Positions 1 through 64,000 of a stretch of DNA of 64,000 nt are shown piece by piece. The position numbers and the translations under genes were made by a program. Every line of letters begins with the position of its first letter. The stretch's first letter is position 1. The stretch is from Candidatus Woesearchaeota archaeon (GTDB lineage: Archaea; Nanobdellota; Nanobdellia; SCGC-AAA011-G17; JACPIM01), in NCBI GenBank assembly GCA_964513145.1, contig CAZELK010000006.1:2051-66050 (forward strand). Reading direction: 5' to 3'. The notes below the pieces were generated by a model. The model had not been told where the DNA came from and ran no database searches. It saw nothing but the letters and a program-made list of their open reading frames with translations.

Positions 1-1
1 A

Positions 2-577
2 AAAATTGGAATTAAAAAGTTCTTAGATGAACAGCAATTTCAAAATAAAATTGAAGAGAAGAGACATGTTTCCCATTCTTACTACATAATTGGATTTAAA
101 ACAATAACAATAGACAATAATGAAAGTTATGCTTTAGATTTAATAAGCGCTATTTTAGGTTATGGCCAGAGTTCAAGATTATTTAATGAAATTAGAACAA
201 AAAGGGGTTTATCTTATAATACTGGTGCAATACATGAATGCAATAAAAATTATGGATATTTTGCTGCTTATGTGAGCACAGAACATAAAAATGTCAAACT
301 ATGCAGAGAATTAATATTAAAAGAATTTAAACTTAAAAGTTTAACTGAAAAAGAAGTTGAAGATGCAAAAATTTTTTTAGAGGGAACAATTTTATTAAGA
401 AATGAAGACACCAAAGAACTGGCTGTTTCTTTAGGACACTGGGAATATTATAAAAATGATGCCAAACAGTTCTATGAGTATATTAAAAAAATCAAAAAAG
501 TTTCAAAAGAAGATATTTTAAGAATTTCTAAAAAATATTTCACTGGAAAATATACTGAAATATTACTTCATAATTAA
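2..577 (+). CDS. Peptidase M16 (insulinase-like) family protein, C-terminal part; 5' end lies outside the window
   Basis: Open frame from position 2 with no stop before 575-577. Contains the M16 C-terminal-domain motif ...GYGQSSRLFNEIRTKRGLSYNTGA... (compare LGGGMSSRLFQELREKRGLAYSV). The ORF track shows only the Met-initiated tail 272..577. Confidence 0.6.
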   Translation, partial: KIGIKKFLDEQQFQNKIEEKRHVSHSYYIIGFKTITIDNNESYALDLISAILGYGQSSRLFNEIRTKRGLSYNTGAIHECNKNYGYFAAYVSTEHKNVKLCRELILKEFKLKSLTEKEVEDAKIFLEGTILLRNEDTKELAVSLGHWEYYKNDAKQFYEYIKKIKKVSKEDILRISKKYFTGKYTEILLHN

Positions 578-900
578 GTTTGTTTTTTATAAACAAGTTC
601 CCTAATTGGTGTGTTAAATTCTGCCTCAAAAAAAGCCTTATCTACTATCTTCTGGTATGATATTTTATTATCATAAAGAACAATTTGAGAACCTGAAGCA
701 AACAAAACAAGATTTCTACTATTGTATCCAGTCAAGAAATCCCTAGACTCCAAATCATTAGCACCAGGCTCAAAAGATATTATTTCACCTTTTGCAAAAT
801 GCTTTGAAGCTTCTAATGAAACTTTTAATCTGACTTCTAAAGGCATATTTGTCATTTTAAGGAGTATATCTAACCATAGTTCTTGGAAAAGCGATTGCAT
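574..900 (-). CDS. hypothetical protein (108 aa)
   Basis: ORF in the track. Convergent with the M16 gene (4-nt stop overlap) and overlaps the asnS 3' end by 44 nt. No recognisable motif. Confidence 0.3.
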   Translation of the reverse strand: MQSLFQELWLDILLKMTNMPLEVRLKVSLEASKHFAKGEIISFEPGANDLESRDFLTGYNSRNLVLFASGSQIVLYDNKISYQKIVDKAFFEAEFNTPIRELVYKKQT

Positions 901-2149
901 CTTTAATATTATCTAATTTGCAAACCCAAGCAATAATTCTTTCTACACCCATACCAAAACCAGAATGAGGTATAGAACCATATTTTCTTAAATCCAAGTA
1001 CCAAGTATAATTTTTTGGGTTTTCTCCCTGCTGTTTTAACCTTGATTCTATTTTTTCTGGATCTGTTTCTCTTTCAGATCCGCCTATTACCTCGCCATAA
1101 CCTTCTGGAGCCAGACAATCAAAACCAAGAACTGTTTTTGGATTTTTTTCATCTTCCTTCATATAAAAGGCTTTAATTTCCTTTGGGTATTTTGTAACAA
1201 AAATTGGGGTATCAAATAAAGCAACGATTTTTTCTTCTTCTATTGTTCTTAGATCTTTGCCCCATTTTACTTTCATATTTTGTTTTTTATCTAATAATTC
1301 CAGGGCTTCATCATAAGTTATTCTTGGGAATTTCTTTTCCAAAGTTGGCTTTAATTTTTCAATATTCCTTTCCAACACTTTTAATTCTTCAATATTCTTT
1401 TCCAGAACTGTTTTTACTATGTGTTTAATCAAGCCTTCAGCAAGATCCATTAAATCAGTAAAATGCAACCATGCAGCTTCAACTTCAGCATGCCAATATT
1501 CTGTTAAATGCCTTGAAGTTTTTGATCTTTCTGCCCTGAATGACGGGGCTATGCAATAAATTCTCTCGAGTGAAAATATTACTGCTTCTGCATACAATTG
1601 CCAAGACTGAGTCAGGTACATTGGCTTTCCAAAATAATCAACTTTAAACAATGTTGAGCCGCCTTCACAAGCATTTGGAGTAAATGATGGACTTTGATGT
1701 TCAAAATAATTATTTTTTCTAAAATATTCATGTATTGATCCAAATACTGTGCTTCTTATTTTTAATATCGCATTTAGTCTTCTTGACCTTAACCACAAAT
1801 GCCTGTTATCTAAAAGTAGTTCTTCGCTTTGATCTTTATTAATCGGAAAAACATCTGCAAAACCAACTACATTTAATTTTGATACCTGAATTTCATAACC
1901 AGTTACAGCCCTTTTATCTTCTTTTATTTCACCTTCAATTTCAACTGAACTTTCAATCAACAATTTGTTTGCGTCAGCCCATTCTTTTTCTGAAACATTG
2001 TCTTTTTTTACAACTGTTTGAATTATGTTAGATGAATCTCTTATTATCAAAAAAACAAGATCTTTCTGTTTTCTTTCCCTATAAACCCAACCACGGATAT
2101 TTACTGAGCCTTTTTTATTTTCAAGTGCTTCTTTAATAGATATAAACAT
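857..2149 (-). CDS. asnS: Asparaginyl-tRNA synthetase (class IIb)
   Basis: 430 aa. Motif 2 is FRAERSKTSRHLTEYWHAEVEAAW (AsnRS-type RHLxEFW..E.E). Motif 3 is GFGMGVERIIAWVCKLDNIKDAIAFPRT. Has an N-terminal OB anticodon-binding domain. Confidence 0.85.
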   Translation of the reverse strand: MFISIKEALENKKGSVNIRGWVYRERKQKDLVFLIIRDSSNIIQTVVKKDNVSEKEWADANKLLIESSVEIEGEIKEDKRAVTGYEIQVSKLNVVGFADVFPINKDQSEELLLDNRHLWLRSRRLNAILKIRSTVFGSIHEYFRKNNYFEHQSPSFTPNACEGGSTLFKVDYFGKPMYLTQSWQLYAEAVIFSLERIYCIAPSFRAERSKTSRHLTEYWHAEVEAAWLHFTDLMDLAEGLIKHIVKTVLEKNIEELKVLERNIEKLKPTLEKKFPRITYDEALELLDKKQNMKVKWGKDLRTIEEEKIVALFDTPIFVTKYPKEIKAFYMKEDEKNPKTVLGFDCLAPEGYGEVIGGSERETDPEKIESRLKQQGENPKNYTWYLDLRKYGSIPHSGFGMGVERIIAWVCKLDNIKDAIAFPRTMVRYTP

Positions 2150-2181
2150 AGAAATTATTCCTTATTTTAAGTTTAAAAATA

Positions 2182-2586
2182 TTACTTAAATTTTTCAGGC
2201 ACAAAAGCAGCCAGATAATTAGAATTAGTCGAGATTGCATTATTACTAATATGGTCAATATCAAATTTACCTGAACTCCTTTTTGAGTTTTTTTCAGCAT
2301 ATACCAAGTTATCATCAGACTCCAGAATAAGATCAATAGCCAATTGAGAATGCTCTTCTAAAAATGAAAGCTCGTAAAAATCAAATTTTTGGTGTCTTGA
2401 TTTCTTATTTTCTAATGCTGGAAGAATTTTTTTTCTGGTTATTTTTACCTCTTCAGGAAGATTAGAATATGAAAATGTTATGTTGCCATTTTCATCAGCA
2501 ATTACTCTTTCTCCCAAAAGCCTGTAAATACTTTTTCCAAATAATTCTAATTTTATTGTAACTGCCTCTAAAGTAGCTGTTTGCAT
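2182..2586 (-). CDS. hypothetical protein (134 aa), immediately upstream of asnS on the same strand
   Basis: ORF in the track, co-directional with and 33 nt upstream of asnS. No confident family assignment. Confidence 0.45.
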   Translation of the reverse strand: MQTATLEAVTIKLELFGKSIYRLLGERVIADENGNITFSYSNLPEEVKITRKKILPALENKKSRHQKFDFYELSFLEEHSQLAIDLILESDDNLVYAEKNSKRSSGKFDIDHISNNAISTNSNYLAAFVPEKFK

Positions 2587-2620
2587 ATAAAGTTACTAAA
2601 ATCCGAGTTTTTATAGTTAT

Positions 2621-3085
2621 TTATTCAATAAAGTCTTCAATAACTGGGCTAACCAGCTCTAAAAAGTCTATTGTCAACATGATAATGCTTTTTGTCATTA
2701 AACCAGCATTAAATGCTATTTCTTTATTTTTTAACAAAGATTTATCCACAAAGGTTTTTATTTTGAATATATTTCCAAATGGTGGAACTTCACCAGGAAC
2801 ACAATTTGTGACTTTAATTACTTCTTCTTTTGTAGCCAGACTTAGACTTTTTTTATTGATAATTAATCTTAATTTTTTTAGATCTATTTTTTCATTACCA
2901 GGCAAGACACATAAAATAAATTCCCCTTCAGATCTCAAGATTATTGCTTTAGCCCCCTGATCTTCTGTAGTTCCACGAACCCTAGCAGAATCTTTGGATG
3001 TCGGTGTAGGCTCATGATCTAATAATTTATAGCTTATATTTTTAGAGTTTAAAATTTGTTTTATTTCATTAAAAACTGGTTCCAT
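2621..3085 (-). CDS. YbaK/ProX-type aminoacyl-tRNA deacylase (trans-editing domain)
   Basis: 154 aa. Shows the YbaK/EbsC-like pattern (..GAKAIILRSEG.., ..PGEVPPFG..). Confidence 0.65.
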   Translation of the reverse strand: MEPVFNEIKQILNSKNISYKLLDHEPTPTSKDSARVRGTTEDQGAKAIILRSEGEFILCVLPGNEKIDLKKLRLIINKKSLSLATKEEVIKVTNCVPGEVPPFGNIFKIKTFVDKSLLKNKEIAFNAGLMTKSIIMLTIDFLELVSPVIEDFIE

Positions 3086-3143
3086 TTCAAAAAAATTTAA
3101 AACTAGGAAACTTTATAAATATATTTTAGGGAAGAAATATTAA

Positions 3144-3245
3144 GCCCGGGTAGCTCAGACTTTTCCTATATTTAGGAATTGGAGCAACAGGTAGAGCGCA
3201 TGGCTGTTAACCATGAAGTCGGTGGTTCGAGTCCTCCCCTGGGCG
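3144..3245 (+). tRNA. tRNA-Asn (anticodon GTT) with a ~29-nt intron in the D-loop
   Basis: Acceptor stem GCCCGGG/CCTGGGC. D stem GCTC...GAGC is interrupted by ttttcctatatttaggaattggagcaaca. Anticodon arm CATGG-CTGTTAA-CCATG, anticodon GTT. T arm GGTGG-TTCGAGT-CCTCC. Mature length is ~73 nt. Confidence 0.7.
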
Positions 3246-3302
3246 TTTCTCTTAACTGTGATTTATGGCTGTAAAATTTAGAATTTATTAAACATTATGA
3301 TA

Positions 3303-4250
3303 TTATTTGGAATTCTTATTTAACTTATAAACTTTATAGAAACTTACAAGACCTATGATAATCAATATAGTTGCAATTAATATTATATCATTTTGCCTTA
3401 TCCTATAATTAAATATTGTTATGTCAAATATTAAGAATTCAGAAATTAATTTAATTGTCTTTCTTGGAACAAATTCATAAAAACTACCTAAACCCAATGA
3501 TATAATGCCTAATATTAACCATAAAACTTTATTTATTTTTGGGTTGCTATAATTTTCTAGTTTATATGTAATAATAAAATAATAGATAATATTTGAAATT
3601 ATAAAAGCTGAAACAGCGTGAATTAAATCACTTGAAAATAAAAATATCACGATTGCTGCAATTAAACCAAATATAAGACCAGAATATCTCTTTTTAAAAA
3701 ATATAAGACTTATAAGTGATGCAATTACAAAGGCTAAAATTGATGGCGTAATTAAATTAAAAGTCATTAATGCTGCGGCTTCTTCCTCACCAATTCCTTG
3801 CAACTTAAATCTTGATATAATAAAAATTGCATCTAAGGCTAGAGAAGCAAAACTAGCTAAAATAACAAAACTTATTTTCTTTAACCACTCCTCGGCTTTA
3901 ACCAATTTTAAAGCAGAAAAATATGCTATTAACATGAAAAACGAATGCATGAAAAAGAACCAAAACTGTTCATCAACACGAAATAATTCCCTGTTAATAG
4001 TTGGGTTTGCAAATAAATAATAAATATAAAAAATAAATGGGCCAGAAATGCTTGTTACTATTCCTTCTTCTTTTCCTTTGCCTATAAATTGCGCTATTAA
4101 AAATACTGTTAGAAATATAAGTGTTAATTTTATTGCAACATAATTAAGATGAACAGCCCAATCAGTTGCCAAATGATAAGCAATGTCTAAACCATTCATA
4201 ACCAGAGTTATTAATATAGAAAAAATAATGTTTGAATATAATTTATTCAT
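3303..4250 (-). CDS. polytopic integral membrane protein, function unknown
   Basis: 315 aa, roughly 9 hydrophobic segments. No catalytic motif recognised. Confidence 0.55.
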   Translation of the reverse strand: MNKLYSNIIFSILITLVMNGLDIAYHLATDWAVHLNYVAIKLTLIFLTVFLIAQFIGKGKEEGIVTSISGPFIFYIYYLFANPTINRELFRVDEQFWFFFMHSFFMLIAYFSALKLVKAEEWLKKISFVILASFASLALDAIFIISRFKLQGIGEEEAAALMTFNLITPSILAFVIASLISLIFFKKRYSGLIFGLIAAIVIFLFSSDLIHAVSAFIISNIIYYFIITYKLENYSNPKINKVLWLILGIISLGLGSFYEFVPRKTIKLISEFLIFDITIFNYRIRQNDIILIATILIIIGLVSFYKVYKLNKNSK

Positions 4251-4251
4251 T

Positions 4252-4656
4252 TTACTCTATAATTATTGAGCCTTTCATTGATGTGTGAATACCACATATA
4301 TAATCTACTTTACCTGGCTTGTCAAATGTAAAAGAAACAGTATCTCCTGTTTGTAGTTCATCTGATGTTAATGAGCCATCCACAGATTCAACTGTATGAG
4401 TTGCGCTGTCTTCATTTCTCCATGTAACTGTTGTACCTGGCTTAATACGAAGCTCATTTGGCACAAATTTAAAACCTTTTATTATAACTTGCGCATTATC
4501 TCCACCAGCACTTACTCCTTTTGTGTCGCCTTTTTTCTCGACATCAACTGGCTGAGAAATTTGCTCTTGAGTATTTGGTTGATCAGAACTTTTGCAGCCA
4601 GATATTAAGATGGCTGACACTAAGAGAATAATTAAAACTAAAAATATCTTTTTCAT
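4252..4656 (-). CDS. Blue-copper (cupredoxin, plastocyanin/amicyanin-like) lipoprotein
   Basis: Signal peptide plus lipobox LISGC. Type-1 Cu ligands H (SATHTVE) and C-x2-H-x2-M (YICGIHTSMKG). Confidence 0.75.
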   Translation of the reverse strand: MKKIFLVLIILLVSAILISGCKSSDQPNTQEQISQPVDVEKKGDTKGVSAGGDNAQVIIKGFKFVPNELRIKPGTTVTWRNEDSATHTVESVDGSLTSDELQTGDTVSFTFDKPGKVDYICGIHTSMKGSIIIE

Positions 4657-4691
4657 AAATGACTTTTTATATTTTAAATATATAAATCTTT

Positions 4692-5054
4692 TTAATTTTG
4701 GCTTTGACGCAATTCAACTTTATATTCCAAGACTTCGCCAAAATCGCGGCCCTTTAAAATATTAATCTTTTCTACAGCTTCTCTTGAATTTCTTTTTCTC
4801 TGTTCTACAAAAGACTCAAAAATAAGCCTGTCTCTTCCAGATAAATTTGAAAATAACCCCCTATTTATATAATCCAAGAATGATAAGTATGCTGCATTAA
4901 TTGGTGTTAAACCTGGCTGGGCAACAATATTAGTTGAATATAAAACTATTTCTGAACCGTTTATATCTGCACAGATGTGTGTATTATATACTTCTGTTTC
5001 TGCAAGAGAAACTTCTATTTTTGCCTCAAACTTTTGCGTCTTTGGTTTTGCCAT
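4692..5054 (-). CDS. hypothetical protein (120 aa)
   Basis: ORF in the track, no overlaps. No recognised motif. Confidence 0.5.
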   Translation of the reverse strand: MAKPKTQKFEAKIEVSLAETEVYNTHICADINGSEIVLYSTNIVAQPGLTPINAAYLSFLDYINRGLFSNLSGRDRLIFESFVEQRKRNSREAVEKINILKGRDFGEVLEYKVELRQSQN

Positions 5055-5254
5055 AAAATAACCAAATGCAATAGTTTTTTATATCTATCCCTTTAAATTA
5101 TTACAATTATTGTACCTTTCATTTCTTGGTGAATACTGCAATGATAATAATATTTTCCTAGCTTATAAAAATAGTTTAATATAAAAAAATAAGCAGTCTT
5201 AATTGATACAACTTAAACAAAGTTTTTTTATAGTGCTAATTTATACTTAATATT

Positions 5255-5995
5255 ATGTTTGTAAATAATATAGATCCAGTATTATTTAAAATCGGATTTT
5301 TTGAAATAAGATATTATGGATTAGTTTATCTTCTTGGATTTTTACTTGTTTTTTACACTTTAAAGAAAAATAAAAAGGAATTAAATTTAACTGATGATAA
5401 TATTTATGATTTACTTTTATATTTATTCTTTGGCGTTATTTTTGGTGCGAGATTATTTTATTTTATTTTTGATGAGCCCTTTACATTAATTAATGAACCA
5501 TTAGAATTTTTTAAAATATGGCATGGGGGCATGAGTTTTTTTGGCAGCTTAATCGGAGTCTTATTATCCGGGTTTTTTTACTGCAAAAGAAAGCAAATTG
5601 ATTTTTTTAAACTTGGCGATTATTTAGTTATTCCAACCACGATTGCCTTAATTTTTGGCAGAATTGCAAATTTTATTAACGGGGAAATTGTCGGCACAGT
5701 TACAAATTTACCTTGGTGTGTCTTGTTTGAAGGTTATTCTGACTGCAGGCACCCTTATCAAATTTATGCTTCTTTTTCCCATTTTATTTTATTGTTAATT
5801 TTATTTAGAACTAGAAAAATAAAAACTAAAAACGGAGTTTTGTTAATTAACTTTATTATTTTTTATTCTGTTTTAAGAGTTATCACTGATTTCTTTAGAG
5901 ATGAGCCAAAATTTTTTGGCTTAACAATATGGCAGTTATTTAGCATAGTATTTGCAATAATTGGTTTAATAGTTTATAAGAGAATCAAAAAATAA
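5255..5995 (+). CDS. lgt: Prolipoprotein diacylglyceryl transferase (bacterial-type Lgt)
   Basis: 246 aa, multi-TM. Lgt signature GRIANFINGEIVG (compare GRIGNFINGEL) plus the conserved H/W/Y pattern. Lipobox proteins occur elsewhere in the window. Confidence 0.7.
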   Translation: MFVNNIDPVLFKIGFFEIRYYGLVYLLGFLLVFYTLKKNKKELNLTDDNIYDLLLYLFFGVIFGARLFYFIFDEPFTLINEPLEFFKIWHGGMSFFGSLIGVLLSGFFYCKRKQIDFFKLGDYLVIPTTIALIFGRIANFINGEIVGTVTNLPWCVLFEGYSDCRHPYQIYASFSHFILLLILFRTRKIKTKNGVLLINFIIFYSVLRVITDFFRDEPKFFGLTIWQLFSIVFAIIGLIVYKRIKK

Positions 5996-6266
5996 AATTC
6001 TGAACCCTGACTAAAGACTCTAAAAGACCGACTTTATCTGAACCTAGTTCATCTACAGCTTGCTCTGATATGGTTAATGAATAAAATATACACTTACAGC
6101 GATTTTCTTGAAAAATTTTGTTTATTTCTCTTTTTAATTCTTCATAAGAGATGTGGATAGTAAGGGCTTTACTTGCTTCTCTACTCTCGCCTTTAATAAG
6201 ACCAGTGATTTTTCCCAATGTATAATTAGTTCTTGGTTCATAATCAATTTTAAGTTCCATTGTCAT
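5985..6266 (-). CDS. hypothetical protein (93 aa)
   Basis: ORF in the track. Divergent from gatC with a shared promoter region. Confidence 0.4.
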   Translation of the reverse strand: MTMELKIDYEPRTNYTLGKITGLIKGESREASKALTIHISYEELKREINKIFQENRCKCIFYSLTISEQAVDELGSDKVGLLESLVRVQNFIF

Positions 6267-6349
6267 GCTAATCCGATTTATGGCTTATTTATATTATTTT
6301 CTGTTTAGGATAAGATTTTAATACCCCTTGCAATTAATTTAAAACTAAT

Positions 6350-6634
6350 ATGAAGATCGATAGAGAGCTTATAGAAAAAGTAGCCAAAATATCCAGATTA
6401 AATTTAAAAGACGAAGAGAAAGAACAATTTATTAAAGATTTTAAAGACATAATTGATACTCTCTCCAAATTAAACAAAATTAATACTGACAATGTTGAGT
6501 TAAGTGTCCAACCTGTTAGAGTTGAAAATGTTTTTCGAGAAGATAATATAGAAAAAAGTTTAGATGAAAAAGAAATATTTCTAAATGCCAAGCACAAAGA
6601 AAAAGGATTTTTTAAAGGACCAAAGATTTTATGA
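6350..6634 (+). CDS. gatC: Asp/Glu-tRNA amidotransferase subunit C
   Basis: 94 aa. First gene of gatC-gatA-gatB, overlapping gatA by 4 nt. Typical GatC N-terminus (..VAKISRLNLKDEEKEQF..). Confidence 0.75.
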   Translation: MKIDRELIEKVAKISRLNLKDEEKEQFIKDFKDIIDTLSKLNKINTDNVELSVQPVRVENVFREDNIEKSLDEKEIFLNAKHKEKGFFKGPKIL

Positions 6635-7953
6635 AAACTGAAGAAGCTATAAATGAAGCAAGAGAATTAAATAAAAAATATAATTTCTTTATTACAATTA
6701 ATGAGAATCTTTTTAATGAAAAAGCTTTGCCAAAAAATGAAACTAAGATTATTTCTGTTAAAGATAATATTTGCACAAAGGGATTAAGAACAACAGCGGG
6801 ATCTAAAATTTTAGAAGATTATTATCCTGTTTTTGATGCGACTGTAATTGAACTGGCAGGGAAAAAAGGATATTCTATAATTGGAAAAACTAGCATGGAT
6901 GAGTTTGGTTTTGGAAGTTTTTCTACAAATTGCGCTTATGAAATACCAAAAAACCCCTTGGATGAAACTAAAACTTGTGGGGGTAGTTCTGGTGGCGGGG
7001 CTGGTTATACTTATGCCAGCAAATTTAGTGCTGCTTCTATAGCTGAAAGCACTGGGGGGAGCATATCTTGTCCAGCTGCATTTTGCAGTGTTGTTGGGAT
7101 TACACCAACATACGGGTTAATTTCCAGACATGGATTAATTGATTATGCCAATTCCCTAGATAAAATTGGTGTTTTTGGCAAATCTGTAAATGATAGTGTC
7201 AGACTATTAAATTCTATTTCTGGTTTTGATGAAAAAGACAGTACCTCTATTAATAAGGAAAAAGAAAATTATGAAAATTATCTTGGAAAAGATTGCAAAA
7301 AATTAAAAATAGGAATTATAAAAGAATTTTGTTCTGGATTAAATAAAAATGTTGAAAAAGAATTTTGGAATGGGGTGAAAAAGTTAGAGGACAACGGCAT
7401 AAAAACCAAAGAAGTTTCTTTTAAATCCAGTGATTTGTGTTTAAGCACTTATTATATTATAGCAATGTGTGAAGCGTCTACAAATTTAGCTAAATATTGC
7501 GGCATAAGATATGGCATGAGCAAAGAATTGAAAGGAACTTTTAATGAATATTTTTCTTCAATAAGAGAAGAATTTTTAGGAAAAGAAGCCAAGAGAAGAA
7601 TTTTATTAGGCACTTTTATGAGGATGGCTGGATATAGGGAAGCTTATTATATTAAGGCTTTAAAATTAAGAACTTTGATTACGCAGGAATTTAAAAAATT
7701 ATTCAAAGAATTTGATGTTTTGTTAACTCCAACAATGCCAATATTACCACCAAAGTTTTCGGATATAAAAAAATTAACTCCTTTAGAAAATTATATGAGT
7801 GATGTTTTAACTGTTGGACCGAATTTGTGCGGTTTCCCAATGATTTCAGTACCTGTATTAAAAAATAAACCAGTTGGTTTGCATTTTATTGCAGATCATT
7901 TGCAGGAAAATAAAATAATAAGCATTGGAGATTTTTATGAAAGAGTCAGATAA
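6631..7953 (+). CDS. gatA: Asp/Glu-tRNA amidotransferase subunit A (amidase signature family)
   Basis: 440 aa. Amidase signature GGSSGGGAG and Ser-cisSer-Lys context. Confidence 0.9.
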   Translation: MKTEEAINEARELNKKYNFFITINENLFNEKALPKNETKIISVKDNICTKGLRTTAGSKILEDYYPVFDATVIELAGKKGYSIIGKTSMDEFGFGSFSTNCAYEIPKNPLDETKTCGGSSGGGAGYTYASKFSAASIAESTGGSISCPAAFCSVVGITPTYGLISRHGLIDYANSLDKIGVFGKSVNDSVRLLNSISGFDEKDSTSINKEKENYENYLGKDCKKLKIGIIKEFCSGLNKNVEKEFWNGVKKLEDNGIKTKEVSFKSSDLCLSTYYIIAMCEASTNLAKYCGIRYGMSKELKGTFNEYFSSIREEFLGKEAKRRILLGTFMRMAGYREAYYIKALKLRTLITQEFKKLFKEFDVLLTPTMPILPPKFSDIKKLTPLENYMSDVLTVGPNLCGFPMISVPVLKNKPVGLHFIADHLQENKIISIGDFYERVR

Positions 7954-9328
7954 TGCTAAAATAGGCTTAGAAATTCATTTGCAATTATATTTAAAGAGCA
8001 AGCTATTTTGCGGATGTTCGAGTGATTCCAGCAAACCCAATTCATCCTTATGTCCACTTTGTTTGGGACATCCTGGAAGCAAGCCAGTAATCAATAACAA
8101 AGCAATTGAATTAGGAATTAAATTGGGATTGGCTTTAAATTGTACAATAAATAAAGAAAATTACTTTTCAAGAAAAACTTATTTTTACCCAGACATGAGC
8201 AAAAATTATCAAATAACACAATATGAATATCCTTTATGCATAAATGGACATGTCAGATTTAAAGATAAAATAATCAGAATAAAGAGAATTCATTTGGAAG
8301 AGGATCCGGCTTCTATACAATATCCAAAAACTATTTCTGATTCTGAATATTGCTTAATTGATTATAACAGATCTGGGGTTGCTTTATGTGAAATTGTTAC
8401 AGAACCTGATTTAACTTCTGCTCAAGAAGCCAGGGAATTTCTAGAACAATTAGCAACTATAATTGATTACCTAGAAATTTATGACTCTAAAAAATTTACA
8501 ACAAGGGTTGATGCTAATGTTTCATTGCCAGGAACAAAAAGGGTTGAGATAAAAAATATTACTGGATTTAAAGCTGTAGAAAAGGCAATCGGGTTTGAAA
8601 TTTTAAGGCAGAAAGGCAAATTAAGAAGAAATGAAGAATTTAAACAAGAAACAATGCATTATGATTCTTTTAGCAATAAAGTAATCCCATTAAGAGAAAA
8701 AGAATTTGAAGAAGATTATGGATATATTTTTGATCCTGACTTGCCGAAGATTGTTGTTGAAGAAAAATTAATCAAAAAAATTAAAGAAACTATACCAGAA
8801 CTACCAACTGAGAAAATTGAAAGATTAATTGAAAAATATAAAATTAGTGCAAATACAGCCAGTATTCTGGCTTCTGAAAGAGAAATTTGCGACTTGTTCG
8901 AAGAAAGTGTTAAAAAAATTGACAAAGAACTAGCTATAAATTTTATTACAGTTACATTAAAGAAAGTCCTTAATTATAATAATTTGAAATTAAAAGACAG
9001 CAAATTGACTTTGGATAATTTTATTAATTTATTAAAATTAATTGGAAAAAAAGATTTAACATCAAGGATGGGTGATTTATTGCTGAGAAGACTTGTTTTG
9101 AGCAATAAAAATACTGATGAATTAATTAAAGAACTAGGTTTTAAAAAAATAGAGAATTTTGACAAGGCTGTTGATACTATATTGATCAAAAATAAAAAAT
9201 CTGTTGAAGATTATAAAATGGGAAATTCCAAGGCTTTACATTTCTTAATCGGACAAATTTTAAGGGAATTAAAAGACAAAGCAGACCCAAAAAGCATTGA
9301 GAAAAAAATATTAGAAAAAATAAAATAA
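7925..9328 (+). CDS. gatB: Asp/Glu-tRNA amidotransferase subunit B
   Basis: 467 aa. N-terminal GLEIHLQL...KLFCGC. GatB-type cradle (..DYNRSGVALCEIVTEPD..). C-terminal YqeY-like tail. The start could instead be the internal Met at 7937. Confidence 0.85.
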   Translation: MEIFMKESDNAKIGLEIHLQLYLKSKLFCGCSSDSSKPNSSLCPLCLGHPGSKPVINNKAIELGIKLGLALNCTINKENYFSRKTYFYPDMSKNYQITQYEYPLCINGHVRFKDKIIRIKRIHLEEDPASIQYPKTISDSEYCLIDYNRSGVALCEIVTEPDLTSAQEAREFLEQLATIIDYLEIYDSKKFTTRVDANVSLPGTKRVEIKNITGFKAVEKAIGFEILRQKGKLRRNEEFKQETMHYDSFSNKVIPLREKEFEEDYGYIFDPDLPKIVVEEKLIKKIKETIPELPTEKIERLIEKYKISANTASILASEREICDLFEESVKKIDKELAINFITVTLKKVLNYNNLKLKDSKLTLDNFINLLKLIGKKDLTSRMGDLLLRRLVLSNKNTDELIKELGFKKIENFDKAVDTILIKNKKSVEDYKMGNSKALHFLIGQILRELKDKADPKSIEKKILEKIK

Positions 9329-9331
9329 AAA

Positions 9332-9550
9332 TTACCTTCGTTTAGAAGGTTTTTCCATACCCATACATGCCTGACATTCTGGGCAGTGGCACATTGCTAC
9401 TGATCCGAATCCAATTAGCAAAAATAAAACTGACCACCACTGGATATTCCAAAAAGTCCATACATTAAGGTCTTTTAATAAAAATAAGACACCAACAACT
9501 AAAAATAGAACACCACATAGCTTTCTACATTTTTTACATCCCATCATCAT
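9332..9550 (-). CDS. small membrane protein with Cys cluster (72 aa), hypothetical
   Basis: Two TM helices plus the motif CHCPECQAC. Confidence 0.35.
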   Translation of the reverse strand: MMMGCKKCRKLCGVLFLVVGVLFLLKDLNVWTFWNIQWWSVLFLLIGFGSVAMCHCPECQACMGMEKPSKRR

Positions 9551-9568
9551 TTTACATATCCTCCTTTT

Positions 9569-10099
9569 TTAAATTATACTAGCTTTTTTTATTACTACAT
9601 CAGTTAAAGGTTTATCGCTTGTGTCTCTTTTTGCATTACTTATTTTGTCAACAACATCCATACCTTCAACTACTTTACCGAATACTGGATGTTTTGCATC
9701 TAAGAAATTATTATCAACTGTATTTATAAAAAATTGACTGCCACCAGTATTAGGACCTGCATTTGCCATTGATATAGTACCACGATTATTTTTATTATTT
9801 TTTGTAAATTCATCCTTTATTACATACCCTGGACCGCCTCTTCCTGTTCCAGTTGGATCACCGCCCTGAATCATGAAGTTCGGAATAACCCTATGAAAAA
9901 TAACTCCGTCATAGAATTTTGAATTAACTAATTTTTTGAAATTATCAGATGTAATTGGCATTGTATTTTCAAATAATTCTATCTTTATATTACCAACAGA
10001 TGTTTCCAATAATACTATGCTGTTCATTTTATTTTCTGTTTTAGGTGTACAACCAGTTATTAAAAATAACATTAATAAGATTACTACCTCTTTCCGCAT
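9569..10099 (-). CDS. Cyclophilin-type peptidyl-prolyl cis-trans isomerase, lipoprotein
   Basis: Cyclophilin motifs (FHRVIPNFMIQGGDP, GTISMANAGPNTGGSQFFI). The likely start is MRKEVVILLMLFLITGC (lipobox LITGC). The track ORF extends 37 codons further upstream to 10210. Confidence 0.8.
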   Translation of the reverse strand: MRKEVVILLMLFLITGCTPKTENKMNSIVLLETSVGNIKIELFENTMPITSDNFKKLVNSKFYDGVIFHRVIPNFMIQGGDPTGTGRGGPGYVIKDEFTKNNKNNRGTISMANAGPNTGGSQFFINTVDNNFLDAKHPVFGKVVEGMDVVDKISNAKRDTSDKPLTDVVIKKASII

Positions 10100-10175
10100 T
10101 TTACTTATAATACTTGTCATATTTATATAACTTTCTAAGTGATAAATTTTTAAATGTAAAATATGTCTTATTATC

Positions 10176-10457
10176 ATGGTTAGATATAAACAAAGATGCA
10201 TGCGCTGCAAAAATAATATGGTTATTGTAACCCAGAATACAAAATTTCCTTTGTGCTACGACTGCCAAAAAGACGAACTGCATAAAGATATAAAAGACCC
10301 CAAAATGAAAAAGATGTTTGAAATACCTGAGGACTTTTATAAAAATAATGCGTTTTTAAGATCAATAAAAATCAATTACATCAGATTTGGAAAATTATCA
10401 GACAAACAAATAGAATGGTTTAATAAAACTGTAGATGGATTGAAGAAAGATAAATAA
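10176..10457 (+). CDS. zinc-ribbon protein (CxxC...CxxC), hypothetical
   Basis: 93 aa with CMRC...CYDC. Confidence 0.4.
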   Translation: MVRYKQRCMRCKNNMVIVTQNTKFPLCYDCQKDELHKDIKDPKMKKMFEIPEDFYKNNAFLRSIKINYIRFGKLSDKQIEWFNKTVDGLKKDK

Positions 10458-10467
10458 TATTGAAACA

Positions 10468-11778
10468 TTACGGTGTTAATCTTTCTGGATCGCGGGGGAG
10501 CAATATTGCTTCACGTACATTTTCCAGATTTAACATTCTCTGGATTAACCTGTCAAAACCAATACCTGCTCCGCCATGAGGGGGAGTTCCGTATTTGAAA
10601 ATATTAGCATAAAAAGACATTTTATCTAGATCTATTCCCTTTTCTTTAGACTGCTCTTTTAAAATATTATAATTATTTTCTCTTTGTGAGCCTGAAGAAA
10701 TTTCTACACCTTTGTAAACTAAATCAAATGATTTTGTAACTTTTTTATTTAAACTTGAACGCATTTGATAAAATGGTTTTTTCTCCCAAGGATATAGTGT
10801 AATAAAAACCATATCTGAATCATATTTTTCTTTTATTATCTCGCCAATTAATTTTTCGCCCTCTGAATCTAAATCTTCATTTTCTTTTAATTTTTTTCCT
10901 TTTTTCTCTATTAGTTTTTTTGCTTCTTCCAATGTAATTCTTGGGACTTGTTTTGGAATATCAATTTTTACATTTAACAAATCTAATTCTTCTTTGCATT
11001 TTTCTTTTACACTTGCCAGAACAAATTTCATTAACTCCTCAAGAACATCCATAACGTCGTTTTCATCTTTAATAAAACCCATTTCAATATCTATACCAGT
11101 AAATTCTGTTAAATGCCTTGTTGTATGGGATTTTTCTGCCCTGAAAACTTCACCAATCTCATAGACCCTTTCCATGCCTGAAACTACGAACATCTGCTTG
11201 TAAACTTGCGGACTTTGTGTTAGGAATGCTTCTTTACCAAAATAATCAATACTAAATTGTTCAGCTCCAGATTCTACACCACCAGCTGTTATTTTTGGAG
11301 TATTAATAGAAATAAATCCTTTTTCCTCGAAAAAATTAGAAACTATATTGAAAACTTTTGATCTTACCTTGAATATTGCTGAAATTTGCGGTCTTCTTAT
11401 ATCCAAAAATCTATAGTCTAATCTTTTATCTATTAATGTTTTTGATTTCTCTGATGTGTCTATAGGCAGAGGAGTTAGTGATTCTGATAAAATTTTTAAA
11501 TCTTCAACTGAAATTTCATAACCTTTTTTTGCTTCTTTGCTTGTCTTTACCTTTCCTTCGATTTCAACAACAGATTCTATTGATATTTTGTGAATTTTAT
11601 TGAACAAATTTTCATTTATATTTTCTTTATGAGAAACACATTGAATTAAACCAGTTTTATCTCTTAATAAAATAAACTGGACTTTACCTAAAGACCTTAT
11701 TTCAGAAACCCATCCTTTTACAAGGACTTTTTTATCATTTAATTTTTCATTTATTTCCGATATAAAAATACGATCCAT
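10468..11778 (-). CDS. aspS: Aspartyl-tRNA synthetase, archaeal type
   Basis: 436 aa. Motifs are FRAEKSHTTRHLTEFTGIDIEMGF and GIGFDRLIQRM...LLPRDPERLTP. N-terminal OB fold. Confidence 0.9.
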   Translation of the reverse strand: MDRIFISEINEKLNDKKVLVKGWVSEIRSLGKVQFILLRDKTGLIQCVSHKENINENLFNKIHKISIESVVEIEGKVKTSKEAKKGYEISVEDLKILSESLTPLPIDTSEKSKTLIDKRLDYRFLDIRRPQISAIFKVRSKVFNIVSNFFEEKGFISINTPKITAGGVESGAEQFSIDYFGKEAFLTQSPQVYKQMFVVSGMERVYEIGEVFRAEKSHTTRHLTEFTGIDIEMGFIKDENDVMDVLEELMKFVLASVKEKCKEELDLLNVKIDIPKQVPRITLEEAKKLIEKKGKKLKENEDLDSEGEKLIGEIIKEKYDSDMVFITLYPWEKKPFYQMRSSLNKKVTKSFDLVYKGVEISSGSQRENNYNILKEQSKEKGIDLDKMSFYANIFKYGTPPHGGAGIGFDRLIQRMLNLENVREAILLPRDPERLTP

Positions 11779-11822
11779 TAAAAATTTGGTGATAACAAGA
11801 ATTTATAACATTTGCGGTTGAA

Positions 11823-12281
11823 TTATGCGCCCTGAGCTATTTCTTTTGACCAGAACTCGTATGCCTCCTTATAAAATTTAAGCCCATTTTTCATTTCTTT
11901 TTCAGCATCCCTAAACTGAATATGGGAGACTCCATAAATTAGATTAGACAGACCATTTCTAAAAAATCTGTCATCTCTTTTTGGGAAATTTAGTTTTATT
12001 TCTTCAGGTATTCCAGAAAATTTGATAATATATTCATTGTCATTTTCGCTTCTTTTTTTATTATCATAAAAACAACATTTATATAATTTTATTAAGTCAT
12101 AAAGAAAAATTACTTTTTGCAGGAAATCCCTTTCCCTTGTTTTAATTTTTAACATTGGACACAAGCATAAGGATTTTCGAAATGCATTGCTTTCCAAAGA
12201 CTTTAAACTCACATTATCTACAAATTCTGAGATTCTTCCTTTATAAAAATTTATTTTAGTTTCTAATGAATTCTCACTCAT
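11823..12281 (-). CDS. hypothetical protein (152 aa)
   Basis: ORF in the track. No recognised motif. Confidence 0.45.
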   Translation of the reverse strand: MSENSLETKINFYKGRISEFVDNVSLKSLESNAFRKSLCLCPMLKIKTRERDFLQKVIFLYDLIKLYKCCFYDNKKRSENDNEYIIKFSGIPEEIKLNFPKRDDRFFRNGLSNLIYGVSHIQFRDAEKEMKNGLKFYKEAYEFWSKEIAQGA

Positions 12282-12455
12282 TTTTAAGTTTTTGAAATGT
12301 TTTACTTATTTAATCTTTTGCTAATGGATTAAAACCTTTTTTATAAAGTTTTGAATTGAGATAAATAATGGCGAAGTCAGTTATTTATATTGAAACATTA
12401 TAAACTTTTTAATCCTGGAAAATATAGTTCAAAGAATTTATTTTTAAGAATTATT

Positions 12456-12848
12456 TTAATATTTAAGAATTCTCAAATTAACTATTCTAGCATAATGAGC
12501 ATCCCCAGTTATAAGCTTTTCATTATTTATTCGAGCAATTGCAGCAATCATTATATCTTCTGTTTCTATTGTTAAACCTTTTTGTATAAGTTCAGCTTCT
12601 ATTTCAGCAGCTTCTTTTGCACTTTTCTCATCTAAATTTAATATCTCTAATGATTGTAAAAGTTCTATTATTTTAGATTTTTCTTTTTCTGATTGACCAG
12701 AGATTAAAGCGCCTGTCCAAAGTTCCATAACTGAAGGAGCTGCGATTGTTAATCTTGTTTCTGTTCTGTCAATTTCTTCTTTTAAAGCTTTTACTATTTC
12801 TTTTCCCTGCAACAAATCAATTATAAAACTTGTTTCTAAGCACGCCAT
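12456..12848 (-). CDS. vapC: PIN-domain ribonuclease (VapC-like toxin)
   Basis: 130 aa. N-terminal LETSFIIDLL carries the PIN acidic residue. A 4-nt-separated upstream partner (12851..13102) is present. Confidence 0.8.
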   Translation of the reverse strand: MACLETSFIIDLLQGKEIVKALKEEIDRTETRLTIAAPSVMELWTGALISGQSEKEKSKIIELLQSLEILNLDEKSAKEAAEIEAELIQKGLTIETEDIMIAAIARINNEKLITGDAHYARIVNLRILKY

Positions 12849-12850
12849 TT

Positions 12851-13102
12851 TTATTTTTCTTTAAATTTGTTAACAATTTGCTTTATTCTTAGTCTATGTG
12901 TTTCATTACGTTTTTTTCTTAATTCGTAAACTGAGTTTTCCAGTTTTCTTCCTTTTTCTTCCGATAAAATACCAAAAAAATTGCTAAGGGGCTTACGTTT
13001 TGAAACTCTAATAATTGTTTCACTAAAACTCTCTCTTGGGGCTTTTAATGATCTAAGGGCTTCATAAGCTTCCTTTGTTACAGTGATAGTTTTTATTGCC
13101 AT
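12851..13102 (-). CDS. VapB-like antitoxin (83 aa)
   Basis: Sits upstream of the PIN gene. Its N-terminus (AIKTITVTKEAYEALRSLK) is paralogous to 36064..36297 (ATKCITVTNEAYERLAHLK). Confidence 0.65.
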   Translation of the reverse strand: MAIKTITVTKEAYEALRSLKAPRESFSETIIRVSKRKPLSNFFGILSEEKGRKLENSVYELRKKRNETHRLRIKQIVNKFKEK

Positions 13103-13154
13103 ATTATGTTTAATAATGTTTAATTATATAAACGTTACTATGTTTAGTTTAGAA

Positions 13155-14579
13155 TTATTTTAATAATTTTTTTAATAAATCAGAAAGTTTTTTTCCGTCA
13201 ATTGAGCCTCTAAATGTTTTCATTGCTTCGCCCATTAAAGCTGAAAATGAAGCTCCTTTATTTTTAATTATTAATTCTTTTAATTTTATTTCTACTTCTT
13301 TTACATTAATTTGTTTATATTTATTTAAATCAATGTGCTTGCCTTGGGCTAAGTCCAATAATATCTCTTTTGCAGCTTCTCTTGTTATTCTTTTTTCTTG
13401 GAGATTTTTAAAAATAAACTCAAAATCTTTTTGTGATAATTTTTCTGGGCTGACATTAAATCTTCTTCTTATTTCTTTTGGATATTCAACCAATAACTCA
13501 GCCATCAAACTTGGATTTAGACAGTATTTTTCAGAATAATAGTCAAAAGGTATGCTTTCTTCCAAAATTTCTCTTGCAAGCTGTTCGTTTATTTTATATT
13601 TTTTCTCGAAATTTATTGCTCTTTCTGTTAGTAATTCTGGTATTTCAATTTGAGACAATAACTCTTTTGTTATTCTTATTAGAACTATATCTGTCTCAAC
13701 ATACATTCTGGAGCCTGTTGGCATTGGTCTTAAAAATGTTGATGTGAAATCCGGCTCAACTTTTCTAACTTCTGCTTTTAATTCTTTTTTATTTTTTATA
13801 TTTTCTAATTGCCTATTTATTTCATTTTCTATTGTTTTTGGAATTCCTCTTAAATCCTGAAAACCTTTTAATTCTACTCTTGGATGGTCTTTAATACTTA
13901 CATTCACATCCTGTCTTATTGAACCCAATCCAGATTTAAATTTTCCTGTTGATTTTAATATCATCCCCAAATATTCAGCAATTTCTTTTGCATGTTCGGG
14001 ATCTTTTATACTTGAATCTGTTGCTATTTCTATTAATGGAATTCCTAGTCTGTCTAAATTATAAATAACTGATTTTTCATCTTGTTTTATTTTTTTAGCC
14101 GCTTCTTCTTCTAAACAAATTGTGGGAATTTTTACTTCCCCTTTTGAAGTTTTTATAGAACCATTAATTGCGATTAAAGTAGTTCTTTGGAAACCAGAAA
14201 TATTAGAACCGTCAACTATAACCTTTCTCATTATTTGAATTTCATCAATTATTTTTGCATTTGTTAAAATAGCAACCTGTAAAGCAACTTTTAGTGCTTC
14301 TTTATTTAATTTTTCGGGCGGGGATTCGTCCAAATCAACTAAACAAGTTGTGTCTTTATTAATTTCATATATAAAGATTTTATCTTTTTGTGTTTCATAT
14401 AAAGCAGCTATATCTATTCCCCCTAATTCTCCGGCAGAAGCTTTTAATTTTCTTTTAATTGTATGGTCTACTTTTTCTGTATTTGTCAAAGAAGGACATT
14501 CACAAAATAATTTATGAGTTTCAATCTGCCTGTGAATTTCTAGACCAATACGTAAACCTAATTCTTTATAATTTAGCAT
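13155..14579 (-). CDS. gatE: Glu-tRNA(Gln) amidotransferase subunit E, compact form
   Basis: 474 aa. GLEIHRQI..KLFCEC and the GatE-specific VDGSNISGFQRTTLIAINGSI. It is ~150 aa shorter than typical GatE (~620 aa); the AspRS-like insertion domain appears absent or reduced. Confidence 0.75.
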   Translation of the reverse strand: MLNYKELGLRIGLEIHRQIETHKLFCECPSLTNTEKVDHTIKRKLKASAGELGGIDIAALYETQKDKIFIYEINKDTTCLVDLDESPPEKLNKEALKVALQVAILTNAKIIDEIQIMRKVIVDGSNISGFQRTTLIAINGSIKTSKGEVKIPTICLEEEAAKKIKQDEKSVIYNLDRLGIPLIEIATDSSIKDPEHAKEIAEYLGMILKSTGKFKSGLGSIRQDVNVSIKDHPRVELKGFQDLRGIPKTIENEINRQLENIKNKKELKAEVRKVEPDFTSTFLRPMPTGSRMYVETDIVLIRITKELLSQIEIPELLTERAINFEKKYKINEQLAREILEESIPFDYYSEKYCLNPSLMAELLVEYPKEIRRRFNVSPEKLSQKDFEFIFKNLQEKRITREAAKEILLDLAQGKHIDLNKYKQINVKEVEIKLKELIIKNKGASFSALMGEAMKTFRGSIDGKKLSDLLKKLLK

Positions 14580-15054
14580 TTTTTACTTTATTACTTAATC
14601 TATCCCATTTCATAGTATCTTTTTCAAAAAAAGATAATGCTTTTACTAAGTTCTTTTTATTTAAAGATTTTGATATGCAAATCCATCGACCATAATTATC
14701 TAATTTTATTTTTTTCATTGGTAATAGTTTAGATAATATCTCATGACATCCCCTGATTATTTTTTTACTTTTACACGAAACTTGTATATTTCTTGTTTTT
14801 CTAAGTACATGCCCTTCAAAAGTCATAAAGCCACATAAAAAGGCAATTCGAAATTTTAAATTTGAATTTTTAATCAATTTTGGTTCTGTTACAGTATACG
14901 TTTTCTCACCTAAAGGAAAGCCCAAAAATTTATTTAAGTATCTAACAACAATTTTATTATCTAAATCAATTCTAAAGGCTTTCTTTTTCTTACATTTCTT
15001 TAATTTCGATTTTATTCCAAATATATGAAAAATCCAACCTTGAAGTTTTAGCAT
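14566..15054 (-). CDS. LAGLIDADG-like (single-motif) homing-endonuclease-like protein
   Basis: 162 aa, very basic. Carries RIAFLCGFMTFEGHV, which resembles LAGFIDGDG. Confidence 0.4.
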   Translation of the reverse strand: MLKLQGWIFHIFGIKSKLKKCKKKKAFRIDLDNKIVVRYLNKFLGFPLGEKTYTVTEPKLIKNSNLKFRIAFLCGFMTFEGHVLRKTRNIQVSCKSKKIIRGCHEILSKLLPMKKIKLDNYGRWICISKSLNKKNLVKALSFFEKDTMKWDRLSNKVKNAKL

Positions 15055-15164
15055 TGAACTCTCATACGCTTCTGTAATATTTATAGCGTTGGATATTGTT
15101 AAAGTAATTTGTTTATTTTCTCTAAATTTATATAGTTCTTTAGGAATAATTGATATTGTATTTT

Positions 15165-15722
15165 TTAGTGTGTATTTTTTAGTCTAATTCTTAAAGCCTT
15201 TTTTGTTTTAAATATTTTAAATTCGTAATTATTATTTTTTAAAATTTTAATTAAATCTTCTTTAATTTTTGAATCTTTAATTTCTATTCCTATCCTATTA
15301 CATATATTGCCGTCTGCTGCATGCGCTCCACAAATTTTCGCTAGATCTATATTAATAGTTTTAACAGCTTTTATTGGTTTCGACTTATTACTATTACATT
15401 TAATATATTCAACATTTTCATTTATTAAATTAAAGTATTTGGGAGCTTTACATAAGGATATGACCATTTCAAATAAGGGAATTGGAATCCATTCGCGATC
15501 ATTATAAATTATTTCTTCAATTGGTCCTAAACTACATTTTAATCTATTCTTAATAATTCTAGATAACTCCTTCTTTGATAATTGCTTTTCTTCTATTATT
15601 TGGTTGAATAAACCCATAAAACTCTTTCTTAAATTCTTTCCCTTAAAACAAATCCAACTTTTTGGCGAGATATCTACTTTTTTATCATGAAGTTTAAATA
15701 AATCAAATTTATTTTTAGACAT
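15165..15722 (-). CDS. LAGLIDADG-like (single-motif) homing-endonuclease-like protein
   Basis: 185 aa with LAKICGAHAADGNI. Adjacent to and co-directional with 14566..15054. Confidence 0.4.
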   Translation of the reverse strand: MSKNKFDLFKLHDKKVDISPKSWICFKGKNLRKSFMGLFNQIIEEKQLSKKELSRIIKNRLKCSLGPIEEIIYNDREWIPIPLFEMVISLCKAPKYFNLINENVEYIKCNSNKSKPIKAVKTINIDLAKICGAHAADGNICNRIGIEIKDSKIKEDLIKILKNNNYEFKIFKTKKALRIRLKNTH

Positions 15723-15944
15723 TTAATAATGGTAGGTAAGTTATTATATAAACTGCAGGCTGGTCTTTGTCTTGTCTAGTAGTTTTGTCCTGTTGTTAAA
15801 ATGTTGTTATAAGCCTTATAAATCAATTTTAGTCCGAAAGATTTTTGGTTGTCTTGTATTAATTTTCGGAGAAGTCGGAAATTTTACGAAATTAATAGTT
15901 CTAGAACACAAATCTTTTTATATTAATCTTATCACGAATAATTT

Positions 15945-16235
15945 ATGGGTGGGGGTACAGGTGATTGCGAACTTGGAGATTCTGAGTTAAAGGAAGTTTA
16001 TAGTTTAGAATTTTTAACAACTATTGATGGGGAAGAATTTACAAGGAAGCAAATTGGCTTTTCAAAGGAGAAGTTTGTTGTTTTAAATGTACATGGCTCC
16101 AGATGTGAACATAAAGAGGTTCAAATAGGTCCTGATTTATATGCTTTATTTAAGGAACAAGCTTTAAAAGGAAGTTATAGGTCTGCAAAAGAGTTTTGTG
16201 CAGGCTTAGAAAAATCTCCTGAGAAAATTTATTAA
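15945..16235 (+). CDS. hypothetical protein (96 aa)
   Basis: ORF in the track. Convergent with gatD (stop overlap). Confidence 0.35.
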   Translation: MGGGTGDCELGDSELKEVYSLEFLTTIDGEEFTRKQIGFSKEKFVVLNVHGSRCEHKEVQIGPDLYALFKEQALKGSYRSAKEFCAGLEKSPEKIY

Positions 16236-17515
16236 TTTATTTCTGTTCTTTTTGATATTTCGCCATGTAAATTTTCATGAAATAATTCCTTAACTTTATT
16301 TTTAGGATAATTGCTTAAAAGCCAGGCTATTTTTATAAAAGCAGTTTCTGTTAATATATCCAGTAAATTTCCTATTACTCCTGCTTCCTGCAATAAACGA
16401 CCTGTAGAATAAACATTCATATTTATTCTACCGTAAATTGTTTGGGAGGTAGCTATTACAGGAATTTTTTTAGCTAATTTTTTTATTTCATTGTATATTT
16501 TTTTATTTTCTTTTGTGTATTTGTCAATTTCATTTATTGGAAAATTACCTGCAAGACCAAAACCTTCCAATATTAGCGCATCAAAATTTCTGTAATTAGA
16601 TATCTCTTTTGAAATCATATTTGGGTGTGATTTAAGAATGCCTATTTTCAATTTAGAATTAAATAGATTTAATTTTAAAGATTTATTTTCTTTTTTAACA
16701 TGCGGCTTTAAGAATGTAATATTGCCTTTTGAACTAATTCTTGCAATTGGCGAATCATTAACAACTTTAAAGGCATCTCTTGATGACGTGTGCATTTTTC
16801 TTGTTTTTAATGACGGCATTATCAAGCAGTTATCATCATTTGTTGATTCGTGCATGCAAATTGCAACGCCCTGAAAATCTGTTTTTGCTATAAAATTCGC
16901 TGCAGATATCAAATTTAATGCTGCATCAGTACTACCCCTGTCTGAGCTTCTTTGAGAACCTACCAAAATTACCGGGACATTTAAATTTTCCAGAATAAAT
17001 GTTAATGATGCTGATGTGAAGGCTAATGTGTCTGTGCCATGAGTTATTATTATGCCGTCAACCCCTTCTTTTATTTCCTTTTCAATTTCCTTTGCTATAA
17101 TATTATAGTGATTAAAATTCATGTCTTCTGAGAACATGCTGCTGATTAACCTTGATTTTATATTTGCTATTTTTTGAAGCTCGGGAAACATTGCAATGAT
17201 TTCTTCTGGGGTAAATTTTGATATTACACCCCCAGTTTCATAAGAAACCCTGCTTGAGATTGTTCCACCAGTATGAAGAATAGAAATTGTTTTTAGTTCT
17301 TTTTTAAATTGGATCTTTTGCTGTTCCTGATTTTTCTCTTCAAATTTCTTTATTAATTTTATAGATTTAATATTCTTTTTTAGAATTCCAATATTATACC
17401 CTGAAGACAACTTTATTACAATAATTTCCTTATTTTCTGATGGAACAAATGCCCCATTTAATACCCCTTTATTTGTGCTGATCTCTATTAAGTCGCCCAA
17501 ATTAAAATTCTGCAT
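16232..17515 (-). CDS. gatD: Glu-tRNA(Gln) amidotransferase subunit D (asparaginase-like)
   Basis: 427 aa. Asparaginase motifs HTGGTI and THGTDT, with the GatD N-terminal domain. Confidence 0.85.
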   Translation of the reverse strand: MQNFNLGDLIEISTNKGVLNGAFVPSENKEIIVIKLSSGYNIGILKKNIKSIKLIKKFEEKNQEQQKIQFKKELKTISILHTGGTISSRVSYETGGVISKFTPEEIIAMFPELQKIANIKSRLISSMFSEDMNFNHYNIIAKEIEKEIKEGVDGIIITHGTDTLAFTSASLTFILENLNVPVILVGSQRSSDRGSTDAALNLISAANFIAKTDFQGVAICMHESTNDDNCLIMPSLKTRKMHTSSRDAFKVVNDSPIARISSKGNITFLKPHVKKENKSLKLNLFNSKLKIGILKSHPNMISKEISNYRNFDALILEGFGLAGNFPINEIDKYTKENKKIYNEIKKLAKKIPVIATSQTIYGRINMNVYSTGRLLQEAGVIGNLLDILTETAFIKIAWLLSNYPKNKVKELFHENLHGEISKRTEIN

Positions 17516-17921
17516 TTATTTTAAATAAAATTACAAGTATAAAAATTATATTATTTTAAACTTTTATAAAATTGAGTTAATATGTTTACTAGAAAATATA
17601 TTTTCAAACTTATATCTTCTACTTCAAAAATATTTATATATTCAGAAAGAGTAAATAAATAATATTAAATTAAAAAGTTCATTTCGTGTGTTTGATTTTA
17701 ATTGGCGTTAAAATCAACTTAGTGTGTTTGAAATGAAATTTGGCTAATTTATTTCTAAACTAATTAGATTTATTTTCTTTGGCTTGAGTTTAAATCATTT
17801 AATCATTAAACCCTGAAAATTTATTTCTAAGAAGAATATATTATGAACTATAATATAAACTTTGTTGTGGTTCAGTATATATATCAAGATCAAAAATAAA
17901 AAAGTGGGGAGGAGAGTTAAT

Positions 17922-19022
17922 ATGATGGAAAGTTTTGTAAACCAGGCTTTGAAAAATACTAAAGAATTTGGTATGGATGATGTTCATGTTGGTGTAGCCA
18001 ACATTAAGGTTGTAGGTTGTGGTGGTGGAGGAAGTAATACTGTTACTTGGCTTCATAAGAAGGGTATTTCTGGAGCAGAGGTTGTAGCTCTTAATACTGA
18101 TAAACAGCATCTTGAAATTTCAAGTGCTGATTACAAAATTTTAATTGGAAAAGAATTAACAAGGGGTTTAGGCTGCGGCGGATTTCCTGAAAAGGGAAGA
18201 GAAGCAGCTAAAGAAAGTTTGCATGATTTAAAAGAAGTTTTGAAAAGTTCTGACATGGTTTTTGTTTGCGCTGGTTTGGGCGGAGGAACTGGAAGCGGAA
18301 GTGCACCAGTTGTAGCTCAATTAGCAAGAGAACAAGGGGCTATTGTTATTGGTACTGTTACTATGCCTTTTGATATTGAAAGGGCCAGGGTTGATAAAGC
18401 TGAATTTGCTTTACAACAATTAAGAGAAGTTAGTGATACTGTTATTGTTATTGACAACAACAGATTAACGAGTATTGCAGGAAACTTACCAATACAACAA
18501 GCATTTGCTGTTGCAAATGAATTAATTTCTACAATGATTAAGGGTATTGTTGAAACAATTGCAGTTCCATCATTAGTAAACTTAGACTATGCTGATGTAA
18601 AGGCAATAATGTCCAATGGTGATGTATCTGTTGTTGGTATTGGAGAAAGTGATACTGATTCAAGAGTAGAGGAAGCAACAAGAAGGGCATTAACAAACCC
18701 ATTATTGGATGTAAGTTATGATGGTGCAACTGGCGCTTTGATACACATAACTGGCGGAGATGACTTAACTTTAGATGAGGTCAATAGAACTGGTGAATTA
18801 ATTACTGAGAGTCTAGACCCTGATGCTAATGTTATCATGGGTGCAAGAATTGAACCTAGCATGAAAGGCAAGATAAGAGTTATGACTATTATAACTGGCG
18901 TAAACTCCCCATATATTCTTGGAAGGGTTGACAAGAAAAAATTTGCTAACCCTGGAGTGAAAGTTAGCCCTGATTTAGGGATAGACATGGTTGGGCTAAC
19001 TGCAGCTACAAGAAGGTTTTAA
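17922..19022 (+). CDS. ftsZ: Cell division GTPase FtsZ
   Basis: GGGTGSG tubulin signature. The N-terminus is MMESFVNQAL.. and GGGGEG aligns 8 nt upstream of ATG 17922. The track ORF starts at an upstream Met, 17862. Confidence 0.9.
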   Translation: MMESFVNQALKNTKEFGMDDVHVGVANIKVVGCGGGGSNTVTWLHKKGISGAEVVALNTDKQHLEISSADYKILIGKELTRGLGCGGFPEKGREAAKESLHDLKEVLKSSDMVFVCAGLGGGTGSGSAPVVAQLAREQGAIVIGTVTMPFDIERARVDKAEFALQQLREVSDTVIVIDNNRLTSIAGNLPIQQAFAVANELISTMIKGIVETIAVPSLVNLDYADVKAIMSNGDVSVVGIGESDTDSRVEEATRRALTNPLLDVSYDGATGALIHITGGDDLTLDEVNRTGELITESLDPDANVIMGARIEPSMKGKIRVMTIITGVNSPYILGRVDKKKFANPGVKVSPDLGIDMVGLTAATRRF

Positions 19023-19028
19023 GCTCCT

Positions 19029-19096
19029 GGGCATACTTTCCCCCATGCCCATGCTAAATCTTGCTAGTGCCATAGGCACTAGCTACTTTTTTTTAT
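19029..19096 (+). terminator. two GC-containing hairpins followed by a T9 run downstream of ftsZ
   Basis: GGGCAT-n10-ATGCCC, then GCTAGTGCC-ata-GGCACTAGC, then tactttttttttattttt. Confidence 0.35.
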
Positions 19097-19127
19097 TTTT
19101 AAACAGTTATACACAAGGAGATAAGAG

Positions 19128-20108
19128 GTGAAACTTTTGAATAAGGAAACAAAGATTTTTTTAATGGTTTTTTTAATTCTTGGCATAGGCTTTTTATCTA
19201 CTAATTTGGAAATAACTGGAAATACTCATTTAGTTAAGACAGAAAATAAATATTTTGAAGATTTGCCAACTGAATTAACAATAAATTCTTATCCTCCAAA
19301 GGCTGATATTTATATTTCTGGAAATTATATTGGACAAACGCCATTAACATTAACTGCCTTAGATCCGACATTATATGAAATTGAATTGAGGAAAATTGGA
19401 TATTATAATTTAAAAGAAAAAATAAATCTAGAAGCTAATATAGATAATGTAATAAGACTTGATTTAACAAAAATTGGGGAGGGAAGTTTATTTATCGACT
19501 CAAATATTAAAGAGGCTGATATTTACATAAATAATGAATTATCAGGAATCACACCAAAAAAAATATCTTTACTTGAAGGAGTTTATGATATAAAAATAAG
19601 AAAAAATAATTTCGCTGATTTTTTTACCTCGAAAGCAATAAAAGCTGGACAAAATGATAAATTATTTGCTAATTTAGACAATAAGAATTCTGGAAGCATG
19701 TATGTAGAAACTGAACCTAATGATGCAAAAATTTTAGTTGATGATGTTTATCAGGGTGTTACACCAAATTTACTAGGATTAAATACTGGTTCATATATTG
19801 TTAGAGTTGAAAAGGAAGGCTATGATTCAAAAACATTTAATGTTGAAATAAAAGAAAATGAGAGAAAAGACATTATAGCAAAATTAGATGCCAGTTTAGG
19901 CACTTTATTTGTCGGATCAGAGCCTTTTGGAGCCAAGATTTATATTGACGGAACTTATCAAGGAGTTACTCCAAAAATAGTTTCTGGTTTAGGTGATGGT
20001 TTTCATACTTTAAAAATAACCAAGGACTATTATGAGGAATATTTAGGTACAATAAAAGTAAAGAGACTGTATCCGAATAGTATTTATGTAAAATTAGTTA
20101 GAAAGTAA
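19128..20108 (+). CDS. PEGA-domain cell-surface protein (GTG start)
   Basis: Signal/TM peptide plus four PEGA-like repeats (..YIGQTPLTL...IELRKIGY.., ..VYQGVTPNLL...VRVEKEGY.., ..TYQGVTPKIV...LKITKDYY..). RBS aaggag lies 9 nt upstream. Confidence 0.7.
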   Translation: MKLLNKETKIFLMVFLILGIGFLSTNLEITGNTHLVKTENKYFEDLPTELTINSYPPKADIYISGNYIGQTPLTLTALDPTLYEIELRKIGYYNLKEKINLEANIDNVIRLDLTKIGEGSLFIDSNIKEADIYINNELSGITPKKISLLEGVYDIKIRKNNFADFFTSKAIKAGQNDKLFANLDNKNSGSMYVETEPNDAKILVDDVYQGVTPNLLGLNTGSYIVRVEKEGYDSKTFNVEIKENERKDIIAKLDASLGTLFVGSEPFGAKIYIDGTYQGVTPKIVSGLGDGFHTLKITKDYYEEYLGTIKVKRLYPNSIYVKLVRK

Positions 20109-20113
20109 ATTTT

Positions 20114-20755
20114 TTATTTTTTTATGATATTTTTTAGATTGGATTTTATTTTCTGAAATAAACTTTTTATTATATTTTTTATTTTATCAACTGGCTTTTC
20201 TTGTCCCCAACCAATTTCCTCAGCAGTCTTGTCTCCATATTTATTAAAAGATATAATCCTTTTTAGAGATACTTTTAATGGTTCTTTAAATGGCTTGTCA
20301 TAAGGATAACCAATTGTCAAGATTATTTGTGGCTGAATTCCTTCATCTATTCTTAATATCCTAGAAACTGCCTTTGGATCAAAAACATCGACCCAACACG
20401 TACCTAAACCAAGATCTACAGATTTTAATGAGATCAAGATTGCTGCAGCTGCAGAATTTTGAATAGAGTATTTTTCTGAGTTGTTTTTGTAATATGTTTT
20501 TAGTCTATTTATGTCACTGCAAACAACTATAAATAATGTGGCTGTATTCATCCAATATTGTCTTAAAGAAGCTTCAGCAATCTTGTTTTTTTTATCTTTA
20601 TCATTTACAGCTATAAACCTAAAATCCTGAAGATTTCCAGAATTTGGTGCATATCTTGCTGCATCCAATAAAAGAGTTAGTTTTTCAAATTCTACAGCTT
20701 TGTCAAGATACTTTCTTATGCTGCGACGAGTTTTTATTGCCTGATCTAAATCCAT
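20114..20755 (-). CDS. Nitroreductase-family oxidoreductase
   Basis: 213 aa. N-terminal AIKTRRSIRKY and a nitroreductase fold pattern. Confidence 0.7.
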   Translation of the reverse strand: MDLDQAIKTRRSIRKYLDKAVEFEKLTLLLDAARYAPNSGNLQDFRFIAVNDKDKKNKIAEASLRQYWMNTATLFIVVCSDINRLKTYYKNNSEKYSIQNSAAAAILISLKSVDLGLGTCWVDVFDPKAVSRILRIDEGIQPQIILTIGYPYDKPFKEPLKVSLKRIISFNKYGDKTAEEIGWGQEKPVDKIKNIIKSLFQKIKSNLKNIIKK

Positions 20756-20795
20756 ATAACAAGCTTTAAATTTATTAAATATTTAATTCTTTCTG

Positions 20796-22478
20796 ATGGA
20801 ATACAGCTATTTAGTTAAATATTATCTTGAATTAGGAAGCACAACAAAAAGACTGGAGAAGGTTGATATTCTTTCTAAACTCTTTAAAGAGGCTGATACT
20901 GAAGAACTTAGCTTAATCGTTTATTTAATTGAGGGAAGTGTTTTTCCTGAATTGGATGAGAGAAAAATAGGTTTTAGTTCCAGGCTTATGTTGAAGGCCC
21001 TAAGTTCTGTTACTGGTGTAAACCAAGATGAAATTGAAAAATTATTGAATATAAAGGGAGATTTAGGTTTAGTTGCTGAAGAATTAATTAAAAAGAAAAA
21101 ACAAACTACCTTAGATTCTAAAAATTTAGATATTCAGAAAGTTTTTCATAATATAAGAAAATTAGCTGAATTAGAAGGAGAAGGAACTGTAAATAAAAAA
21201 GTACAATTAGTTTCAGAATTATTAGGAAATGCAAAACCAATTGAAGCAAAGTTTATTGCAAGAACAATTTTAGAAGATTTGAGGGTTGGAGTTAAAGAAG
21301 GGATTATTCGGGATGCTATCAGCAAGGCATTTAATGTTGATGTCAAAGAAGTTGAGGATTCTTTTAACTTGATTATTGATTATGGGGAAGTTGCAAAACT
21401 AGCTAAAAAAAATAAATTAAAAGAAGTTTCAATTACTCTTGGGAAACCATTAAAATTAATGCTTGCCATTTTAGTAAAAAACATTAAAGAAGGTTTTGAG
21501 GCCCTGGGAAAACCTGTTCAAGCAGAGTTTAAATTGGATGGTTTTAGGGTCAGTGCACATAAAAATAAAGACAATATTATAAAATTGTTCACAAGAAGAA
21601 TGGAAGAGGTTACAAAACAATTCCCAGATGTGATATCTATTCTAAAAGATAATGTTGATGCAAAGGAGTTTATTTTAGATTGTGAAATTGTTGGCATAGA
21701 CAAAGATAATGGAAAATATCTGCCTTTTCAAAGCATTTCACAGAGAATAAGGAGAAAATATGACATTGAGAAAATGGCCAATGAATTTCCAGTTGAGGTT
21801 AATATTTTTGACGCAATATATTATAATGGAAAAAACCTGATGCAAATTCCATTAATTGAAAGAAGAAATATTTTAGAGAAAATTGTTAAAGGGAAAAAAG
21901 GAAAAATTGCATTAACTAAAAAACTTATTAGTGACAATGAAAAAGAACTTAATAATTTTTTCAAGGAATCATTAAAATCCGGAAATGAAGGTTTGATGTT
22001 AAAAAATATTAATTCTTTATATGTTCCAGGGAGATATGTTGATGGCTGGTGCAAATTAAAAAATGTTCTGGAGCCCCTGGACTTAGTAATTGTAAAATGT
22101 TTTTTTGGCGAAGGGAAGAGAGCTGGATGGTTAACTAGTTTTACTGTTGCATGCAGATCTGGAAATAAGTTTCTTAATATTGGTGATGTAAGTACTGGGT
22201 TAAAGGAGAAAGAAGGTGAAAACGGAGTGACTTATGAAGAGATGACTAATTTACTTAAACCTTTGATTAAAGAAGAAAAAGGGAAGGAAGTTATTGTTGA
22301 ACCCAAGATAGTAATAGAAGTCGGATATGAAGAAATTCAAAAAAGTACAACAAGCAGTTCTGGCTTCTCCCTGCGCTTTCCAAGATTCTTATTTTTACGT
22401 GAAGATAAGCCATTAAATGAAATAAATACTATAAATGATGTTGAAAAGATCTATAAAATGCAAAGAGGAAAGAGATAA
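20796..22478 (+). CDS. lig: ATP-dependent DNA ligase
   Basis: 560 aa. KxDG adenylation motif (EFKLDGFRV) and motifs III to VI. Confidence 0.9.
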   Translation: MEYSYLVKYYLELGSTTKRLEKVDILSKLFKEADTEELSLIVYLIEGSVFPELDERKIGFSSRLMLKALSSVTGVNQDEIEKLLNIKGDLGLVAEELIKKKKQTTLDSKNLDIQKVFHNIRKLAELEGEGTVNKKVQLVSELLGNAKPIEAKFIARTILEDLRVGVKEGIIRDAISKAFNVDVKEVEDSFNLIIDYGEVAKLAKKNKLKEVSITLGKPLKLMLAILVKNIKEGFEALGKPVQAEFKLDGFRVSAHKNKDNIIKLFTRRMEEVTKQFPDVISILKDNVDAKEFILDCEIVGIDKDNGKYLPFQSISQRIRRKYDIEKMANEFPVEVNIFDAIYYNGKNLMQIPLIERRNILEKIVKGKKGKIALTKKLISDNEKELNNFFKESLKSGNEGLMLKNINSLYVPGRYVDGWCKLKNVLEPLDLVIVKCFFGEGKRAGWLTSFTVACRSGNKFLNIGDVSTGLKEKEGENGVTYEEMTNLLKPLIKEEKGKEVIVEPKIVIEVGYEEIQKSTTSSSGFSLRFPRFLFLREDKPLNEINTINDVEKIYKMQRGKR

Positions 22479-22655
22479 TCTAAAAATTATTTTTGCAGTT
22501 TAAAATATATTTAATACTATACAAATCTTTTATCATAATAATATTTATATAGTAGTATCGAACTACAACTAAGTAGGAATAGTTTGTTGTTAAAAAAGAG
22601 AGTTTATATTGTACATGAGTAGTTAAAAAGTAGGTGATACCTGGGAGGGTTTATA

Positions 22656-23483
22656 ATGATTGTTAAAGATGATTTTTTAAATAAATTGAGACAATATTTC
22701 TCGCTAAATCTTTATGAAGTAAGGATTTGGACTGCACTTCTTTCTCGGGGTGTTTCCACTGCTGGTGAATTAAGTGACATTGGCAATGTTCCCAGATCAA
22801 GGGCTTATGATGTTTTAGAAAGTTTAGAAAAAAAAGGGTTTGTTGTAATGAAATTGGGCAAACCAATAAAATATTTGGCTGTTGAACCACTAGAAGTTGT
22901 TCACAGGGTTAAAAAAATAGTTAAACAAGTTTCTGATGAAAAAGTGAAAAAATTAGAAGACTTGAAAGGCAGTGATGTCTTGGGAGAACTTAATTTATTG
23001 TATAAACAAGGCATAGAGTTTGTTGAAGCAAGTGATTTATCAGGAGCTATCAGGGGAAGACACAATTTGTACACACATTTAGAAACTATGATAAAAAATG
23101 CAAAGAAAAGCGTTACAATAATGACTACAAGTAAGGGAGTTTTAAGAAAAATTGAGGCATTAAAACCTGAACTAGAAAGGCTTGCAAAGAGAGGAGTTAA
23201 TATCAGGATAGCTGCGCCAGTTTCCAAAGAAAATTTAGGTGCACTTCAAGAAGTTTCCAAAATAGCAGAAATAAGGCATAATGAAAATGTTCAGGCCAGA
23301 TTTGTGCTTGTTGACGGAAAAGAGATAATGTTTATGGCTTTAAATGATGATGAAGTTCATCCAAGCTATGATCTTGGTGTCTGGGTAAATACGCCTTATT
23401 TTACAACTGCAATGGAAAACATGTTCCAAACTTGCTGGAAAGATTTTGAACCTGTAGAAAAAGCTGTTGCCAGGATTAAGTAA
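22656..23483 (+). CDS. TrmB-family transcriptional regulator
   Basis: 275 aa. N-terminal wHTH (LYEVRIWTALLSRGVSTAGELSDIGNVPRSRAYDVLESLEKKGFV) plus a TrmB C-terminal domain. RBS gggaggg. Confidence 0.75.
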   Translation: MIVKDDFLNKLRQYFSLNLYEVRIWTALLSRGVSTAGELSDIGNVPRSRAYDVLESLEKKGFVVMKLGKPIKYLAVEPLEVVHRVKKIVKQVSDEKVKKLEDLKGSDVLGELNLLYKQGIEFVEASDLSGAIRGRHNLYTHLETMIKNAKKSVTIMTTSKGVLRKIEALKPELERLAKRGVNIRIAAPVSKENLGALQEVSKIAEIRHNENVQARFVLVDGKEIMFMALNDDEVHPSYDLGVWVNTPYFTTAMENMFQTCWKDFEPVEKAVARIK

Positions 23484-23493
23484 TTTATTATTT

Positions 23494-24273
23494 TTATATT
23501 TTTAATTTTCCCTTTTGCCAATCATTTACAATCATTCTGGAAGCAGATTCAAGATCCAAGACACCACCTTTTTTTAATTTGCCTTTTGATTTTGCTATTT
23601 CTTTTAGTGTTTCTAAAATGTCTTTTTTTACTTTTATATTATATTTATTTTCCAAAATTTTTTTGTTTTTTCTTATTAGATTTTCCAGAATTTTATAAGC
23701 TACTTCTTCATGATCTTCAATATTTGTCAGGGCAGATTTTAAGGCTAAATCTGATTCTTTTTTTTCCTTAGAAGGTATTACACCAGGAGTGTCTATTAAT
23801 TTAATATTTTTACTTAAATTAATCCACTGCATTCCCCTTGTAAAACCAGCAACTGGGCTTGTTCTTGCTTTTTTTCTTCCAATTAAATAGTTTATTATTG
23901 AAGATTTACCAGTATTTGGATAGCCAACTACACCTATAGTCATTGGTCTCTTTTTTACTGAACTGGTTATAGCTTTTATTAACCTTAATTTTCCACGCCT
24001 ATCTTTGCATGAAACTGGGACAGTTAATGATATTTCTTTTAGATTATCAAATGCCTGATGCAATTCATTTAAAGATACTAGATCAGACTTATTTAATATA
24101 AAAATAAATTTCTTGCCATAATCTCTCATCTTATTTTCTATTACTTCATTTCTTGTTTCATTGTAAAATCTTGAGTCCAAAACATTCAGTATTATATCTG
24201 ATTTTCTTAATATTTCGTCAACTATTTTCCAATATCTTGTCTTGACTGCACGCCAGTTTTTTGACTTTGCCAT
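23494..24273 (-). CDS. Circularly permuted ribosome-biogenesis GTPase (YlqF/RbgA/Nug family)
   Basis: 259 aa. The G4 motif (ILNKSDL) precedes G1 (GYPNTGKSS), which precedes G3 (DTPGV). Confidence 0.75.
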   Translation of the reverse strand: MAKSKNWRAVKTRYWKIVDEILRKSDIILNVLDSRFYNETRNEVIENKMRDYGKKFIFILNKSDLVSLNELHQAFDNLKEISLTVPVSCKDRRGKLRLIKAITSSVKKRPMTIGVVGYPNTGKSSIINYLIGRKKARTSPVAGFTRGMQWINLSKNIKLIDTPGVIPSKEKKESDLALKSALTNIEDHEEVAYKILENLIRKNKKILENKYNIKVKKDILETLKEIAKSKGKLKKGGVLDLESASRMIVNDWQKGKLKI

Positions 24274-24366
24274 AAAACATTATCCGCATAATTAGTATAT
24301 AAAATTAATCAATGAATTTTTAGATTTACAGACAATATTTATATAGTAAACAAATATTTTTTTATT

Positions 24367-26022
24367 ATGGATTTTAAAGAAGAGATTGTCAAAGAACTTA
24401 AAAAAGAAGTTAATGCTGATATTAATTTAGAAGTTCCGCCAGAATATAAACTTGGGGATTATGCTTTTCCTTGTTTTTCTTTATCTAAAACATACAAAAA
24501 AGACCCAAAAATAATTGCCTTAGAATTAAGCAAGAAAATTAAAAGCAAATACTTTTATGCAGAAGCAAATGGTCCGTATGTTAATTTCTTTTTAAGCAGA
24601 AAATTATTTGCTGAGAAACAAATCAAGGAAATTTTAGAAGGAATAAAAATAAAACCCAAGAATAAGAAAATATTGGTAGAATATTGCCATGCCAACACTC
24701 ATAAGGCTTTTCATATTGGACATACTAGAAACATCTGCTTTGGGGAGTCTATGTCAAGAATTCTTGAATACACTGGAAATAAAATAATAAGAGCAAACTA
24801 CCAAGGTGATATAGGGATGCATGTAGCTAAAACAATTTACGGCTTACTTAATTTAAAAAAATTAAAATTAAAAAAACCAGTGAAAAATAAAGGAAAATGG
24901 ATTGGACTAGTTTATGCTGCAGCAAGCAATCTTGTTTCCAATAATGAAGATGTTGCAAAAGAAGTTAATGAAATTAACCAGAAACTCTATGCTGGTGATA
25001 AAGAACTAATTAAAATCTGGAAAGAATCGAGAAAGTGGAGCATAGATTATTTTGAGAAGACAGTTTATCCTGATTTTAATGTTAAATTTGACAGATTTTA
25101 TTTTGAGAGTGAGGTTGAAAAACACGGAATAAAAATAGTTAAAAAATTAAAAGATGCGGGACATGCAAAACTCAGTGATGGGGCTATAATTGTAGATTTA
25201 AATAATTATAATCTTGGAATTTTTTTAATTTTAAAAAGTGATGGTACTGCCTTGTATTCTACCAAAGATTTAGCATTGGCAGAGCTGCAAGAAAAAGAAT
25301 TTAAACCAGATATGATAGTGCATATTGTTGGTTCTGAACAGAATCTATATTTTAAACAATTATTTAAAACACTGGAACTATATAACAAAAAAATAGCTGA
25401 CAAAGAGAAACATCTTTCTTATGAACTTGTAATTTTACCAACTGGGAAAATGTCTTCACGTGAAGGAAAAGTTGTTTTATACGACGATACTTTAAATGAA
25501 ATGACTGAATGTGCTGAAAAAGAAATAAAATCCAGAGACAAAGTAAATGAAAAAGAATTAAACAGGCGGGCCAAAATTATTGCACTTGCTGCAATAAAAT
25601 ATGCAATGCTATCACAAAATGCAAAAAAAGTGATTGTTTTTGAACAAGAAAAGTCTATTTCATTTGAGGGTGATACTGGTCCTTATTTATTATATTCTTA
25701 TGCAAGAGCAGGCTCAATATTAAGAAAAGACAAGAAAAAATATAAATTTAAAGTTGGTGACATAAATGATCCAGAATATCTAGTAATAAATAAATTAAGC
25801 AAATTTAAAGAAGTAATTGAGAAAGCAAGTGAACAAATGGATCCATCAATAGTTGCAAATTATGCTTTTGAGCTTTGCAAATTATTTAATGAATTTTATC
25901 ATTCTTCACAAGTTATTGGTTCAGGAAGAGAAGAATTTCTTATTTACTTAACCAAGGCTTTTAATAATATATTGGGAAAAGCATTGTATTTATTGGGCAT
26001 AGAAACTTTAGAAAAAATGTAA
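24367..26022 (+). CDS. argS: Arginyl-tRNA synthetase
   Basis: 551 aa. HIGH motif (ANTHKAFHIGHTRN) and a DALR anticodon-binding C-terminus. Confidence 0.9.
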   Translation: MDFKEEIVKELKKEVNADINLEVPPEYKLGDYAFPCFSLSKTYKKDPKIIALELSKKIKSKYFYAEANGPYVNFFLSRKLFAEKQIKEILEGIKIKPKNKKILVEYCHANTHKAFHIGHTRNICFGESMSRILEYTGNKIIRANYQGDIGMHVAKTIYGLLNLKKLKLKKPVKNKGKWIGLVYAAASNLVSNNEDVAKEVNEINQKLYAGDKELIKIWKESRKWSIDYFEKTVYPDFNVKFDRFYFESEVEKHGIKIVKKLKDAGHAKLSDGAIIVDLNNYNLGIFLILKSDGTALYSTKDLALAELQEKEFKPDMIVHIVGSEQNLYFKQLFKTLELYNKKIADKEKHLSYELVILPTGKMSSREGKVVLYDDTLNEMTECAEKEIKSRDKVNEKELNRRAKIIALAAIKYAMLSQNAKKVIVFEQEKSISFEGDTGPYLLYSYARAGSILRKDKKKYKFKVGDINDPEYLVINKLSKFKEVIEKASEQMDPSIVANYAFELCKLFNEFYHSSQVIGSGREEFLIYLTKAFNNILGKALYLLGIETLEKM

Positions 26023-26062
26023 GAACAATTTTGAAAAAAGCATTCGCGGAAAAACTTAGAAA

Positions 26063-26350
26063 TTATTTTTTATCAAATTCAACTTCTAATCCGCCAAATG
26101 ATTTTGCAATCAGATTATATATGAATGCAGTCAATAAGCCGGCAAAGAAACCCAGTGCGCCGTAAAATATTGGCAATATAATTATAAACCCAAATCCAAA
26201 GGAACCGAACATCATGGATTGTGTTGCCAAAGGGCCTGCAACTAAAGAGATTAAAGCAAAAAATATACCAAAAATAAGCCCAATAAGAGCCATTGAAATA
26301 GAATATATTTTGGCCATTGACAAAACATGAATTTTTTTTAAAACAACCAT
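26063..26350 (-). CDS. small membrane protein (95 aa), hypothetical
   Basis: Three predicted TM helices. Confidence 0.45.
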   Translation of the reverse strand: MVVLKKIHVLSMAKIYSISMALIGLIFGIFFALISLVAGPLATQSMMFGSFGFGFIIILPIFYGALGFFAGLLTAFIYNLIAKSFGGLEVEFDKK

Positions 26351-26437
26351 GATATTGTTATTTGACTTGGCTATATAAATATTAAGCGCTATATTGCAGT
26401 AGTAACTTTTATAAATAGTTTTTATTAAATTTATTAG

Positions 26438-26734
26438 ATGGAAACTGACTTTGGTGATTTATTTGCTTATCATGGTTTTAATAATATTACTATCAGAAAT
26501 GCAGTAAGAATAATTAAAATAATAAAAATTAATACTGCTAAGCGGGGTGTTAATTATTTAAATCCAAATGAATTAGAAATTTTAGTTGATAATTCTAATA
26601 TAATACATCTTTTGGTTGATAAAAAAATCCTTAAATTAGATAATGGGAATTACTCCCTTGATGAAGAAGGCATTAACAGATTAATTGAGAAAACAATGGG
26701 TGAAGAACCTGCTTACTTTATAGAGGGTTTTTAA
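26438..26734 (+). CDS. hypothetical protein (98 aa)
   Basis: ORF in the track. Confidence 0.4.
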   Translation: METDFGDLFAYHGFNNITIRNAVRIIKIIKINTAKRGVNYLNPNELEILVDNSNIIHLLVDKKILKLDNGNYSLDEEGINRLIEKTMGEEPAYFIEGF

Positions 26735-27093
26735 AATGAAAACTGTCAATCATAAGAAATGAATCAGTGTTAATGAGTTAGTTAAAGAAATGGAAAATTC
26801 TTGAATGAGTGGGGCAATGGTTCCTGATTGCGTGAAAAATATTATTGTTGAAAATAATAATCTTTATCATAGCTTTCCATTTAATTTATGAGGCTGTTAA
26901 AGACATGATATAATTTTCTACTTATGAATAATTGCAAAGTCTTTAAATATTGTTTTGTATTTATTAATAACATGGCAAAAGATAAAGATAAAAAGAAGGA
27001 ATATAAGAAAAAAGAGTATTATGAAAAAGATGAGGATATGGAAGATGAAGACATGGATGATGAAATAGAAGACGACTTAGATAAAGATGAAAA

Positions 27094-27792
27094 TTAACCA
27101 ATAAATTTTGGCAATGTCTTTTTCATATTAAAAGAATTTTTATTTTGTATAGGCAAGACTATTCTCGAAACTACTGCATTTAATGAATAAGGAAGGCGAA
27201 TTAATCTTATCCTTCCTTCTGTAACCCATTTATCCAGACCATAATTTTCAAATCTTTTTGCAAGCTCTTTTCTTTCTTTAATTCCGAATGTGTAGGCTTT
27301 TTTATCAAAAACATGAACATGGCAACCACGACCAGAATAGACTATTATAATTTTTTTAAAATCTAATTTCTCTTTTAATTTAAATGCATTCTCTATTGAT
27401 TTAATTATACATTTATTGCACACATCTCTGCAATTACAATCCAAATTATTTGCATCAATATCGAAGACAAGCTCCTGACCGAGAAAATTTTTACATTTGA
27501 AAAAATTTTTAGTTTTAAAACAGAATTTACATACTTTATTTCCTTTATGCAAATTTCTGTCATAATAGACGTCTTCTGGGAGATATTGCAATAGTTTTTT
27601 TCTTAAAGTTTTTGTTCTGAAAAATATTAATTTATTGTCTTTTCTAGGATTCTTTGTTATTTTAGTTTCTGTTCCCAAATCAACTGCAAAATATCCAGGC
27701 TTTACTTTAAAAAACGATAATGCTTTTTTTTCATTAAACTCTTTTGAATAAAAACTCTTCCTATCTTTTAAAGTAGAAGGCTTAAATATCAT
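27094..27792 (-). CDS. priS: DNA primase small subunit PriS (compact)
   Basis: 232 aa. Catalytic acidic motif (ELVFDIDANN), a Zn knuckle (CNCRDVCNKC) and SGRGCHVHVFD (compare SGGRGYHVHV). Confidence 0.65.
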   Translation of the reverse strand: MIFKPSTLKDRKSFYSKEFNEKKALSFFKVKPGYFAVDLGTETKITKNPRKDNKLIFFRTKTLRKKLLQYLPEDVYYDRNLHKGNKVCKFCFKTKNFFKCKNFLGQELVFDIDANNLDCNCRDVCNKCIIKSIENAFKLKEKLDFKKIIIVYSGRGCHVHVFDKKAYTFGIKERKELAKRFENYGLDKWVTEGRIRLIRLPYSLNAVVSRIVLPIQNKNSFNMKKTLPKFIG

Positions 27793-27951
27793 TAATATTT
27801 AGAATAGAACTGATTTTAATAAGTTTTTGGAAAGAGCACCTCTTTTTTTGTGCTCTTTTTTGAAATTAGAATTATTGCCCAGTATATAAACATTTATTGA
27901 ATGAAAGACATAGATTGAGAAATATTACAATAAATTTATATACAGAAATAA

Positions 27952-28272
27952 TTGAAAAATTTGATGAATCAATTATATTATGTATATAAAACAAATGAGA
28001 AGCTTACAGTGTATTCATCAGCCAATGAATTTGTCTATAAACGATTTACGCAATTTAAAAGTTTAATTGAATTTTTTTCTGAAATAATTGCTGATCATCA
28101 CAAACCGACACCTGATTTAAGTTATGACGTGCCTTCTGAACTTAAAAAAAGAAAAGATGGTGTAAAAAGAGTTCCCTTAGAAATAACAACATTATTTGAT
28201 TTAGTCAGAAGTCTGCATGATGCCTCTGAAAAACAAATTAAGAAAGGGATTAGACAAAACATCAATCAATAA
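27952..28272 (+). CDS. hypothetical protein (106 aa)
   Basis: ORF in the track. Confidence 0.4.
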   Translation: MKNLMNQLYYVYKTNEKLTVYSSANEFVYKRFTQFKSLIEFFSEIIADHHKPTPDLSYDVPSELKKRKDGVKRVPLEITTLFDLVRSLHDASEKQIKKGIRQNINQ

Positions 28273-28305
28273 ATTTATATATAATTAATTAAAATATTAA
28301 ATACA

Positions 28306-28566
28306 ATGGAAATAAAAAAGAAGTGCTGGCCCCAATCTTTTCAATTAATGTTAGATGGCAAGAAAAATTTTGATTTAAGACTTGCTGATTTTGATTTAAA
28401 TGAAGATGATACAATTATTTATGAGGAATGGGATCCTAAAACCAAGAAATATAGCGGAAGAGTTCTGAAAAAGCAAGTAAAAAATCTCAGGAAATTTAAG
28501 GCTACTGAATTTAACTCTATTCAAGACATAGAAAAATTCGGACATTATGCTATAGAATTTGAGTAA
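28306..28566 (+). CDS. small PUA/ASCH-like (DUF3850-like) protein
   Basis: 86 aa. The N-terminal region resembles ASCH/DUF3850. Confidence 0.35.
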   Translation: MEIKKKCWPQSFQLMLDGKKNFDLRLADFDLNEDDTIIYEEWDPKTKKYSGRVLKKQVKNLRKFKATEFNSIQDIEKFGHYAIEFE

Positions 28567-28646
28567 TTCTGGGTCTTAGTTTAATTATAAAAAGATTTAT
28601 AGTTAATTTTAAATATCTCAGGAAATTTCTATTTATGGGGTGATTC

Positions 28647-28922
28647 ATGGGAAATAAACTTTTATTTTTTACGGGAGAAGAATGTCCCCATTGTCATGAC
28701 TCTTTGCCGCTAATAGCCAGACTAGAAAAAGAACATAAACTTAAAATTGAAAAGATTGAGGTTTGGCATAATGCCAAAAATGCAGCTATTCTTGAGAAAT
28801 TAGACAATGGCAAATGTGGCGGTGTACCTTTTTTTTATAATGAAAATACAGGTGGATGGATTTGTGGAACTCCAAATTCTTATGAAGATTTAAAAGAGTG
28901 GGCTTTAGGCAAAAAGAAATAG
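28647..28922 (+). CDS. Thioredoxin/glutaredoxin-fold protein
   Basis: 91 aa. CPHC redox motif near the N-terminus. Confidence 0.6.
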   Translation: MGNKLLFFTGEECPHCHDSLPLIARLEKEHKLKIEKIEVWHNAKNAAILEKLDNGKCGGVPFFYNENTGGWICGTPNSYEDLKEWALGKKK

Positions 28923-28923
28923 T

Positions 28924-29991
28924 ATGTTAAGAATTTTAAAGAAGTTTGAAGTAAAAAGATTAGAAGTTTTAAATAAAGAAGGAAAGTATGATAAAAAATT
29001 AATGCCTAAGCTTAATAATAAAGACATAAAAAAGATTTATGAAGCAATGATTCTTACAAGAGTTTTTGATAGGAAAGCATTAAATTTACAGAGGCAGGGG
29101 AGATTAGGAACATATGCATCTATGGAGGGACAAGAGGCAACTATTATTGGTTCTGCTTATGCTTTAAAAAAAGAAGATTGGTTATTTCCTTGCTTTAGAG
29201 AAAATGGTGCCTTAATATTAAGAGGTCAATCAATGGAAGATTTGTTTCTTTATTGGGGCGGAGATGAAAGGGGAATGAATATTCCAAAAGATGTTAATAA
29301 CTTTCCAATAGCAATTCCAGTAGGCACACAAATATTACATGCTGTTGGTGTTGCTTTGGGAGCTAAAATACAAAATAAGAAAATATGCAGCTTAGTATAT
29401 TTTGGTGATGGTGCGACTTCAGAAGGAGATTTTCATGAAGGTCTGAACATGGCAGGAGTATTTAAATTACCTGTTGTTTTTATCTGCCAGAATAACCAGT
29501 GGGCAATTTCTGTACCATTAAAAAAACAAACTGCTTCTGAAACATTAGCACAAAAAGCGATAGCTTATGGTTTTAATGGCATACAAGTTGATGGAAATGA
29601 TGTGCTTGCTGTTTACAAAGCAACCAAAGAGGCTTTGGACAATGCAAGAAATGGGAATGGGCCGACTTTAATTGAATGCCAAACTTATAGAATAAATGAT
29701 CACACAACTTCTGATGATTCTAAAAAATACAGGAATGAAAAAGAAGTTACTGAATGGAAAAAGAAAGACCCGATAATAAGATTATGGAATTTCATGAAAA
29801 GAAAAAAACTGTGGAACAAAAAATATGAGCAGAAAATAATTGAAAAATCTACCAAAGATGTTGAGGCTGCTGTTAAAAAAGCTGAGTCAACACCAAAACC
29901 AAAAGTTGAAGACATGTTCAAATATGTTTACAGCAATATAACTCCAATACAAAAAGAAGAATTAGAATCTTTTAGGAAAAATGAAAACTAA
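28924..29991 (+). CDS. pdhA: Pyruvate/2-oxoacid dehydrogenase E1 component alpha subunit (TPP-binding)
   Basis: 355 aa. TPP motif GDGATSEGDFHEGLN...N. Confidence 0.85.
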   Translation: MLRILKKFEVKRLEVLNKEGKYDKKLMPKLNNKDIKKIYEAMILTRVFDRKALNLQRQGRLGTYASMEGQEATIIGSAYALKKEDWLFPCFRENGALILRGQSMEDLFLYWGGDERGMNIPKDVNNFPIAIPVGTQILHAVGVALGAKIQNKKICSLVYFGDGATSEGDFHEGLNMAGVFKLPVVFICQNNQWAISVPLKKQTASETLAQKAIAYGFNGIQVDGNDVLAVYKATKEALDNARNGNGPTLIECQTYRINDHTTSDDSKKYRNEKEVTEWKKKDPIIRLWNFMKRKKLWNKKYEQKIIEKSTKDVEAAVKKAESTPKPKVEDMFKYVYSNITPIQKEELESFRKNEN

Positions 29992-30967
29992 AATGGCTAA
30001 ATTAAATTTAGTAGAAGCAATAAACCTAGGATTAAAACAAGAAATGAAAAGAGACAAAAATGTAGTCATTTTGGGAGAAGATGTTGGCAAAGACGGCGGG
30101 GTTTTTAGAGTTACAGATAATTTACAAAAAATTTTTGGTGAAAAAAGAGTTTTTGACACACCTTTATGTGAATCTGGTATTGTCGGGGCTTCAATAGGCA
30201 TGGCTGTTTTTGGATTAAAACCTGTTTGCGAGATTCAATTTGATGGTTTTATTATGCCTGCTATTGATCAAATAATAACTCATGCAGCAAGAATCAGAAA
30301 CAGATCAAGGGGCAGATTTAAAGCTCCAATTGTTATAAGATGTCCTCATGGTGGTGGAATTAAGGCTCTGGAACATCATTCTGATTGTCCCGAGGTTTTA
30401 TTTGCCCATATACCCGGACTAAAAGTTGTTATACCTTCAACACCTTATGATGCAAAGGGATTAATTGCAAGTGCTATTAGAAGTGATGATCCAGTGATAT
30501 TTTTTGAACCTAAAAAAGTTTATAGGGCTATTAAAGAAGAAGTTCCTGAAAAAGAATATGTTATTCCAATAGGAAAAGCAAAAATTGTTCAAGAAGGAAA
30601 TGACATAACAATAATATCTTATGGTGCAATTATACATAAAGTAAAAGAAGCTGCAGATAAATTAAATGAAATCAGCTGCGAAATCATAGACTTAAGAACA
30701 TTAAGTCCATTAGATGAAGAAACAATTATTGATAGTGTGAAAAAAACTGGAAGAGCTTTGATTGTTCATGAAGCGCCAAAAATGTTTGGTGTTGGTGCAG
30801 AGATAAGCGCATTAATAAATCAAAAGGATTTATTGAGCCTGGAAGCACCTATAGAAAGAGTTGCTGGTTATGATGTTGTTGTTCCTTTGCCAAAATTAGA
30901 GGACTATCATATTCCGAATGTCGAAAGGATTATTAATGGAATAAAAAAAGTTGTTAACTTTGAATGA
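29981..30967 (+). CDS. pdhB: Pyruvate/2-oxoacid dehydrogenase E1 component beta subunit
   Basis: 328 aa, transketolase-like Pyr/C-terminal domains. Overlaps pdhA by 11 nt. Confidence 0.85.
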   Translation: MKTKMAKLNLVEAINLGLKQEMKRDKNVVILGEDVGKDGGVFRVTDNLQKIFGEKRVFDTPLCESGIVGASIGMAVFGLKPVCEIQFDGFIMPAIDQIITHAARIRNRSRGRFKAPIVIRCPHGGGIKALEHHSDCPEVLFAHIPGLKVVIPSTPYDAKGLIASAIRSDDPVIFFEPKKVYRAIKEEVPEKEYVIPIGKAKIVQEGNDITIISYGAIIHKVKEAADKLNEISCEIIDLRTLSPLDEETIIDSVKKTGRALIVHEAPKMFGVGAEISALINQKDLLSLEAPIERVAGYDVVVPLPKLEDYHIPNVERIINGIKKVVNFE

Positions 30968-30973
30968 GGTATC

Positions 30974-31867
30974 ATGAGTTTGGAATTAAGAATTATTGAA
31001 CCTGGGAAAAAAAATGGTGCATTTAACACTGCTTTAGATATGGCTCTTTTAGAATTAGTTGGAAATAATGAAAGCAAACCAACTATTGTACTTTCTGACT
31101 GGGAACCAACTGTTTCTTTAGGCAATTCTCAAAATTATTTTTTAGATGCTGATGAAGAAGCTTGCAGAAGACGCGGTGTTCAGATTGTAAGACGAAAGTC
31201 CGGCGGACAAGCTGTTTTTTTAGATGATAATTATTTTGTATTTTCAGTTATTGCCAAACCAAATATGTTCCCAAAAGACCTCACTATTTTAAGAAAATGG
31301 TTTTGCAATTTAGTTATTGAAATGCTTACTGATTATAATATCCCTGCTGAGTTTTATCAACCAGATAATATAGTTATAAAAGATGGTAATAGGTTTAGAA
31401 CATTGGGCAATTCCGGGCAAATTATTACTAACAAAGCAATTGTTGTACATGGATCTATAAGATATTCTTTAAAAAATCTTGATATAATGACTGATGTTTT
31501 AAAAGTAAATGGTCAAAAATTACATCAGTTTAAAGATGAAATTGAGAATATTCTCGCTGATGTTGAAAGATATAAATGCAAAATTGACTTAAAGCAAGCT
31601 TTCTTAGATCATTTCTCAAGCAAATACCAAGCTAATTTTCTTAGGGGTGAATTAAGCTTAACTGAAAAAAATAAAACAAATAAAATTGCAGATGATTTAA
31701 TTAAAAATGTTTCTGGAGAAATAAATTATAAATCCAGGGGTGTATGTTACTTTTTCTTAAATGGACAAAATTTAGTCCCTTCTCTTCAAAAATTTTTACC
31801 TGAAAATAAACCAAGTGAATGGCTTGATTCAGTTATCCAGCTTGAGGAAAGTGTAAATGGCATTTGA
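30974..31867 (+). CDS. lplA: Lipoate-protein ligase
   Basis: 297 aa. RRKSGGQAVFLD matches the LplA/LipB BPL_LPL motif. Embedded inside the PDH operon. Confidence 0.8.
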   Translation: MSLELRIIEPGKKNGAFNTALDMALLELVGNNESKPTIVLSDWEPTVSLGNSQNYFLDADEEACRRRGVQIVRRKSGGQAVFLDDNYFVFSVIAKPNMFPKDLTILRKWFCNLVIEMLTDYNIPAEFYQPDNIVIKDGNRFRTLGNSGQIITNKAIVVHGSIRYSLKNLDIMTDVLKVNGQKLHQFKDEIENILADVERYKCKIDLKQAFLDHFSSKYQANFLRGELSLTEKNKTNKIADDLIKNVSGEINYKSRGVCYFFLNGQNLVPSLQKFLPENKPSEWLDSVIQLEESVNGI

Positions 31868-33110
31868 ATTTAAATTTCCCGATGTAGGCGAGGGAATTCA
31901 TGAGGGAGAAATAGTTAAATGGCTTGTTAAAGAGGGAGATTCTGTAAAAGAAGATCAGCCATTATTAGAAGTGCAAACAGACAAGGCAATTGTCCAAATT
32001 CCAAGCCCAAAAACCGGGACTATATTAAAAATAAATTTTAAAACAGGCAACACTGTTAAAGTTGGCGAGGTTCTAATTGTAATTGGGGTGAAAGGTGAAC
32101 AAAATTCAAAGACAAAAGGTTTTGCAGTTGTCGGGAAATTAGAGGAAGCCAAAGATGAAGAGGCTTTGCCAAAACAAACTTTTAGGAAATTTGAGCAAAA
32201 CAAAAACACTGGAAAAGTTTTAGCCACACCAAAAGTCAGGGCTTTGGCTAAAAGATTAGGTGTTGATATTAACTTAATAAAAGGAACTGGAAAAAACGGG
32301 ATTATTTTTGATGATGATATAATAAACTTCAGCAAGAAACCGCTTTCTGAGAAAGTTTTACCTAAAACTGATAAACAAGGAATTAAAATAACAAAGAAAT
32401 ATGATTTTTACGGTTATGTTGACAGAGTGCCATTAAAAGGTCTGAGAAAAATTATTGCAGAGAATATGGTTAAATCAATTACAAAAGCAGTTCATGTTAC
32501 TCACATGGATTTTGCTGATGTTACTTATTTAACTGGTATTAGAGAAAGAGAAAAAATAAAGCTGCAGAAAAATGGAATAAAATTAACTTATTTACCTTTT
32601 ATTATCAAGGCAGCCATATCTGCTTTGAAAGAACACCCATATTTAAATTCTACATTAGATGAAGAAAATCAAGAGATTATCTTAAAAAAATATTATAATA
32701 TCGGAATAGCTGTTGATACTGAAGACGGCTTAATAGTTCCTGTAATTAAAAGGGCTGAAACAAAAGAAATTTCAGAACTTGCAAAAGATATTTCTAATTT
32801 AAGTAATCTAGCTAAAGAAAGAAAAATTGATTTAAGTGATCTAAAAGGCGGAACATTTACTATTACAAATATTGGCAGTATTGGTGGAACTTATGCAACG
32901 CCAATTATTAATTATCCTGAAAGTGCGATACTGGCTTTAGGCAGAATTCAAGACAATGCTTTAGTTATTAATAATAAAATACAAATTAGGAAAATATTGC
33001 CTTTTTCATTATCATTTGATCATAGAATTTTGGATGGTGCTGAAGCGGCAAAATTTGCCAACAAAGTTAAATCTCTTTTAGAAGACCCAGACTCTTTATT
33101 AAAATCTTAA
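31857..33110 (+). CDS. pdhC: Dihydrolipoamide acyltransferase (E2) of 2-oxoacid dehydrogenase complex
   Basis: 417 aa. Lipoyl domain (EVQTDKAIVQIPSP), E3-binding linker, and catalytic SFDHRILDGA. Confidence 0.85.
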   Translation: MAFEFKFPDVGEGIHEGEIVKWLVKEGDSVKEDQPLLEVQTDKAIVQIPSPKTGTILKINFKTGNTVKVGEVLIVIGVKGEQNSKTKGFAVVGKLEEAKDEEALPKQTFRKFEQNKNTGKVLATPKVRALAKRLGVDINLIKGTGKNGIIFDDDIINFSKKPLSEKVLPKTDKQGIKITKKYDFYGYVDRVPLKGLRKIIAENMVKSITKAVHVTHMDFADVTYLTGIREREKIKLQKNGIKLTYLPFIIKAAISALKEHPYLNSTLDEENQEIILKKYYNIGIAVDTEDGLIVPVIKRAETKEISELAKDISNLSNLAKERKIDLSDLKGGTFTITNIGSIGGTYATPIINYPESAILALGRIQDNALVINNKIQIRKILPFSLSFDHRILDGAEAAKFANKVKSLLEDPDSLLKS

Positions 33111-33389
33111 TTCCAGACCAGAAGCAGATTTAGGTTTTGAAGCACATAATTCGTTTGCTCTTTTTAATTCTGATCTATATCTTAATAAAATATTAAGTTC
33201 CGGCTCTTGAACTTGTTCTGAAAATCTGCTTAAAAAATCTTTTAATTTTTTATTTACATACCTAAAGTTATCTTCTTTAACTTCTATAAATCTAAGGAGT
33301 TCATTATCCGGATCTTCAGTTTGCAATTTAGCATACTCTGCAATTAATACTGAAGTTGCCATTTCATATGCTGATTTTATGCTTGTCAT
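33099..33389 (-). CDS. hypothetical protein (96 aa)
   Basis: ORF in the track, convergent with E2. Confidence 0.35.
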   Translation of the reverse strand: MTSIKSAYEMATSVLIAEYAKLQTEDPDNELLRFIEVKEDNFRYVNKKLKDFLSRFSEQVQEPELNILLRYRSELKRANELCASKPKSASGLELRF

Positions 33390-33442
33390 AAAAAAAATTA
33401 CCTTTACTTAGGTTTATAAATATTGCTAAATGTAATAATCTT

Positions 33443-34273
33443 ATGGAGTCAATTGGCGGACAAGCCCTGATTGAGGGTGTTTTAATGCGAAATAAAAGCA
33501 TTATTGGAATAGCAATTAGGAAACCAAACGGGCAAATTAAAACTGAAAAGCAACAATCTAATTTATTTGACAAATACAGAAAAATAATTTTTTTAAGAGG
33601 GATAATTGTTTTAATAGAAACTTTATATATTGGAACAAAGGCATTAATATATTCTGCTAATGAAGCTTCTTCTGAAAAAGATGAAAAAATCTCAAAAAAA
33701 GAAATATTTCTTAGCATATTCTTATCTTTAATATTTGGTGTGGGTTTTTTTATTTTGCTGCCATTTTATCTTACGAAATTTCTGGTTGATGATGGAATCT
33801 TATTTAATATTATTGACGGGTTATTGAGGGTATTTATTTTTATTATATATGTTATTGCAATTTCTTTTATGAAAGACATTAAAAGAGTTTTCCAATATCA
33901 TGGTGCTGAACACATGGCTGTACACTGCTATGAAAATAAAGACAAACTTACTGTAAATAACTGCAGAAAATACTCAACTATCCATGTTAGGTGTGGAACT
34001 AATTTCTTGTTTATAGTGTTATTATTGAGTATTATTGTATTTTCTTTTATAATAAGCGATATTTGGTATATTAAACTTCTTTCAAGAATAATTTTAATTC
34101 CTTTAATTGCTTCGCTTTCTTATGAGTTTTTAAAACTAAGCAGCAGATTTGAGAATTTCTTTTTAATAAGAATATTAACAAAACCAGGGCTGTTATTACA
34201 GAAAATAACCACGAAAAAGCCAGATGACAAGCAAATTGAAGTTGCCATATCTGCTTTGAAACTAGTTTCTTAA
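33443..34273 (+). CDS. DUF1385 (YqhQ-like) membrane protein
   Basis: 276 aa. IEGVLMRN, HGAEHM and a TM segment. Confidence 0.65.
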   Translation: MESIGGQALIEGVLMRNKSIIGIAIRKPNGQIKTEKQQSNLFDKYRKIIFLRGIIVLIETLYIGTKALIYSANEASSEKDEKISKKEIFLSIFLSLIFGVGFFILLPFYLTKFLVDDGILFNIIDGLLRVFIFIIYVIAISFMKDIKRVFQYHGAEHMAVHCYENKDKLTVNNCRKYSTIHVRCGTNFLFIVLLLSIIVFSFIISDIWYIKLLSRIILIPLIASLSYEFLKLSSRFENFFLIRILTKPGLLLQKITTKKPDDKQIEVAISALKLVS

Positions 34274-34274
34274 T

Positions 34275-35213
34275 ATGCAAATAAAAAACAAGTTTCCCAA
34301 ATTATCTAGCAAGGCTTTACTCAGCCCTATGTCTGGAGTAACAGATATAGCATTTAGAATACTTGCGAAAAAATATGGGGCTGGCTTAACTTATACGGAA
34401 TTTGTAAGCAGCGCCGGAATTGTGCGAAATAATAAAAATACTTTAGAAATGATTAAGACTGTGCCTTCTGAAAAACCTGTAGCTGTACAATTATTTGGGA
34501 ATAATGTTCAAGAGGTTGTTGATGCTGCAAAATTAATTGAAGACCAATTTGATGTTATTGATGTGAACTGCGGGTGTCCAGCATGGAAGGTTATAAAAAC
34601 CGGATCCGGAAGTGCGATGTTAAATGATGTCAATAAAATTGGCAAATTTATCAATAAACTTTCTTCATCTATAAACAAACCAGTCACATTGAAAATAAGA
34701 ACTGGGGTTGATGATAAAAAAGTTAATGCTGTTGAAGTTGCTAAAACAGCTGAAGAAAATGGTGCCAGTGCAATAGCTGTACATGGAAGAACACAAAAAC
34801 AAGGTTATAGTGGATCTGCTAACTGGGAAATTATTAAAAAAGTTAAAGAATCTGTAAATATTCCTGTAATTGGTAATGGTGATGTTTTTAGTCCTGAAAT
34901 TTTTAAAGAAAGATTAGAGCAAAGTAATGTTGATTTTATTATGATAGCAAGGGCAGCTATTGGAAACCTGTTTATTTTCAAACAAATTAAAGATTATATA
35001 AAATCAGGAACTTATGAAATTAAAAACCCTCTGGAACAATTCTCTGAATATTGTGTTCTTGCTGAGAAATATGAAGTTCCATTTAAGCTTGTTAAAAATC
35101 ATGCAATAAGATTTACAAAGGGTCTTGAAAAAGGATCAAAATTAAGAGAATTATTATCAAAATGCAATAATTTAAATGAAATAAAAAAGATAATATCTAA
35201 TTATGTTATTTAG
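34275..35213 (+). CDS. dus: tRNA-dihydrouridine synthase
   Basis: 312 aa. TIM-barrel FMN motifs (VDVNCGCP, catalytic K in ..LKIRTG.., AVHGRT). Confidence 0.85.
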   Translation: MQIKNKFPKLSSKALLSPMSGVTDIAFRILAKKYGAGLTYTEFVSSAGIVRNNKNTLEMIKTVPSEKPVAVQLFGNNVQEVVDAAKLIEDQFDVIDVNCGCPAWKVIKTGSGSAMLNDVNKIGKFINKLSSSINKPVTLKIRTGVDDKKVNAVEVAKTAEENGASAIAVHGRTQKQGYSGSANWEIIKKVKESVNIPVIGNGDVFSPEIFKERLEQSNVDFIMIARAAIGNLFIFKQIKDYIKSGTYEIKNPLEQFSEYCVLAEKYEVPFKLVKNHAIRFTKGLEKGSKLRELLSKCNNLNEIKKIISNYVI

Positions 35214-35254
35214 AACACAATTATTTATAAAATTAATTTTTTGTTAAAATTGAA

Positions 35255-35674
35255 ATGGACAAAGGCGAGTTTAAAATTCCAAGAGTTGGAAGTGCTATTC
35301 TAGTAGAAGATAATGGCAAATATCTTCTTGGCAAAAGGAACAAGCAAAATTACCAAAATTTCTGGGTTATTCCTGGCGGAAAAGTTGAATGGGGCGAGAA
35401 TTTAGAACAAGCAGGAATAAGGGAACTTAAAGAAGAAACAAATCTTGATGTTGAAATTGTGAAATTTCTTGGATGGAAGGAAATAATTAATACTAAAGAT
35501 GATTATCATAGATATGTTTTCTTTTTCCTGGGAAAATTAAAAGACCATGAGGTTGATATTAAAACTCTAGAAGATGTAAGTGAGGCGAAGTTTTTTGCAA
35601 TTGATGAAATAAAGAAAATTGACTTATTGGCCAATAGCGCTAAAGAAGTTTTTAAAATGATTAATTTATGGTAA
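35255..35674 (+). CDS. NUDIX hydrolase
   Basis: Nudix box GGKVEWGENLEQAGIRELKEETNL. Confidence 0.8.
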   Translation: MDKGEFKIPRVGSAILVEDNGKYLLGKRNKQNYQNFWVIPGGKVEWGENLEQAGIRELKEETNLDVEIVKFLGWKEIINTKDDYHRYVFFFLGKLKDHEVDIKTLEDVSEAKFFAIDEIKKIDLLANSAKEVFKMINLW

Positions 35675-36067
35675 TTAATAAGTTTCTATTTCTAAATTCT
35701 TTATTCTAGAAAAATCGCTAATATCTCGTGTTAAAACTTTCTCTTTTTTTAATAAGGCTATGGCGCCTATCATTATATCAATTGATCCAATCATATTCCC
35801 TTCTTTAGAAAGTTGTCCATCTATCTCTCCAGCTCTTTCTGCAGATTCTTTATTTAAAGAAATAATAAGTTGACTTCCTAAAATTTTCTCTATCTCTCGC
35901 TTTTCTTTTTCATATTTTTGACTTTTTATTAAACCGCTAAAAAGCTCAAATATAGACAAAGTTGTAATTATTAATGGCTCATTTTTTCTGATTAATTCTT
36001 CCAATTTCTTTAAGGCGTTCTCTTTTTTTCTTAATAAATCTATAATAAAACTTGTATCTAAAATCAT
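35675..36067 (-). CDS. vapC: PIN-domain ribonuclease (VapC-like toxin), second copy
   Basis: 130 aa. N-terminal ILDTSFIIDLL. Overlaps the upstream antitoxin gene by 4 nt. Confidence 0.8.
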   Translation of the reverse strand: MILDTSFIIDLLRKKENALKKLEELIRKNEPLIITTLSIFELFSGLIKSQKYEKEKREIEKILGSQLIISLNKESAERAGEIDGQLSKEGNMIGSIDIMIGAIALLKKEKVLTRDISDFSRIKNLEIETY

Positions 36068-36297
36068 TGTAATTCTTTTGCGGTTTTATCTAATTCCTTT
36101 CGCATTCTTTTATTTAAATCTTTAATATTATTTTCTAATTCGTCTGCGGCCTTACTAGACAATAATCCAACAATATCAAATAAAGACCTTTTATTTGTAA
36201 TTCTATTGATCACATCACTAAAGCTTTCTTTTTGTTTTTTTAAATGTGCTAGTCTTTCATAAGCTTCATTTGTTACAGTAATACATTTAGTTGCCAT
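36064..36297 (-). CDS. VapB-like antitoxin (77 aa), second copy
   Basis: Paralogous to 12851..13102. Upstream of the PIN gene. Confidence 0.65.
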   Translation of the reverse strand: MATKCITVTNEAYERLAHLKKQKESFSDVINRITNKRSLFDIVGLLSSKAADELENNIKDLNKRMRKELDKTAKELQ

Positions 36298-36395
36298 AAA
36301 ACTAAATACATTTATATATATTTAAATATTTCTACTATAATTCTAACTTTAAAACCTTGAAATAAATCGAAATAAATACTGGAGAAATCCAATAT

Positions 36396-37829
36396 TTAAC
36401 TTATTATAGAACTATACAAATTTATAGCTTCTGCAAAGGAGGCTGATGACAAGGATTTAGTGTCTATATAGTCTTTAATTGAGTTTAATAATTTCTCTGC
36501 TTTCTCAAGATATTCCTTATTATTTGTTTTTTTATATAAAGCCAATAATATTTTAACAGCCAAAGAATTTTCTTCTGTATCAATTCTTCTTATTTTTAAA
36601 TAACCAAAATTATCTTCTGAGTCTTGTATATCATAAAAAACTGTTTTATTTTTATCAAAGAAATTGTTAATTGTTTTCTCAATTAATTTCTCTGCTAAAC
36701 CCATGTATTTTTTTTCATTGGTGCTTAATAAAGAACTAATTAATAATAAATGATTTTTTAGCAAGCAAGGCTCACGAGCTTTAGAATCGTAAAAATGCAT
36801 AACCCCCTTACCTGAAACCATATTTACTATTATGAAATCCAATATTTTCAAAGCAATTTCCCCATATCTGGAATCTTTTAAAATTTCCGAAGCAATTAAA
36901 AATGAATTTATTGCATAACAATTAAAAGCTAAAAATAAAGTCTTGTCAATGAAAGGCTTTTTATATTCTGATCTTTGTTTTAATGTTAGTTTACTGTATT
37001 TTTCATCTGCATCTTGGCTTGAATAAAAGAATGTTTTTTCTTTATTCAAAAAAACTTCTATAATAAAATTAATTGTTTTTAATGCAACTTCTTTATATTT
37101 CTCATTTTCTGTCAATTTATACAAATATAAAAAGTTCTTCAATAATCTTGCATTGTCGTCAAGTAATTTTTCATAATGCGGGCTTGACCAATCTTGCTGC
37201 TGTGCATACCTATAAAAACCGCCTTCTTCTTTATCAAATATTTCATTATCAGCCATAGTTGAAAGGGTTTTTGTTAATATTACTCTTGCGTTTTTTTCTT
37301 CATCAAATAACATCATCAAAAAATCTATGATCTGATGATTTGGAAATTTTGGGAGAGGTCCAAAACCACCAAAGTATGGATCATAAGAAAGTTCTATTGT
37401 GCTTAAAATCTCCTGCTGCATTTTTTGTAAATCAGTATTATTGAATTTTGGCAATTCGAAAATTATTTCTTCTTTTATTTCTTTCTTGAATTTTTCTAAA
37501 GCATTGTCCAAAAAGTCCAACATATCAAAGGGTGGCAAGTATAAAGCACCTAGAATTAATCCGCCTTCTTTGTTCAAAATTGCTGTACTTGGCCAACCAC
37601 CCAAATTATATCTATTATTTATGTCTGGCCGTTTATCTGTATCAACCCTAATTGGAATAAAATTGTTATTTATTTTGTCAATAACTTTTGTGCTGGAATA
37701 TGTATCTTTATCTAATCTGTGGCACCAATGGCACCATATTGCAGATATGCTTAATAAAATCGGTTTTTTTTCTTTTTTTGATTTTTCAAAAGATTCTTTA
37801 CTCCATTCTAGCCAATTTGGTTTATCCAT
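36396..37829 (-). CDS. Thioredoxin-domain protein, DUF255 / YyaL family
   Basis: 477 aa. N-terminal thioredoxin-like fold (ISAIWCHWCH) followed by an alpha/alpha-barrel-like region. Confidence 0.75.
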   Translation of the reverse strand: MDKPNWLEWSKESFEKSKKEKKPILLSISAIWCHWCHRLDKDTYSSTKVIDKINNNFIPIRVDTDKRPDINNRYNLGGWPSTAILNKEGGLILGALYLPPFDMLDFLDNALEKFKKEIKEEIIFELPKFNNTDLQKMQQEILSTIELSYDPYFGGFGPLPKFPNHQIIDFLMMLFDEEKNARVILTKTLSTMADNEIFDKEEGGFYRYAQQQDWSSPHYEKLLDDNARLLKNFLYLYKLTENEKYKEVALKTINFIIEVFLNKEKTFFYSSQDADEKYSKLTLKQRSEYKKPFIDKTLFLAFNCYAINSFLIASEILKDSRYGEIALKILDFIIVNMVSGKGVMHFYDSKAREPCLLKNHLLLISSLLSTNEKKYMGLAEKLIEKTINNFFDKNKTVFYDIQDSEDNFGYLKIRRIDTEENSLAVKILLALYKKTNNKEYLEKAEKLLNSIKDYIDTKSLSSASFAEAINLYSSIIS

Positions 37830-37881
37830 TTCTAGACTATCAACAATAGAATTTATAAAGTATTTTGTTATCTTCAGAAAA

Positions 37882-39645
37882 ATGAAAAAAATAGCAGTAA
37901 TAATTGATAAAGGCAGGTGCTATCCAGAAAGATGCCAACATGAATGCATGAAGTTTGATCCTGTCAACAGATCTGGAGGGCAAGGTTTTCATTTAGGTAT
38001 AGATGGAAAATCCTGTATTGACGAAAAAATAGCTACTGAAATGCATAAAATTTGTGCAAAGAAATGTCCTTTTAACGCAATTACTATTGTAAATTTACCA
38101 GAAGCTTTGAAAGAAGAACCAATTCACAGATTTGGAAACAATGGATTTATGCTTTATGGTCTGCCTTTGTTTAAAGAAAATAAAGTCATCGGTATTTTGG
38201 GTAGAAATGGAATTGGCAAAAGCACGGCATTAAATATTTTATCAGGAAGCTTAGTGCCAAATTTAGGAAGATATGATGAGAAAACTAAAGATGAGAATGT
38301 AATAAGCAGATATTCTAAAGTTTCCTTAGGTGGTTATTTTAAAAAATTATATGATGAAAAAATTAAATTCTCATACAAACCGCAAAGGGTTGAATTAATC
38401 AACAAGGCTTTTGATGGAAAAGTTATTGACTTGTTAAAAAAAATTGATGAAAAAAATGAAAGCGAAAGATTAATTGAAGAATTTGAACTTGACAAAATAA
38501 AAAATAGAAATATTAAAGACTTATCTGGGGGAGAATTACAGAAATTAGCAATAATTGCAACTTATGTAAAAAAAGCAGATTATTATTTTTTTGATGAACC
38601 TTCTTCTTTTTGTGATATTCAAAACAGAATTAAACTTGCAAAACTAATAAAAGAATTAAGCAAAAATTCTAGTGTCATTGTAGTTGACCATGATTTAGCT
38701 ACTTTGGATTTTGTTTCTGATGAGATTCAAATTGTTTATGGCGAGCCTGGGGCATATGGTATTTTTTCCCAAAGCAAGGGAATAAGCAGGGCAATTAATG
38801 AATATCTTGAAGGCAATTTAAAGGAAGAAAACATCAGATATAGAAATTACAGCATTAATTTTAATCCATTGACTTATAGAAGAGAGCATCATAATGAAAT
38901 ATTTCTTGAAATTCCCTTATTGAGAAAGCATTTTAGTGATTTTAAATTAGAAATAAACAAGTTTAATTTATTTAAAGGGCAGGTTGTTGCTATAATGGGC
39001 GCAAATGGATTAGGGAAAAGCACATTTTTGAATATTATTTCTGGAAAAATTAAGGCAGACAATTCTGATTTTAAAATTAAAAATGTTTCATACAAAGAAC
39101 AAGACCTAGAAAGCAAAGACATGAGTGTAAATGAATATTTATTATCAAAAGGAAATGATCTTTTTACAGATAACTGGCTAAAATCAATTTTAATTGAAAA
39201 GCTTAATTTAGAAAGATTATTTGATGACAATATGAAGACCTTATCTGGCGGAGAACTGCAAAAAGTAAATATTGCCGGGGCTTTGGCAAAAAAAACTGAC
39301 ATCGTACTACTTGATGAGCCGTCAGCTTTTATTGATGTTGAAGACAGATTGAAAGTAGCTGAAATAATAAAAGATTTTGCAATTAAAAAGGAGATATGCG
39401 CTATTATTGTTGACCATGATATCCAATTTATTGATTATTTGGCAGATGCTATTTTAGTTTTTGAAGGAATACCTGGAAAAGAAGGAAGAGTTTCTGGGCC
39501 TTTTTTAAAAAATGATGGCATGAATAAAGTTTTAAAAAATCTTGAGATTACCTATAGAAAAGATAAAGATACGAACAGGGCAAGAATAAACAAAGAAGGT
39601 TCTCAATTAGACCAGATGCAAAAAAATAAAGGGGAATATTACTAG
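37882..39645 (+). CDS. abcE1: ABCE1 / RNase L inhibitor (ribosome recycling factor, twin-ABC ATPase with N-terminal 4Fe-4S domains)
   Basis: Start is MKKIAVIIDKGRCYPERCQHEC (two Cys clusters). Two NBDs (GRNGIGKST and GANGLGKST, LSGGELQ x2). The track ORF starts at 37399, an upstream in-frame extension that overlaps the opposite-strand gene and is not credible. Confidence 0.9.
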   Translation: MKKIAVIIDKGRCYPERCQHECMKFDPVNRSGGQGFHLGIDGKSCIDEKIATEMHKICAKKCPFNAITIVNLPEALKEEPIHRFGNNGFMLYGLPLFKENKVIGILGRNGIGKSTALNILSGSLVPNLGRYDEKTKDENVISRYSKVSLGGYFKKLYDEKIKFSYKPQRVELINKAFDGKVIDLLKKIDEKNESERLIEEFELDKIKNRNIKDLSGGELQKLAIIATYVKKADYYFFDEPSSFCDIQNRIKLAKLIKELSKNSSVIVVDHDLATLDFVSDEIQIVYGEPGAYGIFSQSKGISRAINEYLEGNLKEENIRYRNYSINFNPLTYRREHHNEIFLEIPLLRKHFSDFKLEINKFNLFKGQVVAIMGANGLGKSTFLNIISGKIKADNSDFKIKNVSYKEQDLESKDMSVNEYLLSKGNDLFTDNWLKSILIEKLNLERLFDDNMKTLSGGELQKVNIAGALAKKTDIVLLDEPSAFIDVEDRLKVAEIIKDFAIKKEICAIIVDHDIQFIDYLADAILVFEGIPGKEGRVSGPFLKNDGMNKVLKNLEITYRKDKDTNRARINKEGSQLDQMQKNKGEYY

Positions 39646-39692
39646 TTCTTAATACGAAAACTATTTATATATGTTAAACTATACCATATATA

Positions 39693-39995
39693 TTGGCAGA
39701 AGAGATATTCAACCATAAGAATATTGATGAAAATGGAAATATTACAGAAATTAAAATATTAAAAATTCCGAAAACAACTGATAACCCTGAAGGTATTTCA
39801 TATTCGCTTGTTTATATAAAAAATGATAAGCGCATAATTGGTTATGACAATTTTGGCGGACATAAAATAAATACAAATTGCCACCATAAACATATTAAAA
39901 ATAGAATTGAAATTTATGAATTTATAGATGAATGGAAATTAATACAAGATTTTATGGATGATATTAAAAAAATAAATAAAGGAGTTATAAAATGA
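39693..39995 (+). CDS. small His-rich protein (100 aa), possible toxin-antitoxin or regulatory partner
   Basis: NTNCHHKHIKNR motif. Overlaps the downstream HTH gene by 4 nt (ATGA). Confidence 0.4.
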   Translation: MAEEIFNHKNIDENGNITEIKILKIPKTTDNPEGISYSLVYIKNDKRIIGYDNFGGHKINTNCHHKHIKNRIEIYEFIDEWKLIQDFMDDIKKINKGVIK

Positions 39996-40366
39996 AAATC
40001 AAAAACATAAAAATTACTATAAATGACAGAAAACAAGCTTTGAATGAATTCGCCCATACATTAGCAAGAGCTCGAGAAGGTGAAATAATCTACAAACATA
40101 AAGAAATTTCATTTCAAGATGTTTATACATTAAGAAAATTTCTAACTGAAAAAAGAATAGAATTACTACATATAATAAAACATTATAATCCAGAATCAAT
40201 GTATGAATTAGCAAAAATTGTTAATAGAGATTTAAAAAGCATAACTACAGATATATCTATTTTAAAAGATTTAAATCTAGTAAGTCTAGAAAAAATTAAA
40301 GAAAAAAGAATAAAGGTCAAACCCAAAGTTGAATTTAATAAAATAAATGTTGAAATTACAATATAA
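39992..40366 (+). CDS. predicted HTH transcriptional regulator (124 aa)
   Basis: Central wHTH-like segment (SMYELAKIVNRDLKSITTDISILKDLNLV). Confidence 0.5.
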   Translation: MKIKNIKITINDRKQALNEFAHTLARAREGEIIYKHKEISFQDVYTLRKFLTEKRIELLHIIKHYNPESMYELAKIVNRDLKSITTDISILKDLNLVSLEKIKEKRIKVKPKVEFNKINVEITI

Positions 40367-40509
40367 CTATCAGAAATGGGCGATTTAGAAATAATAGAAA
40401 AATTAACTGCTAAAAGTAAGCTTACAAAGAAAGATGTTTTAGAATTAAGCAGAAAAATAAATAATAATGTATCAAGAAAACTGGGATTATATTAATATAA
40501 TTAAAGGCA

Positions 40510-41367
40510 TTATTTTTTATTTTTTTCGCGCGCGAGACGTACCCCGAGCCCGCCATTCGAGAGATCAGGATTGCCATTGCAGCCCAGGTAAGCCCAGTCA
40601 GCAACAGCACCGAACCAAGCGACTCTACAATCAACAGGATACCAATAATTAAAATCAGTTCCTTCTTTTGTTGGCATTCCCTGCTTATTAAAAGAACTTA
40701 ATTCAACTTTACAGTCTTTCATTACACAAGTTTCTAGAGGTTCAGAATTTGTTGCTTCTAGTTTTTTACATTTAGTTCTATGATTGTAATTTAAATGTAA
40801 ATTTCCATTTTTATCTTCGAATTTGGCATCTAACCATTCTGCCCTATAAGGATCTCTTACTTCTGTAATATCCAAATAAAGAGTTTGCAAATCTGATTTT
40901 GATATTTTATTTCCCAATCCATCTTCTGCTTTACCTGATTTTAATAATAAAAGAAAATCTGCAAATTCTCTTAAGTTTAACATTCTTGCATCTTGCTTAT
41001 GGGCTTCTTTATGAGTTTCATACCAATTATTTCGGTGTAATATTCTTTCTTTAGCAACATATAAACTATGAGAAGGCATGAAAACATAATCTGCCAAATT
41101 AGCTTCTTGAACTGAAGTTATTTTTTCTAGTTTTTTCCCAATCATCTCTTGTTCTGTTACTTCTTCGGACTTTTCTTCTTGTTTTTTGTCTTTCTTTGAT
41201 TTTTCTAGCTGAATTTCTTGTTCAATATTGTCTGTTAAATATAATCCAGAACCAACTATTTCATTTAATTTAAATAGATAATCTTTCGAGAATTTATCAG
41301 AATCTGATATTTCTTTGCATATTTTCTCTAGTTCACTTTTCCAAGCTTCAAATGATTCAAAAACCAT
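40510..41367 (-). CDS. hypothetical protein (285 aa) with a compositionally foreign, GC-rich C-terminal domain
   Basis: Acidic/Lys-rich middle. C-terminus CRVAWFGAVADWAYLGCNGNPDLSNGGLGVRLAR is encoded by a ~60% GC stretch (40510-40640) with non-native codons (ctg, ggc, gcg, cgc). Confidence 0.55.
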   Translation of the reverse strand: MVFESFEAWKSELEKICKEISDSDKFSKDYLFKLNEIVGSGLYLTDNIEQEIQLEKSKKDKKQEEKSEEVTEQEMIGKKLEKITSVQEANLADYVFMPSHSLYVAKERILHRNNWYETHKEAHKQDARMLNLREFADFLLLLKSGKAEDGLGNKISKSDLQTLYLDITEVRDPYRAEWLDAKFEDKNGNLHLNYNHRTKCKKLEATNSEPLETCVMKDCKVELSSFNKQGMPTKEGTDFNYWYPVDCRVAWFGAVADWAYLGCNGNPDLSNGGLGVRLAREKNKK

Positions 41368-41529
41368 CTTAATTTTTGATAAATTTAAGCTTTTAAATCT
41401 TTCGACTTATTACTACTTATAAGTTATCAATATTACTTAGATAGTTTTAAATACTCTGATTGAGAATTATGTTCTATATACTTAGCTAGTATGGCTTTGT
41501 ATAGATAAATTAAATAGGAGAGATAAATA

Positions 41530-41703
41530 ATGGGATTTGAACACAAAGGCGGAAGAAGAGAAGGCGGAGGCGGATTTCAAAGAGAAGAATTTGAAATAAC
41601 TTGTGCTGATTGTCAGCAAAAGGCCAAAGTACCTTTCAAGCCAAGACCAGACAGACCTGCATATTGCAGAGAATGTTATAACTCTAAACATAGAGACAAG
41701 TAA
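41530..41703 (+). CDS. small Gly/Arg-rich zinc-ribbon protein (57 aa)
   Basis: MGFEHKGGRREGGGGF...CADCQQ...CRECYN. RBS aggagag lies 8 nt upstream. Preferred over the antisense track ORF 41482..41691. Confidence 0.45.
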   Translation: MGFEHKGGRREGGGGFQREEFEITCADCQQKAKVPFKPRPDRPAYCRECYNSKHRDK

Positions 41704-41724
41704 GAATTCTAAAGTAATTTTTAT

Positions 41725-42351
41725 TTAGGGGAAATTTTTTATTTTTGTTTTATTTTTTATTTTATAGTTAGATAGATTTCTATTTGTTTTTGCTAATTTT
41801 AATCTGGTTTCTTTAACCAATGCTAAAGATACAAAAACAGAAATCAAAGACAAAGTAAACATTGTAAAAAATAAGGCTTCAAAACCAAAGTATGAAACTA
41901 AAAAACCACCAGCTAAAGCTGCCAAAGAACTTATTATATAACTCATAGATTCCCAAGCACCCCATTCTGAAACATATTTATTTTTATCAATATTTTTTGA
42001 ATATAATCCATCATATAATGGAGATAAAACAGCTATTGCAAAACCAAATATTACCTCAACTATATACAAATGAACTGGTTTCGAGACAAACATATAACTA
42101 AAAAAACCCACTGAACTCAACAAATAACCAACTGGGAGCAATTTTTCTTTGTATTTTAGTCTATCCTCCCACTTGCTTATAATATAAATCAAAATTCCTG
42201 CGCTAATAGAAAATATGGCAATTGCGTAGCTTGCTTCTAAAATACCACCTTCAATTTTTTCAACAAAAATAGCATAAATCGGACCCAACATATTATTGAC
42301 GAATGTTGAAAATGCAGCAGCTAATAAAAGTATATTCAACTCTTTTTTCAT
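41725..42351 (-). CDS. 6-TM membrane protein (half-MFS-like)
   Basis: 208 aa, six hydrophobic helices. Confidence 0.5.
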   Translation of the reverse strand: MKKELNILLLAAAFSTFVNNMLGPIYAIFVEKIEGGILEASYAIAIFSISAGILIYIISKWEDRLKYKEKLLPVGYLLSSVGFFSYMFVSKPVHLYIVEVIFGFAIAVLSPLYDGLYSKNIDKNKYVSEWGAWESMSYIISSLAALAGGFLVSYFGFEALFFTMFTLSLISVFVSLALVKETRLKLAKTNRNLSNYKIKNKTKIKNFP

Positions 42352-42476
42352 GAATAAAAATAGATTTAATAAATATATAAATTTAATTAAAAAATTTTAC
42401 ACTCTTTTTTTGGCTTGGACTATTTAAAAAAGATTGCACCATTATAATTTTTAAAAAAATAATTTCCCAAATATTT

Positions 42477-42746
42477 TTATTTGGCATTTTGATCAACTAT
42501 TTTTTCCAGCTTGCCTTCTTCATGGCCAAATTCTTCTAATTTTCCGTTAATTAACTTGTAAGAGGTTTTACTAAAATGATCGTAGTTGCCATCGTTATCA
42601 AGATCGAAATAAGTTACTGTTTCTTTTTTAATTTCTTTTCTTTCTACTATTCCGAATGGATTAAATTTAAAGACAGCACATCTTAAAAAGTAAAGAGCGC
42701 CTAAAGCAGCCAGTACTCCAATAATGTAATTTTGTTTTTTTGACAT
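42477..42746 (-). CDS. hypothetical membrane-anchored protein (89 aa)
   Basis: N-terminal TM helix. Sits 1 nt from the sufC stop. Confidence 0.4.
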   Translation of the reverse strand: MSKKQNYIIGVLAALGALYFLRCAVFKFNPFGIVERKEIKKETVTYFDLDNDGNYDHFSKTSYKLINGKLEEFGHEEGKLEKIVDQNAK

Positions 42747-42747
42747 A

Positions 42748-43494
42748 TTAATTAGTTTCTTGCAATAATTTCTCGTAACCTTTGCTTTCTAATTCTACAG
42801 CCAAATCATGAGATCCTGTTTTTTTTATTTTTCCATCTACAAAAATATGAACTTGGTCTGGCTTTATGTACTGCAAAATTCTATTATAATGCGTAATCAA
42901 CAAAATACCCATATTAAGATTTTTTTTAATTGTGTTAATTCCTTCTGCAATTATCTTTAATGAATCTATGTCTGTACCACTGTCTGTTTCATCAAGAATT
43001 GCAAATTTTGGTTCTAAAATTGCCAACTGCAGTATTTCTGCCTTTTTCTTTTCTCCGCCAGAAAAGCCTTCGTTTAAATATCTTCTTGCAAATTTTTCAT
43101 CCATTTTTAACATTGACATTTTATCTTTCATTAATTTGTAAAACTCTAATACTGACATAGAAGAATCTTTTAATGTATTTAATGCTGTTCTTAAAAAGTT
43201 TGACAGGGTGACGCCGGAGATTTCAGAAGGATACTGGAAAGACAAAAATAACCCTTTTTTAGCCCTTATTTCCGGATTTGCATTTGTTATATCTTCTCCA
43301 TTTAATAAAATTCTCCCTTTTGTTATTTTGTATTTTGGTGAGCCCATTAAAGTATTTCCCAAAGAAGTTTTGCCGCTTCCATTCGGACCCATCAAAGCAA
43401 CTACTTCGCCTTTTTTTATTCTTAGATTTACGCCTTTGATTATTTCTTTATCTTCCAATGAAACATGCAGATCTTCAATTAATAATTCTTCCAT
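42748..43494 (-). CDS. sufC: Fe-S cluster assembly ATPase SufC
   Basis: Walker A GPNGSGKTS, signature LNEGFSGGEKK, Walker B ILDETDSG. The likely start is MEELLIEDLHV; the track ORF extends 12 codons upstream. Confidence 0.9.
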   Translation of the reverse strand: MEELLIEDLHVSLEDKEIIKGVNLRIKKGEVVALMGPNGSGKTSLGNTLMGSPKYKITKGRILLNGEDITNANPEIRAKKGLFLSFQYPSEISGVTLSNFLRTALNTLKDSSMSVLEFYKLMKDKMSMLKMDEKFARRYLNEGFSGGEKKKAEILQLAILEPKFAILDETDSGTDIDSLKIIAEGINTIKKNLNMGILLITHYNRILQYIKPDQVHIFVDGKIKKTGSHDLAVELESKGYEKLLQETN

Positions 43495-43504
43495 ATTTAT
43501 TCCC

Positions 43505-43945
43505 CTACAAACATACCTTATTTTTATCAATTACATTAAATATTTCTCCGCGGTATATTTTAATTACTCTTCTCAATGCTTCCAAACCTAAACAAGCACA
43601 TTTAACTCTTACTGGGCTAATCGGGATACTTAAAAGTTCGTAAACTTTTTCTTTTGTTATCCTTTCTGCTTCTTCTATTGTTTTCCCCTTTATTTCAGAA
43701 AGTAACATAGATGAGGCAGCCATACTTATTGCACAACCTTTCCCAAAAAATCTTATGTCTTTTATATAGTCACTTTCTATTTTAATTTGTACAGTTTCTT
43801 CATCCCCACACAATGGATTGAATTCCCTATGCTGAGCATCGAAATTTTCCAATTTACCAAATTGTCTTGGGTGTGTATAATGATCCAGAATATTCTCTCT
43901 GTAAATGCCTTCGCCAGCATAATTTTTATCAATTATTTCTGTCAT
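43505..43945 (-). CDS. sufU: SufU/IscU-type Fe-S scaffold (NifU N-terminal domain)
   Basis: 146 aa. Conserved Cys in LCGDEETV, GCAISMAAS and VKCACLG. Confidence 0.8.
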   Translation of the reverse strand: MTEIIDKNYAGEGIYRENILDHYTHPRQFGKLENFDAQHREFNPLCGDEETVQIKIESDYIKDIRFFGKGCAISMAASSMLLSEIKGKTIEEAERITKEKVYELLSIPISPVRVKCACLGLEALRRVIKIYRGEIFNVIDKNKVCL

Positions 43946-45173
43946 TTTTAAAAATGCTCCTTACTTTGTCTAAAGCCAAAATAAATTTATCAATTTCTTC
44001 TTTTGTATTGTAAAAATACAAACTTATTCTGCAAAGTGCTGCTTCTTTTAAAACTTCCCTTACCAAAGGCATTGCACACATGTGGCCAGCCCTTATTGCT
44101 ATGCCTTCTGAATCCAATATTGCAGCAACATCATGGGGATGAATGTCTGATAAATTAAATGATATTAAAGAGGACCTGTTTTTCGGACCATATATTTTTA
44201 TATCTTTTTGATCGAGTAATTTTTTATATAAATAATTTGTAAGCTCTTTTTCATAATCTTCGATATTTTCCATACTGATAAAATTCAGATAATCTATTGC
44301 TGCACCAAAAGCAACTGCTTCAGCAATTTGAGGAGTGCCTGCTTCAAATTTCCAAGGCAATGTATTAAAAGTTGCATAGTCAAATGCAACTTCTCTTATC
44401 ATATCTCCACCATACAGGAAAGGAGTCATTTTTTCCAATAAATGTTTTTTACCATATAAAACCCCTATTCCAGTAGGGCCGCACATTTTATGACCTGAAA
44501 AAACCAAAAAATCTACATCCAAATCTTTTACATCAACCTTCATGTGCGGAACACTTTGGGCACCATCAACAATGAATAATGAATTATTTTCATGAACTAA
44601 TCTTGATATTTCCTTTACTGGATTTATTGTACCCAATACATTTGAGACATGTGTTATTGAGACTATTTTTGTTTTTTTATTTAATAGTTTTTTTAAATGG
44701 TTTAAATCTAAATTTCCTTCTTTGTCTACTTTTACAAAGTTCAATTTTAATTTTTTTAGTTTTGCTAATTGCTGCCAAGGAACTATATTGCTGTGATGCT
44801 CCATTTGGGAGACAATTATTTCATCATTTTCATTTAAATTATTTAACAATGAATAAGCAACTAAATTCAATGACTCAGTTGTATTTTTAGTAAATATTAT
44901 CTCTTCGAAACCAGAATTAATAAATTCAGCAACTTTTTTATGGGCTTCTTCGTACAGCAAAGTTGATTCTTCAGCTAATTTGTGAATACCACGATGAATA
45001 TTTGCATTGTGTTTTTCAAAGAAATCTTTTAATGTATTTATAACAATTGCTGGTTTTTGTGATGTAGCTCCAGAGTCCAAATAGATTAAAGGCTTATTAT
45101 TAACTATTCTAGCAAGTATTGGGAAGTCTTTTCTTATCTTCTCTATATTAATTTGTTTTGTTAAAATTTCCAT
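43929..45173 (-). CDS. sufS: Cysteine desulfurase SufS (class II aminotransferase V)
   Basis: 414 aa. PLP lysine in FSGHKMCGPTGIG and catalytic Cys in RAGHMCAMP. Confidence 0.9.
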   Translation of the reverse strand: MEILTKQINIEKIRKDFPILARIVNNKPLIYLDSGATSQKPAIVINTLKDFFEKHNANIHRGIHKLAEESTLLYEEAHKKVAEFINSGFEEIIFTKNTTESLNLVAYSLLNNLNENDEIIVSQMEHHSNIVPWQQLAKLKKLKLNFVKVDKEGNLDLNHLKKLLNKKTKIVSITHVSNVLGTINPVKEISRLVHENNSLFIVDGAQSVPHMKVDVKDLDVDFLVFSGHKMCGPTGIGVLYGKKHLLEKMTPFLYGGDMIREVAFDYATFNTLPWKFEAGTPQIAEAVAFGAAIDYLNFISMENIEDYEKELTNYLYKKLLDQKDIKIYGPKNRSSLISFNLSDIHPHDVAAILDSEGIAIRAGHMCAMPLVREVLKEAALCRISLYFYNTKEEIDKFILALDKVRSIFKNDRNN

Positions 45174-45174
45174 T

Positions 45175-46359
45175 TTATTTTAATTTAGAATTTATTGCTT
45201 TTCTAAGATTTTTTCTTGCCTCTTTTATTTTAATTTTTCTTATTATTGGATCAAAAAAACCTTTTATCATTAATTTTACAGCCTTATCTTCAGGCAATCC
45301 CCTTGATTTCAAGTAAAATAATTTTTCTCTGTCTAATCTCGAGACTGTTGTACCATGACTACATTTTACATCATTATTGTTAATTTCTAAATTCGGTATC
45401 GGGTCTATCTCAGCATTTGAACTTAATAACAAAGCATCCTGCTTTTGATAACCATTTGAGTTTGAGGCATTTTCAGCTATTTTTACAAGACCATTATAAA
45501 CTACTTTTGATTTATTATCTAAAACGCCACGAACAGCCATATCTGATTTTGTATGCTTAGAATTGTGGTATATTGAAGAATTAAAATCAAACTGCTGCTC
45601 TTTGTTTGAGAAAAATAAACTAAAAACATTTGTGCTTGAGCCTTCTTCTTCTAATTTTGTAAGTATTTCTGATTTTGTTAATTTACTGCCTAAGCAAAAA
45701 TCAATCCAATTAATATTTGCATTTTTGTTAACAACAGCTCTTTTTGTAGAAAAATTTATTGTGTTTTGTGAAAGATTTTGGAAGTTTATATAATTTAAAC
45801 TTGAATTATTATTTACAAAGATTTCTGTTATTTTTGTTTTGTAGGATTTATTTTCATTGCTTGATAATTCTTCTTCAAAAATAGATGCTGAACTATTTTC
45901 ACCTAAAATAATTATATTATGCTGAAATTCTGAATCTCCACCTATATTTGATAATTTAATGGGCTCTTTTAAAGTAACATTCTCTGGGACATATACTAAT
46001 ACCCCTTTATTCCATAATAATGTATGCAAGGCTTCGAATTTACCTATTGATGGAAAACAAGAAAGAAAATGTTTTTTTATTAAATCTTCATGGCTTTTTA
46101 ATGCTACAGATAAATTTTCTATAATTACATCTTTATAGTTTGGTAATTTAATTTCTTTTTTCTCCGGAAGTTGAATCTCGTTTAGATTTATTTCTGATGA
46201 GTTAAGAGTTATTGCTATCCCGTACTTTAATTGTGGCAATGGCAAAGAATTGAAAATATTTAAAGCATTTAATCTTTTTTCCTTCATCCAAGCAGGCTCA
46301 TCGCTATTTTGGATTTGGTTTATTATTTCTCTGTCCTGAAAATTTAAATTTTGATTCAT
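45175..46359 (-). CDS. sufD: Fe-S cluster assembly protein SufD
   Basis: 394 aa. SufB/D beta-helix family. Shorter than the adjacent SufB and lacks its Cys motifs. Confidence 0.8.
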   Translation of the reverse strand: MNQNLNFQDREIINQIQNSDEPAWMKEKRLNALNIFNSLPLPQLKYGIAITLNSSEINLNEIQLPEKKEIKLPNYKDVIIENLSVALKSHEDLIKKHFLSCFPSIGKFEALHTLLWNKGVLVYVPENVTLKEPIKLSNIGGDSEFQHNIIILGENSSASIFEEELSSNENKSYKTKITEIFVNNNSSLNYINFQNLSQNTINFSTKRAVVNKNANINWIDFCLGSKLTKSEILTKLEEEGSSTNVFSLFFSNKEQQFDFNSSIYHNSKHTKSDMAVRGVLDNKSKVVYNGLVKIAENASNSNGYQKQDALLLSSNAEIDPIPNLEINNNDVKCSHGTTVSRLDREKLFYLKSRGLPEDKAVKLMIKGFFDPIIRKIKIKEARKNLRKAINSKLK

Positions 46360-46390
46360 TTTAACCTTTTTTGTGAAAAAAACTTTTTAT

Positions 46391-47800
46391 TTAACCCAGA
46401 GACTTATCCATTTCTAATTCAATTAACCTGTTTAATTCTACAGCATATTCCAGTGGCAGTGCTTTTACTATTGGTTCTATAAAACCAGCTACAATCATTT
46501 TCATAGCCTGTTCTTCTGACAAACCTCTTGATCTTAAGTAAAATATTTGTTCATCACTTATTTTACCAACAGTTGCTTCATGAGCTATTTCAGCGTCATT
46601 TTCTTTTATTTCCATATAAGGAAATGTATTTGATTTTGACTGCTCATCAATTAGCAGAGCGTCACATTGAACAGCAGCTTTTGTATTTAAAGCGCCTTTT
46701 GCAACTTTCAACAAACCCCTATAAGATGTTATACCGCCGTCTTTGGCAATACTCTTTGATCTTGTTACTGATGTTGTTTCAGGAGCTAAATGATAAATTT
46801 TTGTTCCAGTATCCTGATTTTGTCCTTTACCTGCGAATGCAATTCCAAGAAAATCCGATCTTGCTTTTCTTCCAATTAAAACAGAACAAGGATATAACAT
46901 TGTACATCGGCTTCCCGAATTTCCATTTAACCAGTTGATTGTACCTTCTTCATCTACAATTGCTCTTTTTGTATTTAAATTAAAAGTATTTTTTGACCAA
47001 TTTTCTACACTTATGTAAGATGCTTTTGCTTTTTTCTTAACATGAATTTCAACACAACCAGCATGAATAGAACTTGCTACATACTGCGGAGCGGAGCAAC
47101 CTTCAAAATATTGCATTTCTGCACCTTCATCTACAATAATTAAAGTATGTTCAAATTGACCCATTTTTTCTGCATTCATTCTGAAATAAGCTTGTAATGG
47201 AACTTCAACTTTAACATTTTTAGGTATATAAATAAAAGTCCCACCAGACCAGACTGCAGCATGCAAAGCAGAAAACTTATGCAAGGCAACTGGAACACAT
47301 CTTGTCATAAAATGCTTTTTAAATAATTCCGGATATTTATTAATAGCTATGTCACAGTCAGTGAAAATGACCCCTTTTTCTTCCAAATCTTTTTTTAAAT
47401 TATGATAAACTGCCTGAGACTCATATTGCAATCCAACGCCACCAAGAACATTTCTTTCTGCTTCTGGAATTCCTAATTTTTCAAAGGTTCTCCTAATATC
47501 TTCTGGCAAGTCTTCCCATTTTGTTGCATTCTCTTTTGCATCGGGAGTAGCGAAAAATTTTATTTTATTAAAATCATTCATTAATTGACTTATATCAGGA
47601 CCCCAATTCGGAATTGGCATGGAGTTAAATATTTTTAAAGCATTTAACCTAAATTGGCGCATCCATTCAGGTTCCTTTTTATAATCAGAAATTTTATGAA
47701 TAATTTCTTCTGTTAAACCTTCGCCAGCAATGTATTTAAACCGATCTTCATTTTTATGATCAAACATCTCTCTTGATAATTGTTCTTGAATTTGTTTCAT
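46391..47800 (-). CDS. sufB: Fe-S cluster assembly protein SufB
   Basis: 469 aa, with a typical SufB conserved C-terminal region. Confidence 0.9.
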   Translation of the reverse strand: MKQIQEQLSREMFDHKNEDRFKYIAGEGLTEEIIHKISDYKKEPEWMRQFRLNALKIFNSMPIPNWGPDISQLMNDFNKIKFFATPDAKENATKWEDLPEDIRRTFEKLGIPEAERNVLGGVGLQYESQAVYHNLKKDLEEKGVIFTDCDIAINKYPELFKKHFMTRCVPVALHKFSALHAAVWSGGTFIYIPKNVKVEVPLQAYFRMNAEKMGQFEHTLIIVDEGAEMQYFEGCSAPQYVASSIHAGCVEIHVKKKAKASYISVENWSKNTFNLNTKRAIVDEEGTINWLNGNSGSRCTMLYPCSVLIGRKARSDFLGIAFAGKGQNQDTGTKIYHLAPETTSVTRSKSIAKDGGITSYRGLLKVAKGALNTKAAVQCDALLIDEQSKSNTFPYMEIKENDAEIAHEATVGKISDEQIFYLRSRGLSEEQAMKMIVAGFIEPIVKALPLEYAVELNRLIELEMDKSLG

Positions 47801-47802
47801 TT

Positions 47803-48972
47803 TTATATTAGAATTTTTGATTCTACCTCCCTCTTGAAAGTTTTATTTCTAAGAATGTCTACAATCTCAGCCAGAATTTTAGCAACATAATTTATTTCTT
47901 CCTCTGTATTAAATTTTGATAATGTAAACCTTAAAGTCCCTCTTGCATAATCTTCGGAAATATTTAATGCTCTTATCACATGGCTTACGCCAATTTTATG
48001 CGAAGAACATGCTGAACCGCTGGAAACATAAATTCCATAATCATTTAAATGCAAGATTAAAGTTTCAGACTCCATTCCCTTAATTGATATGTTTAAAGTA
48101 TTGGGGAGTCTTAATTCAGGGTGACCATTTAATTTTGAATTTTGTATTTTTAATAGTGAACTTTCTAATTTATTTCTTAGACTAATTAATTTTTTTACAA
48201 TTACTTCCTTATCTTGCTGTGAAATCTCCAAGGCTTTTGTAAAACCTATTATTGACAACAGGTTCTCAGTTCCAGATCTTAAACCAAATTCCTGCTCTCC
48301 ACCATGAATTAATGGATCCAATTTTATTCCTTTTTTTACATATAATAAGCCGGCTCCTTTTGGGCCATGCATTTTTATTGAATTTAATGTTAGTAATGAA
48401 CAATTTAAGTTATTCACATTTAAATCCAATAAAAAAGCTTGACAAGCATCTGTGTGGAAAATAATATTCTTTTCTTTTGATATATTTCCTATTTCAGAAA
48501 TATTTTGTATAGTTCCGATTTCATTATTTGCGTAGATTATTGAAATTAGAATTGTATTTTTTGTAATCTCTTTTTTTAGTTTTTCTAAATCTATTAAACC
48601 ATATTTATCCACGTCCAGATAAGTTACCTTAAAACCCTGTGTTTCCAAATATTTACATGTGTTTAATACAGAATGATGCTCTATTTTTGATGTGATAATA
48701 TGATTGCCTTTTGATTTGTTTGCAAAGACAGCACCTTTAATTGCTAAATTATTACTTTCAGTTCCGCCTGAAGTGAAAATAATTTCGTTAGATCCTGTTT
48801 TTAAAATTTCAGCTGCTTTTTGCCTGCAGTTGTCCAAGATGTTTTTTGCTTCGCTACCAAGATCGTGAAAACTACTTGGATTATAATAAATTTCCTCATA
48901 TTTCTGCATTTCTTCTTTAACTAATGGATCTAGTTGTGCAGAAGCTGCATTGTCAAGATAAATTTGTTTCAT
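47803..48972 (-). CDS. Cysteine desulfurase, NifS/IscS-like (class I)
   Basis: 389 aa. PLP Lys in SIKMHGPKGAG and SGSACSS active-site loop. Confidence 0.85.
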   Translation of the reverse strand: MKQIYLDNAASAQLDPLVKEEMQKYEEIYYNPSSFHDLGSEAKNILDNCRQKAAEILKTGSNEIIFTSGGTESNNLAIKGAVFANKSKGNHIITSKIEHHSVLNTCKYLETQGFKVTYLDVDKYGLIDLEKLKKEITKNTILISIIYANNEIGTIQNISEIGNISKEKNIIFHTDACQAFLLDLNVNNLNCSLLTLNSIKMHGPKGAGLLYVKKGIKLDPLIHGGEQEFGLRSGTENLLSIIGFTKALEISQQDKEVIVKKLISLRNKLESSLLKIQNSKLNGHPELRLPNTLNISIKGMESETLILHLNDYGIYVSSGSACSSHKIGVSHVIRALNISEDYARGTLRFTLSKFNTEEEINYVAKILAEIVDILRNKTFKREVESKILI

Positions 48973-49345
48973 TTTTTTTTGTTAAGCAAATATCACAAGT
49001 ATCTGGCAAGCCTTCGTTATGATATTGACAGGCTTTACAAACAACTTTATTTTGTAGTGCACTTTCAAGCAAATGCTGCATTTCTTGGAACAATAATTTT
49101 CCATTTTGTGAAATTAATTGCGCTGATTTTTTTATCTCTTCTTTTGTCTGATCATCAAATGTAATTTCGTTTGCCCTTTTTTCCCGGATATATTGTGAAA
49201 CTGCTGCTTCTGTTACTCCTATTACCTTAGCTATAGTTTTTTGATCCAAGCCAAGCTTTTTCATTTCCAAAGTTAATTCTTTCCTTAAAGCAGGCAGAAT
49301 ATACCAAACAGCTATTTCCTGAGGTTGTAGATTTTTCTTAACCAT
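48953..49345 (-). CDS. HTH (XRE-like) transcriptional regulator with C-terminal Cys cluster; first gene of the suf operon
   Basis: 130 aa. HTH segment QKTIAKVIGVTEAAVSQYI. C-terminal CKACQ...CDIC. Confidence 0.6.
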   Translation of the reverse strand: MVKKNLQPQEIAVWYILPALRKELTLEMKKLGLDQKTIAKVIGVTEAAVSQYIREKRANEITFDDQTKEEIKKSAQLISQNGKLLFQEMQHLLESALQNKVVCKACQYHNEGLPDTCDICLTKKNETNLS

Positions 49346-49453
49346 AGTTAATTTTTGTTCTTAAATATATATAAAACTATCTGTTCGACCTTATTCTCCC
49401 TTAAAAGTGGTATTTGCCAAATAAAAAATTTTAAAATGGCGTGAAACCTTAAT

Positions 49454-49594
49454 ATGAAAATGAAATGCACTATATGTGGAGAAAAAATTGAAACTGGAAT
49501 TTTAGATAAGGTTAGAGGGACTTATATAAAGAAAAAAATTGTCTGTTCTGCTTGCCAAAGCAAATACAAAGACAAGATTTTAGAAAAAATTTAA
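49454..49594 (+). CDS. small zinc-ribbon protein (46 aa), tentative
   Basis: MKMKCTICGEKI...CSACQSKY. Too short for the ORF track. Confidence 0.3.
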   Translation: MKMKCTICGEKIETGILDKVRGTYIKKKIVCSACQSKYKDKILEKI

Positions 49595-49626
49595 TTAAAA
49601 TAAATTATTGACAAGAATAATTATAT

Positions 49627-49698
49627 GCCTCTGTAACTCAATGGCAGAGTGCCGCCTTCGTAAGGCGGAGGTTTTGGGTTCAAATCCCATCAGAGGCT
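49627..49698 (+). tRNA. tRNA-Thr (anticodon CGT)
   Basis: Acceptor GCCTCTG/CAGAGGC. D arm ACTC-AATGGC-GAGT. Anticodon arm CCGCC-TTCGTAA-GGCGG. T arm TTGGG-TTCAAAT-CCCAT. Discriminator T. Confidence 0.85.
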
Positions 49699-49709
49699 TT
49701 ATTACAAAA

Positions 49710-49853
49710 TTATTTTATTTTTTCACGTAATTTGTTTAAAAGCTTATATTCCTCTTTTGTTGCATTACCTTCTTTGCACTTTGCTTCTAAGGCAGCAAGT
49801 TGCTCACGATATCCTTTTTGTACTTTAACTATATCTTTTTTTCCACAACCCAT
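49710..49853 (-). CDS. small Lys-rich protein (47 aa), tentative
   Basis: MGCGKKDIVKVQKGYREQLAALEAKCKEGNATKEEYKLLNKLREKIK. Obtained by manual translation; not in the track. Confidence 0.25.
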   Translation of the reverse strand: MGCGKKDIVKVQKGYREQLAALEAKCKEGNATKEEYKLLNKLREKIK

Positions 49854-50286
49854 TTTAAATATGTATTTTGTTAATATTTAAATATTGGGAAACAATTTGC
49901 GTATAGGACACAGACATATTACAGAGAACTTTGCATAATTAACTTTTTACAGAGAACTTTTATATTATTTGGGTTTGGTCCAATTACAACTTTAAGTTGT
50001 GTGGGTTTTCTTTGTTTTTTATTTAATTTTTAATTAAATTGTTATAGCTCTTGCTATGTTGCTTTTTATTAGGAAATTTAGTCTGTGAAAATTGTATGCT
50101 AGGTATACAAATCCCTGCTGCACATAAACTCTTGGTTTTCTATAATAAAAATATCTTCAAGTTCTACTTCTCTCGTTGTATGTGTTCAGGAAAATATCTG
50201 GTAGTATTGAAAGTGCAATTCTCCAAGTACAGTTCCTGCTAACAGATCCAAACTAACTCTCGTGGCTTCGCCAGGGGCTTTAATCC

Positions 50287-50940
50287 CTAATAGATAATAA
50301 ATTCAGACATTGGACCATTGCCATTTCCACGAAAATGAATTTTTTTTGCATGCAGGTTATAGCGATTAAATTCTGATATAGCAAGGCAACCTGAGAAAAT
50401 ATCATACTCATTGCTTCCTGTTATAACTACACCACCCACATTATAACCCTCTACTACGCCAAATGTTGGTGGGGGAATTTTATCTGTAAAAGGTATAGCA
50501 CCGCTGTTGCGCAATAAACTTATAATAGCATTGTCTGCTTCTGAACCAATTGCTATGAAGTTAGTTGAAAAAGGATCTTGTACATTTCTTGCTTCTTGAA
50601 TTACATCCTGAGAAAAGGATGCATTAGAACCATATCTCCTTTTGACTTCAGCTTCTAAGTCTATTTTTATTTTAAAAGCACCTTGACGTACTTGAGAAAT
50701 TGGATTTATTGAATTACTACGACTAATATTACTACCAATAATAATTCTTGAGGTTTGATAGCTTATTATAAAATCATCTAATCTTTTATCTATATAGTCA
50801 AGCTGAATGCCTCCTTGCAACTGGGTTGATTTTTGACTTGATGATGAACTACCACAACCATAATTTTTGCCAATAACAATTGCTGCAAGACCTTTTGCTG
50901 CTACAGAAAAAAACTCTCTTCGATTTAATGATTTTTTCAT
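50287..50940 (-). CDS. Tat-signal (twin-arginine) exported protein, function unknown
   Basis: 217 aa. N-terminal NRREFFSVAAKGLAAIVIG is a classic Tat motif. Gene GC is visibly above the window average. Confidence 0.55.
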   Translation of the reverse strand: MKKSLNRREFFSVAAKGLAAIVIGKNYGCGSSSSSQKSTQLQGGIQLDYIDKRLDDFIISYQTSRIIIGSNISRSNSINPISQVRQGAFKIKIDLEAEVKRRYGSNASFSQDVIQEARNVQDPFSTNFIAIGSEADNAIISLLRNSGAIPFTDKIPPPTFGVVEGYNVGGVVITGSNEYDIFSGCLAISEFNRYNLHAKKIHFRGNGNGPMSEFIIY

Positions 50941-51041
50941 ATAACACCCCTAATTTAGTTTGATTATATAACTTAATAAATATTATTGTAGTTAAGACAT
51001 CTTTCGAAAGGTTAAAATCTTTAAGTGTTTTTTAAATAGGT

Positions 51042-51275
51042 ATGGCTAAAATAAAATACAAAGTATTGTGCAAGAAATGCAAGAAATATTTTACTCCTGT
51101 AAAAAGCAAAATATCTTATTTGGGTTATTGCAAAGAATGCAGTTTTATACCTGGCAAATGCAGATTCATCACTGAAATTGGCTATCCTTGCGTAAATGAT
51201 GCTGAATTTTTTGGCTATTGCATACAACATTTTTTGAAGGTTCCTTTATCTAAATTGACAAAAGAAGTGAAATAA
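51042..51275 (+). CDS. zinc-ribbon protein (77 aa), hypothetical
   Basis: CKKCKK...CKEC pattern. Confidence 0.4.
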   Translation: MAKIKYKVLCKKCKKYFTPVKSKISYLGYCKECSFIPGKCRFITEIGYPCVNDAEFFGYCIQHFLKVPLSKLTKEVK

Positions 51276-51322
51276 TTTATGAAGAAAATTTTATAAAGTA
51301 ACTACTTCTCTGTTCTTTTTAT

Positions 51323-51503
51323 GTGGGGGTGCCAGAGCCTGGTCAATAAGTTTGACTAAATGGGCAGGAACAGAGTTGCTAAACTCAGATTGCCAAACTT
51401 AAGATTTCCTATGAGAAATCCTGTGGCTTAGTGCCTACGCAGGTTCAAAATAAGCTTTTGGAGCTCGTAACTCCTAGAACTTAGGAAAGCCCTGTCCCCC
51501 ACA
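51323..51503 (+). ncRNA. structured RNA, probably an intron-containing tRNA (tRNA-Leu-like)
   Basis: 7-bp terminal helix GTGGGGG/CCCCCAC plus A discriminator. The 5' part TG-CCAG-AGCCTGGTCAA matches the tRNA-Leu D arm with extra inserted nucleotides. The T stem GCAGG...CCTGT flanks TTCAAAA plus ~40 nt inserted. Candidate Leu anticodon loops are CTTAAGA and CTCAGAT. I could not fold the middle unambiguously. Confidence 0.35.
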
Positions 51504-51637
51504 TTTATCATTTTATAATTTATACCTACACTTTATCGCATTATTAATTATGTAGTGTTAACCCAAATAATAATCAAATTTATTTTTTGCAACTTATTCG
51601 AATAGTTTAAAAATAGATTTTAGTTCTGTTTTTTATT

Positions 51638-51762
51638 GCCTGGGTAGCTTAGCTAGTGGAGCACAGAATTCGCTCAGACCCTTGGTATAAACTTTGAAAG
51701 TTTTTATCAAAGCTAAGAAAACAAAAAGGGTGAGGTCGCGGGCGCAAATCCCGTCCTAGGCT
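51638..51762 (+). tRNA. intron-containing tRNA-like gene (possibly tRNA-Thr GGU) with an atypical T-loop
   Basis: Acceptor GCCTGGG/CCTAGGC plus T discriminator. D arm GCTT-AGCTAGTG-GAGC. Variable AGGTC. T arm GCGGG-CGCAAAT-CCCGT. A tentative anticodon stem GACCC/GGGTG with loop TTGGTAT requires a 13-nt and a ~40-nt insertion. Followed by T7. Confidence 0.45.
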
Positions 51763-51789
51763 TTTTTTAAACAAAATATTTTTGTATGC

Positions 51790-51948
51790 AACTTAAAAAC
51801 TTTTAATTAATGACAAAATAAATAATACTATGAAAATTACAAATAGAATTTTTGCTATTGATGCAGAAACTCCAGCAATAAATCTGAAACCTAATATGCC
51901 CGTTATTATTGCTACTATTAAAAATGTTAATGTCCAACCAAGCACCAT
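51790..51948 (-). CDS. DUF1328 / UPF0391 small membrane protein (52 aa)
   Basis: [51 protein letters not shown] matches the family consensus (M.GW...FL..A....LGF..IAG.A..IAKILF.IFL). Not in the track (<60 aa). Confidence 0.6.
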
Positions 51949-52076
51949 GATAGATAAATATTTTTAGCACTTATAATCTTATGTTGTGGTTTTTCAAACT
52001 ACAGCTATAAGAATTCTCATATTATCAAAGCTTCAAACTACGGAACTTATTTAAATAACAACCAAATAACAATCAT

Positions 52077-52547
52077 ATGGACTTAAAAGAAGAGTATGAA
52101 AAATTAAGAAAAAATTACAAACTTCCCAGTTATGAAGATTTAGACAGAGAATTTGAACTGCTTTATGTTGCCAAATTAGAAGAAATAAAATTCCCATTAA
52201 GATTTATCAGGAGAAGAATTACAGATAAACTTAGCTGGTTTTGCAATATGATGCAAAATATAATACAGCCCAATCCAGGTTCTTTAATAAGTCTAGAAGA
52301 AAGCAAGTTTTTTTCAGACAATGACAGAGCAAAAATAATAAATCTACTAAAAGAATTAATGTATTTTGAAAGAGAGTCGCTTATTTTAGAAGTTTATTTT
52401 AATGAAAAAGATGATGTTGAATTTATAAATAATATCTTTGACATCTGGGACAAAACAAAAAAAGAAATTAAATTTATAACAGATATACTTAAAAAAGGCT
52501 GGAAAAAAGAAATGAAAAAAGAGGAAAAAGAACATTATTTTGGCTAA
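52077..52547 (+). CDS. hypothetical cytoplasmic protein (156 aa), first gene of the pilus locus
   Basis: ORF in the track. Lies 2 nt upstream of the first pilin-like gene. Confidence 0.5.
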   Translation: MDLKEEYEKLRKNYKLPSYEDLDREFELLYVAKLEEIKFPLRFIRRRITDKLSWFCNMMQNIIQPNPGSLISLEESKFFSDNDRAKIINLLKELMYFERESLILEVYFNEKDDVEFINNIFDIWDKTKKEIKFITDILKKGWKKEMKKEEKEHYFG

Positions 52548-52549
52548 AG

Positions 52550-53221
52550 ATGAATAAAAGAGGTCAGGTTTATATCTTATTTGCATTAGTTATAGCCTTA
52601 GTTGTTTTTGTTTTAACTAATAAATCAAACATAATCAATATTACTCCTAGTGACAGCGAGTTTAAGGAGATATCAGAAAATTATGAAACTGAAAGCAGCA
52701 ATCTTGTAAGTTCTTTAATAAAATTTAATAAACTTGATGAAGAAATATCAGAACAGTTTGCAACATTCAGCATTTTATTTACACAATATTCAAAAAGCAA
52801 AAATCCTTCTTTTGGACTGGTTTATTTTCTTAATCACAATAATGTTTTAAGAGTAGGAAATTTTTTAGATAAAAATATAAAAGTAACTGGCGGCAGTTCT
52901 GATATTAATCTTGAGGGCTGTTATTCCCTTGTTCCTGTTTTTATAAATTATAATACTTTTCAAATAAACAATTATATTGATTATGAAACATACAGGCGCA
53001 ATTCTATTACTTCCCCATGTGTTAATGAAATAACACCAGCGCCTGATCAAATAATTTTGAAAATAGGTGATGAAGAAATTGAATATGAAGTTAATATTAT
53101 ACCACAACAACCCAGGGTTGTAGTCATAAGCAGGGAAAACTTGTTTCAAGACAGAAAGGTTTTTTTAGATGATCAATTTGTAAAAGGAAAAAGACATAGG
53201 GATAATAGAGATGATGATTAA
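52550..53221 (+). CDS. class III signal peptide (archaeal type IV pilin-like) protein
   Basis: MNKRGQVYILFALVIALVVFVL: a K/R-G-Q cleavage motif followed by a hydrophobic helix. Confidence 0.55.
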   Translation: MNKRGQVYILFALVIALVVFVLTNKSNIINITPSDSEFKEISENYETESSNLVSSLIKFNKLDEEISEQFATFSILFTQYSKSKNPSFGLVYFLNHNNVLRVGNFLDKNIKVTGGSSDINLEGCYSLVPVFINYNTFQINNYIDYETYRRNSITSPCVNEITPAPDQIILKIGDEEIEYEVNIIPQQPRVVVISRENLFQDRKVFLDDQFVKGKRHRDNRDDD

Positions 53222-53657
53222 AAAAAAGGGACAGTCTGAATTTGTAGCATATGTTTTGCTGATAGGCATGGCTGTTGCACTAGCATCAATAATCGGAGTA
53301 TGGAGTTTTAATAATGCACAAAAAGTTAGTGATAATATAATAAAACAAAACAAAATAGAAGAAAAATGCGACCAATTAGCTATTAGCAGCAAAATTATTT
53401 GCCTTAATAATGCTGTAGATTCTATTAGTATTTCTAACACCGGCTATTTTACAATTGATGAAGTTAAAATAACTAATCCAGAAACTGGGCTGGAAAATTG
53501 CTTTAATAAAGTCACAAAAATAAAACCAGGAGAGTCCAGGATTACACAAACTTTAAATAATTGCGATACTGCCATATTATTGCCTTTAGTCAAGATTTCA
53601 GATGATGAGACAATAGGGTGCAGTGAAAAAAAATTGGTGTTGAAATTAATATGTTAA
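53211..53657 (+). CDS. class III signal peptide (archaeal type IV pilin-like) protein
   Basis: MMIKKKGQSEFVAYVLLIGMAVALASIIG: KKGQ|S, a classic prepilin peptidase site. Confidence 0.65.
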   Translation: MMIKKKGQSEFVAYVLLIGMAVALASIIGVWSFNNAQKVSDNIIKQNKIEEKCDQLAISSKIICLNNAVDSISISNTGYFTIDEVKITNPETGLENCFNKVTKIKPGESRITQTLNNCDTAILLPLVKISDDETIGCSEKKLVLKLIC

Positions 53658-54103
53658 AATTTAGAAAGAGGGGTATTTCGCCTTTAATTGCAACTGTGTT
53701 GCTGATCGGGTTTACTGTTGCTATTGCAGCAATAGTAATTTTCTGGAGCAGAAATTTTGTAAAAGAAAAGGCAGAAAAAGAAGGTGCTTTATCAGAAAAA
53801 AAATTAAAATGTGAAAATGTAGAAATTGACATTAAAAGCATTGATAAATTAAATAAAAATATTGTTATTGAAAATAAAGGCAATGAGGACATTGATGGAT
53901 TTATATTAAGAGTTGTTTCTGGTGGTGTTGGATCAGATAAAATTACATTAAAATTAGAAGCTTTAAAAACAGCAACAATTACATATTCTTTTGATTTGGA
54001 AACAAATTCAAAAATTGATTTGATACCAGCATTAAAACCAGAAGGAACAAATGCACCTTTGGTTCCTTGCTCAAATAAACATAAAGTTATAAAAACTGAA
54101 TAA
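53651..54103 (+). CDS. archaeal type IV pilin (Pilin_N / class III signal peptide)
   Basis: MLKFRKRGISPLIATVLLIGFTVAIAAIVIFW. Confidence 0.7.
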   Translation: MLKFRKRGISPLIATVLLIGFTVAIAAIVIFWSRNFVKEKAEKEGALSEKKLKCENVEIDIKSIDKLNKNIVIENKGNEDIDGFILRVVSGGVGSDKITLKLEALKTATITYSFDLETNSKIDLIPALKPEGTNAPLVPCSNKHKVIKTE

Positions 54104-54120
54104 ATTTTAAGGAGGTAAAA

Positions 54121-54579
54121 ATGAGATTTTTAAATAAAAAAGGTATTTCACCTTTAATTGCAACTGTATTATTAATAGGATTTACTGTTGCCTTGGCTGC
54201 AGTAGTCATTACATGGGGCAGCGGATTTGTAAACAGGGTTACAACTGGCACTGACCAAAGAACTTCAAAGGCTATCTCATGCACAGGTGATCTGGATTTT
54301 GAAATTACAAAAGTAACATGTCCAGACACAATACTTGTCAATAACAAAGGCAATTTAGCTATTGAAAGCTTAAATTTAAGATTTTTTGATGAAAATGGAA
54401 ATCTAGCTGGAGTTCCTGCAACAACAGCGCCAATAGAAAAATATGAATTGAAATCAATTACACAAGCTATACCAGTTGGAACAACAAAAGTAGAGGCAAT
54501 TGCAACAGTTATAATTGACGGACAAGAAGCAGTATGCAGTGAAGCAGCAAAACAAAGAACATTTAGCCCAGCCTGCTAA
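54121..54579 (+). CDS. archaeal type IV pilin (class III signal peptide), paralog
   Basis: MRFLNKKGISPLIATVLLIGFTVALAAVVITWGSGFV. Conserved Cys at ~55 and at the C-terminus (..FSPAC). Strong SD aaggaggt 5 nt upstream. Confidence 0.75.
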   Translation: MRFLNKKGISPLIATVLLIGFTVALAAVVITWGSGFVNRVTTGTDQRTSKAISCTGDLDFEITKVTCPDTILVNNKGNLAIESLNLRFFDENGNLAGVPATTAPIEKYELKSITQAIPVGTTKVEAIATVIIDGQEAVCSEAAKQRTFSPAC

Positions 54580-54649
54580 ATTTTTTTCTTTTTTTATTAT
54601 TTATGAGTTAATATACTTCTTTATATAATTGAATTAATTTTATTTTTTT

Positions 54650-55111
54650 ATGGGGTTTTTAAATAAAAAAGGTATTTCACCTTTAATTGCAACTGTATTA
54701 TTAATAGGATTTACTGTTGCCTTGGCTGCAGTAGTCATTACATGGGGCAGCGGGTTTGTACAAAGAATTACAACTGGGACTGAAGACAGAACAACAAGAA
54801 CTGTAACTTGCACTAGTGATGTAAACTTTGAAATTACAAAAGTTGACTGTAATACAAAAGCAGTTACAATAACAAATACTGGTGATTTTCCTATCCTTGG
54901 ATTTACATTTAGATTTTTTAATAGTGGAGGCGATTATTTGGGAATGACAAATGGTGATGGAGCAAATAAATTTGAGGTTAAAATTATTAATCTTCAAAAT
55001 ATCCCTTCTACAACCAGCAAAGTAGAAGCTTTATCAACAATAATACTTGAAGGTCAGAATGTTACATGCAAAGATATAATCAAAGAAAAAATATTTAGTC
55101 CAGCTTGTTAA
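54650..55111 (+). CDS. archaeal type IV pilin (class III signal peptide), paralog
   Basis: N-terminal ~105 nt are identical to 54121..54579 bar one mismatch. C-terminal ..FSPAC. Confidence 0.75.
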   Translation: MGFLNKKGISPLIATVLLIGFTVALAAVVITWGSGFVQRITTGTEDRTTRTVTCTSDVNFEITKVDCNTKAVTITNTGDFPILGFTFRFFNSGGDYLGMTNGDGANKFEVKIINLQNIPSTTSKVEALSTIILEGQNVTCKDIIKEKIFSPAC

Positions 55112-55143
55112 TTCTGGTAGCTTAATGAATTAAAGGATTCTCG

Positions 55144-55716
55144 TCAAATCAACTTTTTAACTTTAACTCTTATTTTTTCCGGATATCTTTTCAAATAAGT
55201 TTCTAATCTTTTAAAATTTATTTTCTTTTTTATTTCTCTTAATAATTGTTTATCAATTGACTGATTAAAAACCACCATGTCAATAAATGTTTTTTCAATA
55301 TCTGAGTACGGAAAGTAAAAACTACCCTCTTTTAAAAGCTCAAAACCAAAAAAATACTTTTTATTAATATTTCTTATCAAAACATTTGTCCCCAAAAATT
55401 CTCTAATTCCCCTTCTAACTTTTTTTGTAGTTAAAATTACAGGTATTGTTTCCTGCTCCCATAAACCATAAAAACTTAAGGCGGTTTGCAATCCTAAATA
55501 AGCTGGTTTAAATGCAAAAACAGGAAGAGAACTTTCGTCATATTTTGTATAAAATCCCTTACCAACTTTTTTTACTTTATTTTTCTTTAAAAGATTTGAA
55601 ATTAATAATTTTGCATAGTTATTCTTTCCAATTATTCTCTCAATAGATTTAAAGTCTACTACTGGACTTCTTTCAAATAATCTCTCTATTTTTTTTAAAT
55701 GTATTTGTTTTCCCAT
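55144..55716 (-). CDS. AbiEi-like (type IV TA antitoxin-like) wHTH protein
   Basis: 190 aa. N-terminal ..LLKKNKVKKVGKGFYTKYD.. resembles the AbiEi_4 domain (L..G.l.rv.rGvY). Overlaps the upstream gene by 22 nt. Confidence 0.45.
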   Translation of the reverse strand: MGKQIHLKKIERLFERSPVVDFKSIERIIGKNNYAKLLISNLLKKNKVKKVGKGFYTKYDESSLPVFAFKPAYLGLQTALSFYGLWEQETIPVILTTKKVRRGIREFLGTNVLIRNINKKYFFGFELLKEGSFYFPYSDIEKTFIDMVVFNQSIDKQLLREIKKKINFKRLETYLKRYPEKIRVKVKKLI

Positions 55717-56174
55717 TTCTTTTTTATATAATCAAACATTTCGTCAGAAGAAGGAATAATTCCTTCAGTAATTATGGCTTTTAAATTACTTTCATCAATT
55801 GGTTTTTTATAATATTTAATTAGTTTTTCAATATCTTTATTGTGAATTTTAGAATTTTTCAACAAGAAGAAAATATCCCATAAATCCCTGACTTTAAATC
55901 TTTTTAGATAAGTATTAATTTTTTCAATTAAAAAATCTTCAATTGTCAGACTATAAATCGAGATTAAAGTCCCATCAGACATTTCATAATCACAAATTAC
56001 GCCTGAAATCTTTTGAAAGGTCGCTTCCAATCTAACAGAAGTTCTATCAAATTCCAGTTCAGAATAAATGCTATTTTCTGATATCTTTTTCTTCTTAATT
56101 TGAAATCCTATCTTTTTTAAATTTTCAAATAATAACTCAATTTTTGAATTATCGTTTGGAAAATAAAAATCCAA
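55695..56174 (-). CDS. AbiEii-like nucleotidyltransferase-fold protein (short)
   Basis: 159 aa. C-terminal VRDLWDIFFLL matches the AbiEii (DUF1814) RDlYDl..L motif. The N-terminal NTase motifs are degenerate or truncated. Confidence 0.4.
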   Translation of the reverse strand: MDFYFPNDNSKIELLFENLKKIGFQIKKKKISENSIYSELEFDRTSVRLEATFQKISGVICDYEMSDGTLISIYSLTIEDFLIEKINTYLKRFKVRDLWDIFFLLKNSKIHNKDIEKLIKYYKKPIDESNLKAIITEGIIPSSDEMFDYIKKKWENKYI

Positions 56175-56425
56175 ATCTTCAGAAAATCTTTTTCCCTGAT
56201 AACATCTCCATATCCCTGTTCCCCCATAAAACTGCTTTTTTTAAATAGAATAAACTTCCTGAACAATTAAATCCTGGGCATAAGCTATTTTTTTGTGAGT
56301 TTCCCTGTTCAATCTTATCTGCAAAGGTAATTTTTCCATATTATTAACAAAAGTTATATATCTATATATCTTTCTGTTAATATAATAAATAACTAAAAAA
56401 CTTTCTATTTTATATTATTTATTGT

Positions 56426-56546
56426 ATATTTACTCATTATTAATGAATTATAGATACGATTAATATGGTAAACCTTCCTACTATTCACTATCCTAATGAA
56501 ACTCCCACATAAATAGTGAATAATACCTCATATTTTCTATTGAGAA
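56426..56546 (+). repeat. direct repeat copy A (~121 bp core, diverged extension to ~56610)
   Basis: atatttactcattattaatgaattata...ttcactatc...aataatac[ct]tcatattttctatt[t]gagaa. About 85% identical to 59265..59386. Confidence 0.7.
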
Positions 56547-56640
56547 GTTTGCAAAATAGTTAATTTAGATTTGTCACTTATACAAAAAGCTTTCTAATAT
56601 TAATAGTAAACTTTATAAGTAAGCTTTCTATTTATATTAT

Positions 56641-57927
56641 ATGGATTTTAAAAGTATAATTAAAGAACAAAGAGAAGAACTCGAAAAAATAGAAAGAGAA
56701 GAAAAAATAATAGAAAGAACTAATTTAGAAGAGTCTAAAATAGCATTAAAATACCCAAATATACTTGCTATTTTAGGTATTAGAAGGTGCGGTAAGTCAA
56801 TTTTTTCATATTTATTGGCAAAACCACATAAATTTGCATACATTAATTTTGATGACGAAAGGCTAGCTGGATTGAAAAGTGGGGACTTGAACAAGATTTT
56901 AGAATCTTTTTATGAAATTTATGGAGATATAGAATTTATAATTTTAGATGAAATACAAAATATAGATAACTGGGAACTATTTGTCAATAGATTAAGAAGA
57001 ACAAAAAAAATAATCTTAACAGGAAGCAATTCTAAACTTTTATCAGGGGAATTATCAACTCATTTAACTGGAAGATACTTAAATAAATTATTGTTTCCAT
57101 TTTCTTTTAAAGAACTATTAAAATTGAAAGATTTTAAAGAAAATAATGTTTATACAACACAAGAAAAAGCAAAAATTATGGGACTTTTGCAAGAATATCT
57201 TGAACTGGGTGGATTCCCGGAAGCATATAAATTTGGAAGAGGAATAATTTTAAGAATTTATGAAGATATATTAACAAAGGATATTTTATTAAGACACAAT
57301 ATAACCAAGAGAGAAGAAATAAAAAAATTAGCTAAATACTTAATAACAAATTCTTCTGGAGAAATAACTTATAGCAAATTAGCAAAAATATTTAATATTA
57401 AACATGTTTCAACAATATCTAACTGGATTTCGTTTCTCGAAAATGCTTTTTTGATTTTTAGATTGGAAAGATTTGACTTTAAGTTAAAACAGCAATTTAT
57501 AGCTCCAAAGAAAGTATATTGTATTGATTCCGGACTTGTTAATTCAATAGGGTTTCAATTCTCAGAAAATAAGGGAGAAATTATTGAAAATGAAGCTGCA
57601 TTAGAATTACAGAGAAGAAAAGCTATAGATAAATCTCTTGAAGTTTATTATTGGAAAAACCATCAGCAGAATGAAGTAGATTTTGTTCTAAAAAGAGACA
57701 AAAAAATAGAAAGTTTAATTCAAGTCAGCTATATAAACTCAAAAGAAGAAATAAAAGAAAGAGAAATTAATTCTTTAATAAAAGCAAGCAAAGAGCTAAA
57801 ATGTAAAAATCTTGTTGTTATAACCTGGGATTATGAATCAGAAGAAAAGTTTTATGGAGAAGAGATTAAATTTGTTCCATTATGGAATTGGCTGCTTGGA
57901 TATAAAGAACATATTAAAATAAACTAA
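56641..57927 (+). CDS. AAA+ ATPase, AAA_14/DUF4143 family
   Basis: 428 aa. Walker A GIRRCGKS, Walker B IILDEIQ, DUF4143-like C-terminal half. Confidence 0.8.
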   Translation: MDFKSIIKEQREELEKIEREEKIIERTNLEESKIALKYPNILAILGIRRCGKSIFSYLLAKPHKFAYINFDDERLAGLKSGDLNKILESFYEIYGDIEFIILDEIQNIDNWELFVNRLRRTKKIILTGSNSKLLSGELSTHLTGRYLNKLLFPFSFKELLKLKDFKENNVYTTQEKAKIMGLLQEYLELGGFPEAYKFGRGIILRIYEDILTKDILLRHNITKREEIKKLAKYLITNSSGEITYSKLAKIFNIKHVSTISNWISFLENAFLIFRLERFDFKLKQQFIAPKKVYCIDSGLVNSIGFQFSENKGEIIENEAALELQRRKAIDKSLEVYYWKNHQQNEVDFVLKRDKKIESLIQVSYINSKEEIKEREINSLIKASKELKCKNLVVITWDYESEEKFYGEEIKFVPLWNWLLGYKEHIKIN

Positions 57928-57998
57928 GTCATCATTTATTGTTATCACTATTGATTTAAGACAATAATTTATATAGAGAAATTTATATAAAATTATAG

Positions 57999-58505
57999 AT
58001 GAGATTTTTAAATAAGAGGGGTATTTCTCCTTTAATTGCAACTGTATTATTAATTGGGTTTACTGTTGCCTTGGCTGCAGTAGTTATTACTTGGGGCAGC
58101 GGGTTTGTTAACAAGGTTACTTCAACTACAGAAGAAAGCACATTAAAAACAATTTCCTGCACTACTGATGTAAGTTTTGAAATTACAAAAGTAACATGTG
58201 ATACTGAACCTGGAAATCCAGATCCAAGCACAATAACTGTAGATAATCGCGGTAGTTTAGATATTGAAGGTCTAATTTTAAGATTTTATGATATTAATGG
58301 AGAGGTTTCTGGAGAAGCAACCAATACTGAACCCATTGGTAAATTCGAAGTTAAAACTATTTTGTTATATCCTGACACAATTCCGCAAGAAAAAATACCA
58401 ACTGAGACAACTAAAGTAGAGGCAATTGCAGTAGTCAAATATAATGATCAAAATTTAACTTGTGGTGGGAATGCAAGACAGAAATCATTTACTCCTTCCT
58501 GTTAA
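57999..58505 (+). CDS. archaeal type IV pilin (class III signal peptide), paralog
   Basis: MRFLNKRGISPLIATVLLIGFTVALAAVVITWGSGFV. C-terminal ..FTPSC. Confidence 0.75.
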   Translation: MRFLNKRGISPLIATVLLIGFTVALAAVVITWGSGFVNKVTSTTEESTLKTISCTTDVSFEITKVTCDTEPGNPDPSTITVDNRGSLDIEGLILRFYDINGEVSGEATNTEPIGKFEVKTILLYPDTIPQEKIPTETTKVEAIAVVKYNDQNLTCGGNARQKSFTPSC

Positions 58506-58512
58506 TTCTTAC

Positions 58513-59094
58513 ATGAAAAAAGGCCAGATATGGACATCAGCAGTTTTGTATATAGTTATAGGAGTAATTACAATATCAATTATTTTAAGTGCTGGGGTAC
58601 CTTTAGTAAATAAATTAAAAGATAAAAATACAATAATCCAAACAAAAGAATTAATGCTGGACTTGGATAAAGTAATTAGGGAAGTTAGAAATGAGGGGCC
58701 TGGTTCGAAAAGGGTTATACAGCCTTTTGTTATAAAGGATGGAAATTTTTTTATTAATACAACAAATAATGAAAATAAAATACAATGGATATTGAAAACT
58801 AGTGCTGTATTTGTTGAACCTTGTGGAAAAACAAAAGCAGACTGCTTAAGCAATAATTTAATTATTAAAGAGGGGCCTTTAAGTATTTATGACACTGATA
58901 CTATTGTTGAAGATGAATATATTATTAATTTGGAATTAGACTATGCTGGCGTTGGTTTTTTGAAAATGAAAGAGGGTCTTGGCAAAGATGCGCCTTTGCT
59001 AGGGAGATTTTCTTTTATAATTGAAAATTCTGGTGCTGATATTACAAGAAGTCCACCAACGAACCTGCCTGATTTGGATATTACAGTAAATTGA
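58513..59094 (+). CDS. class III signal peptide (pilin-like) protein
   Basis: MKKGQIWTSAVLYIVIGVITISIIL. The track ORF (58462) extends upstream into the preceding gene. Confidence 0.6.
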   Translation: MKKGQIWTSAVLYIVIGVITISIILSAGVPLVNKLKDKNTIIQTKELMLDLDKVIREVRNEGPGSKRVIQPFVIKDGNFFINTTNNENKIQWILKTSAVFVEPCGKTKADCLSNNLIIKEGPLSIYDTDTIVEDEYIINLELDYAGVGFLKMKEGLGKDAPLLGRFSFIIENSGADITRSPPTNLPDLDITVN

Positions 59095-59264
59095 ACGGTT
59101 TCTTCAAAAAAAAAGTAAGAACTTGATTTTTATATCCTAACTAAGCTTTTCATTTATTTTCTTGAGATTGAAAAGTATTATTTTTTGCAGATTTGAAAGT
59201 AATTTTTTATCTTCTCTTGCTCTTGCCCCTTTAGTATAATTCAGGTATTCGTCCAGCAATCTGC

Positions 59265-59386
59265 ATATTTACTCATTATTAATGAATTATATATGGGATT
59301 AATATGGCAGACCCCCCTATTATTCACTATCATAATAATATTTCACCATAAATAATGAATAATACTTCATATTTTCTATTTGAGAA
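59265..59386 (+). repeat. direct repeat copy B
   Basis: See copy A. A further diverged similarity exists at ~59420-59445 versus ~56585-56610. Confidence 0.7.
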
Positions 59387-59567
59387 ACACCTTAAATCTG
59401 TAGTCTGACTAAAATAAGAAAACCATAAATTTTCTCTTACTATTAATGGTGAGGAAGGCAGGGGTTTTGCTGGACTGGGTTTTTCATGGTAATGTTACTA
59501 TTTATTTGTTAATGCACTTCTTTATATAGAATAAGTTGATAATTTATTTATAAAAGAGCTGTGTTAA

Positions 59568-60815
59568 ATGAAATTAGAAAATACATTAACTATTTTTTGT
59601 ATTTCCCTTTTGGGTTTTTTATTGTTATTAGTTAATTTTTATACTGTTAAATATAATGAAGACATTACTGGACAAATTGTATTAAGTGATTTTGCCTTGT
59701 TTGGTGCTGCTGCTTCTGGTGATAAAAATGCATGCAATGCCATTGCAAGCACTTATGCAGGAAATTTGGATGTTTTACCAAAATCAGTTTTAGATGCATG
59801 CAGATTTCCAAAGACTCCTTCTTTTTCTACACAAGTTGATAATTTAAACTTGGAACAATTAGATACAAATCTGAAAAATGTAGACAATTCTATTGCACAA
59901 TTAGATTTATTAGGATCTGCCATGAGCAACAGTATACCTAGTCTAAAAGAAGAAAAAACTACTTTAGAAGGTGAATTTATTTCTCTTAAAACTGAGATCC
60001 CTAAGTTAGCAACTACTATTTCTGAATTTGATACAAAACTTAGAAAAGTTAATTCAGATTTAAGCAAAGCAAAAAGTAAACCCTGCAAAATATTTCAAAC
60101 CAGCTGCAAGACTTTAAAGAACCAAGAAGTTTCTAAATTTAAATCTGAAGCTGATTTATTAAATAAAGACAAATCTTCTGCAGTAAGGAATAGCAAAGGA
60201 AAAACAGTTTTATTAAATAATAAAAGAGCTAAATTAAGTGATTTATCTTCCCAAATACAATTAGCTGAACAAGTTAAAGCTAATATTGGAAATAAGAAAA
60301 ATGAATTAAATAAGTTAAAGAATGACATTACTAATAAAATAAGTGAATTGGAAAAAGAAATTTTAGATGAAACAATTCGTGTTGAAGATGAGGATGATAT
60401 ATCAAATGCAGAAGTATCCAAAACTAGTAAAGTCTGCCATTGCACTCTGCGAGAGATAACAGAGGTAGAATGCAAGAAGAAAGGAATTCCTATTCAAACT
60501 GGTCCTGAAACTATTACTCCTTGGGAAGAAGGTGTTGCAAGTGGCGGTACTTGGAAAGTTTATCTTGATCGGGGTTTTGGTATGTCTGCAACAAAGTGCA
60601 CGCGTGATTTGATTTATCCAGATGGTGCCTGTAATTCTGATGCGGACTGCATAGAGGGCTGTGCCTTTAAAATGCAGGATCAAGGGTCGACGGCGAGACT
60701 TGATTGCTTGGATACAGTGGAAAGAATTTGTGCAAAGAGAGGAGGGACAACGAATAAACTTTACTGGCCTGTTCGAAAGGAAGGTATTTGTTTGGATGTA
60801 GTTAGCGCTCCTTGA
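59568..60815 (+). CDS. membrane-anchored coiled-coil protein with Cys-rich C-terminal domain (candidate surface/adhesin protein)
   Basis: 415 aa. N-terminal signal anchor. ~250 aa Lys/Asn/Leu-rich coiled coil. C-terminal ~130 aa with 14 Cys (CHC...ECKKKG...CTRD...CNSDADCIEGC...). The C-terminus is encoded by GC-rich DNA. Confidence 0.6.
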   Translation: MKLENTLTIFCISLLGFLLLLVNFYTVKYNEDITGQIVLSDFALFGAAASGDKNACNAIASTYAGNLDVLPKSVLDACRFPKTPSFSTQVDNLNLEQLDTNLKNVDNSIAQLDLLGSAMSNSIPSLKEEKTTLEGEFISLKTEIPKLATTISEFDTKLRKVNSDLSKAKSKPCKIFQTSCKTLKNQEVSKFKSEADLLNKDKSSAVRNSKGKTVLLNNKRAKLSDLSSQIQLAEQVKANIGNKKNELNKLKNDITNKISELEKEILDETIRVEDEDDISNAEVSKTSKVCHCTLREITEVECKKKGIPIQTGPETITPWEEGVASGGTWKVYLDRGFGMSATKCTRDLIYPDGACNSDADCIEGCAFKMQDQGSTARLDCLDTVERICAKRGGTTNKLYWPVRKEGICLDVVSAP

Positions 60816-61059
60816 AACATAGGTTTAGCACCCAAACTTAATCTTTAACTGCTTTAGGTGCTAATAAATATCAATAAGAATTGCACTACCAATACCGAAG
60901 ATTTTATTTTTCATTTAATTATTACTAAATAAATAACATCCTTATTAATTAAGGGTGAAGTCAGATTATCTTGTAGAACTCTCGGGGACTTTCTATAACA
61001 ACTTTTTTAATCCTGTTTCAAACATAGCTTTTAAATATTAGAAATGCAAATAATTATTT

Positions 61060-64000
61060 ATGTTAGGTCAAAATAAAGAGGTTATAGAGTTCAAGCCGAT
61101 TTTTTACATAAATCCAAGACCAGAGATAGCTGAATTACCTGATGTAAAAGAAAAGCAAAAAATAGATGTGAGATATGTTTTATTAGAACCTTATGTAAAT
61201 GCACATATTTTCTGGGACAAAGAAAACAATGAACTTGTATATTATGTTGAAGAACCACAATTAGATGAAAAAGAATTAAATGTCCTGAATATTTTAGAAA
61301 ATGGGATAAATGAATTAATAAACATCAGCTTTATTGCAATGAAAAATACTGATGTTGTAGTTGAATATTTAGAAAAAAACATAAGGGTTTTATTAAATGA
61401 ATTGAAAATAAGCATTTCCAAAGAATCTTATTTAAAATTAATGTATTATATTTACAGAGATTTTGTTGGACTAAATGAAATTGAGCCTTTGCTAAAGGAT
61501 TATTATATTGAAGATATTGAATGCAATGGTGTTAATACTCCAATTTACATTGTCCATAGAAAATACAGGAATTTAAGAACAAATATTATTTTTAAAGATG
61601 CAAAAGAATTAACTAGTTTTGTAGAAAAATTAGCACAAAAATGCGGGAAATATATATCTTATGCTTCCCCTTTATTAGACGCAAGTTTGCCAGATGGGTC
61701 GCGTATTCAAGCAACATTCACGCAAGATATTTCTTCAAGAGGACCAAGTTTTTGCTTTGCTGACGGATATTTACAATTAAATAATGGCGAGGTTGTGAAA
61801 ATAAATAAATTATTTGAAAAATGTAAAAATGACTTTGGTTCAAGTTTTGATAAAGAAAATGAAATTGTTAATGTAACTAATGTTGGTGTTTGCGGAGTTG
61901 ATGAAAATAATTTAAAACAAATTGATTCTAAACTAAAAACTATAATAAAATTGAAACCACCTGAAGAATTAGTAAATATTGGATTTGATGATGGTTCAGA
62001 AATAATCACAACTACAAACCACTTATTTCATGTGGTGGATAATGATTTAAGCCTTTTAGAAGCACATAAATTAAAAACCGGGTTGTTTGTACCTATGCCT
62101 TCTAAAGTAGATGTAGAGGGTTGCATGCAATCTATCAACATAGTCAATTTAATAAAGGAATTTTCTTATTTATATAAAGTCTGTCTAGTTTCAAACCAAG
62201 AAATTAAAAACATAGTTTCCAACAATATTGATTTTTATAAAAATAAAAGCAGAGATTATAGAATACAAATGGCTCAGGACTATACAGTACATAATTCTTA
62301 TTTCTATGAGATTCTTTCAAGAGGAAGCTCAATTTCTTTTGAAGTTCTTAATGAAATATGTGATCTTAATTCTCTGGATGAAATCAATTTAGTTGTTTAT
62401 GGCGGTCCTGTTAAAAAAGAAAGAAAATCTATAAATGTACCAAAAATTTTAGATGAGGAATTAGCTTATCTGGCTGGTGCTATAATTAGTGATGGTCATC
62501 TCAGTAAATATAGTATTGATATTGCTTGTTATAATACTGGATTTACAAATGCGGTTACTACCAGACTAAAAAATAAATTTGGGAAATTTAATGTCTATTA
62601 TAATGGTACCAGAGTTTATTTGTGCAATCTATTTGTGCCTTTTTTCTTCAATAAAATATTTGGCATACCTTATGGAAGGAAAGCAAAAATTGTAAATATT
62701 CCGGAGATAATATTTAAATCAGATAATAAAATAATTGCCGCTTTTTTAAAAGGTTTATTTGACGGTGATGGGACATGCAAATCTGGAATAAGCTATAAAA
62801 CAAGCTCCAAAGAACTTGCAGAACAATTAACTTATTTATTAGCCAGATTAGGGTTATATTCCAAAATTATACTTAAAAAGAATATGTATAGAGTTCTTAT
62901 ACCGTCAATTTATGAAAATATTTATTCTGAAAAAATTAATTTTTGTGATACTTTTAAAATTAAATGTTTGAGCGAGTTACTTTTGAAGAAAGGAAATAAT
63001 GCCAAATCTTATATTAGACATGGCAGAGTCCCTGCAAAACCCATCCTGAACTTAATGAAAGATGTGGGTTTATCTAAAAATAAAGCAAGTAAATTATGTA
63101 AAGTGAGCTATAACAGATTAGTACATTATGACTCCTTGTCAAAACCTTTTGTTAAACAAATAATTAGTTTAATAGAATTGGAAATAGAAAACAAGGGGAT
63201 AAAAAACTGCAAATTAGACTACATAAAATGGTTAGTTGGATGTGAACAAGAATTTGTTAAAATTAAACATGTAAAAATCTTTGAAAATAAAAATAAAATA
63301 CCAGTTTATGATATAGAATTAGAACCTTGTAAATTCTTTATAGCTGGAAACAAACCAATGAATATTTTTGATACAGTTAGAAAATTTACAAAAGACCCAT
63401 GGACCCCAGTTAAATTAATGCAATTTAAAACAGTTTCACCAGAAATTTTGGCTTATCTCTGGCTGTTAATAGAAAATGAAGCAAATATAATGATAATCGG
63501 CGGAACTGGTTCTGGAAAAACTTCTTTTCTGAACTCGATTGCTTTTTTTATTCCGCCAGCAGCAAGGGTTGTTTCAATTGAGGATAGTGTCACTGGAGAC
63601 TCCGAGATTATATATAAAAATAAAGATAAAATTGAAAAATTAACAATAGGTAAATTAACAAAATTAGTAAATAGTAAAAAAATTAATTTAGAAAACATTG
63701 AAATTTTGACAGTAGATGATGACTGGAAAGTCAGATTTGGAAAACCCAGCAAATTTATAAAACATTCAACAAATAAAGATATATTCAAAATTACAACTTC
63801 GACTGGCAGAATAATAGAGGTAACAAAAGATCATTCTTTGTTTACACTAACCACTTCCGGATTAGTTGAAGTAAAACCAGAGAATTTAGAAGAAAATGTA
63901 TCCTGTATTGCTGTTCCCAGAGTTCTGCCTATAGAAGGAAAAGGTTTTTTTGATATTAATTTAATTAATCATTTAAATTATTTTAATGAAGATTTTTTAA
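61060..64000 (+). CDS. FlaI/GspE-family type IV pilus/archaellum assembly ATPase, interrupted by two inteins; 3' end outside the window
   Basis: Extein ...SRIQATFTQDISSRGPSF | TVRKFTKDPWTPVKLMQ...IMIIGGTGSGKTSFLNSIAFFIPPAARVVSIED | ... aligns to FlaI (..SRRGTSFTIRKF.., Walker A, ..ISIEDT..). The ORF stays open to the window end. Confidence 0.8.
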   Translation, partial: MLGQNKEVIEFKPIFYINPRPEIAELPDVKEKQKIDVRYVLLEPYVNAHIFWDKENNELVYYVEEPQLDEKELNVLNILENGINELINISFIAMKNTDVVVEYLEKNIRVLLNELKISISKESYLKLMYYIYRDFVGLNEIEPLLKDYYIEDIECNGVNTPIYIVHRKYRNLRTNIIFKDAKELTSFVEKLAQKCGKYISYASPLLDASLPDGSRIQATFTQDISSRGPSFCFADGYLQLNNGEVVKINKLFEKCKNDFGSSFDKENEIVNVTNVGVCGVDENNLKQIDSKLKTIIKLKPPEELVNIGFDDGSEIITTTNHLFHVVDNDLSLLEAHKLKTGLFVPMPSKVDVEGCMQSINIVNLIKEFSYLYKVCLVSNQEIKNIVSNNIDFYKNKSRDYRIQMAQDYTVHNSYFYEILSRGSSISFEVLNEICDLNSLDEINLVVYGGPVKKERKSINVPKILDEELAYLAGAIISDGHLSKYSIDIACYNTGFTNAVTTRLKNKFGKFNVYYNGTRVYLCNLFVPFFFNKIFGIPYGRKAKIVNIPEIIFKSDNKIIAAFLKGLFDGDGTCKSGISYKTSSKELAEQLTYLLARLGLYSKIILKKNMYRVLIPSIYENIYSEKINFCDTFKIKCLSELLLKKGNNAKSYIRHGRVPAKPILNLMKDVGLSKNKASKLCKVSYNRLVHYDSLSKPFVKQIISLIELEIENKGIKNCKLDYIKWLVGCEQEFVKIKHVKIFENKNKIPVYDIELEPCKFFIAGNKPMNIFDTVRKFTKDPWTPVKLMQFKTVSPEILAYLWLLIENEANIMIIGGTGSGKTSFLNSIAFFIPPAARVVSIEDSVTGDSEIIYKNKDKIEKLTIGKLTKLVNSKKINLENIEILTVDDDWKVRFGKPSKFIKHSTNKDIFKITTSTGRIIEVTKDHSLFTLTTSGLVEVKPENLEENVSCIAVPRVLPIEGKGFFDINLINHLNYFNEDFL
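61753..63372 (+). mobile_element. Intein 1 (540 aa) with LAGLIDADG homing-endonuclease domain
   Basis: Starts CFADGY (block A). Block B TTTNHLFHV. Two LAGLIDADG motifs (LAYLAGAIISDGH, IAAFLKGLFDGDG). C-terminal block VYDIELEPCKFFIAGNKPMNIFD followed by +1 Thr; the last residue appears to be Asp rather than Asn. Confidence 0.75.
63586..64000 (+). mobile_element. Intein 2 (partial), inserted at the conserved IED|T site
   Basis: Begins SVTGDSEII (Ser1 block A). Block B TKDHSLF. Continues past the window end. Confidence 0.55.

What the first reader, a model, noticed from the sequence alone, without database searches (positions are those of the whole stretch)
61060..64000. FlaI-like pilus ATPase carries two inteins; intein 1 has a homing endonuclease and an apparent C-terminal Asp
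The extein reconstructs cleanly to FlaI motifs (SRGPSF|TVRKF and SIED|). Intein 1 (540 aa) has blocks A/B, two LAGLIDADG motifs and a C-terminal block ending ...FFIAGNKPMNIFD before +1 Thr. It therefore lacks the canonical terminal His-Asn; Asp- and Gln-terminal inteins are known but rare. Intein 2 starts with Ser at the strictly conserved IED|T box and runs out of the window. Two inteins in one pilus ATPase is unusual and suggests conditional splicing control of pilus assembly.
Basis: partly seen in the sequence, partly recalled or inferred. Interest (0 to 1): 0.6.

Follow-up and report, generated by a model that had tools for sequence, protein, structure and literature searches.

The report
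Three-intein archaeal pilus ATPase; Asp-ended intein
This gene for a DPANN-archaeal type IV pilus ATPase is interrupted by three self-splicing inteins (two begin inside the window), and the first belongs to a previously undescribed intein lineage that always ends in aspartate instead of the usual asparagine, which is a rare but already documented variant of protein splicing.

Summary
The ORF at 61060-64000 is the first 980 aa of a 2011-aa precursor. The full protein (P0138) and a near-identical contig (L003) were recovered. After the inteins are removed, a 524-aa T2SSE/GspE-type pilus ATPase remains. It aligns without gaps to intein-free orthologues (up to 80% identity) at all three junctions.

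- Intein 1 (nt 61753-63372, 540 aa): Cys1, block B TxxH, block F Asp, two LAGLIDADG motifs. It ends ...NIFD|T.
- The terminal Asp is invariant in all 55 inteins collected at this site (28-98% identity; Pacearchaeota, Woesearchaeota and Aenigmarchaeota-like archaea). The penultimate residue is F, H or Y and the +1 residue is T, S or C.
- Inteins at five other sites of the same host family end in Asn, almost all as His-Asn.
- Intein 2 (starts at nt 63586) has Ser1 in 63/63 relatives. It is 499 aa and ends HN|T.
- A third intein (448 aa) lies beyond the window.

"Two inteins is unusual" and "conditional splicing control" are not supported. Multi-intein alleles are common in this family, intein-free alleles dominate among the closest orthologues, and all three inteins keep homing-endonuclease motifs, which is the pattern of selfish elements. 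C-terminal Asp inteins are known but rare, so this is a new, large natural family of a known variant. Interest is moderate to low.

The parts
61060..61752 (+). N-extein (aa 1-231) of a T2SSE/GspE-type archaeal type IV pilus ATPase, ending ...SRGPSF
   Evidence: Translation. Aligns to A. fulgidus GspE 2OAP residues 17-225. tblastn of a spliced homologue covers 61087-61755.
61753..63372 (+). Intein 1 (540 aa): Cys1 ... Phe-Asp terminus, containing a LAGLIDADG homing endonuclease
   Evidence: Pfam Intein_splicing and LAGLIDADG_3. 48/48 close and 7/7 distant homologues at the same site share Cys1 and terminal Asp. AF2 model pLDDT 91.7. Best PDB matches are PI-PkoII, TliVMA and PI-PfuI.
61753..61791 (+). 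Intein 1 block A (CFADGYLQLNNGE); Cys1 is the nucleophile
   Evidence: C1 and G12 are invariant in 55/55. Coordinates.
62011..62031 (+). Intein 1 block B: T87-T-N-H90-L-F92-H93 (TxxH plus a family-specific second His)
   Evidence: T87, H90, F92 and H93 are invariant in 55/55. Coordinates.
62461..62499 (+). Intein 1 LAGLIDADG motif 1 (LAYLAGAIISDGH)
   Evidence: Sequence. D247 is conserved in 54/55.
62734..62775 (+). Intein 1 LAGLIDADG motif 2 (IAAFLKGLFDGDGT)
   Evidence: Pfam LAGLIDADG_3 covers aa 559-614. Coordinates.
63301..63348 (+). Intein 1 block F (PVYDIELEPCKFFIAG) with Asp520 at position F:4
   Evidence: V518 and D520 are invariant in 55/55; Y519 in 54/55.
63349..63372 (+). Intein 1 atypical block G (NKPMNIFD). 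Pro535 and the terminal Asp540 (GAT, 63370-63372) are invariant. Phe replaces the usual penultimate His.
   Evidence: NCBIfam intein_Cterm (TIGR01443) does not detect this terminus but does detect those of inteins 2 and 3. The last beta-strand of the AF2 model is MNIF, followed by Asp.
63373..63585 (+). Middle extein (aa 772-842): Thr+1, TVRKF, Walker A GGTGSGKT (63499-63522), Asp box VVSIED (63568-63585)
   Evidence: Aligns to 2OAP residues 225-296 and FlaI residues 220-291. Junctions are gap-free against intein-free orthologues.
63586..64000 (+). Intein 2, N-terminal 138 aa (Ser1, SVTGDSEII...; block B VTKDHSLF at 63820-63843). It continues beyond the window: 499 aa in all, ending ...ILLHN|TRELAL
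   Evidence: Completed from P0138 and L003 (L003 7074-8570).

Best explanation
The window's last gene encodes the precursor of an archaeal (DPANN, Pacearchaeota/Woesearchaeota-like) type IV pilus assembly ATPase of the GspE/FlaI/VirB11 (T2SSE) superfamily. Three mobile inteins carrying LAGLIDADG homing endonucleases have invaded it at conserved motifs: GPSF|T, IED|T and QGMS|SGH. The precursor is 2011 aa, of which 74% is intein. Splicing restores a 524-aa ATPase.

Intein 1 most likely works as a class-1 intein.
1. Cys1, helped by block B Thr87/His90 and block F Asp520, makes the N-terminal thioester.
2. Thr+1 takes over the N-extein, giving the branched intermediate.
3. The terminal Asp540 cyclises (to a succinic-anhydride-type product instead of the succinimide formed by Asn) and releases the intein.
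4. An O-to-N shift then forms the peptide bond.

Shown here: the anatomy, the junctions, the invariance of Asp and the canonical fold. Inferred: that the intein splices, and that step 3 uses Asp cyclisation.

Inteins 2 and 3 are canonical Ser1...His-Asn inteins. The arrangement is best read as accumulation of selfish homing elements in an intein hotspot gene, not as a regulatory device.
For: - Full-length protein P0138 is identical over the 980 aa in the window and has inteins at aa 232-771, 843-1341 and 1410-1857.
- Contig L003 matches window 56513-64000 with 1 mismatch in 7488 bases. It continues into two T2SSF genes.
- The spliced 524-aa extein hits intein-free orthologues end to end: the best is 80% identical over 99% of the query, and all top 120 are 509-632 aa. 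All three junctions are gap-free.
- The spliced extein scores 106.5 bits on Pfam T2SSE.
- Every one of the 55 inteins at site b has Cys1 and terminal Asp. This covers 48 close homologues (all Cys1...FD|T) and 7 distant ones. Across the 11 distinct 50%-identity cluster representatives the termini are FD|T, FD|S, HD|T, YD|C and YD|T. T87, H90, F92, H93, D520 and P535 are also invariant.
- Both Asp codons, GAT and GAC, occur.
- Internal control: inteins at other sites of the same host family end in Asn. Site d ends HN in 60/61 (NN in one); sites a, c, e and f all end HN.
- The AF2 model is confident (pLDDT 91.7, pTM 0.91). Its best PDB matches are archaeal intein endonucleases: 2CW7 (E 1e-26, TM 0.69/0.71), 7QSS and 1DQ3.
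- The literature documents inteins with C-terminal Asp or Gln. Cyclisation analogous to Asn is the accepted proposal (PMC4031507, which cites Amitai et al. 2004; PMC2807308).
Against: - There is no experimental evidence of splicing for any member.
- Asp cyclisation is chemically less favourable than Asn cyclisation. For the one studied Asp-terminal intein, other mechanisms were discussed (PMC2807308).
- A profile-profile alignment put NIFD opposite NIFV(HN). The residue-by-residue equivalence of Asp540 with Asn G:7 therefore rests on the extein junction and on the predicted strand register, not on a structural superposition.
Confidence: 0.75

Rival explanations
1. Conditional protein splicing. 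The Asp terminus, possibly with a Cys1-Cys526 disulfide, makes intein 1 slow or dependent on pH or redox state. Maturation of the pilus ATPase, and hence pilus assembly, would then be gated post-translationally. This is compatible with the best explanation, with a regulatory role added.
For: - The Asp terminus is strictly conserved rather than reverting to Asn.
- Atypical C-terminal residues (Gln) are reported to slow step 3, and an internal disulfide switch is known in a Gln-terminal Pol II intein (PMC4031507 text and its reference 79).
- Cys526 in block F is near-invariant in the close FD clade.
Against: - The closest orthologues lack all inteins: the top 120 hits are 509-632 aa. The host therefore does not need them.
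- Intein occupancy is patchy over at least 6 sites.
- All three inteins keep endonuclease motifs, as mobile elements do.
- Cys526 is not conserved in the distant Asp-terminal members.
- No expression or splicing data exist.
Confidence: 0.12
2. Intein 1 splices, but step 3 does not use Asp side-chain cyclisation. For example, cleavage of the Asp-Thr bond could be assisted by the family-specific His93 or by backbone strain from the Pro535 hairpin.
For: - Alternative mechanisms have been proposed for Asp- and Gln-terminal inteins (PMC2807308; PMC4031507 Fig. 3 legend).
- This lineage has its own invariant residues, H93 and P535, which are absent from the canonical inteins of the same host.
- The penultimate His is usually missing (F or Y in most members).
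Against: Asp is invariant in 55/55, which is most simply explained if its side chain takes part in the chemistry. There are no data on the role of H93 or P535.
Confidence: 0.12
3. Intein 1 is a splicing-dead relic: a pseudogenised ATPase, or a permanently retained insertion domain.
For: - It lacks both canonical block G residues (His-Asn).
- The NCBIfam intein_Cterm model does not detect its terminus.
- One distant member (P0144, L005) sits in a gene that is apparently frameshifted.
Against: - The reading frames are intact through 540 aa in 50+ lineages of 28-98% identity.
- Every splicing residue is invariant: C1, T87, H90, D520, D540, and the +1 nucleophile (T/S/C).
- The extein motifs are intact: Walker A, Asp box, Walker B and His box.
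- The extein is up to 80% identical to intein-free orthologues.
- The insertion lies between the conserved motifs GPSF and TIRKF, which are contiguous in intein-free orthologues. A permanent 540-aa insert there is unlikely to be tolerated (inference).
Confidence: 0.05
4. The C-terminal junction is misplaced and the intein really ends at an Asn (AGN or PMN).
For: Two Asn residues lie 3 and 7 residues upstream of the Asp.
Against: - Neither Asn is followed by Cys, Ser or Thr.
- Ending there would leave 3-7 extra residues that are absent from every intein-free orthologue and from 2OAP and FlaI.
- Asn537 is replaced by V, T, H, I, Y or L in relatives.
Confidence: 0.01

Closest known systems
Inteins with a C-terminal Asp, of which one from Carboxydothermus hydrogenoformans (RIR1, by my recollection) has been studied (Amitai, Dassa & Pietrokovski 2004, J Biol Chem 279:3121; cited in PMC4031507)
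   Same: An intein whose last residue is Asp instead of Asn. The reviews say such inteins exist and that Asp can undergo a cyclisation analogous to Asn.
   Different: By my recollection (the paper is not held) that intein is bacterial, sits in a ribonucleotide reductase, was shown experimentally to splice, and was described as a single unusual case. Here the intein is archaeal, sits in a pilus ATPase, and belongs to a whole lineage (55/55) with invariant Asp plus its own conserved His93 and Pro535. Sequence relatedness to the Chy intein was not tested because no sequence was available.
C-terminal Gln inteins (Pyrococcus abyssi and Methanoculleus marisnigri Pol II, Chilo iridescent virus RNR)
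   Same: Class-1 inteins in which Asn G:7 is replaced by a residue that can still cyclise. They are discussed as variants with altered step-3 kinetics (PMC4031507).
   Different: Gln rather than Asp, different host proteins, and no sequence similarity found here.
KlbA inteins (class 2) of archaeal KlbA proteins
   Same: Inteins in archaeal KlbA proteins (PMC2807308). By my recollection KlbA is a secretion ATPase related to VirB11/TrbB; I did not test this.
   Different: KlbA inteins begin with Ala1 and splice by direct attack of Cys+1. By my recollection they are mini-inteins that end in Asn. Intein 1 has Cys1, Asp at the end, Thr+1 and an endonuclease. Whether the KlbA insertion site coincides with any of sites a-f was not tested.
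PI-PkoII (2CW7), TliVMA intein (7QSS), PI-PfuI (1DQ3)
   Same: The closest solved structures to the AF2 model (Foldseek E 1e-26 to 4e-16, TM 0.55-0.81). All are archaeal inteins that carry a LAGLIDADG homing endonuclease.
   Different: 14-18% sequence identity. By my recollection these inteins end in the canonical His-Asn and sit in other host proteins (DNA polymerase, V-ATPase, ribonucleotide reductase).
Archaeoglobus fulgidus GspE (2OAP) and Sulfolobus acidocaldarius FlaI (4II7): relatives of the host protein
   Same: The extein aligns across the N-terminal domain and the start of the ATPase domain (E 7e-59 and 3e-33). The GSSF|TIRKF and SIED|T motifs are conserved.
   Different: Neither solved protein carries an intein: each aligns as one continuous chain across the site-b junction. 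The window protein is below the FlaI equivalog cut-off and lies in a pilin/T2SSF operon.

Membership tests
Intein, class 1 (standard four-step splicing) | In-frame insertion in a conserved host motif; removing it restores a collinear host protein | tested here: met
   Junctions are gap-free against intein-free orthologues and 2OAP.
Intein, class 1 (standard four-step splicing) | N-terminal Cys or Ser nucleophile (block A) | tested here: met
   Cys1 in 55/55 site-b inteins. Ser1 in 63/63 site-d inteins.
Intein, class 1 (standard four-step splicing) | Block B Thr-x-x-His | tested here: met
   T87 and H90 are invariant.
Intein, class 1 (standard four-step splicing) | Block F position 4 Asp | tested here: met
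   D520 in VYD is invariant.
Intein, class 1 (standard four-step splicing) | C-terminal Asn (G:7) preceded by His (G:6) | tested here: not met
   Intein 1 ends Phe-Asp. Asp is found in 55/55 and the penultimate residue is F, H or Y. TIGR01443 gives no hit. Inteins 2 and 3 do end in His-Asn. Reviews count Asp-terminal inteins as class-1 variants.
Intein, class 1 (standard four-step splicing) | +1 Cys, Ser or Thr nucleophile on the C-extein | tested here: met
   Thr+1 in the window; T, S or C in relatives.
Intein, class 1 (standard four-step splicing) | HINT fold | tested here: met
   AF2 pLDDT 91.7. Foldseek matches to intein structures, including mini-inteins (rmsd 1.8-2.8 A over about 120 columns).
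Intein, class 1 (standard four-step splicing) | Demonstrated protein splicing | not testable with these tools
   Requires expression and mass analysis.
Class 3 inteins (WCT triplet) | No N-terminal nucleophile; Trp B:12, Cys F:4, Thr G:5 | tested here: not met
   Cys1 is present, F:4 is Asp, and B:12 is Phe92. Definition from PMC2807308.
Class 2 (KlbA-type) inteins | Ala1 with Cys+1 attacking directly | tested here: not met
   Cys1 and Thr+1. Definition from PMC2807308.
LAGLIDADG homing endonuclease (two-motif, intein-borne) | Two LAGLIDADG motifs, each with a terminal acidic residue; Pfam match | tested here: met
   LAYLAGAIISDG and LKGLFDGDG. LAGLIDADG_3 scores 57 bits against a cut-off of 22.5. 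Endonuclease activity was not tested.
T2SSE secretion/pilus ATPase (PF00437) | Pfam gathering score; Walker A, Asp box, Walker B and His box | tested here: met
   The spliced extein scores 106.5 bits against a cut-off of 24.9. GGTGSGKT, VVSIED, PDYVIVGEIRG and SGHPSFGTMHA are present.
FlaI (archaellum motor ATPase, NCBIfam NF058587 equivalog) | Score at or above the curated equivalog cut-off | tested here: not met
   396.7 bits against a cut-off of 550. The neighbours are pilin-like ORFs and T2SSF genes. No gene in the stretches examined was recognisable as an archaellin or an archaellum accessory protein.

The most novel reading that the evidence does not exclude
The site-b inteins of DPANN pilus ATPases may be an old, exclusively Asp-terminated intein lineage with a co-adapted active site: a second block-B His (His93), an invariant Pro535 in a lengthened final hairpin, and no requirement for the penultimate His. 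Such a lineage might carry out step 3 by chemistry distinct from Asn cyclisation. Because that chemistry depends on the protonation state of Asp, splicing, and so pilus-ATPase maturation, might be sensitive to pH or redox state in these episymbiotic archaea.
Probability: 0.15. Interest if true: 0.6.

Novelty: new member of a known kind. Interest (0 to 1): 0.35.

Why it matters
By my recollection only one Asp-terminal intein has been studied biochemically, and how it completes the C-terminal cleavage step was left open.

This lineage offers more than 50 diverse natural sequences with an invariant Asp and a short list of co-conserved residues (His93, Pro535, variable penultimate F/H/Y, +1 T/S/C). 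That is a ready-made mutational and comparative set for the question, and a possible source of inteins with unusual pH behaviour for protein engineering.

It also shows that standard intein C-terminal models (TIGR01443) miss this terminus, so such inteins are under-annotated in DPANN genomes.

For the biology of the organism it is otherwise ordinary: a pilus ATPase gene that has collected three mobile inteins.

Tried and rejected
- Exact-match DNA searches for the window's 3' end in genome contigs and metagenome contigs found nothing. The source-like contig was reached instead through the protein.
- A word-indexed search with intein 1 alone returned only 18 hits and missed most of the family. 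The exhaustive HMMER search was needed.
- Global profile-profile alignment of site-b against site-d inteins was uninformative for block G. It mis-registers the last residues, placing NIFD opposite NIFV and leaving HN unaligned.
- The junction-at-Asn hypothesis was rejected.
- The FlaI equivalog assignment was rejected.
- Class 2 and class 3 intein assignments were rejected.
- Literature searches for inteins in archaeal pilus, FlaI or GspE ATPases, or in DPANN archaea, found no paper describing them.
- The primary Amitai 2004 paper is not held.
- Rfam found no rRNA in the window for direct taxonomy. Taxonomy rests on the names of homologues.
- Model coordinates are not exposed, so active-site distances could not be measured.
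Full report
**Observation.** One reading frame is open from the ATG at 61060 to the end of the window (980 codons). Pfam finds an intein splicing domain (76 bits, cut-off 35.8), a LAGLIDADG_3 domain (57 bits) and a T2SSE secretion-ATPase segment (30 bits) in it. The sequence reads ...SRGPSF(231)|C(232)FADGYLQL... and ...FFIAGNKPMNIFD(771)|T(772)VRKFTKDPW..., then ...GGTGSGKT...VVSIED(842)|S(843)VTGDSEIIYKN... to the window edge. Intein 1 is therefore nt 61753-63372 (540 aa), with terminal Asp codon GAT at 63370-63372. The middle extein is nt 63373-63585. Intein 2 starts at nt 63586.

**Junctions.** Among 120 homologues (DPANN archaea: Pacearchaeota, Woesearchaeota, Nanoarchaeota), those without an insert at this position read SRGPTF|TIRKF, with nothing in between. 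The solved A. fulgidus GspE (2OAP, E 7e-59) and S. acidocaldarius FlaI (4II7, E 3e-33) align as ...GSSF|TIRKF... and ...SIED|T. An exhaustive HMMER search with intein 1 found P0138, a 2011-aa protein whose first 980 residues are identical to the window translation. The contig that carries it (L003) matches window 56513-64000 with one mismatch in 7488 bases and extends 5.5 kb further.

P0138 shows that intein 2 is 499 aa and ends ...ILLHN|TRELAL. It also shows a third intein (448 aa, SLRGDEE...ILAHN) interrupting QGMS|SGHPSFGTMH. Removing all three leaves 524 aa. This spliced sequence finds intein-free orthologues end to end: the best is 80% identical over 99% of the query at 529 aa, and all top 120 hits are 509-632 aa. 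It aligns to them without a gap at each of the three junctions and scores 106.5 bits on Pfam T2SSE. The alternative Asn junctions (AGN, PMN) fail. No nucleophile follows either one, they would leave residues that no orthologue has, and Asn537 is not conserved.

**The Asp terminus.**
- All 48 close homologues with an intein at this site (pairwise identity 34-98%, median 55%) have Cys1, terminal Phe-Asp and Thr+1.
- All 11 representatives of 50%-identity clusters with an intein at this site end in Asp: FD|T, FD|S, HD|T, YD|C and YD|T, down to 28% identity. One is named Aenigmarchaeota.
- In a 55-sequence alignment the invariant splicing-domain residues are C1, G12, T87, H90, F92, H93, V518, D520, P525, G532, P535 and D540.
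- Both Asp codons occur: GAT in four loci and GAC in one.
- As an internal control, inteins at five other sites of the same host family end in Asn. At site d (IED|T) 60 of 61 end His-Asn and one ends Asn-Asn. Sites a (LPDG|SR), c (P-loop GK|T), e and f (QGMx|SGH) all end His-Asn.
- NCBIfam's intein C-terminal model detects the ends of inteins 2 and 3 (21.8 and 38.3 bits, cut-off 15.6) but gives no hit for intein 1.

**Fold.** AlphaFold2, run with the 47-sequence alignment, gives a confident model (pLDDT 91.7, pTM 0.91). The last hairpin has strands FFIAG and MNIF, and the Asp follows directly. Counting back from the end, the last five residues (M-N-I-F-D) correspond to the five-residue end of the site-d inteins (I-F-V-H-N). 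The turn is two residues longer and holds the invariant Pro. This is an inference from the strand register, not a superposition. Foldseek places the model with archaeal intein endonucleases: PI-PkoII 2CW7 (E 1e-26, TM 0.69/0.71), the TliVMA intein 7QSS and PI-PfuI 1DQ3.

**Mechanism.** Every element of class-1 splicing is present except His-Asn: Cys1, the TxxH motif of block B, Asp at F:4, and a +1 hydroxyl or thiol nucleophile. Reviews state that some inteins replace the C-terminal Asn by Asp or Gln, that these residues can cyclise analogously, and that other mechanisms have been proposed (PMC4031507, PMC2807308). The primary study is Amitai et al. 2004, which is not held in the library.

I therefore infer the following for intein 1: an N-S shift at Cys1, transesterification to Thr+1, release by cyclisation of Asp540, then an O-N shift. 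Splicing itself is inferred from four things:
- the frames are intact in more than 50 diverged lineages;
- the catalytic positions are invariant;
- the host motifs are intact;
- the insert separates the conserved motifs GPSF and TIRKF, which are contiguous in intein-free orthologues, so a permanent 540-aa insert there is unlikely to be tolerated.

None of this is experimental.

**Host and context.** The spliced extein is below the FlaI equivalog cut-off (396.7 against 550 bits) and closer to GspE than to FlaI. Upstream in the window lie several small ORFs with weak archaeal Pilin_N matches. Downstream in L003 lie two T2SSF genes. The homologous loci L001, L004 and L006 have the same layout of small ORFs, ATPase and T2SSF. 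This is an archaeal type IV pilus operon; "FlaI-like" holds only at superfamily level.

**Interpretation of multiple inteins.** The family has at least six insertion sites, and many alleles carry two or three inteins: b+d, b+c, b+f, a+b and d+f. The closest orthologues carry none. All three inteins of this gene keep both LAGLIDADG motifs with their acidic residues. This is the usual picture of homing elements accumulating in conserved ATPase motifs. I found nothing that points to regulation, so the conditional-splicing idea stays speculative. Near-invariant Cys526 in the close clade could in principle pair with Cys1, but it is not conserved in the distant Asp-terminal members.

**Novelty.** C-terminal Asp inteins and multi-intein genes are both documented. 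Searches of the held literature found no description of inteins in archaeal pilus, GspE or FlaI ATPases, or of this lineage. I rate it a new member, in fact a sizeable new natural family, of a known rare variant. Interest is 0.35.

Noticed in passing
beyond the window: L003 8775-10118 (equivalent to window coordinates 65287-66630): A third intein in the same gene (448 aa, Ser1...AHN|S, two LAGLIDADG motifs) interrupts QGMS|SGH next to the His box. The precursor is 2011 aa and 74% of it is intein.
   Followed up: yes
window 14566-15054 (-) and 15165-15722 (-): Two adjacent ORFs lie between a GatE-like gene (13155-14579) and a GatD-like gene (16232-17515); I assigned both names from the translations, without a search. 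Each ORF carries one LAGLIDADG-like motif. The stop-to-stop frame 14569-15183 (-), which contains the first ORF, matches the endonuclease part of the intein-1 HMM (E 7e-9). They look like one free-standing homing-endonuclease gene split in two.
   Followed up: partly
homologues P0001-P0120 and P0138-P0283: The DPANN pilus ATPase family is an intein hotspot with at least six insertion sites: LPDG|SR, GPxF|T, P-loop GK|T, IED|T, GEIRG|S and QGMx|SGH. Only the GPxF|T site has Asp-terminal inteins.
   Followed up: partly
window 63349-63372: NCBIfam TIGR01443 (intein C-terminal splicing region) does not detect the end of intein 1, although it detects the ends of inteins 2 and 3. Annotation that relies on this model would miss the terminus.
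   Followed up: yes
L005 853-3800: In the distant Asp-terminal member P0144 the host ATPase gene stops early, and the rest appears to continue in another frame. This is a frameshift, a pseudogene or an assembly error.
   Followed up: partly
L004 4262-5488 (-), 14819-16147 (+), 16302-16704 (+): Two TnpB-like (Cas12f1-like_TNB) genes flank the pilus ATPase locus of P0143. Another gene with an intein splicing domain starts at the end of the locus.
   Followed up: no
window 56641-57927 (+) and 59568-60815 (+): An AAA_14/DUF4143 ATPase gene and a 415-aa ORF with no Pfam match (Lys/Glu/Asn/Ser-rich middle, Cys-rich C-terminus) lie among the pilin-like genes, just upstream of the ATPase. Both are also present in L003.
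   Followed up: no
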